Source: Squalus acanthias (Eukaryota). Taken from it: DNA of 64,000 nt. The notes beneath the pieces were generated by a model. The model worked only from the letters and a program-made list of their open reading frames with translations. It was not told the origin of the DNA and searched no databases. Positions within the stretch are counted from its first letter, which is position 1, and the number at the start of each line of letters is the position of its first letter. Location: contig CM059426.1 of NCBI GenBank assembly GCA_030390025.1, positions 126,046,001 through 126,110,000 on the forward strand. Reading direction: 5' to 3'. Shown in pieces: positions 1 through 64,000 of the stretch. Both the position numbers and the translations under genes were made by a program.

Positions 1-92
1 CTCAACTTCACTGTGTTGCTACAAGATGCTCATTTACTATTATGAAACAATGTCATTTCTGTTAATTTCACACTTATTCCTTAATACAAAAT

Positions 93-3000
93 GGGGGTGA
101 TATTCAGTAACAACAATAAAAGGTGCGGGCACCATAATGCAAGATATGCCTGGGCCCGTTCAGAAAGCGCAGGCAGCACGTCAATTTGGTGCTGCCTGCA
201 AATCAACATAATAGGAACACACAGCCAAGCGACAAACGCGCTGCTGACAGGCTGTCCACTCAGCAGGGGGCCCAAGTTTGCGTCGCTGGAGCAAGACTGG
301 CTTTACTTAAATCTAGCCTGCTCCTTTGCAAGCAGTCTTCAGCTCTTAAAGCTGAACTGCCTTCTGCACATAAAATAATTATAAATCCTTCAGAACTAGG
401 AAGTCTGCAGCTCTTAATGCTAAACTGCCTTCTGCACATAAAAAATGCTAAAAGTGCTTCAGCACTAACACAAATGGCTCAACATGCCAGGGAAAAGGCA
501 CCCGGGGTCTCGGACACAGCACTTCAGCTTTGTGCAGGGGGTCAACACTGGAAGAGAGGACCTCTACCCACAGGGGCTAGGGGGCCCTCCAGAAAGAAGG
601 ACTTGGGACCAGATCGCCAAGCAGTTACTGCCAGCAATGTCACCTCCAGGACCTGGCTCCAGTACCCAAAGAAGCTTCATTACCTCAAACGAGTGGTCAA
701 GGTCAGTTAATGCATTTTCAAAAGCCATCTCCTACCAACTGCACCACTAGCCTCACAAACTGCTCAATGCACGACCCCTACCCCCATCACTCACCTACCA
801 GCAATCTCTACCAAACACGAGGCACATTTCACATTCCTAGCTTCACCTCACCCCCTTGCAGGACATGGTGCAGGCCATTCTTGGCAGGGGCATGGCTGAG
901 CCCTTGGCCACCGGTGGTGCTGTAAGAATACAAGATGCCGGTATCCTCATACGTTATCCTCCTTCTCACATCCCACTTCCCCCTCATCCCACAATCTATT
1001 CTGATTTACAAGCTACACATGGCATAAGCATGCACCTCTTGAGTTGCCCCCTCCCCTCACCACAACCCTACCCTTGTCCCTTCTCATTTCAGACACCCAA
1101 GAAATCCAGTCTGTTCAGCCAGTGGTTGAACAATAAGAGGGAGTGGAGAGTGAAGAAGAAGAAGAAGAAACATCGTCACTCGATTTCACACTCCCAGCCA
1201 CCAGCTCCTCGGTCGTCCTGCAAGGACATTGGTCCCTTAGAGGCTGTGACAGGAAAAATTATAATGGGGAATAAAGAAATGGCAGAGACTTTAAACAAAT
1301 ATTTTCTTTCTGTCTTCACAGTAGAAGACACAAAAAGCATACCAAAAATAGTGAGGATCCGAGGGGCTAATGAGGGTGAGGATCTTAAAGTAATTAAGAT
1401 CAGTGGAGAAAAAGTACTTGAGAAACTAATGGGAGTAAAAGCTGACACATCCCCTGGACCTGATGGCCTACATTCCAGGGTTCTAAAAGAGGTGGCTGCA
1501 GAGATAGTGGATGCATTGGTTATGATCTTCCAAAATTCCCTAGAATCTAGAACAGTCCCAGTGGATTGGAAGGTAGCAAATATAACCCCGCTATTCAAGA
1601 AAGGAGGGAAAGAGAAAACAGGGAACTACAGGCCAGTTAGCCTGACATCAGAAGTTGGGAAAATGCTGGAATCCATTATCAAGGAAGTGGTAACAGGGCA
1701 GTTAGAAAATCATAATATGATTAGGCAGAGTCAATGTAGTTTTATGAAATGGAAATCGTGTTTAACAAATTTATTAGAGTTTTTTGAGGATGTAACTAAC
1801 AGGGTAGATAAAGGGGAACCAGTGGATGCAATATATTTGGATTTCCAAAAAGCATTCGATAAGGTGCCACATAAAAGGTTTTTATGCAAGATAAGGGCTC
1901 ATGGAGTTGGGGGTAATATATTAGCATGGATAGAGGATTGGCTAACGGACAGAAAACAGAGTAGGGATAAACGGGTCATTTTCATGTTGGCAGGCTGTAA
2001 CTAGTGGGGTGCCGTAAGGATCAGTGTTGTGAGGAGGACACAAAGAGCCTGCAAAGAGATAGAGACAGGTTATGTGAGTGGGCAATAAGGTGGCAGATGG
2101 AGTATAATGTGGGGAAATGTAAGGTTATTCCATTTGGTAGGAAGAATAGAAAAACAGAATATTTTTTAAATGGTGAGAAACTACTAAATGTTGCTAATCA
2201 GACAGATTTAGGTGACCTCGTACAGGAAACACAGAGAGATAGCATGCAGGTACAGCAAGCAATTAGGAAGGCATATGGCATGTTGGCTTTTATTGCAAGG
2301 GGGTTGGAGTACAAGAGAAAGGAAGTCTTGCTACAATTGTACAGGGCTTTGGTGAGACCACCCCTGGAGTACTGTGCACAGTTTTGGTCTCCTTATCTGA
2401 GGAAGGATGTACTTGCCTTAGAGGCAGTGCAACAAAGGTTCACTAGATTGATCCCTGGGATGAGTGAGTTGTCCTATGAGGAGAGATTGAGTAGATTGGG
2501 CCTACACTCTCTGGAGTTTAGAAGAATGAGAGGTAATCTCATTGAAACATATATGATTCTGAGGGGGCTTGATAGGGTAGATGCTGAGAGGTTGTTTCCC
2601 CTGGCTAGGGAGTCTAGAACTAGGGGGCATAGTCTCAGGATAAGGGGTCAGCCACTTAAGACTGAGATAAGGAGGAATTTCTTCACTCAGAGGGTTGTGA
2701 ATCTTTGGAATTCTCTACCTCAAAGGGCTGTGGATGCTCAGTTGTTGAGTATATTCAAGGCTGAGATAGATAGATTTTTGGACTCTCGGGGAATCAAGGG
2801 ATATGGGGATCGGGCGGGAAAGTGGAGCTGAGGTCAAAGATCAGCCATGATCTTATTGAATGGCGGAACAGGCTTGAGGGGCCGTATGACCTACTCCTGC
2901 TCCTAATTCTTATGTTCTTATCGGGGCATCTGCAGTGGCCCCCACTGAAAGTCAGCCGCCATCTACCAGCCATGCTACAGGCACTGGGGTAGCACTGCGT

Positions 3001-3941
3001 AACATCACTAGGATAGGCAAAGGCACACACAAGACAGTCACTAAGGGAATGCACAAGAGTGATTAGTTGACTTTTTGATGTAATATTGGATGCATATATT
3101 GATAAAGTTGGATTGGAAAGTTTGCTTTGTGGTGGCTTTTACTTCAGCATTGTGGCTAAAAGTCACTGTGATGTTCAGTAACAGAGGGAAGGTAATGTGT
3201 AGGACAAATGTTGAAAGGGGAATTGGAGTTGTGCTCACTGGTACTGCAGGCAGATGATTTGATCCCGAATATCTTGGCCAGAAAGGGGCTGTCTGGGTTG
3301 CCTCCTGCCTTGTGCTTTTTCCTCTTCTGGTTTTTCTTCTTCTGCTTCCTCTTCCCTCTGCGAGCTGCTTGTCCTTTTTGCTGCCTCTACTCCATCTCCA
3401 TATGATGTTGCAGACCAAGGGGGATTACAACTAGAGCCCTCAGGACTGGGAGCAAATGGTGTTCTCAGATGCATTCCTTTAACAACCAAAGCCTAGCAAC
3501 CATCCAGTAGCATTCCCTGCACTCTTTAACAACTTTTTTAATGTATTGCACCAAGCCAATACTCCAATAAAAGATAAAAAAATGAAGTCCAAAAGCAAAA
3601 ATCTAAACTTACCTGAAAGATGTGTGTGTCACTTTAAGAAGCGCTGACAGCATCTCTGTTGTACGCACGTTCTTCCGTGCGTGTTTGGAGAGGGCGGTAT
3701 CATGAGTGGCAACATTGAAAATCACAGATTGTGCGTCAATTCAGATGTTGCACGCCTATTGACGTCACGATTTGCAGCATTTAAATATGGGCGCTGAGCG
3801 CAGGCAACGGCAGCGCTGCCGATCTGCCCAAAATGGCGGAATCTGCGTTCCGTGCTGGTAGGAGGCGGAAGCGAGGCGGTCGCCATTTTTTCAGCAAAAC
3901 CAGGCTTAACGGCCAGCACTAAAGCTCCCAATTTCGCAGCC
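93..3941 (+). mobile_element. PIF/Harbinger element copy A (degenerate Myb/SANT gene, transposase almost wholly deleted), interrupted by a CR1
   Basis: AAT on both sides (90-92, 3942-3944) and degenerate TIRs. Myb exon remnant 474-701 (REKAPGVSDTAL...RTWLQYPKKLHYLKRVVK|gtcagt). Colinear with copies B and C. Confidence 0.75.
1226..2921 (+). mobile_element. CR1 LINE 3' portion (RT), internally deleted, nested in Harbinger A
   Basis: SPGPDGLH, NYRPVSLTS, YLDFQKAFDKVPH, LEYCAQFWSP; ends in a (ttcttatg)n tail. The FADD region is missing near 2030. Confidence 0.92.
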
Positions 3942-4976
3942 AATGTGTTTAAAAGATCTAATTTGCCTATCATAGAGAAAAACAATAGTACCTTTGTGAA
4001 CTGGAGCACTGGGGGTTAGATGTGACTGTTGAGGTAACTTTTGGATAAGTGATGGTCTGGTTGGTCTGTTGAAAATCCAAATATCACTTTGTTTTTCCTT
4101 TTTTAAATAATTAAAAATCTATTTATTATTAAGATTTCTCCTTGAGGCATTCATGTAAGTTATATTTTTCCTCCAATATAAGAGATGGAATTTGGGTATA
4201 CCCACAGTTTTACATTACAAAGCCAATGCAACTACGTGTTTCCACATGTCAGGGTCAAGTTCAGTCTCAAGTTGTCAGCTTTTTGGGAGCTGTTGGACAG
4301 CTTTTCTAAGTTGGCATGCATGCTGCTGTAACATCATAAAATGTTTGCATTACAATGTGATTTATTTTTGTCTGGAATGCTGACATTTAATGCTGTTCAT
4401 TAAGGACCATTGCTGGGTTTTTTTCAATTCAGCAGTTTGCTTTCTTTGCCAGCATTTATAGTGCCTCCAGTTTTCTATGTTTGGCAGGCATGGAAATTTA
4501 GATGTTCCAAATGTTCAAAAAGAAAGCTGGTGCTTTTTAAATTTGGCCGAAAAAGACCCATTACTACTGATCCTGTTTTTGTGCCTGGATTGCAATGTAT
4601 GTGTGTGGTAATTTTTTGGAAAACATATAATGAGGTAACAATTCCACTCCTATGTGCTGGTGGTGCAGGTGCATTCCAGGCGCAGAAGGGACAGAAATTC
4701 GGGGAAAGGGGCCTTGCAGTGCAAACGCACTGCCACCGCACTGTCTGGGGCATTCTACCTGGACAGCGCTGGGGAAGCAGGAGGCTCACACTGCTGCATG
4801 GCACAAGCCTGATTACAACTCTGAAAAATATGCGAATAAGGGAATTGCCATCCAGGCCCAGCGTTCCATCTCGTTTGCGTTGGTAGTACACGTCATGGGG
4901 CAACCACCTTCAAAGCAGGTGTGCAGAAGTCTGCAGCAGCATACAGACAGTAGAAAGCACTTCTTCCTTTTTTTAA

Positions 4977-5209
4977 TGAGAAGTCGCACAACACCAGGTT
5001 ATAGTCCAACAGATTTATTTAATTTTACAAGCTTTCGGAGCAGTTCGCTCCTTCGTCAGGTAAGTTTAGCACTGCTAAACTTACCTGACGAAGGAGCGAA
5101 CTGCTCCGAAAGCTTGTAAAATTAAATAAATCTGTTGGACTATAATCTGGTGTTGTGCGACTTCTCATTTTTGTCCACCCCAGTCCAACGCCGGCATCTC
5201 CACATCATG
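4977..5209 (+). mobile_element. Fold-back Penelope-type pLTR insertion, family 1, copy 1
   Basis: Near-perfect 195-bp palindrome 4975-5169 plus a ~40-nt unpaired tail; 12-bp TSD TCCTTTTTTTAA at 4965-4976 and 5210-5221. Confidence 0.8.
5081..5119 (+). ncRNA. Minimal type I hammerhead ribozyme motif (mirror copy on the minus strand at 5025-5063)
   Basis: ttac-CTGACGA-a-GGAGC(gaact)GCTCC-GAAA-gctt-gtaa: stem I UUAC/GUAA, 5-bp stem II, palindromic AGCU stem III. Confidence 0.75.
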
Positions 5210-5697
5210 TCCTTTTTTTAAAGTTGTCTATGCAGTAAATTGGTAAGAGATTTTTTTTTGGGGGGGGGGGGGGCGCGAGGAGGTGGAGTGGTGGCCTTTT
5301 TTGCTTCCTTTTGTTGCATTTGTTAAAGTGAATTGTTTTGTTTTTTTGCATTGCACTTTAGTTTAGACTTTGTTTTACTTTTGCTGCCTTCACCACCTAC
5401 CAGTCGGTGGAGCTTCACTGTGATATTGAACAGCCCTTGCTGGTAGCATAGGAACTCCTTTAGAAATTCCTTTTGTCTTCAAGAAGCTAGACGACAGTGA
5501 GGATTCCTCAATGGATGCTCTGCCTGTACATGAGCTAGGTTGGTAAGACCCATCATTACCCCTGTAGCTGGATCCATGGAGCGCCTTAGGCATATCATTG
5601 GAGACGTGTCTTTGGCACCTGTATTTGCCCAGGGATGCCTTTTTGCAGACTGGGATTGTGTTCTCGAGGTGACATCTAGTTCTACCAGCAGAAAAGT

Positions 5698-6400
5698 CAT
5701 CATAGAATCATAGAAGGTTACAGCACGGAAGGAGGCCATTTCGGCCCATCGTGTCCGCGCCGGCCAACAAAGAGCTATCCAGCCTAATCCCACTTCCCAG
5801 CTCTTGGTCCGTAGCCCTGCAGGTTAGAGCAGCCCAAGTGCACATCCAAGTACTTTTTAAATGTGGTTAGGGTTCCTGCCTCTACCACCCTTTCAGGCAG
5901 TGAGTTCCAGACCCCCAGAACCCTCTGGGTGAAGACATTTCCCCTCAAATCCCCTCTAAACCTTCCACCAATTACTTTAAATCTGTGCCCCCTGGTTTTT
6001 GACCCCTCTGCTAAGGGAAATAGGTCCCTTCTATCCACTTTATCTATGCCCCTCATAATTTTATACACCTCAATAAGGTCTCCCCTCAGCCTCCTCTGTT
6101 CCAAGGAAAACAGACCCAGCCTATCCAGTCTTTCCTCATAGCTAAGATTCTCTACTCCCAGCAACATCCTTGTAAATCTCCTCTGTACCCTCTCTAGTGC
6201 AATCACATCTTTCCTGTAATGTGGTGACCAGAACTGCACGCAGTACTCTAGCTGAGGCCTAACTAGTGTTTTATACAGTTGAAGCATAACCCCCCTGCTC
6301 TTGTATTCTATGCCACGGCTAATAAAGGCAAACATTCCGTATGCCTTCTTAACCACCTTATCTACTTGGCCTGCTACCTTCAGGGATCTGTGGACATCTG
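5698..6400 (-). mobile_element. CR1 LINE 3' fragment
   Basis: ORF 5784-6356 (LVRPQLEYCVQFWSP...RRLRGDLIEVYKIM); ttctatga-type tail. Confidence 0.92.
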
Positions 6401-7449
6401 AAAGTTAAAGGAGCACATGCACAGTGACACACATGTGTACAACCTGCACATCAATCTGGGTGTCAGTAAGTGACTGTGCATCGTGTAGCTAAATTGTTGT
6501 AAAATTATAACTTTTATAACCTTAAAAGATATGAATGTGGCATGGTTTTCAATTCTACATTGCATCTTGAAGGTATCCTCTCCTGATGCATGAAATGCAA
6601 AAATGAGCTGTATGTAGTGAGAGGTTAGCACGAGTGAGGAGTACATGTGGAACAGGTAAAACTTTGCAGCAAGCAATCTTTGAGCTGCCCATAGGATACA
6701 TAGCATGGTTGGGTATCCTATCCTTGTCAGATTACTTTAAGTCTGTCATCCTCTTCTGCATCTGTTCCTAGGTAGTGTGCACAGCATTCAGCCTATTTAT
6801 CATCTGCTGCCATGAATGATGGTGTCCTCTGGGGAGGGTGCCCTGAAGTGCCAAATTGGGCAGCACTCCTGGCACCCACTTCCTTCAGCTGCATATCCAT
6901 TTAGCCATGCCTCAAACATCAGATTGGGTACTGTCACTTGCCCATAGAATCTGTTTTGTGTCTCCACATTGGGTTTTCTGTCAATTCATTTATCCTTGAC
7001 AATACTCCTCCCCCAAGCCTTGGCCAAGGCTGACAAATATTTGAAATTAATTTTGAAGCTTGATAAAGGCTGAAATTATTTGTCCACATTTTCAGGCACT
7101 TACCTTTAAGTGCATACCTTTAGTTTGTACCTGCTGGCCAGAATTTCTGCCTGTCCATTGGGCTTGCTCCCTGTACAAGGACAAAGTTGCATTGGCAGCT
7201 ATGCATAATTATTCAAATTAGCAGAAATTTCAGGACAGTCAGTGCACTGGACCACTGGTTCAGTTTGCACCATCAATGCAGCAGAAAAAAACTCAATTGC
7301 ACTGATACTAGAATTGCAGCCCCCATGTTGACTATGTGTCTTAAAATACTCCTGTACAGCGCCTTGGGACGTTTTACTACGTTAAAGGCGCTATATAAAT
7401 ACAAGTTGTTGTTGTTGTATAGGTTCGGTATACCCTCCAAAGTTCATAT

Positions 7450-8040
7450 AGACACTGGACCCCATCCAACTCCCCACCCTTTCACAGAGACATCTTCCCT
7501 TCCTACCCTCCCAGTTCATATTGGCACTTTTCCTTCCCCCTCATCAATTCAACCTGTCACTCTTCTCCCCCTCCCACCCAGTTAAACTAGTATTCTTTTA
7601 CCACTCTCCCTTGTTAAGTTTGTACTGTTCCTTCCCCCTCCCCTCAGAGTTCATGCTGACAGTCTTTGCCCCACCACCACGGCACTCTCACTCCTTTCCA
7701 CTCCCTCTCAGTTAACGTTGACACTTCTTCCTTTGTCGACCCCAAAGAGCCATTCCCAGCTTCTCCACTCTTACTCCCAAAGCACTTCCCTCGCTTCCAA
7801 CCCTTTCCCTCTCCCCTTTAATGCCATCCACTCCACTCTGCCGCATTGTTCATTGCTATCCACATCCCCTCTCCTCGCCATCCCTTTCCCCCTTGCCATG
7901 TATTTTGCCCTTTTGCCTTGTCATACATTCTGCCCCATCCCTTGCCCACCCTCCCACCCCTTGCCATGCATTCTGCTCCTCTCTTCCCTCACCATGCATT
8001 CTCTCTCCTACCGGTAGCATCCATTTCCCCCGCTAGCTCC
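7450..8040. repeat. Pyrimidine-rich (C/T) low-complexity tract
   Basis: About 600 bp strongly skewed to C/T on the plus strand. Confidence 0.6.
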
Positions 8041-9454
8041 TACTAGAGTCCAGTAGCTAATACAGCAGACATGTCCTGCTCTTCCTCTTTGTGCACTCAA
8101 AACATTAATGGCCCGGATTGCCATCCTTGTATATTGTAGGCAGGGAGCAGAAGGGGCCCATTTGTGCTGATTTGTGTCAAACTAACCATGATAAACTGCT
8201 GATGGTTGGCAAGTATGCACCAGTTATTCTGAGACACTTATAGCAGGTCTTCAAGACAGTTCTAGACTATATGGGGCTTGATCACTGAAAATAGTTGTTA
8301 GTTACCAATTTACTTGGGAAGAATTATAAACAGGCATATTTTATCAAATTGGTCTGGTCTCAGCTGTGTTTCTGGTACTGCTTGCATGATCTCACTGTCC
8401 TTTGAACCCTGTTTTAATATTGCATGGAAATATGTCAACATTACATGAATTTTGTACCATTAGTAACAAATGGTTTGTATTCATAAACATTGAAAGCAAA
8501 AAGGTGATGTAATCTTCTTAGGGATCAAAAGTAATTCATCTGCATTGTCTATTTTCTATTGGGGATAAAATAAATTATAAAATGTTGTGAACCTTCAGCG
8601 CAATTACTCATATAAGTGTTAATGACATCACAGTAAAACAAACAGCTTCTTGGAGACCAATTTATGGAAACAGCTAACTCATGGTATTTGTTACATTACA
8701 CAGACAGCAGACATTTATTGAGATTGGGGACATAAAAAGGCTGAAGTATGAAACCAGCAGAGATACCATATGACAGATGGAACAGGGATATCAACTTGAG
8801 TGGATGTAGTTCTTGTAATATCTAGCAATAAGGAGTAGCTAATTTAGTTACAAGCAACTCAGAAAGGTTCAATTTAGATTTGCTGAAACTGCATAGAAGA
8901 GATGAAACAGAAAAAAATCTGGAGGCTGAAAATCTGCAGCTCTTTCATGGCATTCCTGCTGTCAGTCTGGCATGAGTGCACGGGAATGGCTGGAAATTAG
9001 GCCTGGGACCCAGAAATGCTGGCTCTTGGCTTTCTGTGGAAACAATATTTCAGTGAGCGACTGGTCAATCTATGGAACAGACTCCCGAGGGAGACGGTGA
9101 AAGCAGTTCGTATTGATTCAGTCAAATGCAAATTAGATAGGATCTCTTTCAGAAAAGAACATTTTGGGCTGCATGAGTAATTTGAGACATCGCATGTGTA
9201 GTATGCTTGGGAGGAAAAAGGTGACTTTCGACCAATGGGGTAGATTGTAACTTTGTGTGATAGTGTAAAACAGGTGATAGCGAGTCAGCAGCCCATTTTA
9301 CATCTCTCCTGATGTTAATTTCCATTGAAATCAATGGAAATAAAAAGGCGAACTAGATGGACCTTGGTCTAGCAATTCCTATGTTCCTAGAGTAGACTCT
9401 GCTCGGAACGTAAGAATTGATAGACGAATGGAGCCTCTGCCTAATCCAAACATG

Positions 9455-9607
9455 ATGCGGAGATGCCGGTGTTGGACTGGGGTGGACAAAAGTGAGAAGT
9501 CGCACAACACCAGGTTATAGTCCAACAGTTTTATTTGAAATCACTGTTTCAAGTGATTTCAAATAAAACTGTTGGACTATAACCTGGTGTTGTGCGACTT
9601 CTCACTT
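9455..9607 (-). mobile_element. Fold-back Penelope-type pLTR insertion, family 1, copy 2 (truncated before the ribozyme)
   Basis: Palindrome 9489-9608 with the same tail as copy 1 in reverse; TAATCCAAACATG duplicated at 9442-9454 and 9608-9620. Confidence 0.8.
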
Positions 9608-10689
9608 TAATCCAAACATGGTTCCTCATGTTAGCAGGGGGGGGGGGAAGAGGAAGAAGGGTAGTGAAGGAGGGAGATCCCAGACCTGGAGTTTCCTCAT
9701 CCATGACCTGGTGGAACAGTGACAACTGGTATGCCGAGGGCAGACGTAATGGCCTGCCATAAAGCGGAAATGGGGCCCACCTGTGGAAAGGCCTGGGTTG
9801 TGGCCTGAAACCCCCAAAAATGAAAACATTTGGTCAATATTTTTGGCCCCTATATAAAAGGGGCTGATGGGCAGACTTCAAGCCTCTTTCTAGAGGAGGT
9901 TACTGCAGCAGATAATCACTGACACATTTTGCGGTTTTCCCCCTTTTGGAGGTGCCTGAGATGCACCCCTAGTGGCGCAAGGGCCCGCACTGATTATGTA
10001 AATAGGGTTACCCCCCCCTTGACCCTGCATATATTAGTAGCCGCCAACACCAGGGGTCACTGGCAGGTGCATACTGGCACATATACCGGGACGGATGTTC
10101 TGTGGATTTTTGGGGCCCCTATTGTCTTGATAAGCTACATTTATTTTCTAATGCACCAATTATTGTCCAGTCCACTTTAGGGCTGATCCATCTATACTTT
10201 AATTTAATTTTCCTTGTTTTCCACAGCCTCAAAAAATATACATTGCATAGCTAGTAAAAATACTCTATATTACAGGTAGCGTACATGGCAAGGTGTGGAA
10301 ATTTTGTGCATTTGCAGTATGTACAATATGTGTATACCCTCCCTCCCCACTGCCGGCCCCCATCACCACCGCCCCCACCTGAACTTGAGCTGCTCTTGTG
10401 TGTAAAGCAGTTGTTGGGCACATTAATATACAGGCCTTGTGTTAGCACTTTTTGTTAATGGAATTAACAAAAATTAATTGTTAAGCATTAATTAATGGAA
10501 TCTGTGCAGAATTACACAGGCTTCACTTCACACGCACATCACATGATTGATGCCCAACAAAAGATGATATTTGAGCAGCAGAGAAAGGAAATCTGAAATG
10601 TAGCAGAGAAGGAAACATTGTACAGCTATTGGTTAGTGCTAAAGAGCATGCAGCAGCATTGGTGCAGCAACAAATACTACTTTGGTCAA

Positions 10690-11308
10690 CATGTTGGAAG
10701 AGGAGGATCAGATAGGAGGGCCAGAGAGGTTGTATTCCATAGGAAGACCAACAGAAATCTCCTCTACCCCAAGCAGTGTATCTAGCACAGGCAAGTGAAC
10801 AACCTCAACCTCACTGGAAAGCACTATGTGAGTAGGGTACGCTTCACCGGGGATACCATTCAGGGATTGTGTTATTTCTCTACAGATGTTTCAACATGCT
10901 CGTGACACCATTACATTCAGCACTGGGATACAGCAGCAGCTGGAGAGGCAGGCACAATTCTATTAAAAGTATGGCATTCCCAAGGGTACAGGGCATCATC
11001 AATTATACCCATGTGGTTTCAAGCATCAGTGAGAAATCCCATGGAGTTCATTTATAGAAATGGATTACTCCCTGAATTCTGGAATGATGTGCTCACAGGC
11101 AATGGATTATACATGTTTTCCAAGCAGCGCCTAAAACACACAAATCCTAAGAGAATCATAGCTTCCCCAACTCTTCCAGGGTGACAGTTGTTTGAATGGT
11201 CGGCTCCTCAGAGATATGTGCTACCCACTCGAAACAAGACTTGCGACACAATTACACAACTCCAATATGCCACATCAAGCAGCATGCAATGAGGCACATT
11301 TGAGAAAT
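10690..11308 (+). pseudogene. Degenerate HARBI1-like Harbinger transposase fragment
   Basis: FPRVQGIINYTHV (cf. FPxVxGAIDCTHV) and GRLLRDMCYPLETRLATQL...CNEAH (cf. GWLLGDxGYPLxxWLMTP...YNxAH); frameshifted, and cut at 11310 by copy B. Confidence 0.7.
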
Positions 11309-11309
11309 A

Positions 11310-13704
11310 GGGGCCTAGAAATTGGATACGGCCCGAAAACGGGTGGTGTCATGGCCAAGCGCTATTTAGCTGCGCCAGGTCAAAGTGGTCCAGGTAGCAC
11401 ACAAAATTCATGCTGAGTGCTCATTTACATGATTATAGTGCTGATCTCAGCGCTAAACGCGCTGCTCATTGGCTTACCGCGCAACAGGTGCAACAATATG
11501 GGTGCAGTCTAATTGCAAGTAATGTTTGGCCTCAGCATTCTCCACTACTTAAAGAGGAGGTTCTTTGATGCAGCAGCACCTCATGTCATTGTATTTAGAG
11601 CTCCACTTGGATTCAGTGCTGAACCTGCAAGAGACGGCTGAGCAGCAGCAGAGGGAAAGAGCCCGACGGTTCTCAGATGCGGCTCAGGAGGCACTGGTGG
11701 TGGCCGTGGAGAGAAGGCGGGCTGTCCTCTTCCCGCAGACTGGCAGGAAACCATCTGCCCATAAATCTCGAAGGCTCTGGCAGGAGATATCTGGATACGT
11801 GACTGGCCAACAGTGTGCTCCCCAGATCATGGATACAGTGCCCGCAAGAAGTTTAATGAGCTCACACGTCAGGTCAAGGTGAGTGAAGGCTTCAGCAAAT
11901 GCCATATCCCACCATCTGCACCACAAGCCTCACACACTGCTCAATGCACCACACCCCCAACACTCCCCTACCAACAATCTCAGACCTCACAATCATAGTT
12001 TCACTTCACCCTCACAACCTTGCCACTGCTGCAACACTCATACCCACATCTCACGCCTTGCACAAACTGAAAGCTATTCAACTATAGCAGGCACATCACC
12101 CAAACATATTGCACCACACTCACTGACGCACTTCCCTTTATCTTGCAGGGCTTTGATCGCTCACAAGCGCCGGGAGCAGCGGCAGACAGGTGGGGGGCGG
12201 GAAGCCGCAATACAGGCCTTGAGCCAACTGGAGGAGAGTGCGCTCGACATCATTGGAGGGGAAGTGACCGAGGCCGTGGCAATGGGCGAAGTTGAAGCCC
12301 TTGGGGACAACGGTATGCTCATTCCTAATCCTTCTTCTCCCATCCTACTTCCCCCTCATCCCACAATCTCTTCTCACTTACAAGCTGCTGATGCTGTATG
12401 CATGGCTATCTTGCTTTCCTCCCCCCACCCCTCACCACAACTTGACTCTTGTGTCTTTCTGTTTTCAGATAACCAAGAAGTGCCAGCCGCAGAGCCTGTC
12501 CCTGAAGCTATGGAGGAGAGTGAGAGAGAAGGCGGCACACCGTCACTGCATCTGACACTCGCAGACACCAGCTCAGAAACTGGCACTGTGTGGAATTTAG
12601 AGGGTAGTATAGAGGTGGAATCTGCACATGGTGAGGCACTGGGCATGAGTGAGCTGCAGCAAGGCCAAGGGGAAAGGGCAGCTCAGGGGCCAGTTCTCAG
12701 GAGGGCGAGTTTGCACGTGAGTTCTGCTGCACATAATTCAGATGAGGATCTCGATGTGGCAGCCTTCAGAATTACTAGGTTCAATGGCAAGCTTGCAAGA
12801 CAGCCTCTTGGCAATGTTAAGGAGCATGGAGGAGTCCGGCTCCAACATTGGCTGGGGCTTTGCACAGAGCTTGTAGCCCATGATTTCCAGGCTGGAAATG
12901 ATGGACAACTCCAGGAGACACCGTGTCGACCCAGACATGATACTGCATGTGATGGGCGATGTCAGGGCTGCCATTGCAGCACAGGCGGAAGTGACCCAAC
13001 ATCTTAGTGCTGCCACGAAAGCTCAGACTGCTGCCATCATGGCTGGGTTTACCAGTGTCGAAAGGGACTTGCAGGGTGTCGCAGCAGGCCAGCAATCTGT
13101 CCTCCAACAGATTGCTAGGAATGCTGAGGTGCCACTCCATGGGAATGGCAGTGGGTCTGTGGAGCAGTCTACAGCTCGGCCTTCTAGGTCCAGAGCTGGT
13201 TGAGGTCGTCCTGCAAGGCTATCTGAAGTCTCCCCCATGGAAACTCAGCAGTCTACCACCAGCTATGCTGCAGCCACTGGGGGAGCACTGCGTAGGAGCA
13301 TCAGAGGAGGAAAGGGCACCTGAACGACAGGCACTAAGAGATTGCACATGGATGATTAGTTGATATTGTATTTGTGAATTGAATAGCGATACATTTATGG
13401 TATGATGGGGATGCGGTTGATGAGGATGTGGTGAGGAACAGGGATCTGGGATTTCATTCACTGGAATCGGAGTCTGATGAGGCATTCACGGATAGCTCGT
13501 GCTGAAGGGGGGGGATTTGCTACCTGCCTCCTCCCTTCCTCAACCTCCTCTTCCTCTCCTTTGTCTTCTTCCTGAGGTGGTCCCGCAATTCCGGCTGGCA
13601 AGGACTGCACTCTCATGATGGCCAAGTTGTGAAGCACGCAGAAGACCACCATGAAATGGGACAACCGCTCCGCTGAGTACTGGAGGGCTCCTCCCGAGCG
13701 GTCT
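11310..13704 (+). mobile_element. PIF/Harbinger element copy B (Myb gene on +, transposase C-terminus on -), right end lost
   Basis: Left end gggcctagaaattgg; ERARRFSDAAQEALVVAVERRRAVLFP Myb domain; minus-strand RSGGALQYSAERLSHFMVVFCVLHNLAI (HARBI1-type C-terminus) at about 13470-13704. Confidence 0.85.
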
Positions 13705-15148
13705 TTAACGTAGTAAAACGTCCCAAGGCGCTTCACAGGAGTGTTATAAAACAAAATTTGATGCCGAGCCACATAAGGAGAAATTAGGGCAGATGACCAA
13801 AAGCTTGGTCAAAGAGGTAGGTTTTAAGGAGCGTCTTAAATGAGGGAAAGAAGTAGAGAGGCGGAGAGGTTAAGGGAGGGAATTCCAGAGCTTAGGTTCT
13901 AGGCAGCTGAAGGCACGGCCACCAATGGCTCAACAACAACAACTTGTATTGATATAGCACCTTTAACATAGTAAAACGTCCCAAGGTGCTGCACAGGAGT
14001 ATTTTAAGACAACAAATTTGACACCAATCCACATAAGGATAAATTAGGGCAGTGACCAAAAGCTTGGTCAAAGAGGTAGGTTTTAAGGAGCGTCTTAAGA
14101 GAGGTAGGAAAGGCGGAGAGGTTTAGGGAGGGAATTCCGGAGCTTAGAGCCTAGGCAACAGAAGGCACAACCAACAAAGCTTGAGCGATTATAATCAGAG
14201 ATGCTCAAGAGGGCAGAATTAGAGGAGCGCAGATATGTTGGGGGGTTGTGGGGCTGGTGGAAATTACTGAGATAGGGAGGGGCGAGGCCATGGAGGGATT
14301 TAAAAACAAGGATGAGAATTTTAAAATCAAGGCGTTGCTTAACCGGGAGCCAAGGTAGGTCAGCGAGCACAGGGGTGATGGGTGAACGGGACTTGGTGCG
14401 AGTTAGGACACAGGCAGCAGAGTTTTGATGACCCCAAGTTTACATAGGGTAGAATGTAGGAGGCCAGCCAGGAGTGCGTTGGAATATTCAAGTCTAGAGG
14501 TAGCAAAGGCACGGATGAGGGTTTTAGCAGCAGATGAGCTGAGGCAGGGGCAGAGACGGGCGATGTTAAAGGTGGAAATAGGTGGTCTTAGTTATGTCGC
14601 GGATATGTGGTCGGAAGCTCATTTCAGGGTCAAATATGACACCAAGGTTGTGAACAGTCTGGTTCAGCCTCAGACAGATGCTAGGGAGAAGGATGGGGTT
14701 GGTGGCTAGGGAGAGGAGTTTGTGGTGGGGACCGAAGACGATGGCTTCGGTCTTCCCAATATTTAATTGGAGAAAATTTCTGCACATCCTGTACTGGATG
14801 TCGGACAAGCAGTCTGACAACTTAGAGACAGCGGAGGGGTCGAGAAATGGTAGTGAGGTAGAGCGGAGTGTCGTCAGCGTACACGTGGAAACTGACACTA
14901 TGTTTTCAGATGAGGTCTTCGAGGGGCAGCATGCAGATGAGAATTAAGAGGGGTCCAAGGATAGATCTTTGGGGGACACCAGAGGTAACGATGCAGGAGC
15001 AGGAAGAACAGCCATTGCAGGTGATTCTCTGGTGATTCTATTAGATAGATATGAATGGAACCAGGTGAGTACAGTCCCACCCAGCAGGATGACGGTGGAG
15101 AGGCGTTGGAGGAGGATGGAGTGGTCAACCGTGTCAAAGACTGCAGTT
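13705..15148 (-). mobile_element. L2 LINE 3' region, with an extra 3'-end fragment at 13705-13930
   Basis: LPWLPVKQRLDFKILILVFKSLHGLAPPYLS, HVYADDT, LQLNIGKTEAIVFG; (gtt)n tail near 13931. Confidence 0.88.
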
Positions 15149-16165
15149 TCAGCCAGCAGTGCTGAGTGGATGATCGATCTTGGCCTCCTCCTGAGGTCCC
15201 CACCATCACAGTCTGATGCCAGTATTCAGCCAATTCGATTCACTTTATATGATATCAAGAAACGGCTGAACTCACTGGATAGGATAAAGGCTGTGATCCC
15301 TGACAACATCCTAGCTGTAGTGCTGAAGACTTGTGTTCCAGAACTAGCCTTGCCTCTTGCCAAGCTGTTCCAGTACAGCTACAATACTGGCATTTACCCA
15401 ACAAAGTGGAAAAATGCCCAGGTATGTCCTGTCCACAAAAAGCAGGACAAATCCAATCCGGCCAATTACTACCCCATCAGTCTTCTCTAAATCATCAGCA
15501 AAGTGATGGAAGGTGTCATCGACAATGTTATTTACTGTAATTGCCATATACTCCCCATAACCTGCTAACTGAAGCCCAGTTTGGGCTCTGCCAGGGTCAC
15601 TTGGCTCCAGACCTTATTACAGCCTTGGTCCAAACATGGACAAAAGAACTGAATTCTAGAGGGGAGGTGGGAGTGACTGCCGTTGACATCAAGGCAGCAT
15701 TTGACCGAGTGTGGCACCAAGAGCCCTAGTAAAATTGAAGTCAATGGAGATCAGGGGGAAAAACTCTCCACTGGCTGGAGCCATACCTAGCACAAAGGAA
15801 GATGGTTGTGGTTGCTGGAATCCAAGCATCTCAACCCAGGACATCACTGCAGGAGTTCCTCAGGGCAGTGTCCTAGGGCCAATCATATTCAATGACGTTC
15901 GTTGATGATTGCACAGTGTTCAGTTCCATTTGCAATTCTTCAGATAATGAAGCAGACTGTGTCCACATGCAGCAAGACCTGGACAACATCCAGGCTTGGA
16001 CTGATAAGTGGCAAGTAACATTTGTGCCACACAAGTGCCAGGCAATGACCATCTCCAACAAGAGAGAGTCTAATCACCTCCCCCGACATTCAATAGTATT
16101 ACCATTGTCGAATCCCACACCATCAACATCCTGGGGGTCACCACTGACCAGAAACTTAACTGGTG
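15149..16165 (+). mobile_element. Degenerate LINE RT fragment (second CR1/L2-group family)
   Basis: CPVHKKQDKSNPANYYPISLL, DIKAAFDRVWH, GVPQGSVLGP, FVDDCT. Confidence 0.85.
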
Positions 16166-16348
16166 TTGTTAACAAAAATTGTTTTGAGTATTCAGATTAC
16201 GTGGTCAGTTTGGCTATAACAAAATGTTAGTTCTTAAACGTTATTGAATTCTTCCCTTTCACCACTGACAATCTAAATAGGAAAAGCTTTTTATGCATTT
16301 CCTTTTGGAGGAAAAGAAAACAACACTGTATAATACAAACAAATGGAA

Positions 16349-16354
16349 TTTATT
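16349..16354 (-). terminator. Candidate TMEM175 polyadenylation signal (AATAAA)
   Basis: AATAAA on the minus strand about 1.1 kb past the stop, followed by a GT/T-rich tract (gtttgtattatacagtgttgttttcttttc). Other AATAAA hexamers lie nearer the stop, so this choice is not unique. Confidence 0.45.
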
Positions 16355-17445
16355 TAAAAATGTCACAACTGTACATTATCAATAATATATGGTTGGTTTA
16401 AATTTTAACAACTTTCAGAATGATCAACATCAGCAGACAAGCATTTGAAAAGTTCAACATGTACAAAGAATAAGATGCCATTTTAACAACAGCTTCATTT
16501 CAAGGATTTTATGCTAAAGGTTAAGAACTGCTTTAGCATTTTACATAATTCATTCTATAGTGCAAGAATTTTTTTCCAGTTTATTCAAAGAATGCTATTA
16601 AATGCACTGTTCATCCTGCAATTTATTTCCATGCCTTTTCAGATTATTTAGTTTTACAGCTGCAACAACAACATCATTTAAGCAATAATGAACAACCACT
16701 TAAATTGTAACAGACACTGAGGACAGGCATGTGGAATGAAGGACCAATCTGTGGGATACAGATATACTGTTTCAGATGATTAGTTTGCTCAGGAATGATT
16801 ATTTGCATCAGGGTAAACAGGGCTTTCATTTCAAGAGTGTTTAGTACTTAAAAACAGGTAACAATCGGCAAAACAACTAAACTCCCTTAGTAACGGACTT
16901 GTACACGATTTGACACTCTGGGTTAAGAGATAATATTGTGCACATTTTTTTTTAGAAAAAAATAATGAAAAAAAATGTAATTAAGAATCAAGTAGTGTTT
17001 TAAGTAAAGCAAAGAGGCAAAATTAAAACTTTACATAATGTAGAAGTCACTTTTGAAAATTATGCTGAACCATATCCTTACTGTAACAATAAAACTGAAA
17101 TTACAGCATTACAAAATTATTCAACCTTTAAAAACATCAAAATGAAGACATATGTAGAACATTAAGACAAAAATTAGGAATAAAATATGTAACGTTATTT
17201 TGATAACCAAGAAAAGTCACTTTCCACCACTTCCTTTTTGGGCAGTGTTGGCACATAACAGGATTATACCATAGCATACTTTATTTCCACCTAAAAGTTG
17301 CTTTTGATGGTCTTTGATGTGTTAAGGTGCGACATAAAAATAGTAATAGTGGAAATGGGGCAAATGATCACAAACAAAGTTCAAACATGCATGTACATGA
17401 ACGTATTAAACCATACGTTCTGAATCTGGATGCTCTACTGAACTG

Positions 17446-18112
17446 TTATGATGTAGCCTCACTTACAGAGATGACAGATTCTTCTTCCTCTTTTAATATT
17501 GATGTCCTTGGTTTTAATCGACTGAATAACCATGTCAGAATAGCCAGAGCAATTCGGACAATGATTCGTAAAAGAACAAATGCAAAAGGAACAATAATTT
17601 GCATCAAATGGAAAATTTCAGTGCTAAACTTACTTAAAACATATGTCAGACAGAACGTAACAAAGGCCACAGAAGGGTAAAGTGAAAGCTTGGCAAACAT
17701 AAATGCATGTTCTTTGCCCCCGTACCGAATATGACGATGCAGGGTTTCCTTTTCATGGTAAAGTGCTGCAGCCCATATTGCAAACTGAAAGAGACTTGCA
17801 AGAAAAATAATAACACAACTGATTTGAATGGCCTCAAGTTCATTACGTGACTTGGCGGCAAATTCGTGGGTGAGCCGAAAGGCCAATGGAAGTCCACCAA
17901 TGAAAGCCAGTGAGAGTGTGTTCAGGAGGCCCATTAGTCTTGTTGTCTTAGTGATGTAGAGGAAGAGTGAATGGTGAACAAACCAGAGAAGGCCAACAGT
18001 CACAAATGAACCAAAATAAGCCAGGAATTCTGGACCGTACTCACTAAGTGCTTCAATAAGTTTGCCATGGAACTTCTCTGTAACTTCTTTAGGTTCAGGG
18101 ACATTGTCCTCA
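17446..18112 (-). CDS. TMEM175: TMEM175 last coding exon (EDNVPEPKEV...SVSEATS*, 667 nt)
   Basis: tgttacag|T GAG GAC; split codon TG+T = Cys. Strong similarity to human FLAYFGSFATVGLLWFAHHSLF...HVLMFAKLALYP. All exons join in frame to 522 aa plus stop. Confidence 0.97.
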
Positions 18113-18525
18113 CTGTAACAAGAATATGCAAATAAAGTTATAAGAAAACTCAATAAAGCCATTAATTCACTTCATGACTAATTTTATACAACAATTGGCA
18201 TTTACCATAAAAACATCCCAAGCATCTCACAAACAAACATAACTAAGGTAAAACGATGCTGAGCCAGGGAAGGGAGAGATTAGAAAGATTGACAGAAAGT
18301 TTGGTCAACAAAATAGGTTTTGAGATGGTTTTTAAAGGTGGAGTGAGAAGTGGCAAGGTAGAGAAATGAGCTAGAGAGAGAGAAAGCTGCGGCAAGGAAA
18401 GCACAGAAGATTGGAGTTAGAGGAACAGAGTATTCGGGAGAGGATATAGGAGGACATTGAGGAATTTGTAAATGATGAGGTTTTAAATTAATGGATTGAG
18501 GATTAAGGAGCAAATGTAGCTTTGC

Positions 18526-18821
18526 AAAGAAAGACTTGCATTTACATAGCGCCTTTCACGACCACCGGACATCTCAAAGCGCTTTACAGCCAATGAAGTA
18601 CTATTTGAAGTGTAGTCACTCTTGTAATGTTGGAAACCCGGCAGCCAATTTGCACACAGCAAGGTCCTGCAAACAGCAATGTGATAATGACCAGATAATG
18701 TTTTTTTTTGTTATGTTGGTTGAGGGATAAATATTGGCCAGGACACTGGGGATAACTCCCCTGCTCTTCTTCGAAATAGTGCCATGGGATCTTTTACGTC
18801 CACCTGAGAGAGCAGACGGGG

Positions 18822-18852
<31 letters not shown>

Positions 18853-18992
18853 ACCTCCGACAGTGCAGCACTCCCTCAGCACTGCACTGGAGTGTCAGCC
18901 TAGCTTTATGTGCTCAAGTCCCTGAAGTGGGACTTGAACCCACAACCTTCTGACTCAGAGGCGAGTGTGCTACCAACTGAGCCACAGCTGAC
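18526..18992 (-). mobile_element. tRNA-derived SINE with L2-like tail (SacSINE1/DeuSINE-like)
   Basis: A box TGGCTCAGTTGG, B box GGTTCAAGTCC; 3' tail resembles the L2 end at 13.9 kb. The family name is from recall. Confidence 0.85.
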
Positions 18993-20718
18993 ACTGACAA
19001 AGAAGGGAGAGATGAGTGAGAAGCAATGCATGACATGATATGGTTAGCAGCGTTGGAGAAGTTGGAATGTATAGAGGGTGGAGGATAAATCACATGGGTA
19101 TACAAGACAATGTAATTTTTAAAAGAGTTGTCCTACTGCATAATCACTATATTTTATTCTCAATAAATTATTACATCAAAGAGATACTTGTAAAGGGACG
19201 CATGCAAAGTCAACTGTGGAATACTGAAAGTATTCCAAGAGCAAGGAAGACTTGATTAACATATGACTGCCACAGTAACAATTATAAAGGTCTTCTTTAC
19301 TCAAATAAATTCTATAATAAGAGTACCCAAGTATTATCTATCTCTGTGTGTTTTAAGGCTTTATTGTATCAGAATTAAAGTTTTCTGAACTAAGATGCAT
19401 ATAAATAGTGATTAAAAAATTCATTAGAATGTTTAAAAACAAAACTATTAACATTGCACTCATATTAAAGCAATGTTTTGTTGTTTTTATGGAAAAGTCT
19501 GAAAATGTTTTTGCTTGTTTTACAAACAAAGGGGACTAAAGTGGATAGCCTCCGAAAACAGGCGTGGGGATTGCGATGCACGATTAACCCTTGCCCAGTG
19601 ATTGCAATGCAGGCAGCACGCAAGTTTTATGCTACCTGCTCATTTAAATGATCTGTGTCCAACGAGCGCTAACCACGCTGTTCATTGGCTGGATGCGTCA
19701 GCAGGAGGTCAATATCGTGAGAGGCTGGCACCAGTTAAAGCTAGCCTGCACTGCTTAAAGCTAGCCTGTACCTCTTAAAAGGGAGGTGCACTGTTGCTGG
19801 AGCAGGTGCTGGGAGTCATGATTCAAGAGATTCTGACCTGGGAAAAGAGTGAGGAATGGCAGAACAGGGGAGAGAGCGGGCTCCAAGATTTTTGGATGCT
19901 GCACTGGAGGTCTTGGTGGAGGAGGTGGAAAGGAGGAGAGAAATCCTGTATCCGCAGGGAGGAAGGAAGCCCTCCAGACACACAGTCAAAAGGCAGTGGG
20001 AGAAGATAACCATGGAGGTCAATGCCAGAGGTCAAGCCCCGAGGACCTGGATGCAGTGTCGCAAGAAGTTCAACAACCTCACGAGTGGTCAAGGTCAGTG
20101 AATGCATCTTCAAATGCCATATCCTCAGCCACTGCTCAAATCACCACAGCCCCTCCCCCCCGCCAATCACTCACCTACCAACAATCTCTATCAATCAGGC
20201 CTCATATCTAACATTCATATGCTTAACCTCACCTTCACACACTTAGTACTGCTGCAAGCCTCACACCCACATCTCATCTTGTACACACTGCCAGCTATTC
20301 AACCATGACAGCCACATCAGCCAAACAGATTGCACAACACTCACTGACACACTTCCCTCTCTCTTGCAGGACAAGATGGCGCACAACCAGATGGAGCAGA
20401 GGCTAACCGGAAGGGCATAGGCACGCCTTTATGTCCTAACTCCCATGGAGGAGATGGTGCTGGCCGTTATTGGAATGGCCATTGCTGAGATTGTGACCAG
20501 CGGCGGGACTGAAACCATCGACGATGACAGTATCCTCACACCTAATCCTCGTTTCCACATCCCACTTTCTCCTCATCCCACATTCTCTTCCGAGATGGTG
20601 TAAGCATGCCCTCTTACTTTCTCCCCCTTCCCGCACCACACCATACTCTTGTGCCTTTTTCCTTTCAGATACCCAAGAGGTGGAACTTGGCCAGGCAGTG
20701 GAGGAACACCAAGAAGAG

Positions 20719-22259
20719 GTTAGCCTAACATCTGTGGTAGGTAAAATTTTGGAGTCCATTATTAAGGAAACAGTAACAGGACATTTGGATAATCATAATT
20801 TAATAGGACAAAGTCAGCATGGTTTTACGAAGGGGAAGTCATGTTTGACAAATTTGCTGGAGTTCTTTGAGGAAGTAACATATAGAGTGGATAAAGGGGA
20901 ACCAGTGGACGTAGTGTATTTAGACTTCCAAAAGGCATTTGACAAGGTGCCACACAAAAGATTATTGCTTAAGGTAAAAAATCACGGGATTGGGGGTAAT
21001 ATTCTGGCATGGATAGAGGATTGGCTATCTAACAGAAAGCAAAGAGTTGGGATAAATGGTTCATTCTCAGACTGGCAATCAGTAACTAGTGGTGTTCCAC
21101 AGGGGTCAGTGCTGGGTCCCCAACTCTTCACAATCTATATTAACGATTTGGAGGAAGGGACCAAGTGTAACATATCAAAATTTGCAGATGATACAAAGAT
21201 GGGAGGGAAAGTAGTGAGTGAGGAGGACATAAGAAACCTGCAAGAGGACATGGACAGGCTAAGTAAGTGGGCAGAGATTTGGCAGATGGAATACAACACT
21301 GGAAAGTGTGAGGTGATGCACTTTGGCAGGAAAAATCCTAGAGCAATTTATTATCTTAATGGCAAGAAACTGGAGAGTACTGAAGTGCAAAGGGATCTGG
21401 GGGTCCTGGTGCACGAAACTCAAAAGGTTAGTATGCAGGTGCAGCAAGTGATTAAGAAGACAAATGGAATGTTGGCTTTCATTGCTAGGGGGATAGAATA
21501 TAAAAATAGGGCGGTATTGCTTCAGTTGTACAAGGTATTGGTGAGACCGCACCTGGAATACTGCATACAGTTTTGGTGTCCTTACTTAAGGAAAGACATC
21601 CTTGCTCTCGAGGCAGTGCAAAAAAGGTTCACTCGGTTAATCCCGGGGATGAGGGGGTGGTCATATGAGGAGAGGTTGGGTAGATTGGGACTCTACTCAT
21701 TGGAGTTCAGAAGAATGAGAGGCGATCTTATTGAAACATATAAGATTGTGAAGGGGTTGGATCGGGTGGATGCGGGGAGGATGTTCCCGATGACGGGTGA
21801 GACTAGAACTAGGGGACATAGTCTTAGAATAAGGGGCTGCTCTTTCAAAACTGAGATGAGGAGGAACTACTTCACTCAGAGGGTGGTAGGTCCATGGAAT
21901 ATGCTGCCACAAAAAGCTGTAGAAGCTACATCATTAAATAAATTTAAAACAGAAATAGACAGTTTCCTAGAAGTAAAGGGCATTAAGGGTTACGGGGAGC
22001 GGGCAGGAATTTGGACATGAGTCTAGGTTCGGATCGGTCATGGCCCTGTGGGTAGTGGAGCGGGCCCAGGGACCGTGTAGCCTGATTCTGCTCCTATTTC
22101 GTGTGTGCAATTCTGTTAGATGCAGGAGATGGTTCTGTGATAGATAGTAGATTGGCGGTTAGGATCAGATCAGCCATGATCTTATTGAATGGCGGAGCAG
22201 GCTCGAGGGGCCGATTGGCCTACTCCTGCTCCTATTTCTTATGTTCTTATGTTCTTATG
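20719..22259 (+). mobile_element. Relatively young 5'-truncated CR1 LINE with an uninterrupted RT frame
   Basis: Open frame from VSLTSVVGK through GVPQGSVLGP and KFADDTK to the stop at 22020; (ttcttatg)3 tail. Confidence 0.95.
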
Positions 22260-22975
22260 AAGACACAGCACCGTGGCTCAATTTCATACTCGCAGCCACC
22301 AGCTCAGCTACTGACACTGCACGTATCTTAGCGGATAGATTAGAAGTAGGATTTGCACGTGGTGTGACACCAGGCATGAGTGGTCTGCAGTCAGGGCAGG
22401 GGGCAAGGATAATGCAAGTGCCAGCTCGCCGAAGGGTGAGGTCGCAGACGGGTTCCACTGCAGAGGTCTCAGATGATGACTTCAATAGAGCAACCTACAG
22501 AAGAAGGCTGATGGGTATGCACAACAAAATGCTTGGTGCATTGGGAGCCTGCCAGAAAGCCTGCGGTCAATGTCAAGGAGCATGGAGGAGTCCAGCACCA
22601 ACTTGGCACAGGGCTTTGTGCAGAGTGTAGTGGCCAAATCCGTTTGCACACTTGTGGATCCAACCACAATGCAGGCTGACGGCCGATGTCGCAGCTCCCA
22701 TTGCAGCACAAGCAGCAGCCATGCAATGTCCGAGTGCTGCAGGCCAGCTTGCTGCCATGCAAGCTCAGACTGCTGCCATTATGGTTGTGGATTAGTGTGC
22801 AAAGGGCTTGCAGTGTGTCACAGCAGTGCAGCAATCTGTCCTCCAACAGATTACTAGGACTGCTGAGGCGCCAACCCGGAGAAGTGGCAGTGGCTCCGTG
22901 GAGCATGAACCTGCTGTCCTCTCTCAGGAAGACAGGATTCGGCCTCCCACCCCTGCCACGCTGCCCGTGCCCTTA

Positions 22976-23150
22976 AATGTTCCCTTTAAGCTGCGTGGCC
23001 GCGCAGTGCTCTGGAGCTCTCGCGCAGCTGGCTCTAGTAGCCACAGCATTTACACTTTTAAATGGGAAAAACTGTGCATGCGCGGTATTTTGAATGGACC
23101 GCGCAGCCTCTTAAAGGGGCCGCACACCCCCAAAAAAATTAAAGGGCACC
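22976..23150. mobile_element. Small MITE nested in Harbinger C
   Basis: Inverted ends tgttccctttaa / ttaaagggcac; interrupts sequence otherwise colinear with copy B. Confidence 0.5.
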
Positions 23151-24369
23151 CCAGCCAGCTGCTGCCCATGCCGAGATGCTACAGTCCGCAGCCGGGCCTT
23201 CTAGGCCCAGAGCTGCTCGAAGTCATCCTCCAAGGCCATCTGCAGTCTCCTGCACTGAAATTCACCAGCTATGCTGCAGCCACTGGGGTAGTACTGCTTA
23301 GGAGCACTAGGACAAAAAAAGGCACATTGAAGACTTTTGTAAGCAATATGGCATACAAATATTCATTTATAAATTTGGTTTGGAATGTTTATTTTGCGGT
23401 GGCTTTTATTTTTGCATTGTGGACAAGCGGACACGGTGATGGTCAGTGACAGGGGAAAAGGTAAGGTGTGGGACTGTTGGTGAATGTGAAATTGGGGTTG
23501 CTTGCCTCCTTCCTTCCTCTTTCTCCTGCTCCTCAGCTGCTCGCCGTATAGCTGGTGGCAACAGCTGTGCCCTCATGATGGCAAGGTTGTGCAGCATGTG
23601 GCAGACTACCATGAATTTTGACACCCACTCTGCCAAGAACAGCAGGGCTCCTCCAGAGCGGTCCAGGCAATCCTTTAAATAGCGCTGGTGGGGGTACCTT
23701 CCAGCTGCTGAACGCATGTTCAGCTGTGTGAGCTTAAGAGAGGGCGTTGGCTGGAGTGTTGAGCTCCAAAATGGCAGTGCTGGCGTCAAATCAGCATTGC
23801 ACGCTGATTGACATCATGATCTGCCTGCTCTGCATACTTCCGATGGACGTACTAACCAATATGGCGTCTGGTGCGATTCGCCCCACACATACATCGGATG
23901 CCATTTTGGCACCCAAAGAGACCAAACAACGGGAGCTACCAATCCCAATTTCACGCCGAAGATATCTTACGTTGAAAATGATCATTCCATAATTTGCGCG
24001 CAATGCCCTTGTGATAAAAATGATTGATAGCTCTTCTCCCTCTCGAAAATGAGTTCACCAAATATTTTCTCAAAGATAGTGGCCTTTTAATTGGATAACT
24101 TCGTTTTCTCATGAGTTATAACTCTTGAGAAATGTTCCTCCTGACCCCAAATTCAAATAGCTTATGTTACTGGACGAATAATCCAGAAGCCTGGACTAAT
24201 AATACATAGAAATATGAGTTCAAATCTGCAGTTTGAGAATTTGAATTCAGTTAAAAAAAAATCTGGAATAAAAGTGAGCATGAAGCTGTCGTAGAAACCC
24301 AACTGGTTCACTAATGTTCTCTAGGGAAGGAAACCAGCCGTCCTTACCCAGTCTAGCCAAAGAATAAGA

Positions 24370-25210
24370 ATAAAAAAAACAGGACAGACAACTTGGCTGC
24401 AACCTAGGCATCGAATTAGGACATGGTAAAGGCATACCTAGCTCTGTCGACCCTCCAAATTCCTCCACACTAACATCTGGGGACTGGTGCCAAAGCTGGG
24501 AGAGCTGTTCTACGGGTCATTTCCAACAAGAGAACCCCATAGCACCTGCCCTTGACAGTCAATGGCATTACCATCGCTGAACCCCACCACATCAACATCC
24601 TGGGGATGACCATTGACCAGAAACGCAACTGGACCAGCCACATAAGTGTCATGGCTACTAGAGCAGATCAAAGGCTGGGTATTCTGTGTTGAATGGCTCA
24701 CCTCCTGACTCCTCAAAGCCTCTCAACCACCTGCAAGTTGTGTGATGGAATACTCTCCACTTGCCTGAATGGGTGCAGCTGCAGCAATACTCAAGAAGCT
24801 TGACACCATCCACTGCTTGATCTGCACCCCATCCACTAGTTTAAACATGCACTACCTCTACCACCAGCATCCTGTGGCTGCAGTCTGTACTATCTACAGG
24901 ATGCACTGCAGCAAATCGCCAAGGCTTCTTCGGCATACCTCCCAAACCCGTGACCTCCACCACCTAGAAGGACAAGGGCAGCAAGTGCATGGGAACACCA
25001 TCCCAACTTGGACATGTATTGCCATTCCTCTATCGTCACTGGGTCAAAATCCTGGAACTCCAAACCTAATAGCATTGTGGGAGCACCTTCACCACACAGA
25101 CTGCAGCAATTCAAGGAGATGGCTGACCACCACCTTCTAAATGGCAACTAGGATCTGGGCAATAAATGCCAACCTTATCAGTGATGCCAATATCTCGAGA
25201 ATGAGTAAAA
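24370..25210 (+). mobile_element. Degenerate LINE fragments (same family as 26445-27445)
   Basis: Nucleotide similarity to 26700-27440; LKKLDTI...VCTIYRMHCS. Confidence 0.75.
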
Positions 25211-26444
25211 TAAACTTGATTATGGTTTTCGATTTTAGCATTCAAATTTTTTTTTTTTAAATCGCTCTCTCCATCTCTTTTGCAGATTACTCACCACCAC
25301 ACATCCTTTTTCCAGCCACTGAGAGGGGCTAGAGGTGAAAAAACTCCACTACTTTCAAAAACATTACTCTGTTAATCAGCTTTATTAAAAGATGCCCTCC
25401 AGCAAATGGCATGTGTGAAGTAGCACAAAATAAGTTAGTTGAAACTCATGTCAGCGCAGTTCTGTGCCATCACATAGCCCTGCTGAAGTAACCGCAGGCA
25501 CCACTTGTGAAAACAATAAGCCCACAGCAACTCTAGTAAAGGAAACCTCCTGCACTGGCGCAGGTGCTTCATGATTAATCGCAGATACAGGTATAGGTTT
25601 TCTGTATCGCTTGCAGCTCACCAGTTGTTTATGTAGTCACCCATTGATGCTACTCCTTCAAACAAACACAGATGCACAAGAAGTAAGATCACCAGCAATG
25701 CATAGACCAAAACCATTACATAAGTGAATAAAATTTATTTAGAATAGAAAAAAGTAAAGGATGAGAAAAGGACATATAGCCGAACAAAGCTCATCCCTCT
25801 TCCATTACAACATCTGCCTCCATTTTGAACTTGTCCAATGTTTTTGCCTGCACCATCCAACGTGGCAGATTATTCCAGACATTTTACACTCCAAGTAAAG
25901 AAGTTTTTCTAATATCCGTTTTAAATTTACTATTCACTAATTTAAATTTTTTTTTTTTTGGTTCTACCGTCCTGGTTTACTTTAAAGTAATATTTTGGGT
26001 TTACTTTGTCTACACCATTTAATATTTTATGTATCTCAATGAAGTTTTCCTTTCACTTTCTTCTCCTTTGCATGTGGGATCAGATTTTTTAAGCAGTCTA
26101 TCCATCTTCCATTATGCAGAAAGGAACGCAATGATTGTCCAAAAAATGTTTAAACAAAGTGGCTGATTCCAGAGATGTCCCTTGTTCATGGTTGGAAGGA
26201 CCCTGTGGTGTGCTTTGTCAATAGTTGACTGTCCATCCTTGTCTTCATAGACCAGGTTGGACACACAGCCTCCCTGGTCAGCCGAGCCTCTCCAACACAG
26301 CTACTCTACCCATATCCAGATAGACTGGCTGCCTGGGGTAGTACCCCTTGCAAGTCATGCACTTCCTTTGTCCTCTATGCTCTTGGGCAGCCTTCCCCTA
26401 GCTCTACTATAAACATACTGCCAATGATCTATGAGCATTGACAG

Positions 26445-27445
26445 CCACAGAATATCGCTGCAGGAGTTCCTCAGGGCAGTGTCCTGGGCCCAACCATCTT
26501 CAGCTGCTTCATCAATGACCTCTCCTCCATCATAAGGTCAGAAGTGGGGATGTTTGCTGATGATTGCAGTGTGCAGTTCCATTCGCAACTCCTCAGATAA
26601 TGAAGCAGTCCATGTCCGAATGCAGCAAAACCTGGATGACATTCAGGCTTGGGCTGATAAGTGACAAGTAACATTCGCACCGCACAAATGTCAGGCAATG
26701 ACTATCTCCAACAAGCGAGAGTCTAACCACCACCCCTTGACATTCAACGGCATTACCATCACCGAATTTCCTACCATCAACATCCTGGGGGTCACCATTG
26801 ACCAGAAACTTAACTGGACCAGCCACAAATACTGTGGCTACAAGAGCAGGTCAGAGGCTGGGTATTCTTCAGCGAGTGTCTCACCTCTTGAACTTCCCAA
26901 AGCCTTTCCACCATCTACAAGGCACAAGTCGGGAGTGTGATGGAATACTCTCCACTTGCCTGGATGAGTGCAGCTCCAACAACACTCAAGAAGCTTGACA
27001 CCATTCAGGACAAAACAGCCCGCTTGATTGGCACCCCATCCACCACCTTAAACATTCACTCCCTGCACCACCGGCGCACCATCGTTGCAGTGTGTACCAT
27101 CTACAAGATGTACTGCAGCAACTCGCCAAGGCTTCTTTGGCAGCACATCCCACGACCTCTACCACCTAGAAGGACAAGGGCAGCAGGCGCATGGGAACAC
27201 CATCACCTGCAAGTTCCCCTCCAAGTCACACACCATCCTGACTTGGAAGTATATCGCCGATCCTTCATTGTCACTGGGTCAAAATCCTGGAACTCCCTCC
27301 CTAACAGCACTGTGGGAATAACTTCACCACAAAGACTGCAGCGGTTCAAGAAGACGGCTCACCACCACCTTCTCAAGGGCAATTAGGGATGGGCAATAAA
27401 TGCTGGCCTTGCCAGCGACGTCCACATCCCAGGAACTAATAAAAA
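26445..27445 (+). mobile_element. LINE 3' end (second CR1/L2-group family)
   Basis: GVPQGSVLGP, FADDC, MEYSPLAW...HHHLLKGN*, then the 3' UTR gggcaataaatgctggccttgccagcg. Confidence 0.88.
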
Positions 27446-27856
27446 TCTGCCATGATCTGTGACCAAAAAAAATACCTCTGTATTGTTTATTTCTGTGAAG
27501 ATAACTTAATAAGTGGAAAGATTTTAAACTAACTCCAGATCTAAAAATAAGTAAAATACTGACTTTTCAAATTTGACTGAACAGATCAGAATACTGCATG
27601 AGTAAATCATTAAAGATGTTAACAAACAAAAAACTGTATTCTCTTTGTTAGTTCTAATTAAGCCAATTTTGGTGAGGTTAGGAATCCACAATTCACTGCT
27701 AAGTATGAGTGAATAGTCCATTTGTGACTTCTACCAATATACCACCACGTTACTCTTATTAATTAAAAAAAAATTAAAACTAGCTAACGGAGCAAAACAT
27801 GGTAAGTGGTTGAAAGGCCTGATAACGTGACTGACTGATGTAGATAGATAACTTAC

Positions 27857-27986
27857 CATATGTCTAAAATAAGAAGCGTTGCTACAATAGCAAACACCCC
27901 ATCACTGAAAGCTTCCACACGCTCTTTGCTCAGTGGCTCGTTTGGATGAAATGTGTAAAATGGCACTCTCTGCGGTTCTTTTGGAC
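27857..27986 (-). CDS. TMEM175: TMEM175 coding exon 9 (GPKEPQ...EPLSKERVEAFSDGVFAIVATLLILDI, 130 nt)
   Basis: atgcaag|GT...TG|gtaagt; contains the second RxxxFSD signature (RVEAFSD). Confidence 0.96.
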
Positions 27987-28396
27987 CTTGCATAAAACAG
28001 AAAATGTAAATAAACCTTTGTTTTTTTCTCTTCCCCCACTCAACATGTATATATTTCAATTTAAAGCAAGAAAATCACAGAATTTTCATTAAAACAGATG
28101 TAAAATTTGTACTCCTATAGTTTTTGTTTGAATTATCCCCCTTGTCACTTCCAACCACGGCTCCTCATTCCTCAAGAGAAAGATAGATAGTTTAGTTGTA
28201 AACTTCTCCACAATCACTGCCTCACTCCACTATCTGACAATGGTGGGAGGTGGGGGCAGAGAAAGACATCTTGCTGTTCCAAATAGCAGTTGTCCCTCCC
28301 TAGGATTGAGGTTTCTAAGTGGAATAATATAGCTATAAACATGCAGGAAATGTTTGAAAGTGGCTTTGCACTATAAGTAACATTTCATAAACTCAC

Positions 28397-28475
28397 CCTT
28401 TATCTGGTTTCTACACCACTGTGTACACTGAGTAATATATGGGAGAAAGATGACGAGAGCAAGCACTGCATACGC
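28397..28475 (-). CDS. TMEM175: TMEM175 coding exon 8 (AYAVLALVIFLPYITQCTQWCRNQIK, 79 nt)
   Basis: ttttcacag|GCG...AAG G|gtgagt; aligns with human SYLLMVTVILLPYVSKVTGWCRDRLL. Confidence 0.94.
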
Positions 28476-30885
28476 CTGTGAAAAAGAAAGTTGTCAATAA
28501 TAAAAAGCAATGAGAGATCATACCATAATACAGCATAAATATGATGCTGTTGGTAATCTCATTTTACATGAAAATACAAAATAGCCAAAAGCATACAGCA
28601 CAAAAGGAGGCCATTCAGCCCATATGATGACACTACCTTTAATCCACCTATTATATAATAAAGATATACTCTGTCACTGTACCATTGTATAAAGGAACAG
28701 GAGAAAATGTATCCCCACGAGTGCTGCACCGCAATGGAGTGCAGAATCAGCCCTATTTATTTAAAACACTGCATCAGTTCAACACAAAGCATAATCCATA
28801 CCTGCAAGTGAATGCAAAGATATTCACTCCTATTCGAACTAGTGAGGGTATTGCTAAGAGTGAATCCATAAACTATAAACCTCATGAACTTTATGAATAT
28901 CACTAGAAGATAAAGGGGGCTTTGAGCTTTTTTTTCTTCCAAGATCATGTTGAATCACTTGTTGATTATTTCATAGATCTGTGTCTGAACCGTCAGTACC
29001 CACTTTTTAAAAACTGTCCAGAGGCTATCTGGAACTTCATATGTTGTGGGAGTCACACAAAAATTAAATTAACATACTTTTATGGCCTCTTCGTGGCTGG
29101 AACTAACTTATAAAGCATGGAAGTGGGAGGAGAATATTATCTTCCAACCAGTTTGTCCAACAACGGCTAACAGTATGTTTTACACATTTCCATGATGTTC
29201 CCTGAATTGTGCTTCATAGGGATAATCAACAGACCACAGGTTGAGATATACATCTGCTCCAGGTTTTCTTTTGGTGCATTAGGAGGCATAAAAATATAGT
29301 GCAACTGGAGACAATAACAAAAACAGGTATCACATGAACTTGACCCCAATAGTTACAAAAACTTGGACAAATTGGCCATTTCCTGTGGAGATATGATTGG
29401 CAAGTTATGCCAAAATGTCATGCAAAATTCACGTCCATTTTATGCCAACATTTCCTGCCAATCTCATTGCATACGCTGGAACATAAAAATGAGCGTAAAT
29501 AATCGGGGTCCAAGGATAGCGTGAAACTCACACTATATATTTTTTCTTTAAGTATGTAAATTAATGTTTGAAGCCATGTTACCACAATTTTTGCCTATTA
29601 GGCAAAGCATGTTTAAGAAAATGCAATCATGGAAGTTTTTCAATATAAATGTGACTTATTCGGACACCATAAAAGTGCATTCACTGAAAATATAGTGCAG
29701 GTCTCAGTGAAGAGAAATATATCTAAAGAAACCTGTAAAAATTACTATAAAACACCAGAAATATGACTTTGGGTCTTGCTGCATCTAAAATGTTGGGCTT
29801 AAATTTACACCCATTTTGAAACAGCGTATTTGCAGGAAATTTCCGTCTTTCACATGGGGTGGAGCGATGTTAATAAGCAAAGGGCAGAGGTTTTGAAGAA
29901 CTGACGTAAAAGATAAGGAAATTTGGGCATGGTGTGAGAACAGGCGTATGTCACTTATGCCTGAATTTTCTCGACCTCCTGCGCCAGAAATCAGCATTAC
30001 GCCGATTATGCATTTGTTTAGATGCAAATTTACAGGAAATTTCGGGTCATTGTAGTAAGCTACCAACACGCAACACAGATTTTTTATAGCCTAATGTAAA
30101 CTCCAGTAATCGTAGTTCTGCCAGTGATGGTTAACAATGTATTAGAACTTTTGCATAAAAGAGATAGCTTGCCAGGTGATTATGCTCTCAGAGTTCCCTG
30201 AGCAGAGGGAGTCATACACAAAGACAGGAAACAGTTTCAGCATACTTCTTTGAGGGATCCACTGTATTTGGAATAGCAGTAAGACTATGAATATCTATTT
30301 ATCATGACACAGCATTTTAGTCTTCTGTGGAAGATATGTATTTGGTTCAGCAGGTCACTAGATATGCCACAAGAGGCTAGCTTCTCAATGAGACCTGAAT
30401 ATTATACTCTATTAAAGGCTCTTGAAATTGTGAGGGCTGATGTTTCAACTCATGCTAAAATTATTCAATTTCTAGACGACAAGATGGGGAGCATCATAAG
30501 TTGATCAATTTACTTTAAAACTAAATTAGTGATAAGACAGTAGACCACCTTACAGCGACTCTGATGTTGCAAAAGCTTTTCATTCACTTTGCTTTCTATT
30601 TTTTTGCCATAATTAGCAGTACGATACTGGTCTATAGCATTCAGAGTCTGATTTGGATTTGTTTTTTTGGTCAGCACAATTGTTACAGCTTTCTACTCAC
30701 ATGGGACAATGGCAGTTGGCAGGCAAAGTTAAAATAGATGAAGCAGAGAAGCTGTTGGCTCCTCAAATTGAATCAGAGCATCTGCACTATCAGAACTAGC
30801 AGCTTTTATGAGATCATTCTTTTGTCTGGCTGATCTTAATTTAACCAATTGAATTAATACACGTTAAGGGAAAAAAAAAACTTAC

Positions 30886-31050
30886 CACTGGGCAATAGAT
30901 GAAAGACAAGATCCCTGCTATAAGGAAGAGAGCTGGAGCTCGTAAAGTCATCTTTAAAATTTGGTACTTATAAGAAACTTGATTGTCTGATGCACATATA
31001 TGGGCATTCAATAAGTAAGGTCGGCGGAATCCATAAATCACAATTACAGC
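30886..31050 (-). CDS. TMEM175: TMEM175 coding exon 7 (AVIVIYGFRRPYLL...ILSFIYCPV, 165 nt)
   Basis: ataacag|GCT...GTG|gtaagt; aligns with human ALIVGYAFHFPHLL...FSLFFVPL. Confidence 0.95.
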
Positions 31051-32842
31051 CTGTTATGGAATTAGAAGGAGGAGAAGTTAGCTCTATGAAGTTACTTACT
31101 AACAGTTACAGAGCACATCATTATCATTTGAGTGTGCTAGTTATATGACATCCAAAAGTACAGATTTTTCTCCTTTCTTAATTTCTCAGTGCCTCATGTA
31201 GATATACACTTCATGGATGGCAGCAGCACTAGTGAGTGAGTCTCGACAGTTGGATTCAGCAGGCCTCTTACCTCTGGGGAGAACAGTAGAACCTGAGTCT
31301 GTCTGTGCCCAAAGTCCATACATGCATATTTTATAGCAGCAGTCAATGAAGAGAGATCAGGAATAGGAACCGCGGTTGATTTTTTTCCCCTTTCCTCATC
31401 CAAGGACATTGAGGGCAACTGTAGTATGCCCATTGGTGCTGAAGTTAAAAAATCAAGCAGTTCAGCACAAACTATGGATCAAACCTCAGAGCTTTTTATT
31501 GTGTGTGACTCAGTGCAACACAACATGGTGCATTTACCCATTGAGCCATCATGAAGCTGTCAAAGTTCTAAGCACATGCAATTATCCTCTTGATCAATGT
31601 AAACAAAATGTTTTGTAATTTTGTAATCAATAATATGACTATGTCATAAGATACTGTTTAACAGAAAACTGCAGACAATAAAACATGGCAAAAGAGGTAA
31701 ACTGAGTGGTGCACTGAGTCAACACACTGGCCTGTCACCTGTGCGATCTACCAAATCCAATTCAAACAGATGGGATGACATTTTCCCCTTTCTGTTGGCT
31801 ACAAGGGCTTGCACAGTCTCAACCTAGTTCCTGGTGAACATAGGGCCACAGCCCAAACTGCCATAAGTAATCTCACATGCAGAGGCCACAATTTAAATAA
31901 AATGTATTCTACTGATGCACAAATTTAGTATAATGCATTTAATCAATAACATCCAACATTTCTCACAATGGCTCAGTTCAGAATGAAACAATAGAGTAAG
32001 CTTTTATTTTGCTTTCAATAAGCTAGTCATACTCCTTTTGGGTGAATGAGACCACAAAAGCAGTATTGTTACACAGAAGTTCATGTGTGCAAATAAAAAT
32101 TCTTGTTCAGTACAATCTACAAGCAAAAATGCAGAACTTCCACCATGCAGCTTTAAAGATATATATTTAACATAACATTCGCTGTTCAGAATAAAATGTA
32201 AAAACACTACTAAAAGTAAAGTCCACTATTGCATGCTATTCCGAATGTTTATCCTGGAATTAATACTTTATAGAGCAGTTCCACCAATACAAATATAAAG
32301 TGCAGATATTATAATGTATGGCTCATTTTGAGGCAATTTACTAATAAATAAGTTACATGGCCTAAGGAGCCCAACGAGTGAGTGCAAGCTGGCTTATGCA
32401 GTTTATATTTCAGCAAACCATGAAGCCAAGGATTTAGGACTTGTTATATTTGGCTTAAAATTCAATATTAAGAAAGTAGTTCAAGATAATTTTTGCAAGA
32501 GGCAGAAGCCTGATAAAGATCTCAAGTTGAATAATGCAATCGCTTAGTGACTTAGATCAGTGGTAGTTGTCAGAACATGGCCAGAGTGATTGGAAAGAGA
32601 GACTATGGGTCAGAGAGAAGCAAATAAGAAAGACTGGGATAGAGTAATACAGTATTGCAATATGCAAAGCTAGCCATGGAGAAATGGAGATACTTTGGCC
32701 CGGATATTAACTCAGAGGCGGGGTGGGAGCTGGGGGGGGGGGGGGGGGGGCAGTTTAACGGTCGAGAAGCCTGGAAGAATGGGTTTCCCTCAGGTCCTGA
32801 CGAATTTAACGGCAGGACCTAATTAGCATTTTTGGAATTACA

Positions 32843-34160
32843 ATAGAAAATGCTGGAAATACTCAGCAGGTCAGGCAACATCTGCGGAGTGAGAAACAGA
32901 GTTAACGTTTCAGGTATTTGACCTTTCGTCAGAACTGAGGATATAAAAATATTTTACGGTCGAGGGCCCTGTCGACCACAGTGCAGGGGAATCCTTGGTT
33001 GAGGAAAAAGGAAGACATATCGAAACCACTGGTATGGAAGGTGGCATCGTCAGAACAGATGCGACGGAGAAACTGGGAGAATGGAATAGGGTCCTTACCA
33101 AAGCGGGGTGGGAGGAAGTGTAGTCAAGGTAGCTGTGGGAGTCAGTGGGCTTATAGTGGATGTTGGTCAATAGCCTATCCCCAGAAATGGAGACAGGGAA
33201 GTCGAGAAAGGGAAGAATTGGAGATGGACCAGGTGAAGGCGAGGGAAGGGTAGAAATTGGAAGCAAAGTTGATGAAATTTTTCAGTTCAGGGCGAGAGCA
33301 GGAATTGGATCTGATAACGTCATCAATGTACCGGAGAAAGAGGTGAGGGAGGGGACTCGAGTAGGACTGGAACAAAGAATGTTCCATATATCCTATGAAA
33401 AGGCAGGCATAGCTAGGACCCGTACGGTTTCCCATAGCAACACCTTTTTTATTTGGAGCATGCGAGTGGAGTCAAAGGAGAAGTTGTTCAATGTGAGAAC
33501 AAGTTCAGCCAGGTGGAGGAGGGTGTAGGTGAATGGGGACTGGTTGGGTCTCCGTTCAAGGAAGAAGTGGAGAGCCCTCTGGCCATCCTGGTGGGGATGG
33601 AGGTGTAGAGGGATTAGACGTCCATGGTGAAAAGGAGAAGGTTAGGGCCAGGAAATTGGAAACTGCTAACGTGGCGGAGGGTGTCGGAAAAAATCGAAGA
33701 TGTAGGTAGGAGGAGACTGGACAAGGGGAGAAAAAAAAGTCAAGATCGGAAGAAATCAGTTCCATGGGGCAAGAACAGACTGAAAAGATGGGTCTACCAG
33801 GGAAGTCCTGTTTATGGATTTTGGGAAGGAGGTAGAAGCAGGCTGTGCGAGGTTGGGATCTATGAGGTTGGAGGCTGTGGAAGGAAGATCTCCAGAGGAG
33901 ATGAGGTCAGTGATAGTCTTGGAAACAATGGCTTGATGTACAGTGATGGGCTCATGGTCCAGAGAGAGGTAGGAGGAGGTCTCAGAGAGTTGGCGTTCAG
34001 TCTCCGCAAAGTAGAGGGGTCCAGTTCTAACGAAAGGTCATCGACCTGAAACGTTAACTCTATTTCTCTCTCTGCAGATGCTACCTGACCTGCTGAGTAT
34101 TTCTAGCATTTTCTGTTTTTATTTCAGATTTCCAGCACCCTCAGTATTTTGCATTTGTAT
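32843..34160 (-). mobile_element. Penelope-like element: RT fragment between inverted pLTRs (family 2)
   Basis: GPSYACLFIGYMEHSLF...FLRYIDD and IHYKPTDSHSYLDYTSSHP (PLE-type RT); inverted terminal repeats at 32843-32937 and 34022-34160. Confidence 0.88.
32900..32936 (-). ncRNA. Minimal hammerhead motif in a family-2 pLTR
   Basis: agtt-CTGACGA-a-aggt(caaat)acct-GAAA-cgtt-aact. The opposite arm (34023-34059) has a mutated core, CTAACGA. Confidence 0.6.
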
Positions 34161-34668
34161 CCCATTACTGGCATTCTGTTGCATAGTTTTAATTATTATG
34201 CCAACAGAAACACAGATTTTCACATTAGAAAAATAAAAATTAATTCTATTAGTGCACACTTGTTTCTCCCCTGTATCAGAGGGCCACTTCAGAAATCAGG
34301 AAAACAAATTATGGCCCTGATCTTCAGGGGTCCAGGCCCTAATCCTGGCATGTACCTCCTTTGAGCCCCACCACTGCTGGGTGTCCTTGAGGTATGTCTG
34401 GTGGGACCAAGCTTAACTATGTCGGGTCCTGCCTGAGGGAGACTCCACTGCCATACACTTATGGTCTTGTAGGGGCAGGCGGTGGCTCCATCCCCACAAG
34501 ATTATCCTGGAAACTGTAACATAATGTAACCTGTTGTATCTGAGTTCCAGCAGATTTTGTGGCCATTCAGTGGATTCCGATGGAATGGCCAAGGAACTTC
34601 AGCCCCACAATGTTAATCCCTTTCTGCAAGATTGCAACAAGACACATCAATATGCATTTAATCCATAC

Positions 34669-34752
34669 CTGAATTAATCCAATGATAATTGCACAAACAC
34701 AAAATGATAGAATTCCAAGTGGGTCATCTGGAAATGAGGCCATCAGAGAAAA
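34669..34752 (-). CDS. TMEM175: TMEM175 coding exon 6 (FSLMASFPDDPLGILSFCVCAIIIGLIQ, 84 nt)
   Basis: tttttcctag|TTT...CAG|gtatgg; matches human FSLMVTFPDVPLGIFLFCVCVIAIGVVQ. Confidence 0.96.
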
Positions 34753-35113
34753 CTAGGAAAAATGTTTTAATAACAAGTTTCAGTGGATTGTAGATATTAG
34801 ACTTTGCATTTTTAGAGTATTTGTTAAAGCCTAACAAGAAAATCTGTAATTCAACACTGATATGAATTAAATTTTCTAAAATTCTAACTACCACTAAATC
34901 AAAGTATAACGTGCCTTAACAGGGAGTGTATTTTATGAACTTATAAAAAGTTTTACTGCGCAAAATTATCCATTTGAAAATTAAAGATATCAAAGCAATG
35001 TGCATTTTCTCAAAAGCAATATATTAAAAAAAGTAACTGCTTTAAAACATAACGGCATGTCCTATTCATATATATTGTAGATGTTGCAGCTTCTACAGTA
35101 TATATTTACTTAC

Positions 35114-35149
35114 TGTATAAGGCAGGAAGGTTATGAGCATCATACATGC
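35114..35149 (-). CDS. TMEM175: TMEM175 coding exon 5 (ACMMLITFLPYT, 36 nt)
   Basis: tttttag|GCA...ACA|gtaagt; matches human ACMMTITFLPYT. Confidence 0.96.
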
Positions 35150-35660
35150 CTAAAAAAACAGAAATATTACACCACTTTAGATACCAATACAGACTGAGGC
35201 TGCGATTTAGGAGACCAATACCAAATAAGGCTGCTGCTAAGTATTACTTTTGCTTCAATACAAAGCGGTTTAAGATTTACACCGATGAAAAAATGCAGTG
35301 TAATTGGAGAGTCAAGTCTCAATCTGACTCCTGAGTGACTGAAACTACAAGACGCTAAACCCCCTCCAGTAGATAGTCTCACACCACTTGGGCTTTGCAT
35401 CGGGTGCAGCACAACTTCAGCTCAGTGTGAACTCCTGTTTTAACAGTGACTTGGTGGGCACTTTTTAAATGTAGTATGAAATCTGTTGAACAGAGATGCT
35501 CCTGCTCAGACTCTCCCAACAAAAAATTAGCCACAAAGGGAACCCAGACTCACTTGGCACTAAACTCAATGTAAGATGTAACTGGCAGTGCAATTCAGGT
35601 CTGTTGGCTGCACATTACACTGTATAGATAACCATAAAAGACAAGTCTATTTAAAATCAT

Positions 35661-36151
35661 AAAGAAAGAACTTGTATTTATATAGCACCTTGCACGACTT
35701 CAGGACGCCCCAAAGCACTGTATAACCAATTAAGTACTTTTGAAGTGTAGTCACTGTTGTAATGTAGGCAACTTTCTCCCCACCCTGCTTTATTGGAAAG
35801 GGGGAGAAACTCCAGTAACCCAGCATGGTCCCACAAACAGCATGGTCCCACAAACAGCAATGTGATAATAACCAGATAATCTGTTTGTTAGTGATGTTGG
35901 TTGAGGGATAAATATTGGCCAGGATACTGGGAAGAACTCTCCTGGTCTTCTTCAAATTAGTGCCATGGGATGTTTTACATCCACCTGAAAGGGTTTAGCG
36001 TCTCATCCGAAAGACGGCACCTCTGACAGTGTAGCACGCCCTCCGTACTGCACTGGAGTGTCAGCCTAGATTGTTGTGCTCAAGTCTCTGGAGTGGGGCT
36101 TGAACCCACAACCTTCTGACTCAGAGGCGAGTGTGCTACCAATGAGCCACG
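35661..36151 (-). mobile_element. tRNA-derived SINE (same family as 18526) carrying a 53-bp foreign insert
   Basis: Colinear with 18526-18992 except for 35771-35823. Confidence 0.85.
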
Positions 36152-36987
36152 GATGAGACCATGACAGCCTATAACACCATACATTATATGCAAGTTATGA
36201 AGAAATATTTGCCAATTTTGATGAATTCTGCTGATCTTACTGTTCTGCAATGCTGCTCTTATACTCCTATAATACTGGTGCTGTTTTCTGAGCAATGTGA
36301 ACAGACAGCACAGAATATCATCTTCTCACTCTCAGGACAGATGATGACCCAGGAGATCTGCATGTGCATGCTTAATACGTATACACTTCAAGAGTGACAG
36401 TTTCAACCTTTTTTTATTACAAAGTTCCACTTTTTTCTTTGTATTTTTTCTCACCTGAATGCACTGACACCTTACTGGAGAATGGTTCTACAGTAGCCAG
36501 TTGCCTTCCATTAGCTCACCTAAGTGGTATGAAAATAAGTAGCAGCAGATAATTCGACATGGAGAACACCGCAGTTGAGCACGATCCTATCTACACACTC
36601 ACTTTTAGCAGTGGAATGACCCAGCTGATTTTCCTCTCCCTAACCCTGGGACCAACTGTAGTACCCCTACCATTACTATGCTTGCTGAGATCAACTAGCT
36701 CAGCATAGATAGAGGACTTTACCTGGAACCTTCCTGGTCTCTGTGGCACAACTACTCGCTGCCATTTCAGATCAGGATGAAACTGGTAGCAATACACTCT
36801 TGCACGGAATTCAATACAAAAGTACAACCATAGCACTGGGAACAATTTCAATGTGGAATTTAAAAAGTCAGTATCTGATGAATGACAGCAAGTTACAGCT
36901 ACTCTTTCACAATCGTGAACAACACTTGAGTTTACTTTAGTTGGTATGATATTCAGAGGCAGATTGTAGTGAAGATTGTATACTCAC

Positions 36988-37039
36988 CAAATTGAGAAGA
37001 GCAAGAACATCATCTATTCGTTCAATCACTTGGAACAAT
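36988..37039 (-). CDS. TMEM175: TMEM175 coding exon 4 (LFQVIERIDDVLALLNL, 52 nt)
   Basis: ttttgatag|A...TTG|gtgagt; frame continues from exon 3. Confidence 0.96.
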
Positions 37040-37332
37040 CTATCAAAAATTTGATATTTAAAAATTACAGTTCTGTATTCATAAGTAATGCAAATTTTAA
37101 AAATAAAACTGTAAATAGGAAATACTTCAAAGTAGGAATGCATTATGCCATCATATTCATACTAATAAAACTTGGTGGTGTGCCTGAAACTATTAGCTGC
37201 AACATTTCTTCACATAACATACAGTAATAAGGGGCCCTGCACTCATCTATGATTTGGTCTGCTGAGCACAGTACTTGTTTCTACAGTAAGATAACAATTA
37301 AACTGCACCGCAGTTATAAAAACAGTATTTAC

Positions 37333-37430
37333 CTGATATGCGAGGCCCAAGCTACAGTCACTATTAAAAATGTCATAATGTAGACAGCTATCTTGGTTGC
37401 AAGAAGCTGCTGAAGACTTTCTTCCAGTTC
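37333..37430 (-). CDS. TMEM175: TMEM175 coding exon 3 (ELEESLQQLLATKIAVYIMTFLIVTVAWASHIR, 98 nt)
   Basis: ctag|GAA...AG|gtaaat; matches human LLATRIAVYLMTFLIVTVAWAAHTR. Confidence 0.96.
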
Positions 37431-37494
37431 CTAGTTTAGAAAATATAATGATGTTATCTGGCAGTGGATGTTACCAAAATGTACACACATACTA

Positions 37495-37965
37495 CAGGAA
37501 ACTCTTTGGTATCCGGCACCGATGGGACCGGCGTGGTGCCAGTTGATCGAAAGTTCCGGATAACAGAGAGTTATATCTACCAAGGCTATTTTTAACAAAG
37601 AAAAATAAAAAAATCAAGAAATGTGCAGTATACAGTATTTGGGTACTCACCTACAGAATGTTGTGTTAAATGGATGGTGGAAGATGCTTGATTAAGTACA
37701 GTACTGCCAGTTGAGAGTAATCCATAACTCTTTAATTACTTAACAGTAAGTGAGACTCCCGGCAGCGCGGGAGAATCAACTCCTACTACTGCAGTGTTTC
37801 GGACTTCCGACAGCGCCAGGAGGCCGAATAGTGGCACTTTTGAAAACTACCCCTACTGACTAAATCGGCGTTGCCGGTTATTTGAGAGGAGTTTTCGGAG
37901 GATGATTTTTGCCGGTTAAGCGAGAATTCCGGATATTTGGGTGCCGGATAAACAAGAGTTTCCTG
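37495..37965. mobile_element. Tc1/mariner (pogo/Tigger-like) MITE
   Basis: About 26-bp TIRs CAGGAAACTCT...TATCCGGCACC; TA on both sides. Confidence 0.85.
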
Positions 37966-38210
37966 TATATGGCGTACCTGGATGGCGGCTGGTAAATGCA
38001 CCTCCACGAATTTGTTAACATTCATATTAGGATTATAATTAAACTCAAATTAGCTTCATATTCAACATAAACCACAACAGTTATTTAATTTTTAAAAACA
38101 AGGGTATGAATTCTCTTTTTTCCTGTCTGTACGGGACTTGTATCTCTGGCTCAGACCTCTGCAGCAAATACTGCTCTTCACTCACCATGAGGTAATTGCC
38201 TGGTAATAGA

Positions 38211-38657
38211 AAAAAAGAAACAACTTGCACTTATGTAATACCTTTCAGGTCCTTGGAACATCCCGAAGCATTTAACGGCCAATGAATTACTTTTGACGTG
38301 TAGTCACTGTTGTTTTGTTGGCAAATGCAGCAACCAATTTGTGCACAGCAGGGTCCCAAATAAAGCAATGTGATGAATAACCAGTTAATCCATTTTTGGT
38401 GGTGTTGGTTGTGCAGGACACGGGGAGAAATCCCTGCTCTTCTTTGAATAGTGCCATGGGATCTTTTATGTCCACCTGAGAGGGTAGACAGGGCCTCGAT
38501 TTAACATCTCATCCAAAAGACACCACTTCGGACAGTGCAGCGCTCCCTCAGTACTGCACTGAAGTGTCAACCTGGATTATATGCTTATATCCCGGAATGG
38601 GGCTTAAACCCATGACCTTCTAACTCAAAGGCAAGGGTAACTACTAAATGAAGGCTG
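38211..38657 (-). mobile_element. tRNA-derived SINE (same family), more diverged
   Basis: Colinear with 18526-18992. Confidence 0.8.
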
Positions 38658-38726
38658 ATGCATGTTTTGGTTTACTTTCTCCCCACCCTGCTTTATTGGA
38701 AAGGGGGAGAAACTCCAGTAACCCAG

Positions 38727-39837
38727 TCTTCTATTTTCCTCAACGGAGGGTTCCCCTCCACCGTGGTTCACAGGGCCCTCAACCGTATCCATTCTATTTT
38801 CCACACTTCTGCTCTCACCCCTTCCCCTCCATCCCAGAACCACGATAGGGTTCTCCTTGTCTTCGCCTCCACCCCACCAGCCTCCACATTCAACAGATCA
38901 TCCTCCGCCACCTTCAGTGTGGTCCCACTACCAAACACATCTTCCCCTTTCTGCATTATGAAGGGACCGTTCCCTCCGCGACAACCTGGCCCACTCCACT
39001 CATCACCCCCATCACCCACTCCCCTTCCCACGACACCTTCCTGTGCAAGCACATGAGATGCAACACCTGCCCTTTTACCTCCTTCTTTCTCACCGTCCAG
39101 GGCCCCAAACACTCTTTCCAGGTGAAACAGCGATTTATTTGTGCGTCTTTCAATTTAGTATACTGTATTCGCTGCTCATGATGCGGTCTCTTCTACACTG
39201 GGGAGACCAAACGCAGATTGGGTGACCGCTTTGCGGAACACCTCCGTTCAGTCCGCAAGCGTGACCCCGAGCTTCCAGTCGCTTGTCATTTTAATTCTCC
39301 GCCCCACCCCCACTCTGACCTCTGCCTCCTACACTGTTCCAACGAAGCTCAACGTAAACTTGAGGAACAGCACCTCATCTTTCTATTAGGCACTTTACAG
39401 CCTTCCGAACATAAAACTGAGTTCAACAATTTTAGATTATAACCTCTGCCCCCATTTTTTCGGACGCCAGCTGTTGCTGATGATTCTAATATTCCCATTT
39501 ACACCCCTTCTAGACCCATCTTTTGTTTCTTTACTTGTCCCATTACCATCTCCTTTTGCCTTGCGCCATCATCCCTTTTGTCATTTATTCTCTCCTGGCT
39601 TCCACCCCATCACAGACCTTCCCTATTGTTCTTTCCTCCCCTCCCCTTTCCCTGCCCCTGCACTTGCTTAAAACCTGTTGCACCTCTAACTTTTTCCAGT
39701 TCTGACGAAAGGTTATCAACCTGAAAAGTTAACACTGTTTTTCTCTTTCCGCGGATGCTGCCTGACCTGCTGAGTATTTCCAGCATTTTCTGTTTCTATT
39801 TCAGATATCCAGCATCCGCAGTATTTTGCTTTTGTAT
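38727..39837 (+). mobile_element. Penelope-like element 3' part: GIY-YIG endonuclease remnant plus pLTR
   Basis: NLVYCIRCS*CGLFYTGETKRRLGDRFAEHL...EEQHLIFLLGTLQP...EFNNF; pLTR with a hammerhead-like motif at 39698-39734. Confidence 0.9.
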
Positions 39838-39995
39838 CCCATTACTGGCATTCTGTTGCATAGTTTTGATTATTATGCCAACAGAAACATACATTTTCAC
39901 ATTAGAAAAATAAAAATTCACACTTACGTAAAATCACATGAAATAACTACAATTATTTTGAAACAATTATATTTAGGTTTTAAGAGGTACAATAC

Positions 39996-40034
39996 CTGAT
40001 CAGCTCTAATTTTTGTATGACACACAGGCAAAAT
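39996..40034 (-). CDS. TMEM175: TMEM175 coding exon 2 (ILPVCHTKIRADQ, 39 nt)
   Basis: ttttcttccag|ATT...CAG|gtattg; matches human ILPVTHTEISPEQ. Confidence 0.93.
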
Positions 40035-40319
40035 CTGGAAGAAAACACAATACAGCACATTTAAAAGTATTATTGCTTCGGTCCAAGATTTTAAAATTTT
40101 GCATTTAAAACTGCAGCATGTTGTTATTCACCGGGCAGCAAAATTACTACTACTACCACCAACAAAGAGGTTTTCATTCACTACAAATGGTGTAGCATTC
40201 CTGGTACTCTACCAGAGCTATCAGTTAATATGTGGGCAAACTCTTGCCCACTGCAGCCTGATCCCACTTCCAAGTCATACCATGGTGAAAGGGCAGGTGC
40301 AGTATGCTCACAAATTATT

Positions 40320-43300
40320 GGGCCGGATCTTGCTGGAGCGGGGCATCTTGCGGCAGGTGTCATTAGTTAGACGTTTTTCTGTACCCTCCAGCTCGAAAGT
40401 TTTCTTGCGGCGTAACTTGCTGGAAGTGCGAGCTGATAACGAGGGCAACTGGGCATCGAGGACCTTAGTGAACAGCAGGACCAACAGTGTATTTTCTTAA
40501 CCAATGAGATTTAAAAACTGAGAAAAAACCAGAGGAACGACGGAGATGGGGGGAGAATTAGCCAAATCAGGTACAGAAAGAAATAAAGAGATGGAAAGAA
40601 AGATTGGATTAAGAGAGAGAGCAAAAAGAGACAGAAAAGTAAAAAAAATTTAAACATTTTTAATTCGACATTTTTAAAATCTCAAACAATAATTGACTAC
40701 ATGCAGGAATGTGATTGAACCATTTAAATTGTTCCTTTTTTAGTCCAGAGAGGTTGGTTACATTATTATCTTGAGCATGAGCACAGAGCTTGGAGACAGA
40801 GCTGGGTGAATGCAATCGGGGTGGATTGCAAGCAGAGTGGAAGAATTTGGTGAGAGAAGGAATTCGGCGGAGAGGAGGAAGGCAGTTGAGACGTCTAACT
40901 GAAAAGGACTCTAAGTTAATAGGCCAGAGAGCGGACCTGCGGGATAGCGAGAGGAGCAGCCGGAGATAAAGGTAGGACCAAAAGCCAAGAGCCCGGAGGA
41001 AACGCGAGTGTCAGGGAGCGAGGTAAAATAAAACCTAAGTGTCATCAGCACAAGGGAAGGAGCTGATTGGTGAATAGCTGGTGATTTTTTTTTAAGTCTT
41101 GAGTTTATTTCTGTTAAGTTAGTGAATAGTCTATTAAATAGAGGCATGGCAGGGCACCTCAGTCCTGTGGAATGCACATCTTGTGCCATGTGGGAACTCC
41201 AGGACGCTTCCAGTGTCCTGGACAAACACATGTGCAGGAAATGTCGTCAGCTGGAGGAGCTCAAGCTCCAGGTTTTGGAGCTTGAGGAGCAGCTGGTGTC
41301 ACTGCGGTGCATCCGCGAGGCCGAGAGCTATATGGATAGCACGTTTCAGGAGGTGGTCACTCCGTAGCATAAGAGTGAGCAGGCAGAGAGGGAATGGGCG
41401 ACCATCAGACAGACAAGGAGGACCAGGCAGGTAGTGCAGGAGTCCCCTGAGTGCATCGCGTTCTCCAACCAGTATTCGGTTCTGAGTATTGGTGAGGGCG
41501 ATGGTTCCTCTGGGGAGTACAGCCAGAGCCAAGTCCACGGCACCACGCGTGGCTCAGCTGTACATGGGGGTGGGGAGGAGGAAGATTAGGAAAGCAATAG
41601 TGACAGGCGATTCGAAGTTAGGGGAACAGACAGGCATTTCTGCGGCTGCAGACGTGATTCCAGGATGGTATGTTGCCTCCCTGGTGCCAGGATCAAGGAC
41701 ATCACTGAGCGGCTGCAGAACATTCTGAGGGGGAAGGGTGAACAGCCAGAGGTCATGGTCCATATCGGTATCAGCGACATAGGTAGAAAGAGGAATGAGG
41801 TCCTGCAAGCAGATTTTAGGGAGCTAGGAAAAAGATTAAAAAGCAGGGCCTCAAAAGTAGTAATCTCTGGATTACTCCTGGTGCCACGAGCAAGTGAGTA
41901 TAGAAATAGGAAGAGCAGATGAATGCGTGGCTGGAGAGATGGTGCAAGAGGGAAGGCTTTAGATTCCTGGGACATTGGGACTGGTTCTGGGGGAGGTGGG
42001 ACCTGTACAGGCCGGACGGGTTGCACCTCAACAGAGCTGGGACCAATGTCCTCGCTGGGGGGGGGTTTGCTAGTGCTGTTGGGGAGGTTTTAAACTAATT
42101 TGGCTGGGGGACGGGCACCAGGATGTAGCATTAGAAAGGAGAAACAAGGTGCACAAAGGATTGGGAGAGACAGATAGCACTAGAGTAAGAAATAGTACGG
42201 CATTAGGTGGGGTCAGACTAAGAGAGAATACAGTGCATGTGTGTAAATGCACGAAGTGGGGTAAATAAGGTTGGTGAACTGCAGGCACAAATAGCCACAT
42301 GGGAATATGATGTCGTGGCGATAACGGAGACCTGGCTCAAAAAAGGGCAGGATTGGGTACTAAATATTCCTGGATATAAGGTGTTCAGGAAAGATAGGGA
42401 AGGAGAGAGAGGAGGTGGGGGTGGCAGTATTAATTAAGGAAAATATTACAATGCTGGAGAGAGAGGATGTCCCGGCGGGTTCAAGGACAGAATCTATTTG
42501 GTTAGAGTTAAGAAACAATAGAGGTGCCATTACACTACTAGGTGTATTCTATAGGCCACCAACTAGTGGGAAGGATAAAGAGGAGCAAATTTGCAGGGAA
42601 ATTACAGAGCGGTCCAAGAACTATAGAGTAGTGATAATGGGGGACTTCAACTATCCTAATATAGACTGGGATAGTAATAGTGTAAAGGGCAGAGGGGGAA
42701 GAATTTCTGAAGTGTGTTCAACGAGGAAGGAGGCATTGCTGGATCTGGTTCTGGGGAATGAGCTTAGTCAAGTGGAGCAAGTGTCAGTTGGGGAAAATTT
42801 AGGGAACAATGATCATAGTATCATTGGGTTTAGATTAGCTATGGAAAAAGACAGGGAGCAATCTCGAGTAAAAATCCCTAATTGGAGGAAGGCCAATTTC
42901 AGTGGGTTGAGAATGAATCTGGCCCAGGTAAATTGGAATCAAAGATTGGCAGGCAAAATTGTAATCGAACAATGGGCTGCTTTTTTAAAGAGATGGTTCG
43001 GGTACAGTCGAGGTACATTCACATGAGAGGGAAAGGTAGGGCAACCAAAGTCAGAGCTCCCTGGATGACGAAAGAGATAGAGAGCAAGATGAAGCAGAAA
43101 AAGGGGGCGTATGACAGATTGAGAATACAAGTGAGAACCAGGCTGAATATAGAAAGTGCGGAGGGGAAGTGAAAAAGGAAATAAGAGGGGTAAAGAGAGA
43201 GTATGAGAATAGATGGGCAGCTAACATAAAAGAGAATCCAAAAGTCTTCTCTAGGCATATAAATAGTAAACTGGTAGTAAGAGGAGGGGTGGGGCCGATC

Positions 43301-45336
43301 AGGGACCAAAATGGAGACCTACGCAGAGGGCATGGCTGAGGTAATAAATGGGTACTTTGCATTTGTCTTTACCAAGGAAGATGCTGCCAAAGCCATAGTG
43401 AAAGAGGAGGTAGTTGAGATACTGGATGGGATAAAGAGGCAGAACTAGAAAGGCTGGCTGTACTTAAAATAGATACGTCACCAGGACCAGATGGGCTGCA
43501 TCCTAGGATGATGAGGGAAGTAAAGGTGGAAATTGCGGAGATACTGACCATAATCTTCCAATCCTCCTTAGATACGGGGGTGATGCCAGAGGACTGGAGA
43601 ATTGCAAATGTTACACCCTTGTCCAAAAAAGGGTGCAAGGATAAACCCAGCAACTACAGGCCAGTCAGTTTAACCTCGGTAGTGGGGAAGCTTTTAGAAA
43701 CGATAATCAGGGACAAAGTTAACAGTCACTTGGACAAGTGTGGATTAACTAAGGAAAGCCAGCACGGATTTGTCAAAGGTAAATTGTGTTTAACTAACTT
43801 GACTGAGTATTTTGAAGAGGTAATAGAGGGCTGATGAGGGCAATGCGGTTGATGTGGTGTGCATGGACTTCCAAAAGGCGTTTGATAAAGTGCCACATAA
43901 TAGGCTTGCCAGCAAAGTTGAAACCCATGGAATAAAAGGGACAGTGGCAGCATGGATATGAAATTGACTAAGTAACAGGAAAGAGAGAGTAGTGGTGAAG
44001 TTATTTTTCGGACTGGAGGAAAGTATACAGTGGTGTTCCCCATGGGTCAGTATTAGGACCACTGCTTTTCTTGATATATATTAATGACTTGGACTTGGGT
44101 GTACAGGGCACAATTTCAAAATTTGCAGATGACACAAAACTTGGAAGTATAGTGAACAATGAGGAGGATAGTGATAGACTTTAAGAGGATACAGACAGGC
44201 TGGTGGAATGGGCAGACATGTGGCAGATAAAATTTAACGCAGAAAAGTGCGAAGTGATACATTTTCGTGGGAAGAACGAGGAGAGCCAATATAAACTAAA
44301 GGGTACAATCCTAAAGGGGGTGCATGAACAGAGATCCCCAGGGGTGTATGTGCACAAATTGTTGAAGGTGGTAGGGCAGGTTGAGAAAGCGGTTAAAAAA
44401 AGCATACGGGATCCTGGGCTTCATAAATAGAGGCACAGAGTACAAAAGCAAGGAAGTTATGATGGATCTTTATAAAACACTGGTCTGACCTCAACTGGAG
44501 TATTGTATCCAATTCTGGGCACCGCACTTTAGGAAGGATGTGATGGCCTTAGAGGGTGCAGAAAAGATTTACAAGAATGGTTCCAGGGATGAGGGACTTC
44601 AGTTACGTGGATAGACTGGAAAAGCTGGGGTTGTTCTCCTTAGAGCAGAGAAGGTTGAGAGGAGATTTGATAGAGGTGTTCAAAATCATGAGGGGTCTAG
44701 ACAGAGTAGATAGAAACTGTTCCCATTGGCGGAAGGGTTGAGAACCAGAGGACACAGATTTAAGGTGATTGGCAGAAGAACCAAAGGCGACATGAGGAAA
44801 ATCTTTTTTTACGCAGTGAGTGGTTCGGATCTGGAATGCACTGCCTGTGGTGGTGGTGGAGGCAGATTCAATCGTGGCTTTAAAAAGGGAATTGAACGAG
44901 TACCTGAAGGAAAATTTTTCTCAGGGCTACGGGGAAAGGGCGGGAGAGTGGGACTAGCTGAAGTGCTCTTGCAGAGAGCCGGCACGGGCTCGATGGGACG
45001 AATGGCCTCCTTCTGTGCTGTAACCATTCTATGATTCTAACACATCATTGGCTGCCACATTTCCTACAACAGTGATTACACTTCAAAAGTGCTTCATTGG
45101 CTCTAAAGCGCTTTGTGACGTCCTTTCTGTGGCAAGTTTAATGGGCAATTAATATGAAAATCCAGTAAGTTCTTAAAAATAACGGGGAGGCTAAGGACGA
45201 GATGCCATTTGTGCAACCAGCAAGTTCTGGAGATTCGCAACTCACGGGGTATCTCTTAATCCCCTTAATTTGCTGGCTGATTTGCACATTAATAGCGTCG
45301 CTAACACGCCATTTTTTTTCCAGTAAGATCCGGTCC
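40320..45336. mobile_element. Harbinger-type MITE split by a 4.3-kb CR1 and a SINE fragment
   Basis: TIRs gggccggatcttgctgga / rc ggaccggatcttactgga; ATT TSD; the halves match 59567-60239 in reverse. Confidence 0.8.
40771..45038 (+). mobile_element. Near full-length degenerate CR1 LINE (5' UTR, ORF1 zinc-finger/zipper plus SGNH esterase, ORF2 APE plus RT)
   Basis: ORF1 from 41146 with CTSC...CRKC, a leucine zipper, IVTGDS and DGLHLN; ORF2 NARS...VAITETWL, IMGDFNYP, PGPDGLHP, FADDTK; attctatgattcta tail; many frameshifts. Confidence 0.93.
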
Positions 45337-45504
45337 ATTGCTTTTCCAACTCAGCCAGAGAAAAGGTTACACAGAAATTACAATGTAAACAGGCCATTCG
45401 GCCCAAGCAGTTCATTTGGTGTTTATCCTCCACATGAACAACAGTGCCCTCTGTTCCCATATCCCTTTATTCTCCTTTCCTTCAAGCACCTATTTAACCT
45501 AATG

Positions 45505-46465
45505 CATTTTTTGATATAAATAAATGACCTGGATATTGGAATACAAAGTAGAATTTCTAAATTTGCCGATGACACCAAACTTGTGGGGGTGGCAAACAGT
45601 GATGATGATATCAATCGACTGCAACAGGACATAGAAAGGCTAGCAGAATGGGCAGGCAAGTGGCAGATGGAATTCAATACAGAGAAGTGTGAGGTGATGC
45701 ATTTTGACAGAAGGAACAGGGAGAGGCAATATACACTTAATGACAGTTTTAAAGAGTGTGCAGGGACAGAGGGACCTGGGAGTTAATGTGCATAGGTCCC
45801 TGAAGGTGGCAGGACATAGAGAGAATGGTTAGCAAAGCATATGGGATTCATAAATAGAGGTATTGAGTACAAAAGTAGAGAAGTTATGCTGAACCTTTAT
45901 AAAGCGCTGGTTAGGCCACAACTGGAGTATTGCGTCCAGTTCTGGTCACCACACTTTAGGAAGGATGTGAAGGCCCTTGAGAGGGTGCAGAGGAGATTTA
46001 CCAGAATGGTTCCGGGGATGGGGGATCTTAGCTACAAAGACAGGTTGGAGAAGCTGGATTTGTTTTCATTAGAGCAAAGGAGGTTGACGGGTGATTTGAT
46101 AGAGGTGTACAAGATTATGGCTGGTTTGGATAGGCTAGACGGAGATAGGCTGTTCCCATTAGTTGATGGTACAAGGACTAGGGGACACAGATTTAAAGTT
46201 TTGGGCAAGAGATATAGGGGGGATATGTGGAAAGACTTTTTTACGCAGCGAGTGGTGAGTACCTGGAACTCGCTGCCGACATAAGTGGTGGAAGCGGAGA
46301 CCCTCAACGTTTTCAAGGGGAGACTGGATAGGCACTTGAGGGAAATAAACTTGCAGGGCTACGGGGATAGAGCGGGGGAATGGGACTGACTGGATTGCTC
46401 TACAGAGAGCCGGCACGGACTCGATGGGCCGAATGGCCTCCTTCTGTGCCGTTATGACTCTATAG
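45505..46465 (+). mobile_element. CR1 LINE 3' fragment nested in an older antisense CR1 end (about 45370-46615)
   Basis: FADDTK, LVRPQLEYCVQFWSP; the flanks read as an interrupted minus-strand CR1 3' end. Confidence 0.88.
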
Positions 46466-47833
46466 TCTTAAAGGGTGACAAGGTCTCTGCTTTAATCATT
46501 AACTCTGGCAGTGCATTCCACAGCCTCACAACCCTCTGTGTAAAAAGGTTTCTCCTACTCTTCAGCCTAAATCTCTTGCATTTAATCTTATATCTATGCC
46601 CCCCTTGTTCTAGACTTTGGAGCTAGGTGGAGCTGGTTAGGTGAGCAACATGCTATAAATAGACTTCAAAAACACCATATACTCTAGAAGGATAAGGGCA
46701 CATGTTGTACCACATTTTAACTCTTTCCAGACTGAACTGATTGGAAATTCAAGGTAGAACATTAAACAGATCACAGCCTAGATTTTCCAAGCAGCGTTCT
46801 TTATAATGTTGATCAAAAAATCTACACTGTTTGTCAAATGCTACATTCTAAACAACTACACATCAGAGACTGTAGCCCCAATTTTATCTCCCTGCTGGGA
46901 GCTATGCAGCCAGGGGATAAGTTGGATGCCAAATTGTCCATCCCTCCTCAGCGTGAGGCCTGGCGAGTTTTTAACTCCTGGGCCTCATCTGCATAGGTTC
47001 CATTAGCATCCCGTTTCAACCCAGTGGGACGCGCTAGCTGGCCGGTGGGTGGGAGTGGAATTCAGGCGGCAGATGGCCGGCACTGAGGACCCAAAGGAAG
47101 GGACCCGGCTCTCAGGTAAGTGGTTGGGGTGCTTGGGAGGACATCATGATTGCGGGATGGAGGGGGAATCGGGTCAAGGGAGGCCCAAGGTTTCTTTGTG
47201 GGGCCAGGAGGAATACTTTTGTTCTTTCTGGCCCACAAGGAAACCAAAAAAAATCAAATTTACCTACCTTTCTTCTGACCCCAGCTCCTACTTGCCGCCA
47301 GGTTATCCTGGTGGGAAAGCCGCAATGACTTCTCCATGTAGGCCTCGGCTTAAAATTGAAATTGAACCTGAAGACGGCATTAATATTTAAAGAAAGACCC
47401 CGCTGCCTTCCCTCTTGCCTGCTCAAAAGAACAGGTTAAAATGACAACCCCTGGGAAGAAAGTGGGATATTTCAACATGGTTCAAACACAATCAACTAAG
47501 CAATTATGAAATTTTGTTAAAGGGCGACACAATCTATGTCTGCAGGTAATCCACACTGATCAACATGTTCAAGACAACAATGAAATCAGATTAAAACAGT
47601 TCTGTCAGAATTTTGCAACACCTCCTCATGTGAAGTTAATTTCTAGCCCTATTTTAAATATACTGCAACATAATAGATTACTATATTATGCACAAAGTAC
47701 CTTCACTATTCAATAACTTTCATAACAAAACTATAGTATATAGTGTAATCAAAAAATAAAAACTGTATCCTAACAGCACCATGGTAAGATGTTTATTAAA
47801 ATCTCTCGTGGTTGGAGTCCTACCAAAGACTAA

Positions 47834-48662
47834 GGGCTGGATTTTACCAGCCCTGAGGAGGCGGGGCTGCTGGGAAAATGGGAAAAATTGGGAGCGGGTC
47901 CCAACCCCGCTCCCAACCCGCCGCCGATCCATCTTCCCGTGAGGCGGGTCCCCAGCTCGCGCAGGGACCCGTCTCCTCGCGGCGGGAAGGGGATTAGAGC
48001 CAATTAACTGCCTGTTAACAGGCAGTTAAGAGGCTTTTCACCATTTTCCGCTTGCTGATGCGGCCTTCCCGATGGCAGGAAACCCCGCCAGGGTCAGCGA
48101 GGTGAGCTGTGGGTCTGCTGCAGTGCAAGTGTGCAAATGACAGCTGCAGAGGTAGTGTGATGGGTGCAATGGCGCACAGGTAAGTATGACAGGTGAGAGA
48201 CTGTAGTGAGAAATATTTTTATTCTGTTTATATGTATCTGCAGGTGATAAGATTTGATGTTTCTGTGAAGCCTCATCTGATCGGGAGAATTGACAGATGG
48301 CTTCTACAATCTCACATGCAGCTGCCATCTGTTTTCTTCTAAGGAGAGAGTCATTGGTGAACCTGGGTGCAAGGGCTCACCTTTGGACAGTGATTGTCAG
48401 TGTTTGACAGCACCTCAATGCTGTCAAACACTGACAATTCATCTGTCAAAAAAATTATGGGGCCTGTCACTTTAACAAAACCGGCAGATGAAGCGTCATG
48501 CACTGACGTCATCTGACACCGGCTTTCCCTTAATTGGCCGGCCTTAACAAGGCCAATCAAGGGAAAATAGCGTCAGGTCATCAGACGTCACTGGGGGCAG
48601 GACTAGAACCCGGAAACCAGCAGTCCCGCCCCCAACGCGCCTCCTCAGCTAAGATCCCGGCC
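47834..48662. mobile_element. Harbinger-type MITE
   Basis: Imperfect TIRs gggctggattttacc / rc ggccgggatcttagc; TAA TSD at 47831-47833 and 48663-48665; homologous to 61534-62343 in reverse. Confidence 0.82.
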
Positions 48663-48886
48663 TAATACTCCAAGTGGACACGTGATAAATATTACTTCAG
48701 TACTCACCCAATTTGCAAATGGGGATATCTAATGATGCACCATAGAAATGTTTTTTTCTAGGAGGTGGTGTACATTTTTACTAATAAGGGAATTAACCTT
48801 TCTTCCTCTCTCCCACTTTTTCTCCTTACTGGTTCCACTAGTCACTTATCTTCCAACACAGAGGGCCTTTGCAACACTACTTTTAA

Positions 48887-50280
48887 TAAGAACATAAGAT
48901 AAGAAATAGGAGCAGGAATAGGCCACTTGGCCCCTCGAGCCTGCTCCGCCATTCAATAAGATCATGGCTGATCTAGGGCTCAAAGCCACTTCCCAGCCCG
49001 CTCCCCATAACCCTTCACTCCCTTATCTTGCAAAAATGTGTCTATCTCCACTTTAAATGTATTTAACGACCCAGCTGCCACAGCTCTCTGGGGCAGAGAA
49101 TTCCACAAATTTACGACCCTCTGAGAAGAAGTTGTTCCTCCTCATCTCAGTTCTAAAAGGGCGACCCTTTATTCTGAGACTGTGCCCCCGAGTTCTAGAT
49201 TTCCCCATGAGGGGAAACATCCTCTCTGCATCTACCCTGTCGAGCCCCCTCAGTATCTTACATGTTTCGATAAGATCACCTCTCATTCTTCTAAATTCCA
49301 ATGAGTATAGGCCCAGCCTGCTCAACCTTTCCTCATAAGTCAAACCCCTCATCTCTGGAATTAACCTAGTGAATCGTCTCTGAACTGCCTCCAATGCAAG
49401 TATATCCTTCCTTAAATAAGGAGACCAAAACTGTACGCAGTACTCAAGGTGTGGTCTCACCAATACCTTGTACAGTTGTAGCAGGACTTTCCTGCTTTTA
49501 TACTCCAACCCCCTTGAAATAAAGGCCAACATTCCATTTGCCTTTTTGATTACTTGCTGTACCTGCATGCTAACTTTTTGTGTTTCATGCACAAGGACCC
49601 CCAGGTCCCTCTGAACTGTAGCATTTTGTAATCTCGCTCCATTTAAATAATAGTTTGCTTTTTTATTTTTCCTGCCAAAGTGGATAACCTCGCACTTTCC
49701 CACATTATACTGCATCTGCCAAATGTTTGCCCACTCACCTAGCCTGTCTATATCCCTTTGCAGGTTCTTTGAGTCCTCTGCACAACTTGCTTTCCCACCC
49801 ATCTTTGTATCATCCGCAAACTTGGCTACATTACACTCGATCGCTTCATCCAAGTCATTAATGTAGATTGTAAATAGTTGGGGCCCCAGCACCGATCCTT
49901 GTGGCACCCCACTAGTTACCATTTGCCAACCAGAAAATGGCCCATTTATCCCGACTCTCTGCTTTCTGTTAGTTAGCCAATTCTCTATCCATGCTAATAT
50001 ATTACCCCCAACTCCGTGAGCTCTTATCTTATGCAGTAACCTTTTATGTGGCACCTTATCGAATGCCTTCTGGAAATCCAAATACACCACATCCACTGGC
50101 TCACCCTTTTCCACCCTGCTTGTTACATCCTCAAAGAACTCCAGCAAATTTGTTAAACATGATTTCCTTTTCCTAAAACCATGCTGACTCTGCTTGACTG
50201 CAGTATGTTTTTCTAAATGCCTGCTACTGCTTCCTTAATGAAGGACTCCAGCATTTTCCCAACGACAGATGTTAGGCTAA
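48887..50280 (-). mobile_element. CR1 LINE 3' portion
   Basis: ORF 49053-50147 with YLDFQKAFDKVPH, GVPQGSVLGP, KFADDTK; ttcttatg tail. Confidence 0.95.
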
Positions 50281-50694
50281 TGCCACTTTTGGTTAGCTAG
50301 TAGCAGGTATGGGAAAGTGGCCAATGCAGACTTCCCACCTGATTTTCTCTGCTCTGAAATCATGATTATGACATGGCAAACTTATCAGCATTGATTTTAC
50401 CAAAATGAAAGCAGGAATGATCTTCTGAACTAACATGTTGAGGTCATAATAAATAATCAGATTTTTAAGAATAAACAATGACATTGTCTCTCAGCTCATG
50501 ACAAGCAACATAAACAACCTGTATGAATAATGTTCACTACTCTAAGGAGCAGTGTTCTTCATACTTCATCACATTTAAAAAAAATTCTTACATTCACTCT
50601 TCAAATAAAACCTTTTTGAGGTACCACTGGCCAGTATCAAATTGCTGAACACTCACACTGAGTTAGCGACTATGAGACTTTTTAAAAAATAAAA

Positions 50695-52430
50695 TAATTT
50701 ATAGGATGTGGATGATTCTGGCAAAGCCGCATTTATTGCCCATCTCTAATTGCCCTGAGAAGATTTTGGTGGGCTGCCTTCTCGAACTGCTACAGTACTT
50801 GTGATGATGATGCTCCCACAATAGTATTAGGTAGGGAATTCCAGGATTCTGACCTAGCAGCAATGAAGGATTGGCGATATATGTCCAAGTCAGGATAGTG
50901 CGTGACTTGGTGAGGAACTTGGCGGCAATGGTGCTTCCACAACTATGCTGCCGTTGTCCTTCGTGGTAGAGGTCGCAAAGGAGGGAAGTGCTGTCGAAGT
51001 AACCTTGCTGAGTTGCTGCAGCACACCCTGTAGATTGAACACATTGCAGCCAGTGATAATGATTCCAGTGGTAGGGGCACCAATCAAGCGAACTGCTTTG
51101 TCCTGGATGGCGCTGAGTTTCTCAAATATGGTTGCAGCTGCATCCATCCAGACAACTGATGCGTATTCCATCAAACTTCTGACTTGAGCCTTTTAGATGG
51201 GGCAGAGACACTGGGTCGTTGAGAAGTAAGCTAGTCATTGCAGAGTACTCAACCTCTGCCCTGTTGTTGTAATGTCTGGTCAATGGTGACCACCAAGATG
51301 TTGACGGTGGAGGATTTAGAAATAGTGGCGCGTTGATGGTCAAGAGAAGCTGGCTGGGCTTTCCCTTGTTTTGTGGTCGTCATTACCTGGCATTTATGCA
51401 GCACAAACGCTACCTGCGATTGTCAACCCAAGCCTGAATGTTATGCAGGTCCTGTTTTAGGCTGGCATGGGCTGCTTCATTATCAGAGGAGCTGAATAGT
51501 GGCATTGTCAGCGAGCAGCCCTACTGTACATTATGAAGGAGGGAATATCATTGATGAAGCAGCTGAAGATGGTTGGGTCAAGGATGCTTCCCTGAGGAAT
51601 TCCTCAAGTGATATCCTGGGGCTGTGGTGACCGGCTTCCAACAACTGCAACCATCTTTCTTTGCTTCGGGTAGGACGCCAGCCACTGAAGGGTTTTTCTA
51701 TTGACCAGCTTTGCTAGGGTTTTTTGGTGCCATACTGGTCAAATACAGCTTTGATATCGAGGGGCAACTAATCTCACCTGTTCTCTGACATTTAGCGCTT
51801 CCATTCATATCTGGAGCTGAGTGGTTCTAGTGGAACCCAAACTGTGTGAGAGTAAGCAGGTTATAGGTCAGCATTGCTTGAAGGCACTATTAATGACTCG
51901 ATCCATCATTTACTGACTATTGGAAGGAGGCTGACCGAACGGTAATTGGCTGGGCTAGTTTATCCTGTTTTTAGTTATATGACCGAGCAATCTTCCACAC
52001 TGTCGAGTAGATGCCACTGTCATAGCAGTAAATGGCGAGAGAAGCGGCTACCTCTGTGACACAGGTCTTCAGCACTACAGCTGGAATGCATCCAGTGCAC
52101 TCAGCCACTTCTTAAAGTCACGTGGAGTGAACCAAATTGGCCTGACACTGGTATCTATGACAGTGGGGACCTCCAGAGAAGGCCAAGAAACATCATGCAC
52201 TCAGCTCTTTTGGCTGAAGATATCTGCAAACACTTCAGCCTGGTCTCTTCCACCCACATGCTGGGCTCCACCATGGTTGATGCTGGGGATGTTCATGGAG
52301 CCTCCTCCTTCTGTTAGTTGCTTGGTTGTCAATCACAATTCTCGACTAGATGTGGTAGGGGTACAGAGATTTACTCTGATCCATTGATTGTGGGACTCCT
52401 TAGCTCGGTCTATAGCCTGTTGCATTCGGT
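50695..52430 (-). mobile_element. Old LINE (second CR1/L2-group family)
   Basis: Reverse similarity to 26445-27445 and 15149-16165; MEYASVVWMDAA...IQDKAVRLIG. Confidence 0.75.
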
Positions 52431-53022
52431 GTGTTACCTTTTGAAAGCATTCCTATGAAATCTGCTTCCACCACCCTTTCAGATAGTGTGTTCCAGATCT
52501 TAACATGCTGTGTGACAAAATTTCTTCTCACTTCTTCTCTCGTTATTTTGCCAATTATTTTAAATCTATGACCTCTGGTTACCAACCCAATTGCCAAAGG
52601 AAACAGTTTCTCCCTACTTGCTATCAAAACCGTTCATAATTTTGACTACCTCCATTAGGTCTCCCCTTAACCTTCTTTGCTTTAAAGGAGAACAATCCCA
52701 GTTTCTCCACATAACTGAAGTTGCTCATCCCTGGTATCATCCTGGTAAACCTCCTCTGCACCCTCTCCAAGGCCTTGTCATCCTTCTGAAAGTGTGGTGC
52801 CCAGAATTGTACACAATACTCCAGCTGAGGCCTAACCAGTGATTTGTAGAGGTTTAGCATGACTTCCTTGTTTTTGTATTCAATGCCCCTATTTACAAAG
52901 CCAAGTATCCCATACACTTTCTTAACTGCCTTATCAACTTGCCCTGCCACCTTCAAAGATTTGTGAATATGCACCCACAGGACCCTCTGCTCTTGCACAC
53001 CCCTCAAAATAGATTATATATA

Positions 53023-53335
53023 CTAAAGCAAAATACTGCAGATGCTGGAAATCTGAAATAAAAACAGAAAATGCTGGAAATACTCAGCAGGTCAGGCAGC
53101 ATCTGTAGAGAGAGAAACAGAGCTAACGTTTCAGGTCGATGACCCTTCGTCAGAACTGGAAAAAGCTGGAGATGGAACAGGTTTTTAAGCAAGTGCAGGG
53201 GCAGGGAAAGGGGGAGGGGAGGAAAGAACAAAAGGCAAGGTCTGTGATAGGATGGAAGGCAGGAGAGATTAAGAGACATTGAGAGATTAAGAGATGGTGC
53301 AAGGCAAAAGGAGATGGTAATGGGACAAGATTAAA
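53023..53335 (-). mobile_element. Solo Penelope-like pLTR (family 2)
   Basis: Reverse complement of about 39520-39837. Confidence 0.85.
53121..53157 (-). ncRNA. Minimal hammerhead motif, sense to TMEM175 intron 1
   Basis: agtt-CTGACGA-a-gggtc(atc)gacct-GAAA-cgtt-agct; G.U pairs preserve both stems. Confidence 0.65.
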
Positions 53336-53892
53336 AATACTGCCTTTCCATGTCATTCCTCCCAAAGTGCATTACTTCACACTTATCCGCGTTAAATTGT
53401 GTCCGCCCACTTCACCAGTCTGTCTATGTCCTCCTGTAGTCTGCTACTATCCTCCTCACTATTTACTACATTGCCAAATTTTGTATCATCCACAAACTTC
53501 AAAATTGTACTCCCTATACCCATATCCAGGTCATTTATATATAAGAAAAGCAATGGTCCTAATACCGATCCCTGGAAGACCCCACTGCATACTTCTCTTC
53601 AGTCAGAAAAACATCCGTTCACTACTACTCTCTGCCTCCTATCTCTTAGCCAATTAAGTACCCAAATTACCACCATCCCTTTAATCCCATGTGTTTCTAT
53701 TTTCCGAATAACTCTGCAATGTGGTACTTTATCCACTCCTTTTGAAAGTCCACATATTCAATATATACCTTTATCTGTTTTCATTTTTTAAATCTCTTAT
53801 CCTCTTAGCATACTTACTGTTGCGAATACACAGCATGATGATATGGAGGATGTGCCAACTGGAAGTAGATATTGGAGGTATTCAGCAGTACT

Positions 53893-53925
<33 letters not shown>
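53893..53925 (+). repeat. G33 homopolymer
   Basis: 33 consecutive G. Confidence 0.9.
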
Positions 53926-53926
<1 letters not shown>

Positions 53927-53936
53927 GATGGAGTTA

Positions 53937-54334
53937 CAGGAAACTCTATTAACCGGCACCGACGGGACCGGCGTGGTGCCGGTTTATCGAAAGTACCGGA
54001 TAACAGAGAGTTTTATCTACCGAGGCTATTTTTAACAAAGAAAAATAAATAAATCATGAAATGTGCAGTATACTTCCAACAGCGCCAGGAGGCCGAGTAG
54101 TGGCACTTTTGAAAACTACCCCTACTGACTAAATCGCCGTTCGCGGACTCGGACTCGGGATCGGCAACATTGCCGGTTATTTGAGAGGAGTTTTCGGAGT
54201 ACTCGGCGTTCGCGGAGACTCGACTGCGACTCGGCAACATTGCCGGTTATTTGAGAGGAGTTTTCGGAGGATGATTTTTGCCGGTTAAGCGAGAATTCCG
54301 GATATTTGGGTGCCGGATAAACAAAAGTTTCCTG
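53937..54334. mobile_element. pogo/Tigger-like MITE (same family as 37495-37965)
   Basis: Same TIRs and TA TSD; carries an internal deletion and an internal duplication. Confidence 0.85.
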
Positions 54335-55385
54335 TATTTGCACGGGGGCAATTCTGCACTTAGTTAGCAATGGAGAATGGTCCTGGAATTTGGCAGAACC
54401 GTGTTGGGGATCCTGGAGTTGACTGCACTACAGAGGGGCTGCTCGAGTTAGGCACCATGGACGGTCCTTTGATCTAGTATCACTGTGAAACTTGGGAGTT
54501 TAGCAGAACAGTGGAAGGCAGAGCAGAGGTTTGCCACAAATGGGGTTTGAATGTGAGGTTTGGCTCACTGGTGGATTCCTAGTATCTGTTAGCAGTGAGG
54601 GGAGGGGCAGAGCATAGGCCAGACAGTAGTGGATTGGGGTGGGGGGGTGGGGAGGGGTGGGGGCATCCCATGTGGTGCAGCGCTAGTTTGTGTCCATCTA
54701 AGGCATCTCCGTAAACATCGAATTTGGTGATTTGTGATTGAATTGTGGATGTGTATCTCTATGTCTCTCCGACTCTCATGCTTCATCTCTCTTTACTCAC
54801 ACAGGTAAAAGTAAAATGTAAACAGTCTAATTGCTAACCATCAAAACGGGTGGTAATTAAAGCTTTCAAAATGCAACTTTTTTTTTATGGAAACACACTG
54901 AAGTAGGTTTTCAAATGCCCACTTCCATTGGGTGGGTGGAGCGAGCAAAGCCCGAACAATTTTCATGGTCAGGCCTCATTAGCACTGCTTTTGGAGCAGC
55001 TTACTGATTAGATGCGGAAGGAAATCTGGTGGCTCTGCCATGTAGTCCAACTGGTGCAGTTAAGTTGGGATGGGTGGAGGAAGAGGCAATTCCGGGGAGC
55101 AATAATGCTCCTCTTTGCCCCATAAAAATTGTTTATAAAACTTTTCTTTGAGAGGCCTGCAGTGATCCCTTTAACGGCCGCTGGTTAGGCTGCTCAATGC
55201 CAAGTACCAATGGGTAGAATGACTGTGGCTCCGCTCACTGGTACTTTAAAATTGCATTGAGATCCTATTGACGCTATAGGACCCTGATTTGCATGGGATA
55301 ATGAGGCTCCTACCCGTTTCTTTTGGGTGCTACTGTCCAGTCCTGTCCTGCAAGGGGGGTAGGGCGGAGGGAAGAAAATCAGCCC

Positions 55386-55411
55386 GTGTGTGTGTGTGTG
55401 TGTGTGTGTGT
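55386..55411. repeat. (GT)n microsatellite
   Basis: About 13 GT units. Confidence 0.9.
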
Positions 55412-55486
55412 CCTTTTCTGTTCCTGTGCCTGACAGCTAGAATTATTTACAGTTAGAATGTTTACATTTTCTGTTAACATAATGGC

Positions 55487-55954
55487 AGCGACTGCTGCCA
55501 ACGAAGTTGAAGTAGTTGTGCATGCGCAGTCGAAGTGTTTTTTTGGTTGTTCGCTTTGCGAATCACGGGCTCTGGGGGAAAAAAAGCCAGGAACGGAGCA
55601 GGCTTTGTGAAAAAAAGCCGGGAACGGAGCGGGTCTTCGGGACTGTAGGGAAAAAAAGCCAGGAATGGAGCAGGCTCTGTGGGGAAAAAAAGCCGAGAAC
55701 GGAGCAGGTCTTCGGGACTGTAGGAAAAAAAGCCGGGAACGGAGCGGGTCTTCGGGACTGTAGGAAAAAGCCGGGAATGGAGTGGGTCTTCGGGACTGTA
55801 GAAATAAAAGCCGGTAATGGAGCAGGCTCTGTGAAAAAAAGCCGGGAACAGAGCAGGCTCTGTGGGGGAAAAAAAAGCAGTATCATCGATATCAGCTTCC
55901 AGAATAATGCATAGAACGCTTCTGCGCAGCCTCCTGTCGTTGGCAGCAGTCACT
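55487..55954. mobile_element. Inverted-repeat element with an internal minisatellite
   Basis: 18-bp inverted repeats AG(C/T)GACTGCTGCCAACGA at 55487-55504 and 55937-55954 enclose 8 tandem units. Confidence 0.65.
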
Positions 55955-56766
55955 CCGTAACATAATAGGTGATAATCAAATGCAATAATTAGAGGTTGCT
56001 TGTTTCAAAATTCTACTTTTTAAAAAATAGAACTTAATTTATGTGAGGACATCTCTCTCTGAGCTTAATGACATTCTGAAATTTAAAGAATACCAAACAA
56101 AAGTTACAACAGGTGTGAATTCAGTAGTCTCTCTTCTTCCCCCCCTCGCAACCTTTCTGTTTTTACCTAAATAAAGATTTTGAACTTGTCTTCTAGCTTT
56201 TTTTCAAATTAGTTTGAAAAACTTTTGAGCGGAAACTACTAAAAGCTAAAGAAAATTATTCCATCAGTATAGCTGATGCTTTGAGAAATTAAGCACACTT
56301 CACGTGTTCAGACTGCACAATCCAAATTCAGCTCAGAGTCACAGCTCTGGGCAAAAACATCAAGTTCAAACCCAGGTTTTTGAGAAAGACTGATGCCTCC
56401 AAGTAATAATGTTAATGAATGCATTAAGACACAAAAGACAATTCTGTTGATGAATGTAATTGTATTACTGTGAAATATACAATTTTTGATTTTTTTTTAA
56501 ATTTAGTTGGGTATTTATTTTGGACATTAGACATTTTAGTTACTGAGAAAAAAATGATGTGAAAAAATTGTTCACCAAGTCTTTTGAGTGATTTGTGGGA
56601 ATCCAGTGGCCAGATTGTGCAATCGTAGTGACAAGCTTATGTAGACAAAATCCACTATAAATGAGGACAAAGCAGTTTATAATAGGGAAAAGATGACACA
56701 AAGTGCGACAATAAAGTGACAACAGGAAGCCAAGTTGTGCAGACAGAATGTATGCTCAGACATAAG

Positions 56767-57506
56767 GGCCCGAAAATTAAACCTAATACGCGAGAGTACG
56801 CACTGTGTACTCTCGCGTATTAGATCCTGAATTGCCGGTTTCCTGCATGCACTGCGCATGCGCGGGAAACCGGCACTTCGTGAATTGAAAAGGGCACTAC
56901 AGGCTGTGCGCACGCAGTGCACTTAGTTTTTTTTTCAGCTTTGAACGCGCAGGTAAGTGGTGAAGATTTTACACACAAAGAAAGCAGGCGTAGGACCCCC
57001 TTTTAACAAGGTAAGTAGTTAATTAAGTGTTATTTAAAATTTTTTCAACAGGTTTATCTTTTTTAGAGACTTTAAAGAAAGGTAAGTTTATTTTTATAAC
57101 TTTAAAAAGATTTTAAATTTTTTCAAAAATTTAATTTTTTGTTTAAAGTGGTTAATTTATTTAACTATACTCATTTTATTAATGTGATGGCTTTTTTTTA
57201 AATTTAATTGAGGTTTAGCTGTTCTTTTGGGGGGGGGGGTGTAGTATTCATAGCTTTGACAGCTCTTGCCGTCAAAACTATGAATGAAAGATGGTGTGCT
57301 GCCATTGGCTCTAACTGAATCACGTGATCCCAGAGCTCGCACGAACTAATTGCGTCTCTGGGTCACGCAAGCACCGCACGGTTCCAACAGAGAGAGCCTT
57401 TGAAACTAAAGTTGGTGTGGGCCCGGAGCAAAAAGGTAGGCGCGGAGTGCGATATCGCGGGGAATCCTTACCCCCGCGGGAACCATCCATGTTTAATTTC
57501 TGGGCC
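56767..57506. mobile_element. Harbinger-type MITE
   Basis: 16-bp TIRs ggcccgaaaattaaac / rc ggcccagaaattaaac; AAG TSD. Confidence 0.85.
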
Positions 57507-57536
57507 AAGATTTTTAATATATTATAGATAGATATA

Positions 57537-58393
57537 GGGGGAAAAATTCGGTTGGATTGCACCTCCCGTTAGTGCCTTAAGAGGGCGCTAATGGGGCGCG
57601 ATGTTTGCACCGCTCACGAAATTAACTAGACATTTTGCGGTGGCGCTAAACACAACCGCCACGATATCCTGCGCCGGCCGATCGTGACGTCAGTCGAGAG
57701 TGCAACATCCCAGTAGCGCCCCGGACCGGATATTGAGTGGCGCCCCCTGTCTTACCGTCTGCCGTTAGCAACGACAGGTTGAGGGGAGCGTTTTGCAGTC
57801 TGGAAGGGACTGGGGGAGCGCTATTTAAAGGCGACCGCTTCCTGCCTTTTTTTGTCGGCGAAATTTTTGCACCACGCATTCTGAGAGGGGGACTGCAGGA
57901 GATATTCAAAGCTGTGTTGAGGAGTTTTGGGTACTGAGCAGCACTTTGCAGGTTCTTTCTGGTTTGATCTTCCTTGCATCGATTTAGAAGAGAAGATGGG
58001 GGCTGCAGTCTGAGCTCTTTCCCTGGGCCTCTCCATTGTTCTTTCCAGCAGAATTGATGTACAGGTCTCTGCAGGCTGAGATTCAAAGGCTGCAATGAGC
58101 AGGGTGTGGATGGAGAGCAAGATCGACCCTCACCTTTAAGAACTGGCCGGCGCCAGTGTGTCTGTGTTCCATTGCTGACTGACATCACGAGCTTCGCCAA
58201 CGCTCTGAGGTAGCGCCTCGCTCCTCGGCCTTTGCGCCTTAAAACAGGTGTAGCGCCTGATTTAGCGCTCAATCACCTCCAGGGGCGATAAAAGCCAAGT
58301 TTGCAGTCGGAGGCGATAATTAGCGCCAGGCGCTAAACTTTGCGCCCGGCCGATAATCGCGCCCCAAACGGGGCGATACCGAATTTCTCCCCC
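57537..58393. mobile_element. Harbinger-type MITE (CpG-rich)
   Basis: TIRs gggggaRaaattcggt; ATA TSD at 57534-57536 and 58394-58396. Confidence 0.87.
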
Positions 58394-59102
58394 ATACTGT
58401 TTAGCTGTTCTGATTCTGCATTTTTAATATAAAGTGTGACTATGAAAAAGACAGTTTTTATCTGTGCTGCTAAAAATTAATTTTTCAGAAACTAAACAGA
58501 CATTACATAAAATGCTTAATCAGGAACATAAACCTTGGGCAACTTCTCTCTTTCGAACATGGAGCAATGTAATCTTCCTGGCCTGTATAGTTGGATAAAT
58601 TAGTTGAGCCATTGATGATATCCAAAGGAATGTGCATAGATACACATGTTTTTATTATTAAATATATTGTGTTTTGAGGGGGAAAGATCATGATTTTAAT
58701 TTGTAAACTCAATTTTTAGCTTTATCGTGCAATATTCCTTGAAGATGGGAAAAGGCTTTCTTTTACAAAAAATATTTACTCTAATGGCAGGAATATGTGA
58801 ACACAGGAAAATTTGTGATTGTGAGGCAAGGGAAGTCATGCCATAACCAGATGATGATTAAAATAATCACTTGTTAATGTCTTACAAAGTTTGTTGATTT
58901 TTACTTCTGTTCTTCTGGGTGAATATATACATGTATAAAACAGAGATCTCTTATTAATCCAAATACATGGCCTTCCTCATCTGTGTCTAGCTTGCGATCT
59001 GCATTAAAAAAACATACTACCAGAATTGTAATGTTTTAAAATCTAATAAAGTGATCATCTTCCTACAGTAATACCTATACCAAAGCTGTCCTCTCCTTTT
59101 AT

Positions 59103-59313
59103 TGAGAGGTCGCACAACACCAGGTTATAGTCCAACAGTTTTATTTGAAATCACAAGCTTTCGGAGCTATCGATTGCTCCTTCCTCAGGTGAAGGAGCAA
59201 TCGATAGCTCCGAAAGCTTGTGATTTCAAATAAAACTGTTGGACTATAACCTGGTGTAGTGCGACCTCTCAATTTTGTCCACCCCAGTCCAACACCGGCA
59301 TCTCCGCATCATG
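59103..59313 (+). mobile_element. Fold-back Penelope-type pLTR insertion, family 1, copy 3
   Basis: Palindrome 59101-59273 plus tail; 12-bp TSD CTCTCCTTTTAT at 59091-59102 and 59314-59325. Confidence 0.82.
59151..59192 (-). ncRNA. Minimal hammerhead motif, sense to TMEM175 intron 1
   Basis: tcac-CTGAGGA-a-GGAGC(aatcgata)GCTCC-GAAA-gctt-gtga. Confidence 0.75.
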
Positions 59314-59566
59314 CTCTCCTTTTATAACAGTGTAATACCTATTAGGAATGTAAGTTGTGAAACACAATAAACTAGTTCTAGCATACAGAGTCAGCAGAGA
59401 CTACAACACATGATGATTCACATAGGAGGAGCTTTGCTGTGTTGCAAAGTATGAAATATGATTCTTGCCAACCCATTTCCCAAGAAGCTCACATTACTCC
59501 AGCTGACTTGTAATCAGGTCAGAGAGAAGTGGGATTGCCTGGACTGGAGGTAAATTCTTTAAATTA

Positions 59567-60239
59567 TGGCCCAGAATGTGCTGAAAAAATAATGGCGTGT
59601 GAACGATGCACACCATTATTAATCTGCAAATCAGCCAGCAACTTGTGGCGAGGAAGGTACCGTGAATTGCGAATGGCCACAAGTTGCTGGCCGATTTGTG
59701 CCACTCGCTGTTAGCTTTGCAAAAATGGCACCTCACCCTTAACCTCCCCGTGAGTTTCATGAATTTGTTGCATTTGCACAATTGCCCATTAAGCTCACCA
59801 GAAAGGTAAGTTTAGTAATTAACAGCGCAAGTACCCTTTTTGTGATGTGATAACTGCCAATCAACCTCTCTTGCCTAGAAAATAAACAATTAAAAGTGTG
59901 GTGTCTCATTCCTTCAGGTTGTGAATTGTTGGAGATTTAAAAAATGTCAAAGTAAAAAATTTTTACTTTTCCTTTCTGTCTCTCTCTTAATCCAATCTTT
60001 CTTTCCCTTGTATTTCTTGTGTTTCTCTTTCTGTACCTGATTTGACATTGAATTTACCCATTCTAATTCACCCTCCTTCCTCTGTTTTGTCCAGTTGTTC
60101 ACCAAGGTCCCAGATGTCCTGTTGCCCTCGTCGCACTGTTATCAGCTCACACTTCCAGCAACTTTGTGGGCAAAAAATTTTAAAACCTAAAAGGTGTACG
60201 AACAAGTCTAACAGGACACACTCAGCAAAATCTGGGCCA
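59567..60239. mobile_element. Harbinger-type MITE
   Basis: TIRs tggcccagaatgtgctga / rc tggcccagattttgctga; TTA TSD. Confidence 0.82.
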
Positions 60240-61075
60240 TTATGTTTCTTTTAAAAAAGAGATACATTAAATAAAAGGCATACAATTTAAAATAAGGCAT
60301 ACAATTCCTTTAAAAATGATCAGCATGGCAATTGTCCCTCTCTACTGTGGTAAAACCAAACAAAACTCAAATTAAATCATCTGAAATCTGCTACCCAACT
60401 AAATGTACAGCACATTACACTTTTCAGAAATTTCATTCTGAAAACCCCAAATGACAGCACCCCAAATCAAGATAAATCTTGGCATTTTTAAAATTAAAGC
60501 AGATAACCGATCGAAACCGAGGCGACAAAATAATGGATCATAATGCTTTATCAGATACCAAGTTTCTTTGACGAAATTGACTTGCACTGTTGAAAATCAC
60601 CTGTGCTTATTGAGTATATTCATCTAGTAACCCACATGTAAGTTGAGACTTAACTTATTATGTGTTTTGATTATGTTGTATCCACTTATATCCAACAGAA
60701 TCTAATTATGATCCTACAGAATCGGATTGATGTAATTTAAAATACTCATCTATTTATCTACCTTCAATTGTTCATTGCTATTTAAGCAATTTACCACCTG
60801 AAGACTTTCAGAAGCTTCTGAGATAACATGGTGTTTATTCAGCATAATAAACACCATCACATAGAATACTTGGGGTTACATTTTGCTGTGTTAGTTAATT
60901 TTCGTGAAAAAGTAGATGTTGTGTACTTGCAGCTACTTTTTTTTTTGCCAAAAATGGAATAGAATACTATACAATATTCCCTAATTTCCAGGATTTGGAA
61001 AGGGCTCTGGATGAAGATCTGCATTTACTTTACAAACAAAAAATGAAAGTAACTGCCAGAGGACTCATCAACGAA

Positions 61076-61312
61076 CAAACTAACATTTATATACCGCCTT
61101 TCATATACTCAGGACATCCCAAAGCACTTCACAGCTAATGAATTGCTTTTGAAGTGTAGTCACCTTTGTTTTGTGGGCAAAAGCAACAGCCAATTTGCAT
61201 ACAGCAAGGTCTCACAAACAGCAATGAGATGAATGACCAGTTAATGTGCTCTTGGTGGCTGAAGGATTAATGTTAGCCAGGATCACATGAGAACTCCCCT
61301 GCTCTTCTTCAG
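61076..61312 (-). mobile_element. Partial SINE (3' half, same family as 18526)
   Basis: Colinear with 18526-18775. Confidence 0.75.
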
Positions 61313-61533
61313 ATTTAGTGATTAAACTGGTAATGAAGTAGCATATTCAATATTTATATGATCCCAGATTAGTTTAGAGCAATGATGGGTAATGGGGGCA
61401 AATGACAGTAAGCAGATTATAGAAAGATAAACCAATAACATGAGGCACAAGCTTGAAGTGTGAAATAAAACAGAAAATGCTGGAAATACTCAGCAGGTCA
61501 GGCAGCATCTGTGGAGAGAGAAACAGAGATAAT

Positions 61534-62343
61534 GGGGGTGATTTTGCCAATGGGGAGCTTTTGGAGGCGGGACTCCCACTTGTTGGGTTTCAGTCCCGCC
61601 TCCATCAACTTCTGGCCAACCCACGCTATTTTCCCTTGATTGACCTTGTTAAGACCGCCCAGTGGGCTTAGCAGGCCAATTAAGGGAAAGCCGGTTGCAG
61701 AGAACGTCAACGTATGACGTTTCATCTGTCAAAAATTTTTGACTGATGAATTGTCATCATTTGACAGCTCTGTGAAGCTGTCAAACAGTGACATTCTCTG
61801 TAGTTTGATGAGGTCGTGAATTCAAGACCTCATCAAACCTCTTTCTTTTGCAGAAATGAGATGGTTGTTGCATTGGAGAATGCAACGGCCATCTGTCATC
61901 TCTACCGCGGAGGTGCGAAACTCTCCGCATACCCACTGACTGAGCCTGCAGGAAGAAACAAAGGTAAGTGCACTTTTTCTAACACTTGCCACTTACCTCA
62001 GATACTCACCTCTCCACACTTGCACCCATCACTTACCTTCACAGCACACTTTTGCACCCCTCCGACCCCCGCAGACCCACTACTTGCGTCGGTGACCCTG
62101 GCAGGGTTCGGAGCCTTCGGGAAGCCCGCAGCACTTGTGTGGGCCTATTTTCTGCTTGTTAACTACCTGTTAACAGGCAGTTAATTGGCTTTAATCCCTT
62201 CCCGCCTCCAAGGAGACGGGACCCGGCGCGGGGCGGCTACCCGCCTCCTGGCAAGATGGCATGGAGGTGGGTTGGGAATCTGCCCCCAAACTCTGCCATT
62301 TTCCTGGCAGTCCCGCCTCCACAGGGCTGGCAAGATCGCGGCC
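61534..62343. mobile_element. Harbinger-type MITE (same family as 47834-48662)
   Basis: TIRs gggggtgattttgcca / rc ggccgcgatcttgcca; AAT/AAC TSD. Confidence 0.8.
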
Positions 62344-62388
62344 AACATTTCAGGTTGATGACCTTTCGTCAGAACAGAATCCTTTGTC

Positions 62389-62425
62389 AGTTCTGATGAA
62401 AGGTCATCGACCTGAAACGTTAACT
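62389..62425 (+). ncRNA. Minimal hammerhead motif (family 2, intact)
   Basis: agtt-CTGATGA-a-AGGTC(atc)GACCT-GAAA-cgtt-aact. Confidence 0.72.
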
Positions 62426-62999
62426 CTGTTTTTCTCTCTCCACAGATACTGCCTGACCGGCTGAGTATTTCCAGCATTTTCTGTTTTTATTTCAGATTTC
62501 CAGCGTCTGCAGTGATTTGCTTTTAGCTCAAAGGGTGAGTTGGTTATGTAATCTGGAGTTCACAAGGTTTGTACAGTATTCTAATAAATCAGCTTTTATA
62601 CATCAATTATGTGCCTACATCACTGCCTGCTGAGGAATAAACCACCCCACGTGAGCATTTGTTCAATCTCCATATCCAATTATAGTATTTCAAAACACTG
62701 ATTTAAAAAAAATCAGTATCTTACCGTACTTTAAAGAATAAAGCTGCACAAAAGGTTGATTGTGGCAGCATTGGCACACCGGCCAAAATTTATGAGACCC
62801 AACAATTTCTACATATTTTATTACAAAGGTTGCATTTGCCAGCATTAAAAAAAATACCGCTTGCCGCGGCTTAACCATGTATTCGAGATTTTTCTTTCTA
62901 ATTCTTGAGTGGTTGGTTATGCGGAAGTTCGTTTGTGAGGGAAATGCTGTTTCGCCCCCTCCCCCCATCTGCCTGGGCATTAATTTAAATCAGAATTTA

Positions 63000-63760
63000 A
63001 CCCAACCGCAACACCCGCCGCTGCTGACGGTCACTGCCCCGCTTACCATGACAGTGGCTATGATAGAGATCAGGGCATCGCTGTACGCCAGCAGCCTGTG
63101 CGATGACTGCTCGCTGCCGTGGCCGGGATGGCCCTCTGCAACGCCCCTGGCCGCACTCGGGCTGGCATTAAAGCACAGAGACTCGGCTCCTGCTGCAGAC
63201 GGGCCCAGGGGGCTGGCCTCTTCCTCAATGGCCTCCCCATCGCCCTGCTGCGACACCGACATCATGTCAGCGGCGAAAGGCGAACCGTCACCTGACAACC
63301 GCCAGCCTGGCCGCCGCCCCCGCGCTTCTTCCAAACTCCGGGCAACACCGCGCGCTCGTGCACGCCACGCCTCCTTCGCGGGCGCGAGCGGCTGTCCGGC
63401 GCGCGCTTGCGGGAGGGGTGGGCTCGGGGGGCGGGTCCGAGCCGCGCGTGTCCGCTGGCTCACCTGTCCGCCAGGAGACGCTCGCGACCTTCCCTCGGGC
63501 TTTGGGCGGAGGTTGGTGGGTGCATTAATTAAGGCTTTGGATAACTGAGGATTTATTTCCGATAAACCTTTCTTTTGCCTGTTTTCTGTTGACCCCTAAT
63601 AATTGGAGTAAAAATAAGTTTGTTAATTTTGTTTCAAGTTCCTCCAAACTAACCTCAAAGCTCTAGGGACTCGGGGTAAATCGTGGGTATGGATAAGAAA
63701 TTGGCCAAAGGGTCGAAAATAACTTGGTGGGGAGGCCAGGGCGGGGCAGGGCAGAGCAGA
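63000..63760 (-). promoter_or_regulatory. CpG-rich island / TMEM175 promoter and 5' region
   Basis: Abrupt CpG and GC enrichment over 63000-63520 around the start exon; GC-box GGGCGGGGC near 63739. Confidence 0.7.
63047..63265 (-). CDS. TMEM175: TMEM175 coding exon 1 (MMSVSQ...SHRLLAYSDALISIIATVM, 73 codons)
   Basis: Translation matches the TMEM175 TM1 signature (human RMLSFSDALLSIIATVM). Exon ends ATG|gtaagc, phase 0. Start could be the second ATG at 63262. Confidence 0.93.
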
Positions 63761-64000
63761 GAGGGGGTTTGGTTTGGGTGATTGGGTGCCCCTTGGATAT
63801 GTGTTGGGGCCACTAATGCTTCTAATTTACATCAATGACTTCGACTCAGAAACACAATGCAAATTGGTCAAGTCTGCAACTGATATCAAACTAGAAGGGT
63901 AATTGGAACTAAAGTGGCCGCTCAGAAAACTACAGAATTAGTTGGAGAAAATATGTAAGTAAACAGACTAGCAGATGAAATTTAATGCAGACGTGTATAA
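63640..64000 (+). mobile_element. Old CR1 RT remnant
   Basis: GVPLGYVLGPLMLLIYINDFD-like sequence and a cagatgaaatttaatgcag motif. Confidence 0.6.

Follow-up and report, generated by a model that had tools for sequence, protein, structure and literature searches.

The fold-back insertion near the start of the window (the whole 64,000-nt stretch of Squalus acanthias DNA analysed here, contig CM059426.1, positions 126,046,001 to 126,110,000) would, in our reading, be a recent promoterless fragment of a Penelope-like element (PLE), made from two target-primed cDNAs that were copied from sense RNA and joined near its 5' end. We give this origin a probability of roughly 0.68. The family-level evidence speaks for priming from both target ends on sense RNAs rather than for self-priming on antisense RNA, as published; the window copy alone cannot tell the models apart, as its two arms belong to the same haplotype and differ at one site.

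The insert (233 nt) comprises two 97-nt arms (4975-5071 and 5073-5169; 99% complementary, with one mismatch and a 1-nt spacer), followed by a 40-nt tail that has an ATG at its end and enclosed by a 12-nt direct repeat (Table 1). The palindrome folds with z = -28 (against 200 shuffles). It starts at an initiator-like motif and has no TATA box: the sense arm begins at the initiator A and the inverted arm at +3. Palindrome, tail of about 40 nt, 12-bp duplication and a hammerhead motif on each strand were all found as the earlier note had described them from the letters of the window.

Table 1. Coordinates of the insertion at 4965-5221 and of two further fold-backs of its family in the window
Feature	Positions	Strand	Remarks
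Left target-site duplication, 12 bp	4965..4976	+	Last 2 nt common to the inverted arm (microhomology to the RNA U-tract)
Inverted, tail-less copy of the pseudo-LTR (pLTR) end	4975..5071	-	U-tract to about +3 of the predicted transcript; putative second cDNA
Minimal type I hammerhead motif	5025..5063	-	Mirror of 5081-5119
Fold-back junction	5070..5073	.	A at 5071 = initiator-like +1 of the pLTR promoter
Sense pLTR end	5071..5169	+	Predicted 5' UTR of the element: initiator, hammerhead, spacer
Minimal type I hammerhead motif	5081..5119	+	
U5 tract	5168..5172	+	Putative second start site of reverse transcription (RT)
PLE tail, 40 nt	5170..5209	+	Putative first RT start site at its 3' end
Right target-site duplication, 12 bp	5210..5221	+	
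Second fold-back of the family	9452..9614	-	Both arms start exactly at the predicted hammerhead cut
Third fold-back, another subfamily	59103..59313	+	

Parent element and age of the insertion

Arm and tail together form the 3' part of the pLTR of an autonomous element, of which two full copies (L031 and L032; pLTR-ORF-pLTR plus tail) were recovered. L032 encodes an ORF of 892 aa, and its tail ends at the ATG that opens this ORF. A reverse transcriptase domain was recognized in the translation (PF00078, E=2.5e-8), while its C-terminal 145 aa scored 0.96 to Atlas clusters in which 22-31% of the members carry PF01541 (a lead by the tool's own scale). A Pfam search of the same ORF gave no GIY-YIG match, a PDB sequence search gave no match, and NCBIfam returned generic RT matches alone, below the cut-off. 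The translation also holds VVY...YIG with two Cys between VVY and YIG, as well as GLKF and DKG motifs, so that the GxKF/Y, DKG and CCHH signatures defined in the available part of PMC8557442 are all found, and its C-X4-C-X2-C linker falls within the CX2-5CxxC pattern common to Neptune and Nematis. By these definitions, and as far as sequence motifs can assign it, the parent is a canonical EN+ PLE of the Neptune or Nematis type. The wider arrangement known from EN+ PLEs is found as well: pLTRs arising from a partial tandem, an inverted 5' copy, a 30-40-nt tail and a target duplication.

A third locus (L034) carries the window's own pLTR variant joined to nearly the whole ORF and to an inverted arm; the stretch 5071-5209 aligns with its 3' pLTR gaplessly over 138/139 nt, with one differing site only. 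Hence, the Penelope link that the earlier note had guessed from structure now stands on the RT/GIY-YIG-like ORF to which the arm's family is tied at these three loci elsewhere in the genome.

Alleles without the insertion were encountered in other samples. In contigs from runs X1 and X5 (two studies of one organism), the match to the left flank breaks off at 4973 and the right flank follows directly; in these and in one X6 contig (another organism) the flanks are joined over 62-74 letters, as compared with 311-314 in the window, and some 240-250 letters between the flanks are missing. These empty alleles support the 12-bp repeat as a true target duplication, and the insertion is probably recent and polymorphic. 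Taken with the intact 892-aa ORF, this polymorphic insertion shows a family that is recently active. Runs of seven other organisms contain parts of the arm and its flank at low share, and the family therefore probably spans related species.

The 31-nt central junction has one exact match in the whole 3.7-Gb genome. Considering this uniqueness and the missing TATA box, the insert is better read as a one-off, dead-end copy (a promoterless scrap of a PLE) than as a propagating unit.

As regards the surroundings, the last coding exon of TMEM175 was identified at 17446-18171 on the minus strand (PF06736, E=8.5e-14), which places the fold-back about 12 kb downstream of it, and an ORF at about 62990-63400 (minus strand; no Pfam match) looks like the first exon of this gene. 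The third fold-back (59103-59313) would probably sit in a TMEM175 intron; it has a longer loop II, a compensatory stem I change and a sense arm truncated inside the hammerhead. The second (9452-9614) has its tail on the minus strand and an 8-nt filler between the arms. LINE-type RT fragments, which we take to be CR1-like, lie at 841-2831, 5784-6404, 20497-22020, 45820-46284 and 49053-50234, together with a 40/78-nt tandem array (55577-55864) and a 33-nt G run (53893-53925).

Arm ends, putative priming sites and RNA templates

A 27-nt motif of the tail has 17,460 exact matches in the 3.7-Gb genome. We mapped 97 copies (of the first 100 listed matches, two duplicates and a mis-windowed locus were set aside; most of the sample lies within the first 16 Mb of a single contig) and found an abutting inverted segment in 60 of them, which bears out the inverted pLTR plus tail that had been anticipated. 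The outer end of the inverted arm is fixed: it lies 28-43 nt before the tail end, at the U-tract, in 57/60, and the equivalent of the window's U5 tract is the family-wide end both of inverted arms and of tail-less copies. Several tail-less, non-inverted copies end at this tract too (L181, L189, L197, L201, L207, L212 and L228; several with target duplications), and therefore the second start site can act alone.

The inner ends vary, being distinct in 55/57 sampled fold-backs. Arm lengths fall into coupled classes (33 short-short pairs, 20 long-long, 4 mixed). Exact duplications of 9-15 bp flank 47 of the 50 fold-backs for which both landmarks were found (one duplicate locus included), with exactly 12 bp in 26. 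An overlap of at least 1 nt between duplication and element occurs at the left end in 32/46 and at the right end in 30/46, as expected if both target ends primed synthesis. A T/C difference between arms recurred at 5148 in 15 fold-backs selected by BLAST; it was discarded as an ascertainment effect, because C stands at this position in all 100 listed pattern matches and no true T occurs at the equivalent site in the unbiased locus set. Identical fold-backs spaced at 3-65 kb (G000:C2:183.46-183.48 Mb, L011/L012, L078/L079) apparently stem from segmental or tandem duplication, not from retrotransposition.

The use of two templates was assessed in 62 head-to-head pairs (the unbiased loci plus loci found by 5'-end patterns), with recurrent stem II/loop II variants serving as subfamily haplotypes. 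Arms of two different subfamilies were met in 8/39 short pairs and in 0/23 long pairs (Fisher p=0.021). Such mixed arms are not the product of self-priming, and gene conversion should have hit the long pairs as well. At one locus (L231; G000:C1:43.39 Mb) the two arms belong to different subfamilies and each stops at the initiator A, an additional C and G separating them; judged by its sequence, this locus is the best single candidate for two capped RNAs.

The same kind of PLE by-product could also arise by self-priming, in which a single strand (a cDNA or, as PMC3846280 proposes, an antisense RNA) folds back to serve as its own template, a route that we consider unlikely for the family. It would account for the coupling of arm lengths, for the single haplotype shared by most pairs (the window's arms differ at one site) and for inner ends that lie within 15 nt of each other in 31/57 pairs, including 5/20 long pairs, which are near-perfect palindromes. 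A single fold-back, however, lets one arm type alone be the longer, and both occur: the inverted arm exceeds the sense arm by more than 15 nt in 20 pairs (in L095 it reaches about 1 kb against a 48-nt sense part) and the sense arm exceeds the inverted in 6. Self-priming likewise offers no route to the two-subfamily arms, and it leaves unexplained both the fixed outer end with its target microhomology and the ends at the sense initiator. Nevertheless, the long pairs may be made from one RNA or through a fold-back step, as their coupling, their palindromes and their lack of mixed arms fit self-copying or a single RNA.

In nearly all full arms a TATA-like box lies 28-33 nt upstream of an initiator-like TCA, which precedes the hammerhead core by 7 or 13-14 nt depending on the subfamily (13-14 nt in the window's group); both elements are motif calls, and the transcription start is a predicted one. 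Around this point the inner ends pile up, with 44 of 114 in the 31-nt bin that holds the initiator, 6 in the upstream bin and 17 in the downstream bin. When searched genome-wide with start patterns that required two non-native bases before the arm, the 7-nt group gave 1,363 starts at +1, 460 at -1 and 217 at -3, next to 11,558 arms that are intact to -4 on the promoter side (a +2 control, with 2,497 matches, was left unused as it is contaminated by another subfamily's native sequence). A hand tally of the first 100 listed truncated arms of this group set the mode at +1 (36 arms). In the window's group the corresponding tally (first 100 listed) placed 84 ends from -1 to +8, 7 at -2/-3 and 9 further up, with the mode at +2, and only 235 arms start exactly at +1. 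The upstream edge thus shifts together with the initiator, lying 7 nt from the core in one group and 13-14 nt in the other.

In the 7-nt group, 64 of the first 100 listed arms have a G just before +1, compared with 39 and 43 in controls. Many of these G's are readable from the partner arm, and the signal was not replicated in the window's 13-nt group (26/100); for the 7-nt group we regard a cap-derived G as suggestive only.

That the pile-up marks a structural stop of the enzyme just past the hammerhead, instead of run-off at the transcription start, seems quite improbable to us. A stall is expected on entering a stem and not after leaving it, the upstream edge is sharp (1,363 against 217) and moves with the initiator, and it keeps its 28-33 nt from the TATA-like box in nearly all full arms. 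What such a stop would explain more readily is the window's group, where the ends are scattered across some 9 nt from the initiator to stem I and the cap-G is not replicated.

We infer the following course for twin priming on sense RNA. (1) A TATA/initiator promoter in the upstream pLTR would give an mRNA with a leader of about 140 nt, laid out as initiator-hammerhead-spacer-tail-ATG. (2) The GIY-YIG domain would cut both target strands about 12 bp apart. (3) One of the 3' ends would prime at the tail end and the other at the U-tract some 37 nt upstream, each with 0-4 nt of microhomology. (4) Whenever priming takes place on the leader copy and not on the 3' copy, both cDNAs would reach the end of their template at the transcription start or stop slightly before it, with two different RNAs used at least sometimes. 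(5) The cDNA ends would then be joined by a template jump or by microhomology end joining, and filled in. The two-site RT start and the extension of both strands reported in vitro (PMC11167929, available part) fit steps (2) and (3).

The hammerhead motif inside the fold-back

A pattern of core, stem II and GAAA matches the window at 5085-5111 (+), at 5033-5059 (-) and, for the third fold-back, at 59159-59188, and has any match in 0/100 shuffles. On the plus strand stem I is formed by 5081-84/5116-19 and stem II by 5093-97/5103-07, with the core at 5085-91, GAAA at 5108-11 and a palindromic stem III; an unpaired A (5092) between core and stem II is a detail absent from the earlier description, whose predicted cut after 5115 agrees with standard numbering. 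Rfam gave no gathering-score match in the window, and its 17 matches at E<=10 include no hammerhead (only miRNA models match the hairpin). The features of a minimal type I hammerhead (core, GAAA, stems I and II, palindromic stem III, variation at tolerant sites) are nonetheless all there, and in the predicted fold of the isolated arm or leader stems I and II both form, with probabilities of 1.0 and 0.95.

Across 129 arms GAAA is kept in 127, the palindromic GC in 129 and U16.1 in 127, in line with the family-wide conservation foreseen for the core, although that of the 5' core is partly by construction (it belonged to the search pattern). All four bases occur at N7, loop II is of variable length and position 17 is U or C. 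In stem I, TTAC/GTAA (51 arms) and TCAC/GTGA (17) make a compensatory pair, and the outer pair is mismatched in 43 of the 129. At the sequence level this is the pattern of a motif under selection in active parents, where the hammerhead is likely functional as a dimer or with protein help.

Inside the fold-back the situation is different. With the arms head-to-head, antisense precedes the ribozyme on either strand; forming the hammerhead stems is predicted to cost 68 kcal/mol, and stem II to have a probability of about 1e-18, in growing transcripts also. The proposed switch between self-cleavage and a double-stranded hairpin finds no support in these values. Since the two hammerheads sit on opposite strands, never on one RNA, there can be no dimer within one RNA. 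We propose, from these models, that the insert's hammerhead is cargo from the parent's leader, silenced by its own antisense.

The idea of a non-autonomous, ribozyme-bearing unit that is transcribed, re-mobilised and able to switch in this way, as put forward earlier, consequently appears very doubtful. The motif is intact on both strands, short fold-backs of similar size make up 33/97 sampled copies, and read-through from either side would give a 96-bp hairpin, all of which such a unit would show. Yet a mobilised unit is hard to reconcile with a junction found once in 3.7 Gb, with inner ends that hardly ever recur, with an insert without a promoter that is missing in other samples, with antisense that always comes first and with the want of a second sense hammerhead for a dimer. 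A miniature inverted-repeat (MITE) or other DNA transposon, for which a short, non-coding, palindromic insert with a target duplication might be taken, is ruled out by the ORF linkage, the arm being the pLTR of an RT-coding element whose inner ends vary, with an inverted repeat that is not terminal and a 40-nt tail on one side only.

As to cleavage in vivo, 138/156 arms retain an intact 3' hammerhead block, therefore most cDNAs passed the cut site. Arm starts at the predicted cut number 302, versus 155 at +1 and 240 at +3 (about one third of these resemble 1-nt deletions); we rejected this as an in vivo cleavage footprint, the excess being only ~1.5-2-fold over its neighbours and owed in part to stem I microhomology and to insertions in intact arms. 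The weak enrichment agrees with uncleaved RNA as the main template (PMC11167929, available part).

Relation to known elements

The inverted pLTR with its tail is an already published architecture, and the object itself is a textbook PLE arrangement. The minimal hammerheads of PLE pLTRs (PMC4209133, available part) are likewise of type I without loop III, with palindromic 15.2-16.2, a G10.1-C11.1 pair and an unpaired base before stem II. Opposite-strand pairs are described there at 100-700 bp, with low activity even as dimers; nothing essential differs here, save a stem II of 5 bp and opposite-strand cores that are closer (25 nt between). Compared with the EN+ PLEs of the Neptune and Nematis types, as described in the available parts of PMC8557442 and PMC3846280, the tail of this family ends at the ORF start codon and not inside the ORF, the duplications peak sharply at 12 bp, and one third of the copies are short fold-backs that end at the initiator. 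Non-coding, PLE-derived units with a type I hammerhead are also known as animal non-LTR retrozymes; these, in the available part of bioRxiv 10.64898/2026.07.22.740005, are head-to-tail tandems with at least two same-strand hammerheads, whereas the window holds a single head-to-head insert that lacks both the tandem and the same-strand pair.

For the anole Poseidon element PAc, in vitro work (PMC11167929) found internal RT starts at two sites that bound the tail, cleavage and extension of both target strands, uncleaved RNA as the main template, a hammerhead that needs protein and a protein predicted to be a dimer; inverted arms, inner ends and mixed templates are not treated in the part of that paper covered here. 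LINE-1 twin priming (PMC11702581, available part) shares with our proposal a second priming from the other target end, the use of microhomology and a preserved duplication, and full-length L1 5' junctions carry an extra cap-derived G. In L1, the site of second priming adjoins the end of the first cDNA, and the outcome is an inversion without overlap; in our proposal each cDNA starts from its own fixed site, but both cover one and the same stretch and give a palindrome. One L1-like case was met (L048, G000:C1:0.91 Mb), in which the inversion lies within the ORF and the inverted part sits upstream of the sense part, with no overlap.

How inverted pLTRs and tails come about is not settled in PMC3846280 or PMC8557442, as far as their available parts go: self-priming on an antisense template is proposed in the Discussion of the former and left open by its authors, and PMC11167929 explains the tail alone. 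Twin priming or start-site run-off for PLEs was not found in the literature, by a search that was thin on subscription papers (including the 2005-2006 PLE reviews).

It may be, at even odds, that a PLE integrates as a dimer, which carries two capped sense RNAs and starts synthesis from both ends of the target simultaneously, the short fold-backs being double strong-stop products. If true, tens of thousands of short fold-backs would bear traces of the transcription start, of the cap and of two different RNAs having been used, and inverted pLTRs with their tails would be explained without an antisense template. The fixed outer ends, the ends at the initiator and the mixed-subfamily arms give a concrete model, testable in the existing in vitro system. 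The family has left thousands of long perfect palindromes across the genome, which could yield double-stranded RNA if read through, and its copies amount to a vast natural archive of an integration reaction that is still poorly understood.

Follow-up and report, generated by a model that had tools for sequence, protein, structure and literature searches.

Short head-to-head insertions bearing a predicted minimal hammerhead motif in Squalus acanthias: probable truncated copies of a Penelope-like retroelement

Three related insertions, here termed family 1, occur in the 64-kb window (that is, the whole stretch of 64,000 nucleotides of Squalus acanthias DNA that we analysed), and are very probably severely 5'-truncated pLTR insertions of an abundant Penelope-like retroelement, whose RNA would carry a minimal type I hammerhead and would be primed at two sites; the link to that class is drawn from the architecture of the insertions. 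All three copies, of which copy 2 lies on the opposite strand, are built in the same way: a target duplication is followed by an inverted arm, a short spacer, a direct arm, a tail of 38–40 nt, and the second target duplication, which repeat thus encloses both arms together with the tail. The set of features looked for as those of the Penelope type—an inverted 5'-truncated terminal copy, a one-sided tail of 30–40 bp, and a target duplication—was found in each of the three.

Copy 3 (59091-59325) is bounded by a left target-site duplication of 12 bp at most (59091..59102, + strand), whose last 2 bases also match the arm, and by its right counterpart (59314..59325, +). Between them lie the inverted tail-less arm (59101..59183, -), complementary to the direct arm in 82 of 83 bases; a 7-nt spacer (59184..59190, -) that extends the tail-less arm and has a microhomology of 2–3 nt next to it, which assignment was made with upstream letters read from the loose ends of public contigs; the direct arm (59191..59273, +), which begins only at G8, so that CUGA and the 5' strand of stem I are missing from it; and the 40-nt tail (59274..59313, +), present on one arm only. 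Copy 1 (4965..5221, +) has a duplication of at most 12 bp (4965-4976 / 5210-5221), arms at 4975-5071 and 5073-5169 that are complementary in 96 of 97 bases, a spacer of 1 nt, and a tail at 5170-5209, while copy 2 (9442..9620, -) has a duplication of 13 bp at most (9442-9454 / 9608-9620), arms at 9489-9545 and 9552-9608 with complementarity in 57 of 57 bases, a spacer of 6 nt, and a tail at 9451-9488. The paired arm ends were never more than 10 nt apart within a copy, the arm length ranging from 57 to 97 nt across the copies.

In copy-1 numbering, copies 1 and 3 have the start of the inverted arm at 5167-5169, where 2 bases also belong to the target duplication; copy 2 has it at 5170-5171. An earlier note on this DNA had stated that the three copies begin the inverted arm at the same point; the site is indeed the same within 1–4 nt, but the base is not identical, since copy 2 differs. 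The fixed priming site proposed in the same note was, for its part, supported by public contigs, which came from four of 24 runs (X1, X5, X6, and X7) and were aligned to the direct arm of copy 1. Among the loose 3' ends longer than 100 nt that were listed, 419 of the 424 contigs ended at 5167 or 5208/5209: 46 at 5167, which position appeared in X5 and X6 only among the ends listed (two of the four runs), and 373 at 5208-5209, in all four runs; the remaining ones fell at 5170 (one contig) and 5181 (four). This clustering points to two fixed 3' ends about 41 nt apart, namely the start of the inverted arm and the end of the tail, and the junctions match the two reverse-transcription start sites described for an anole element in the accessible text of PMC11167929. 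As a rough guide to abundance, and not as a copy number, in two runs the summed depth of family 1 exceeded the depth of the unique flank by a factor of about 100,000. The ratio of tail to body depth was tried as a gauge of the share of two-arm copies and was dropped, its values disagreeing between runs. We also observed that body and tail are predicted to pair in a 9-bp stem (5147-5155 with 5186-5194) that holds the internal start site in its loop and has a counterpart in copy 3 (59251-59257 with 59292-59298); variants at 5190 and at 5192, the latter a CpG, keep this stem as G-U pairs, and the folding z values are only -1.5 and -0.3. The stem may be the equivalent of the stem-loop described for the anole start sites.

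Within the 54 nt that all arms share, both arms of a copy agree at seven of nine variable columns. That the arms share changes, as had been claimed, therefore stands for those seven columns, but that those changes are specific to each copy does not for the most part: five of the seven are common to copies 2 and 3, and the copy-1 letters are the majority there in X1 and X5, so that those five are subfamily markers. Only 5162C and 5168A (copy-1 numbering) and the long loop II of copy 3 look rare, all being present in both arms and none being among the variants listed at 3% or more; which finding indicates one template, or one source locus, for the two arms of that copy. Had the inverted arm been generated after insertion, through a template switch in replication or gene conversion in the palindrome, the identity of the arms would say nothing about retrotransposition. 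Gene conversion could homogenise arms, and the two columns of the nine that differ between arms do denote some independent change; yet the target duplication surrounds arms and tail in every copy, and insertions at unrelated loci have a fixed start for the inverted arm, which circumstances make a later origin highly improbable.

If the arms are products of the insertion itself, the question becomes how many RNAs were copied, and from how many primers. A dimer of the protein might prime two RNAs, both derived from one source locus, with one priming at each end of the target, after which the cDNAs would be end-joined. According to the accessible text of PMC11167929, the anole element has a protein for which a dimer is predicted and which extends both strands, and the hammerhead likewise needs two copies; nevertheless, independent truncation should give unequal arms, whereas the arm ends lie within 10 nt of one another in all three copies, and the rare variants common to both arms of copy 3 also count against a pair of templates, so that we consider this arrangement improbable. 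We find it plausible, if just short of probable, that within the Penelope-like reading two primings took place on one RNA, with run-off at a common 5' end and end-joining. On the model of the anole element, the protein would cut both strands of an AT-rich target some 10–13 nt apart; one DNA end would prime reverse transcription at the end of the tail, and the other would do so at the internal site about 41 nt upstream, aided by a match of 1–4 nt between target and template. The same RNA would be copied from the two primers in succession, each copy running off at the shared 5' end, and the resulting cDNA ends would be joined head to head through 2–3 nt of microhomology or a short insert.

Alternatively, a single cDNA might snap back at a micro-palindrome, copy itself, and become joined, at the fixed internal site, to the opposite end of the target, or, in a variant of that scheme, a tail-less cDNA might fold and a short second priming occur at the end of the tail. 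Such a fold-back, which we rate as only a little less likely than the double priming, would be in keeping with arm ends at most 10 nt apart despite the differing arm lengths and with the junction of copy 3, which forms a 3-bp stem with a 7-nt loop; and self-priming has been proposed from junction palindromes in rotifer elements (PMC3846280, accessible text). The spacers argue in the other direction. In copy 1 the spacer apparently extends the tail arm, with 2 nt of microhomology, and if the template reads as three upstream X6 contigs suggest, a loop of 1 nt would be needed, which is apparently too short for a plain fold-back; in copy 2 the spacer matches neither strand of the expected template, its letters resembling a stretch of the arm a few bases off; and in copy 3 the spacer comes from the tail-less arm, so that a second priming would be needed anyway. 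The earlier assertion that both arms were made from one template accordingly survives as far as the rare variants of copy 3 and the close arm ends fit it, but three copies cannot separate double priming, the reading that we prefer, from cDNA fold-back.

The other distinctive feature of family 1 is the predicted ribozyme. Copy 3 contains a complete minimal type I hammerhead motif at 59151..59192 (-), with a predicted cut between 59155 and 59154: stem I has 4 bp (59192-59189 with 59154-59151, -); the core CUGAGGA (59188-59182, -) is followed by an extra A; and stem II has 5 bp (59180-59176 with 59167-59163, -), next to which come GAAA and the palindromic helix III, AAGCUU. Copy 1 carries the motif in its tail arm (5081..5119, +; predicted cut 5115/5116) and, in identical form, in its inverted arm (5025..5063, -). 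CUGANGA, GAAA, and UH are thus found in order in both arms of copy 1 and in one arm of copy 3, in which CUGAGGA and the 5' strand of stem I are restricted to the tail-less arm; the core is missing from copy 2 through truncation at the cleavage site, so that two of the three copies hold it. Helices I and II, the extra nucleotide before helix II, and G10.1-C11.1 are all present, and the nine pairs are intact in both copy 1 and copy 3. The centroid fold of the copy 3 motif gives stems I and II, the z value for folding of a single motif being -1.9 for copy 3 and -2.4 for copy 1. With the GC-U-U arrangement, which leaves no loop 3, helix III amounts to the palindrome AAGCUU, whose self-duplex has a calculated energy of -4.3 kcal/mol, and which would need a second copy of the motif in order to fold. 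As a separate observation, stem II of copy 3 together with its long loop (59163-59180) is a near-perfect 18-nt palindrome, and in the dimer fold two copies would pair through that palindrome and not through helix III.

A strict hammerhead descriptor, written after the motifs had been seen, gave five matches in the window against none in 300 dinucleotide-matched null sequences. Rfam returned no match in the window at gathering scores and, at E values up to 10, no hammerhead model among 22 and 17 matches; since the motif has no loop 3, this result counts against membership in the Rfam hammerhead families and not against the minimal type. Were the hammerhead match accidental, the repeat would be a MITE-like palindromic DNA transposon or a microRNA-like hairpin, and the only notable Rfam matches were in fact to microRNA hairpin models, all of them far below their gathering scores. 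We find that explanation scarcely credible, because an arm length that varies by copy and a one-sided tail are unlike fixed terminal inverted repeats, because a complete core occurs in two unrelated families with compensated stems, and because of the descriptor counts. An identity as microRNA from the Rfam matches was rejected, those matches reflecting the long hairpin only.

The second of those families is older and has six hammerhead cores in the window, at 32900-32936 (-), 34023-34059 (+), 39698-39734 (+), 53121-53157 (-), 62340-62376 (-), and 62389-62425 (+), with AACGUU as the helix III palindrome and A-U at 10.1-11.1. Stems I and III had not been required by the first scan for cores, and pairs between families were counted by position; on that basis the best copy of the second family (62389-62425) keeps ten of ten pairs, eight of which differ from those of copy 3 in both bases. 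When copies 1 and 3 were used to build a model, it recovered four of the six cores at E values of 0.004–0.036 and a fifth at 0.19, in a search that gave 16 matches up to an E value of 5. Among the six cores, three have broken pairs (5 of 60 cells) and one has a change in the core, as expected of dead copies. A copy of this family at 62344-62421 is likewise head to head, with arms of 32 bp and a spacer of 14 nt. The second family, which would share the same minimal type I fold, offers better support for that fold than does the contrast between copies 1 and 3; and, as judged from sequence, the hammerhead reading is right, being carried by the second family and the full core and not by the single compensatory pair.

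That compensatory pair was part of an earlier claim that covariation between the family-1 copies supports the hammerhead fold. Every change listed in that claim is present: in copy 3, as compared with copy 1, stem I passes from UUAC/GUAA to UCAC/GUGA through 5082 U>C and 5118 A>G, which make up one compensatory pair; N7 passes from C to G; and loop II passes from GAACU to the longer AAUCGAUA; while stem II, the core, and also helix III are unchanged. The strength given to those changes is another matter, in that only two copies hold the core and a single pair, itself a subfamily marker, represents one event. A covariation test on two rows has no power, and 253 of 500 shuffles matched the contrast between copies 1 and 3. 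When the 12 non-loop substitutions between copies 1 and 3 were placed at random over 124 columns, the probability of an intact core and pairs was 0.061, that of at least one compensatory pair 0.037, and that of both 0.004. Moreover, the changed C of copy 3 (59191) doubles as the first base of the other arm, inside the junction overlap, so that the window alone leaves the templating of that base undemonstrated.

The public contigs lend the changed C indirect support. In run X7, from another organism, 97% of the depth is G at 5118, and loose ends before 5083 put C at 5082 in 15 contigs of X7 and 12 of X5, which letters are not linked to 5118G on single molecules. The depth of 5118G matches that of 5123C, a position outside the hammerhead motif, in all four runs (49,693/50,102; 68,566/72,195; 4,819/5,421; and 13,005/12,828, respectively), from which agreement we take the compensatory pair to be a subfamily marker, inherited from one event. 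All five listed contig indels fall at 5098-5103, that is, in loop II and its edge, and none of the 14 listed substitutions falls in CUGANGA, GAAA, or stem II; the clean core is partly a mapping effect, since contigs with changes near the core get clipped. Two variants stand against the fold: U16.1>C, at 6% in X6, and 5117 U>C, which would break a pair of stem I and is seen at 8% in X6 and 9% in X7. Within 5072-5248, X6 shows T>C at 5114 (6%), T>C at 5117 (8%), and A>G at 5124 (3%), while the same three sites stay at or below 0.25% in X1 and X5, which are from the same organism; these changes hint weakly that hairpin transcripts undergo A-to-I editing, X6 being taken as RNA by guess and X7 also carrying 5117 T>C at 9%.

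As to what the ribozyme might do in these copies, the whole insertions of copies 1 and 3 fold as hairpins of 150–177 kcal/mol, and the pairing probabilities of the hammerhead stems, which are 0.27–1.0 when an arm is folded singly, drop to 0.0 for the insertion as a whole. The head-to-head arms place their motifs on opposite strands, so that one transcript contains no second motif with which to form the dimer. In these copies the hammerhead is, by these folding predictions, a passenger, whose motif the mirror-image arms would pair away in a read-through transcript; selection would have acted on the hammerhead in the source elements. We looked for a truncation hot spot at the cleavage site in the depth across 5108-5119 and found no clear step, the depth running from 1.92 to 1.98 million in X1 and from 1.17 to 1.26 million in X5; this comparison is biased to copy-1-like contigs, copy 2 being of the other type. 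The lack of a step is in line with the result for the anole element, for which the accessible text of PMC11167929 gives uncut RNA as the main template and contains no read evidence for hammerhead cleavage in vivo. Copy 2 is the single contrary hint: each of its arms ends (9545-9552) at most 1 nt from the predicted cleavage site. Should a single RNA be copied from both target ends, with run-off at a shared 5' end, some of those 5' ends might be made by the hammerhead, in which event copy 2 would be a genomic footprint of cleavage in vivo; we deem this unlikely. If arm ends were in excess at that site, this would be evidence for cutting by the ribozyme in vivo.

The surrounding window is repeat-rich DNA with reverse-transcriptase fragments. 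LINE-type fragments lie at 841-2831, 20497-22020, 49053-50234, and 42364-43026, with three reverse-transcriptase matches and one match to an AP-type endonuclease. In a search for an open reading frame of the Penelope RT-GIY-YIG type, none of the 11 frames scanned (of 25 in the window) matched GIY-YIG, and three matched reverse transcriptase. Pattern scans for further copies gave none in viral contigs and none in prokaryote genomes, and two matches in metagenomes were discarded as chance 20-base matches in unrelated sequence. Elsewhere in the window, 17449-18171 (-) matches Pfam TMEM175 (E 8.5e-14) and is probably an exon of a host gene; 55572-55888 is an irregular tandem of 31–78 nt units in which A-runs and GGAACGGAGC-like words abound; and GC-rich ends with repeated GGCGC/GCGCC words (57580-57690 and 58240-58390) flank an open frame (57646-58272) for which there was no Pfam match, the whole, just upstream of copy 3, looking like a non-autonomous DNA transposon.

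Regarding known systems, dimer-type minimal hammerheads have been described in the pLTRs of metazoan Penelope-like elements (Cervera and De la Pena, 2014; PMC4209133), with an extra nucleotide between 9 and 10.1, a G10.1-C11.1 pair, and a palindromic 15.2-16.2 segment; dimeric cleavage was reported by Lunse et al. (2017), as cited in the review PMC6765202. The family-1 motif has these minimal-hammerhead features given in the accessible text of PMC4209133, its helix II having 5 bp as against the 7–8 bp of the schistosome motifs; no cartilaginous-fish example appears in that text. The nearest mechanistic parallel is PAc, the Poseidon-type Penelope-like element of Anolis carolinensis, for which Frangieh et al. 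(2024; PMC11167929, accessible text) report in vitro that both target strands are cut and extended and that the tail lies between two reverse-transcription start sites. Family 1 resembles PAc in having two 3' start sites that bound the tail, an AT-rich target, and priming, as we read it, on both strands, as well as in the upstream hammerhead and in copies that extend through the uncut site; the distal start site lies 118–119 nt from hammerhead A9 in family 1, against 111–118 nt into the PAc open reading frame, which begins at about that point (as counted by eye). Unlike PAc, the family-1 copies have neither an open reading frame nor a start codon at the hammerhead, and their helix III palindrome is AAGCUU. 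The accessible text of the PAc study contains no explanation for head-to-head arms.

Such arms are, by contrast, familiar from other members of the class. Penelope-like elements bear an inverted 5'-truncated copy and a one-sided extension of 30–40 bp, and the Penelope families of Adineta vaga form head-to-head inverted pLTR units with a one-sided tail and a target-site duplication of 8–10 bp (PMC8557442 and PMC3846280, accessible texts). Family 1 shares with those units the duplication around the whole unit and the short palindrome at the junction, and departs from them in that the unit is only 157–233 nt long, has no open reading frame, and has duplications of up to 12–13 bp. Non-LTR retrozymes, according to the accessible text of a preprint (bioRxiv 10.64898/2026.07.22.740005), are short, non-coding, derived from Penelope-like elements, and provided with a type I hammerhead, and they occur in the one cartilaginous fish sampled there; those elements form head-to-tail tandems with a hammerhead in each unit, while the family-1 copies are head to head and variably truncated. 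We rejected an identity with non-LTR retrozymes, for which a head-to-tail tandem of at least two units, each holding a complete hammerhead, is called for, all three copies being head to head.

The literature that we searched, whose reach left out most subscription journals, yielded no paper on family 1. An inverted terminal repeat, a one-sided 40-nt tail, a duplication of 12–13 bp, and a dimer-type hammerhead are standard for Penelope-like elements, and two-site priming is also in print. The abundant short two-arm insertions are, through their spacers, arm ends, and start sites, material for telling fold-back from double priming, and PMC8557442 (accessible text) names this step as unresolved. 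Within the class so described, family 1 adds one more family.
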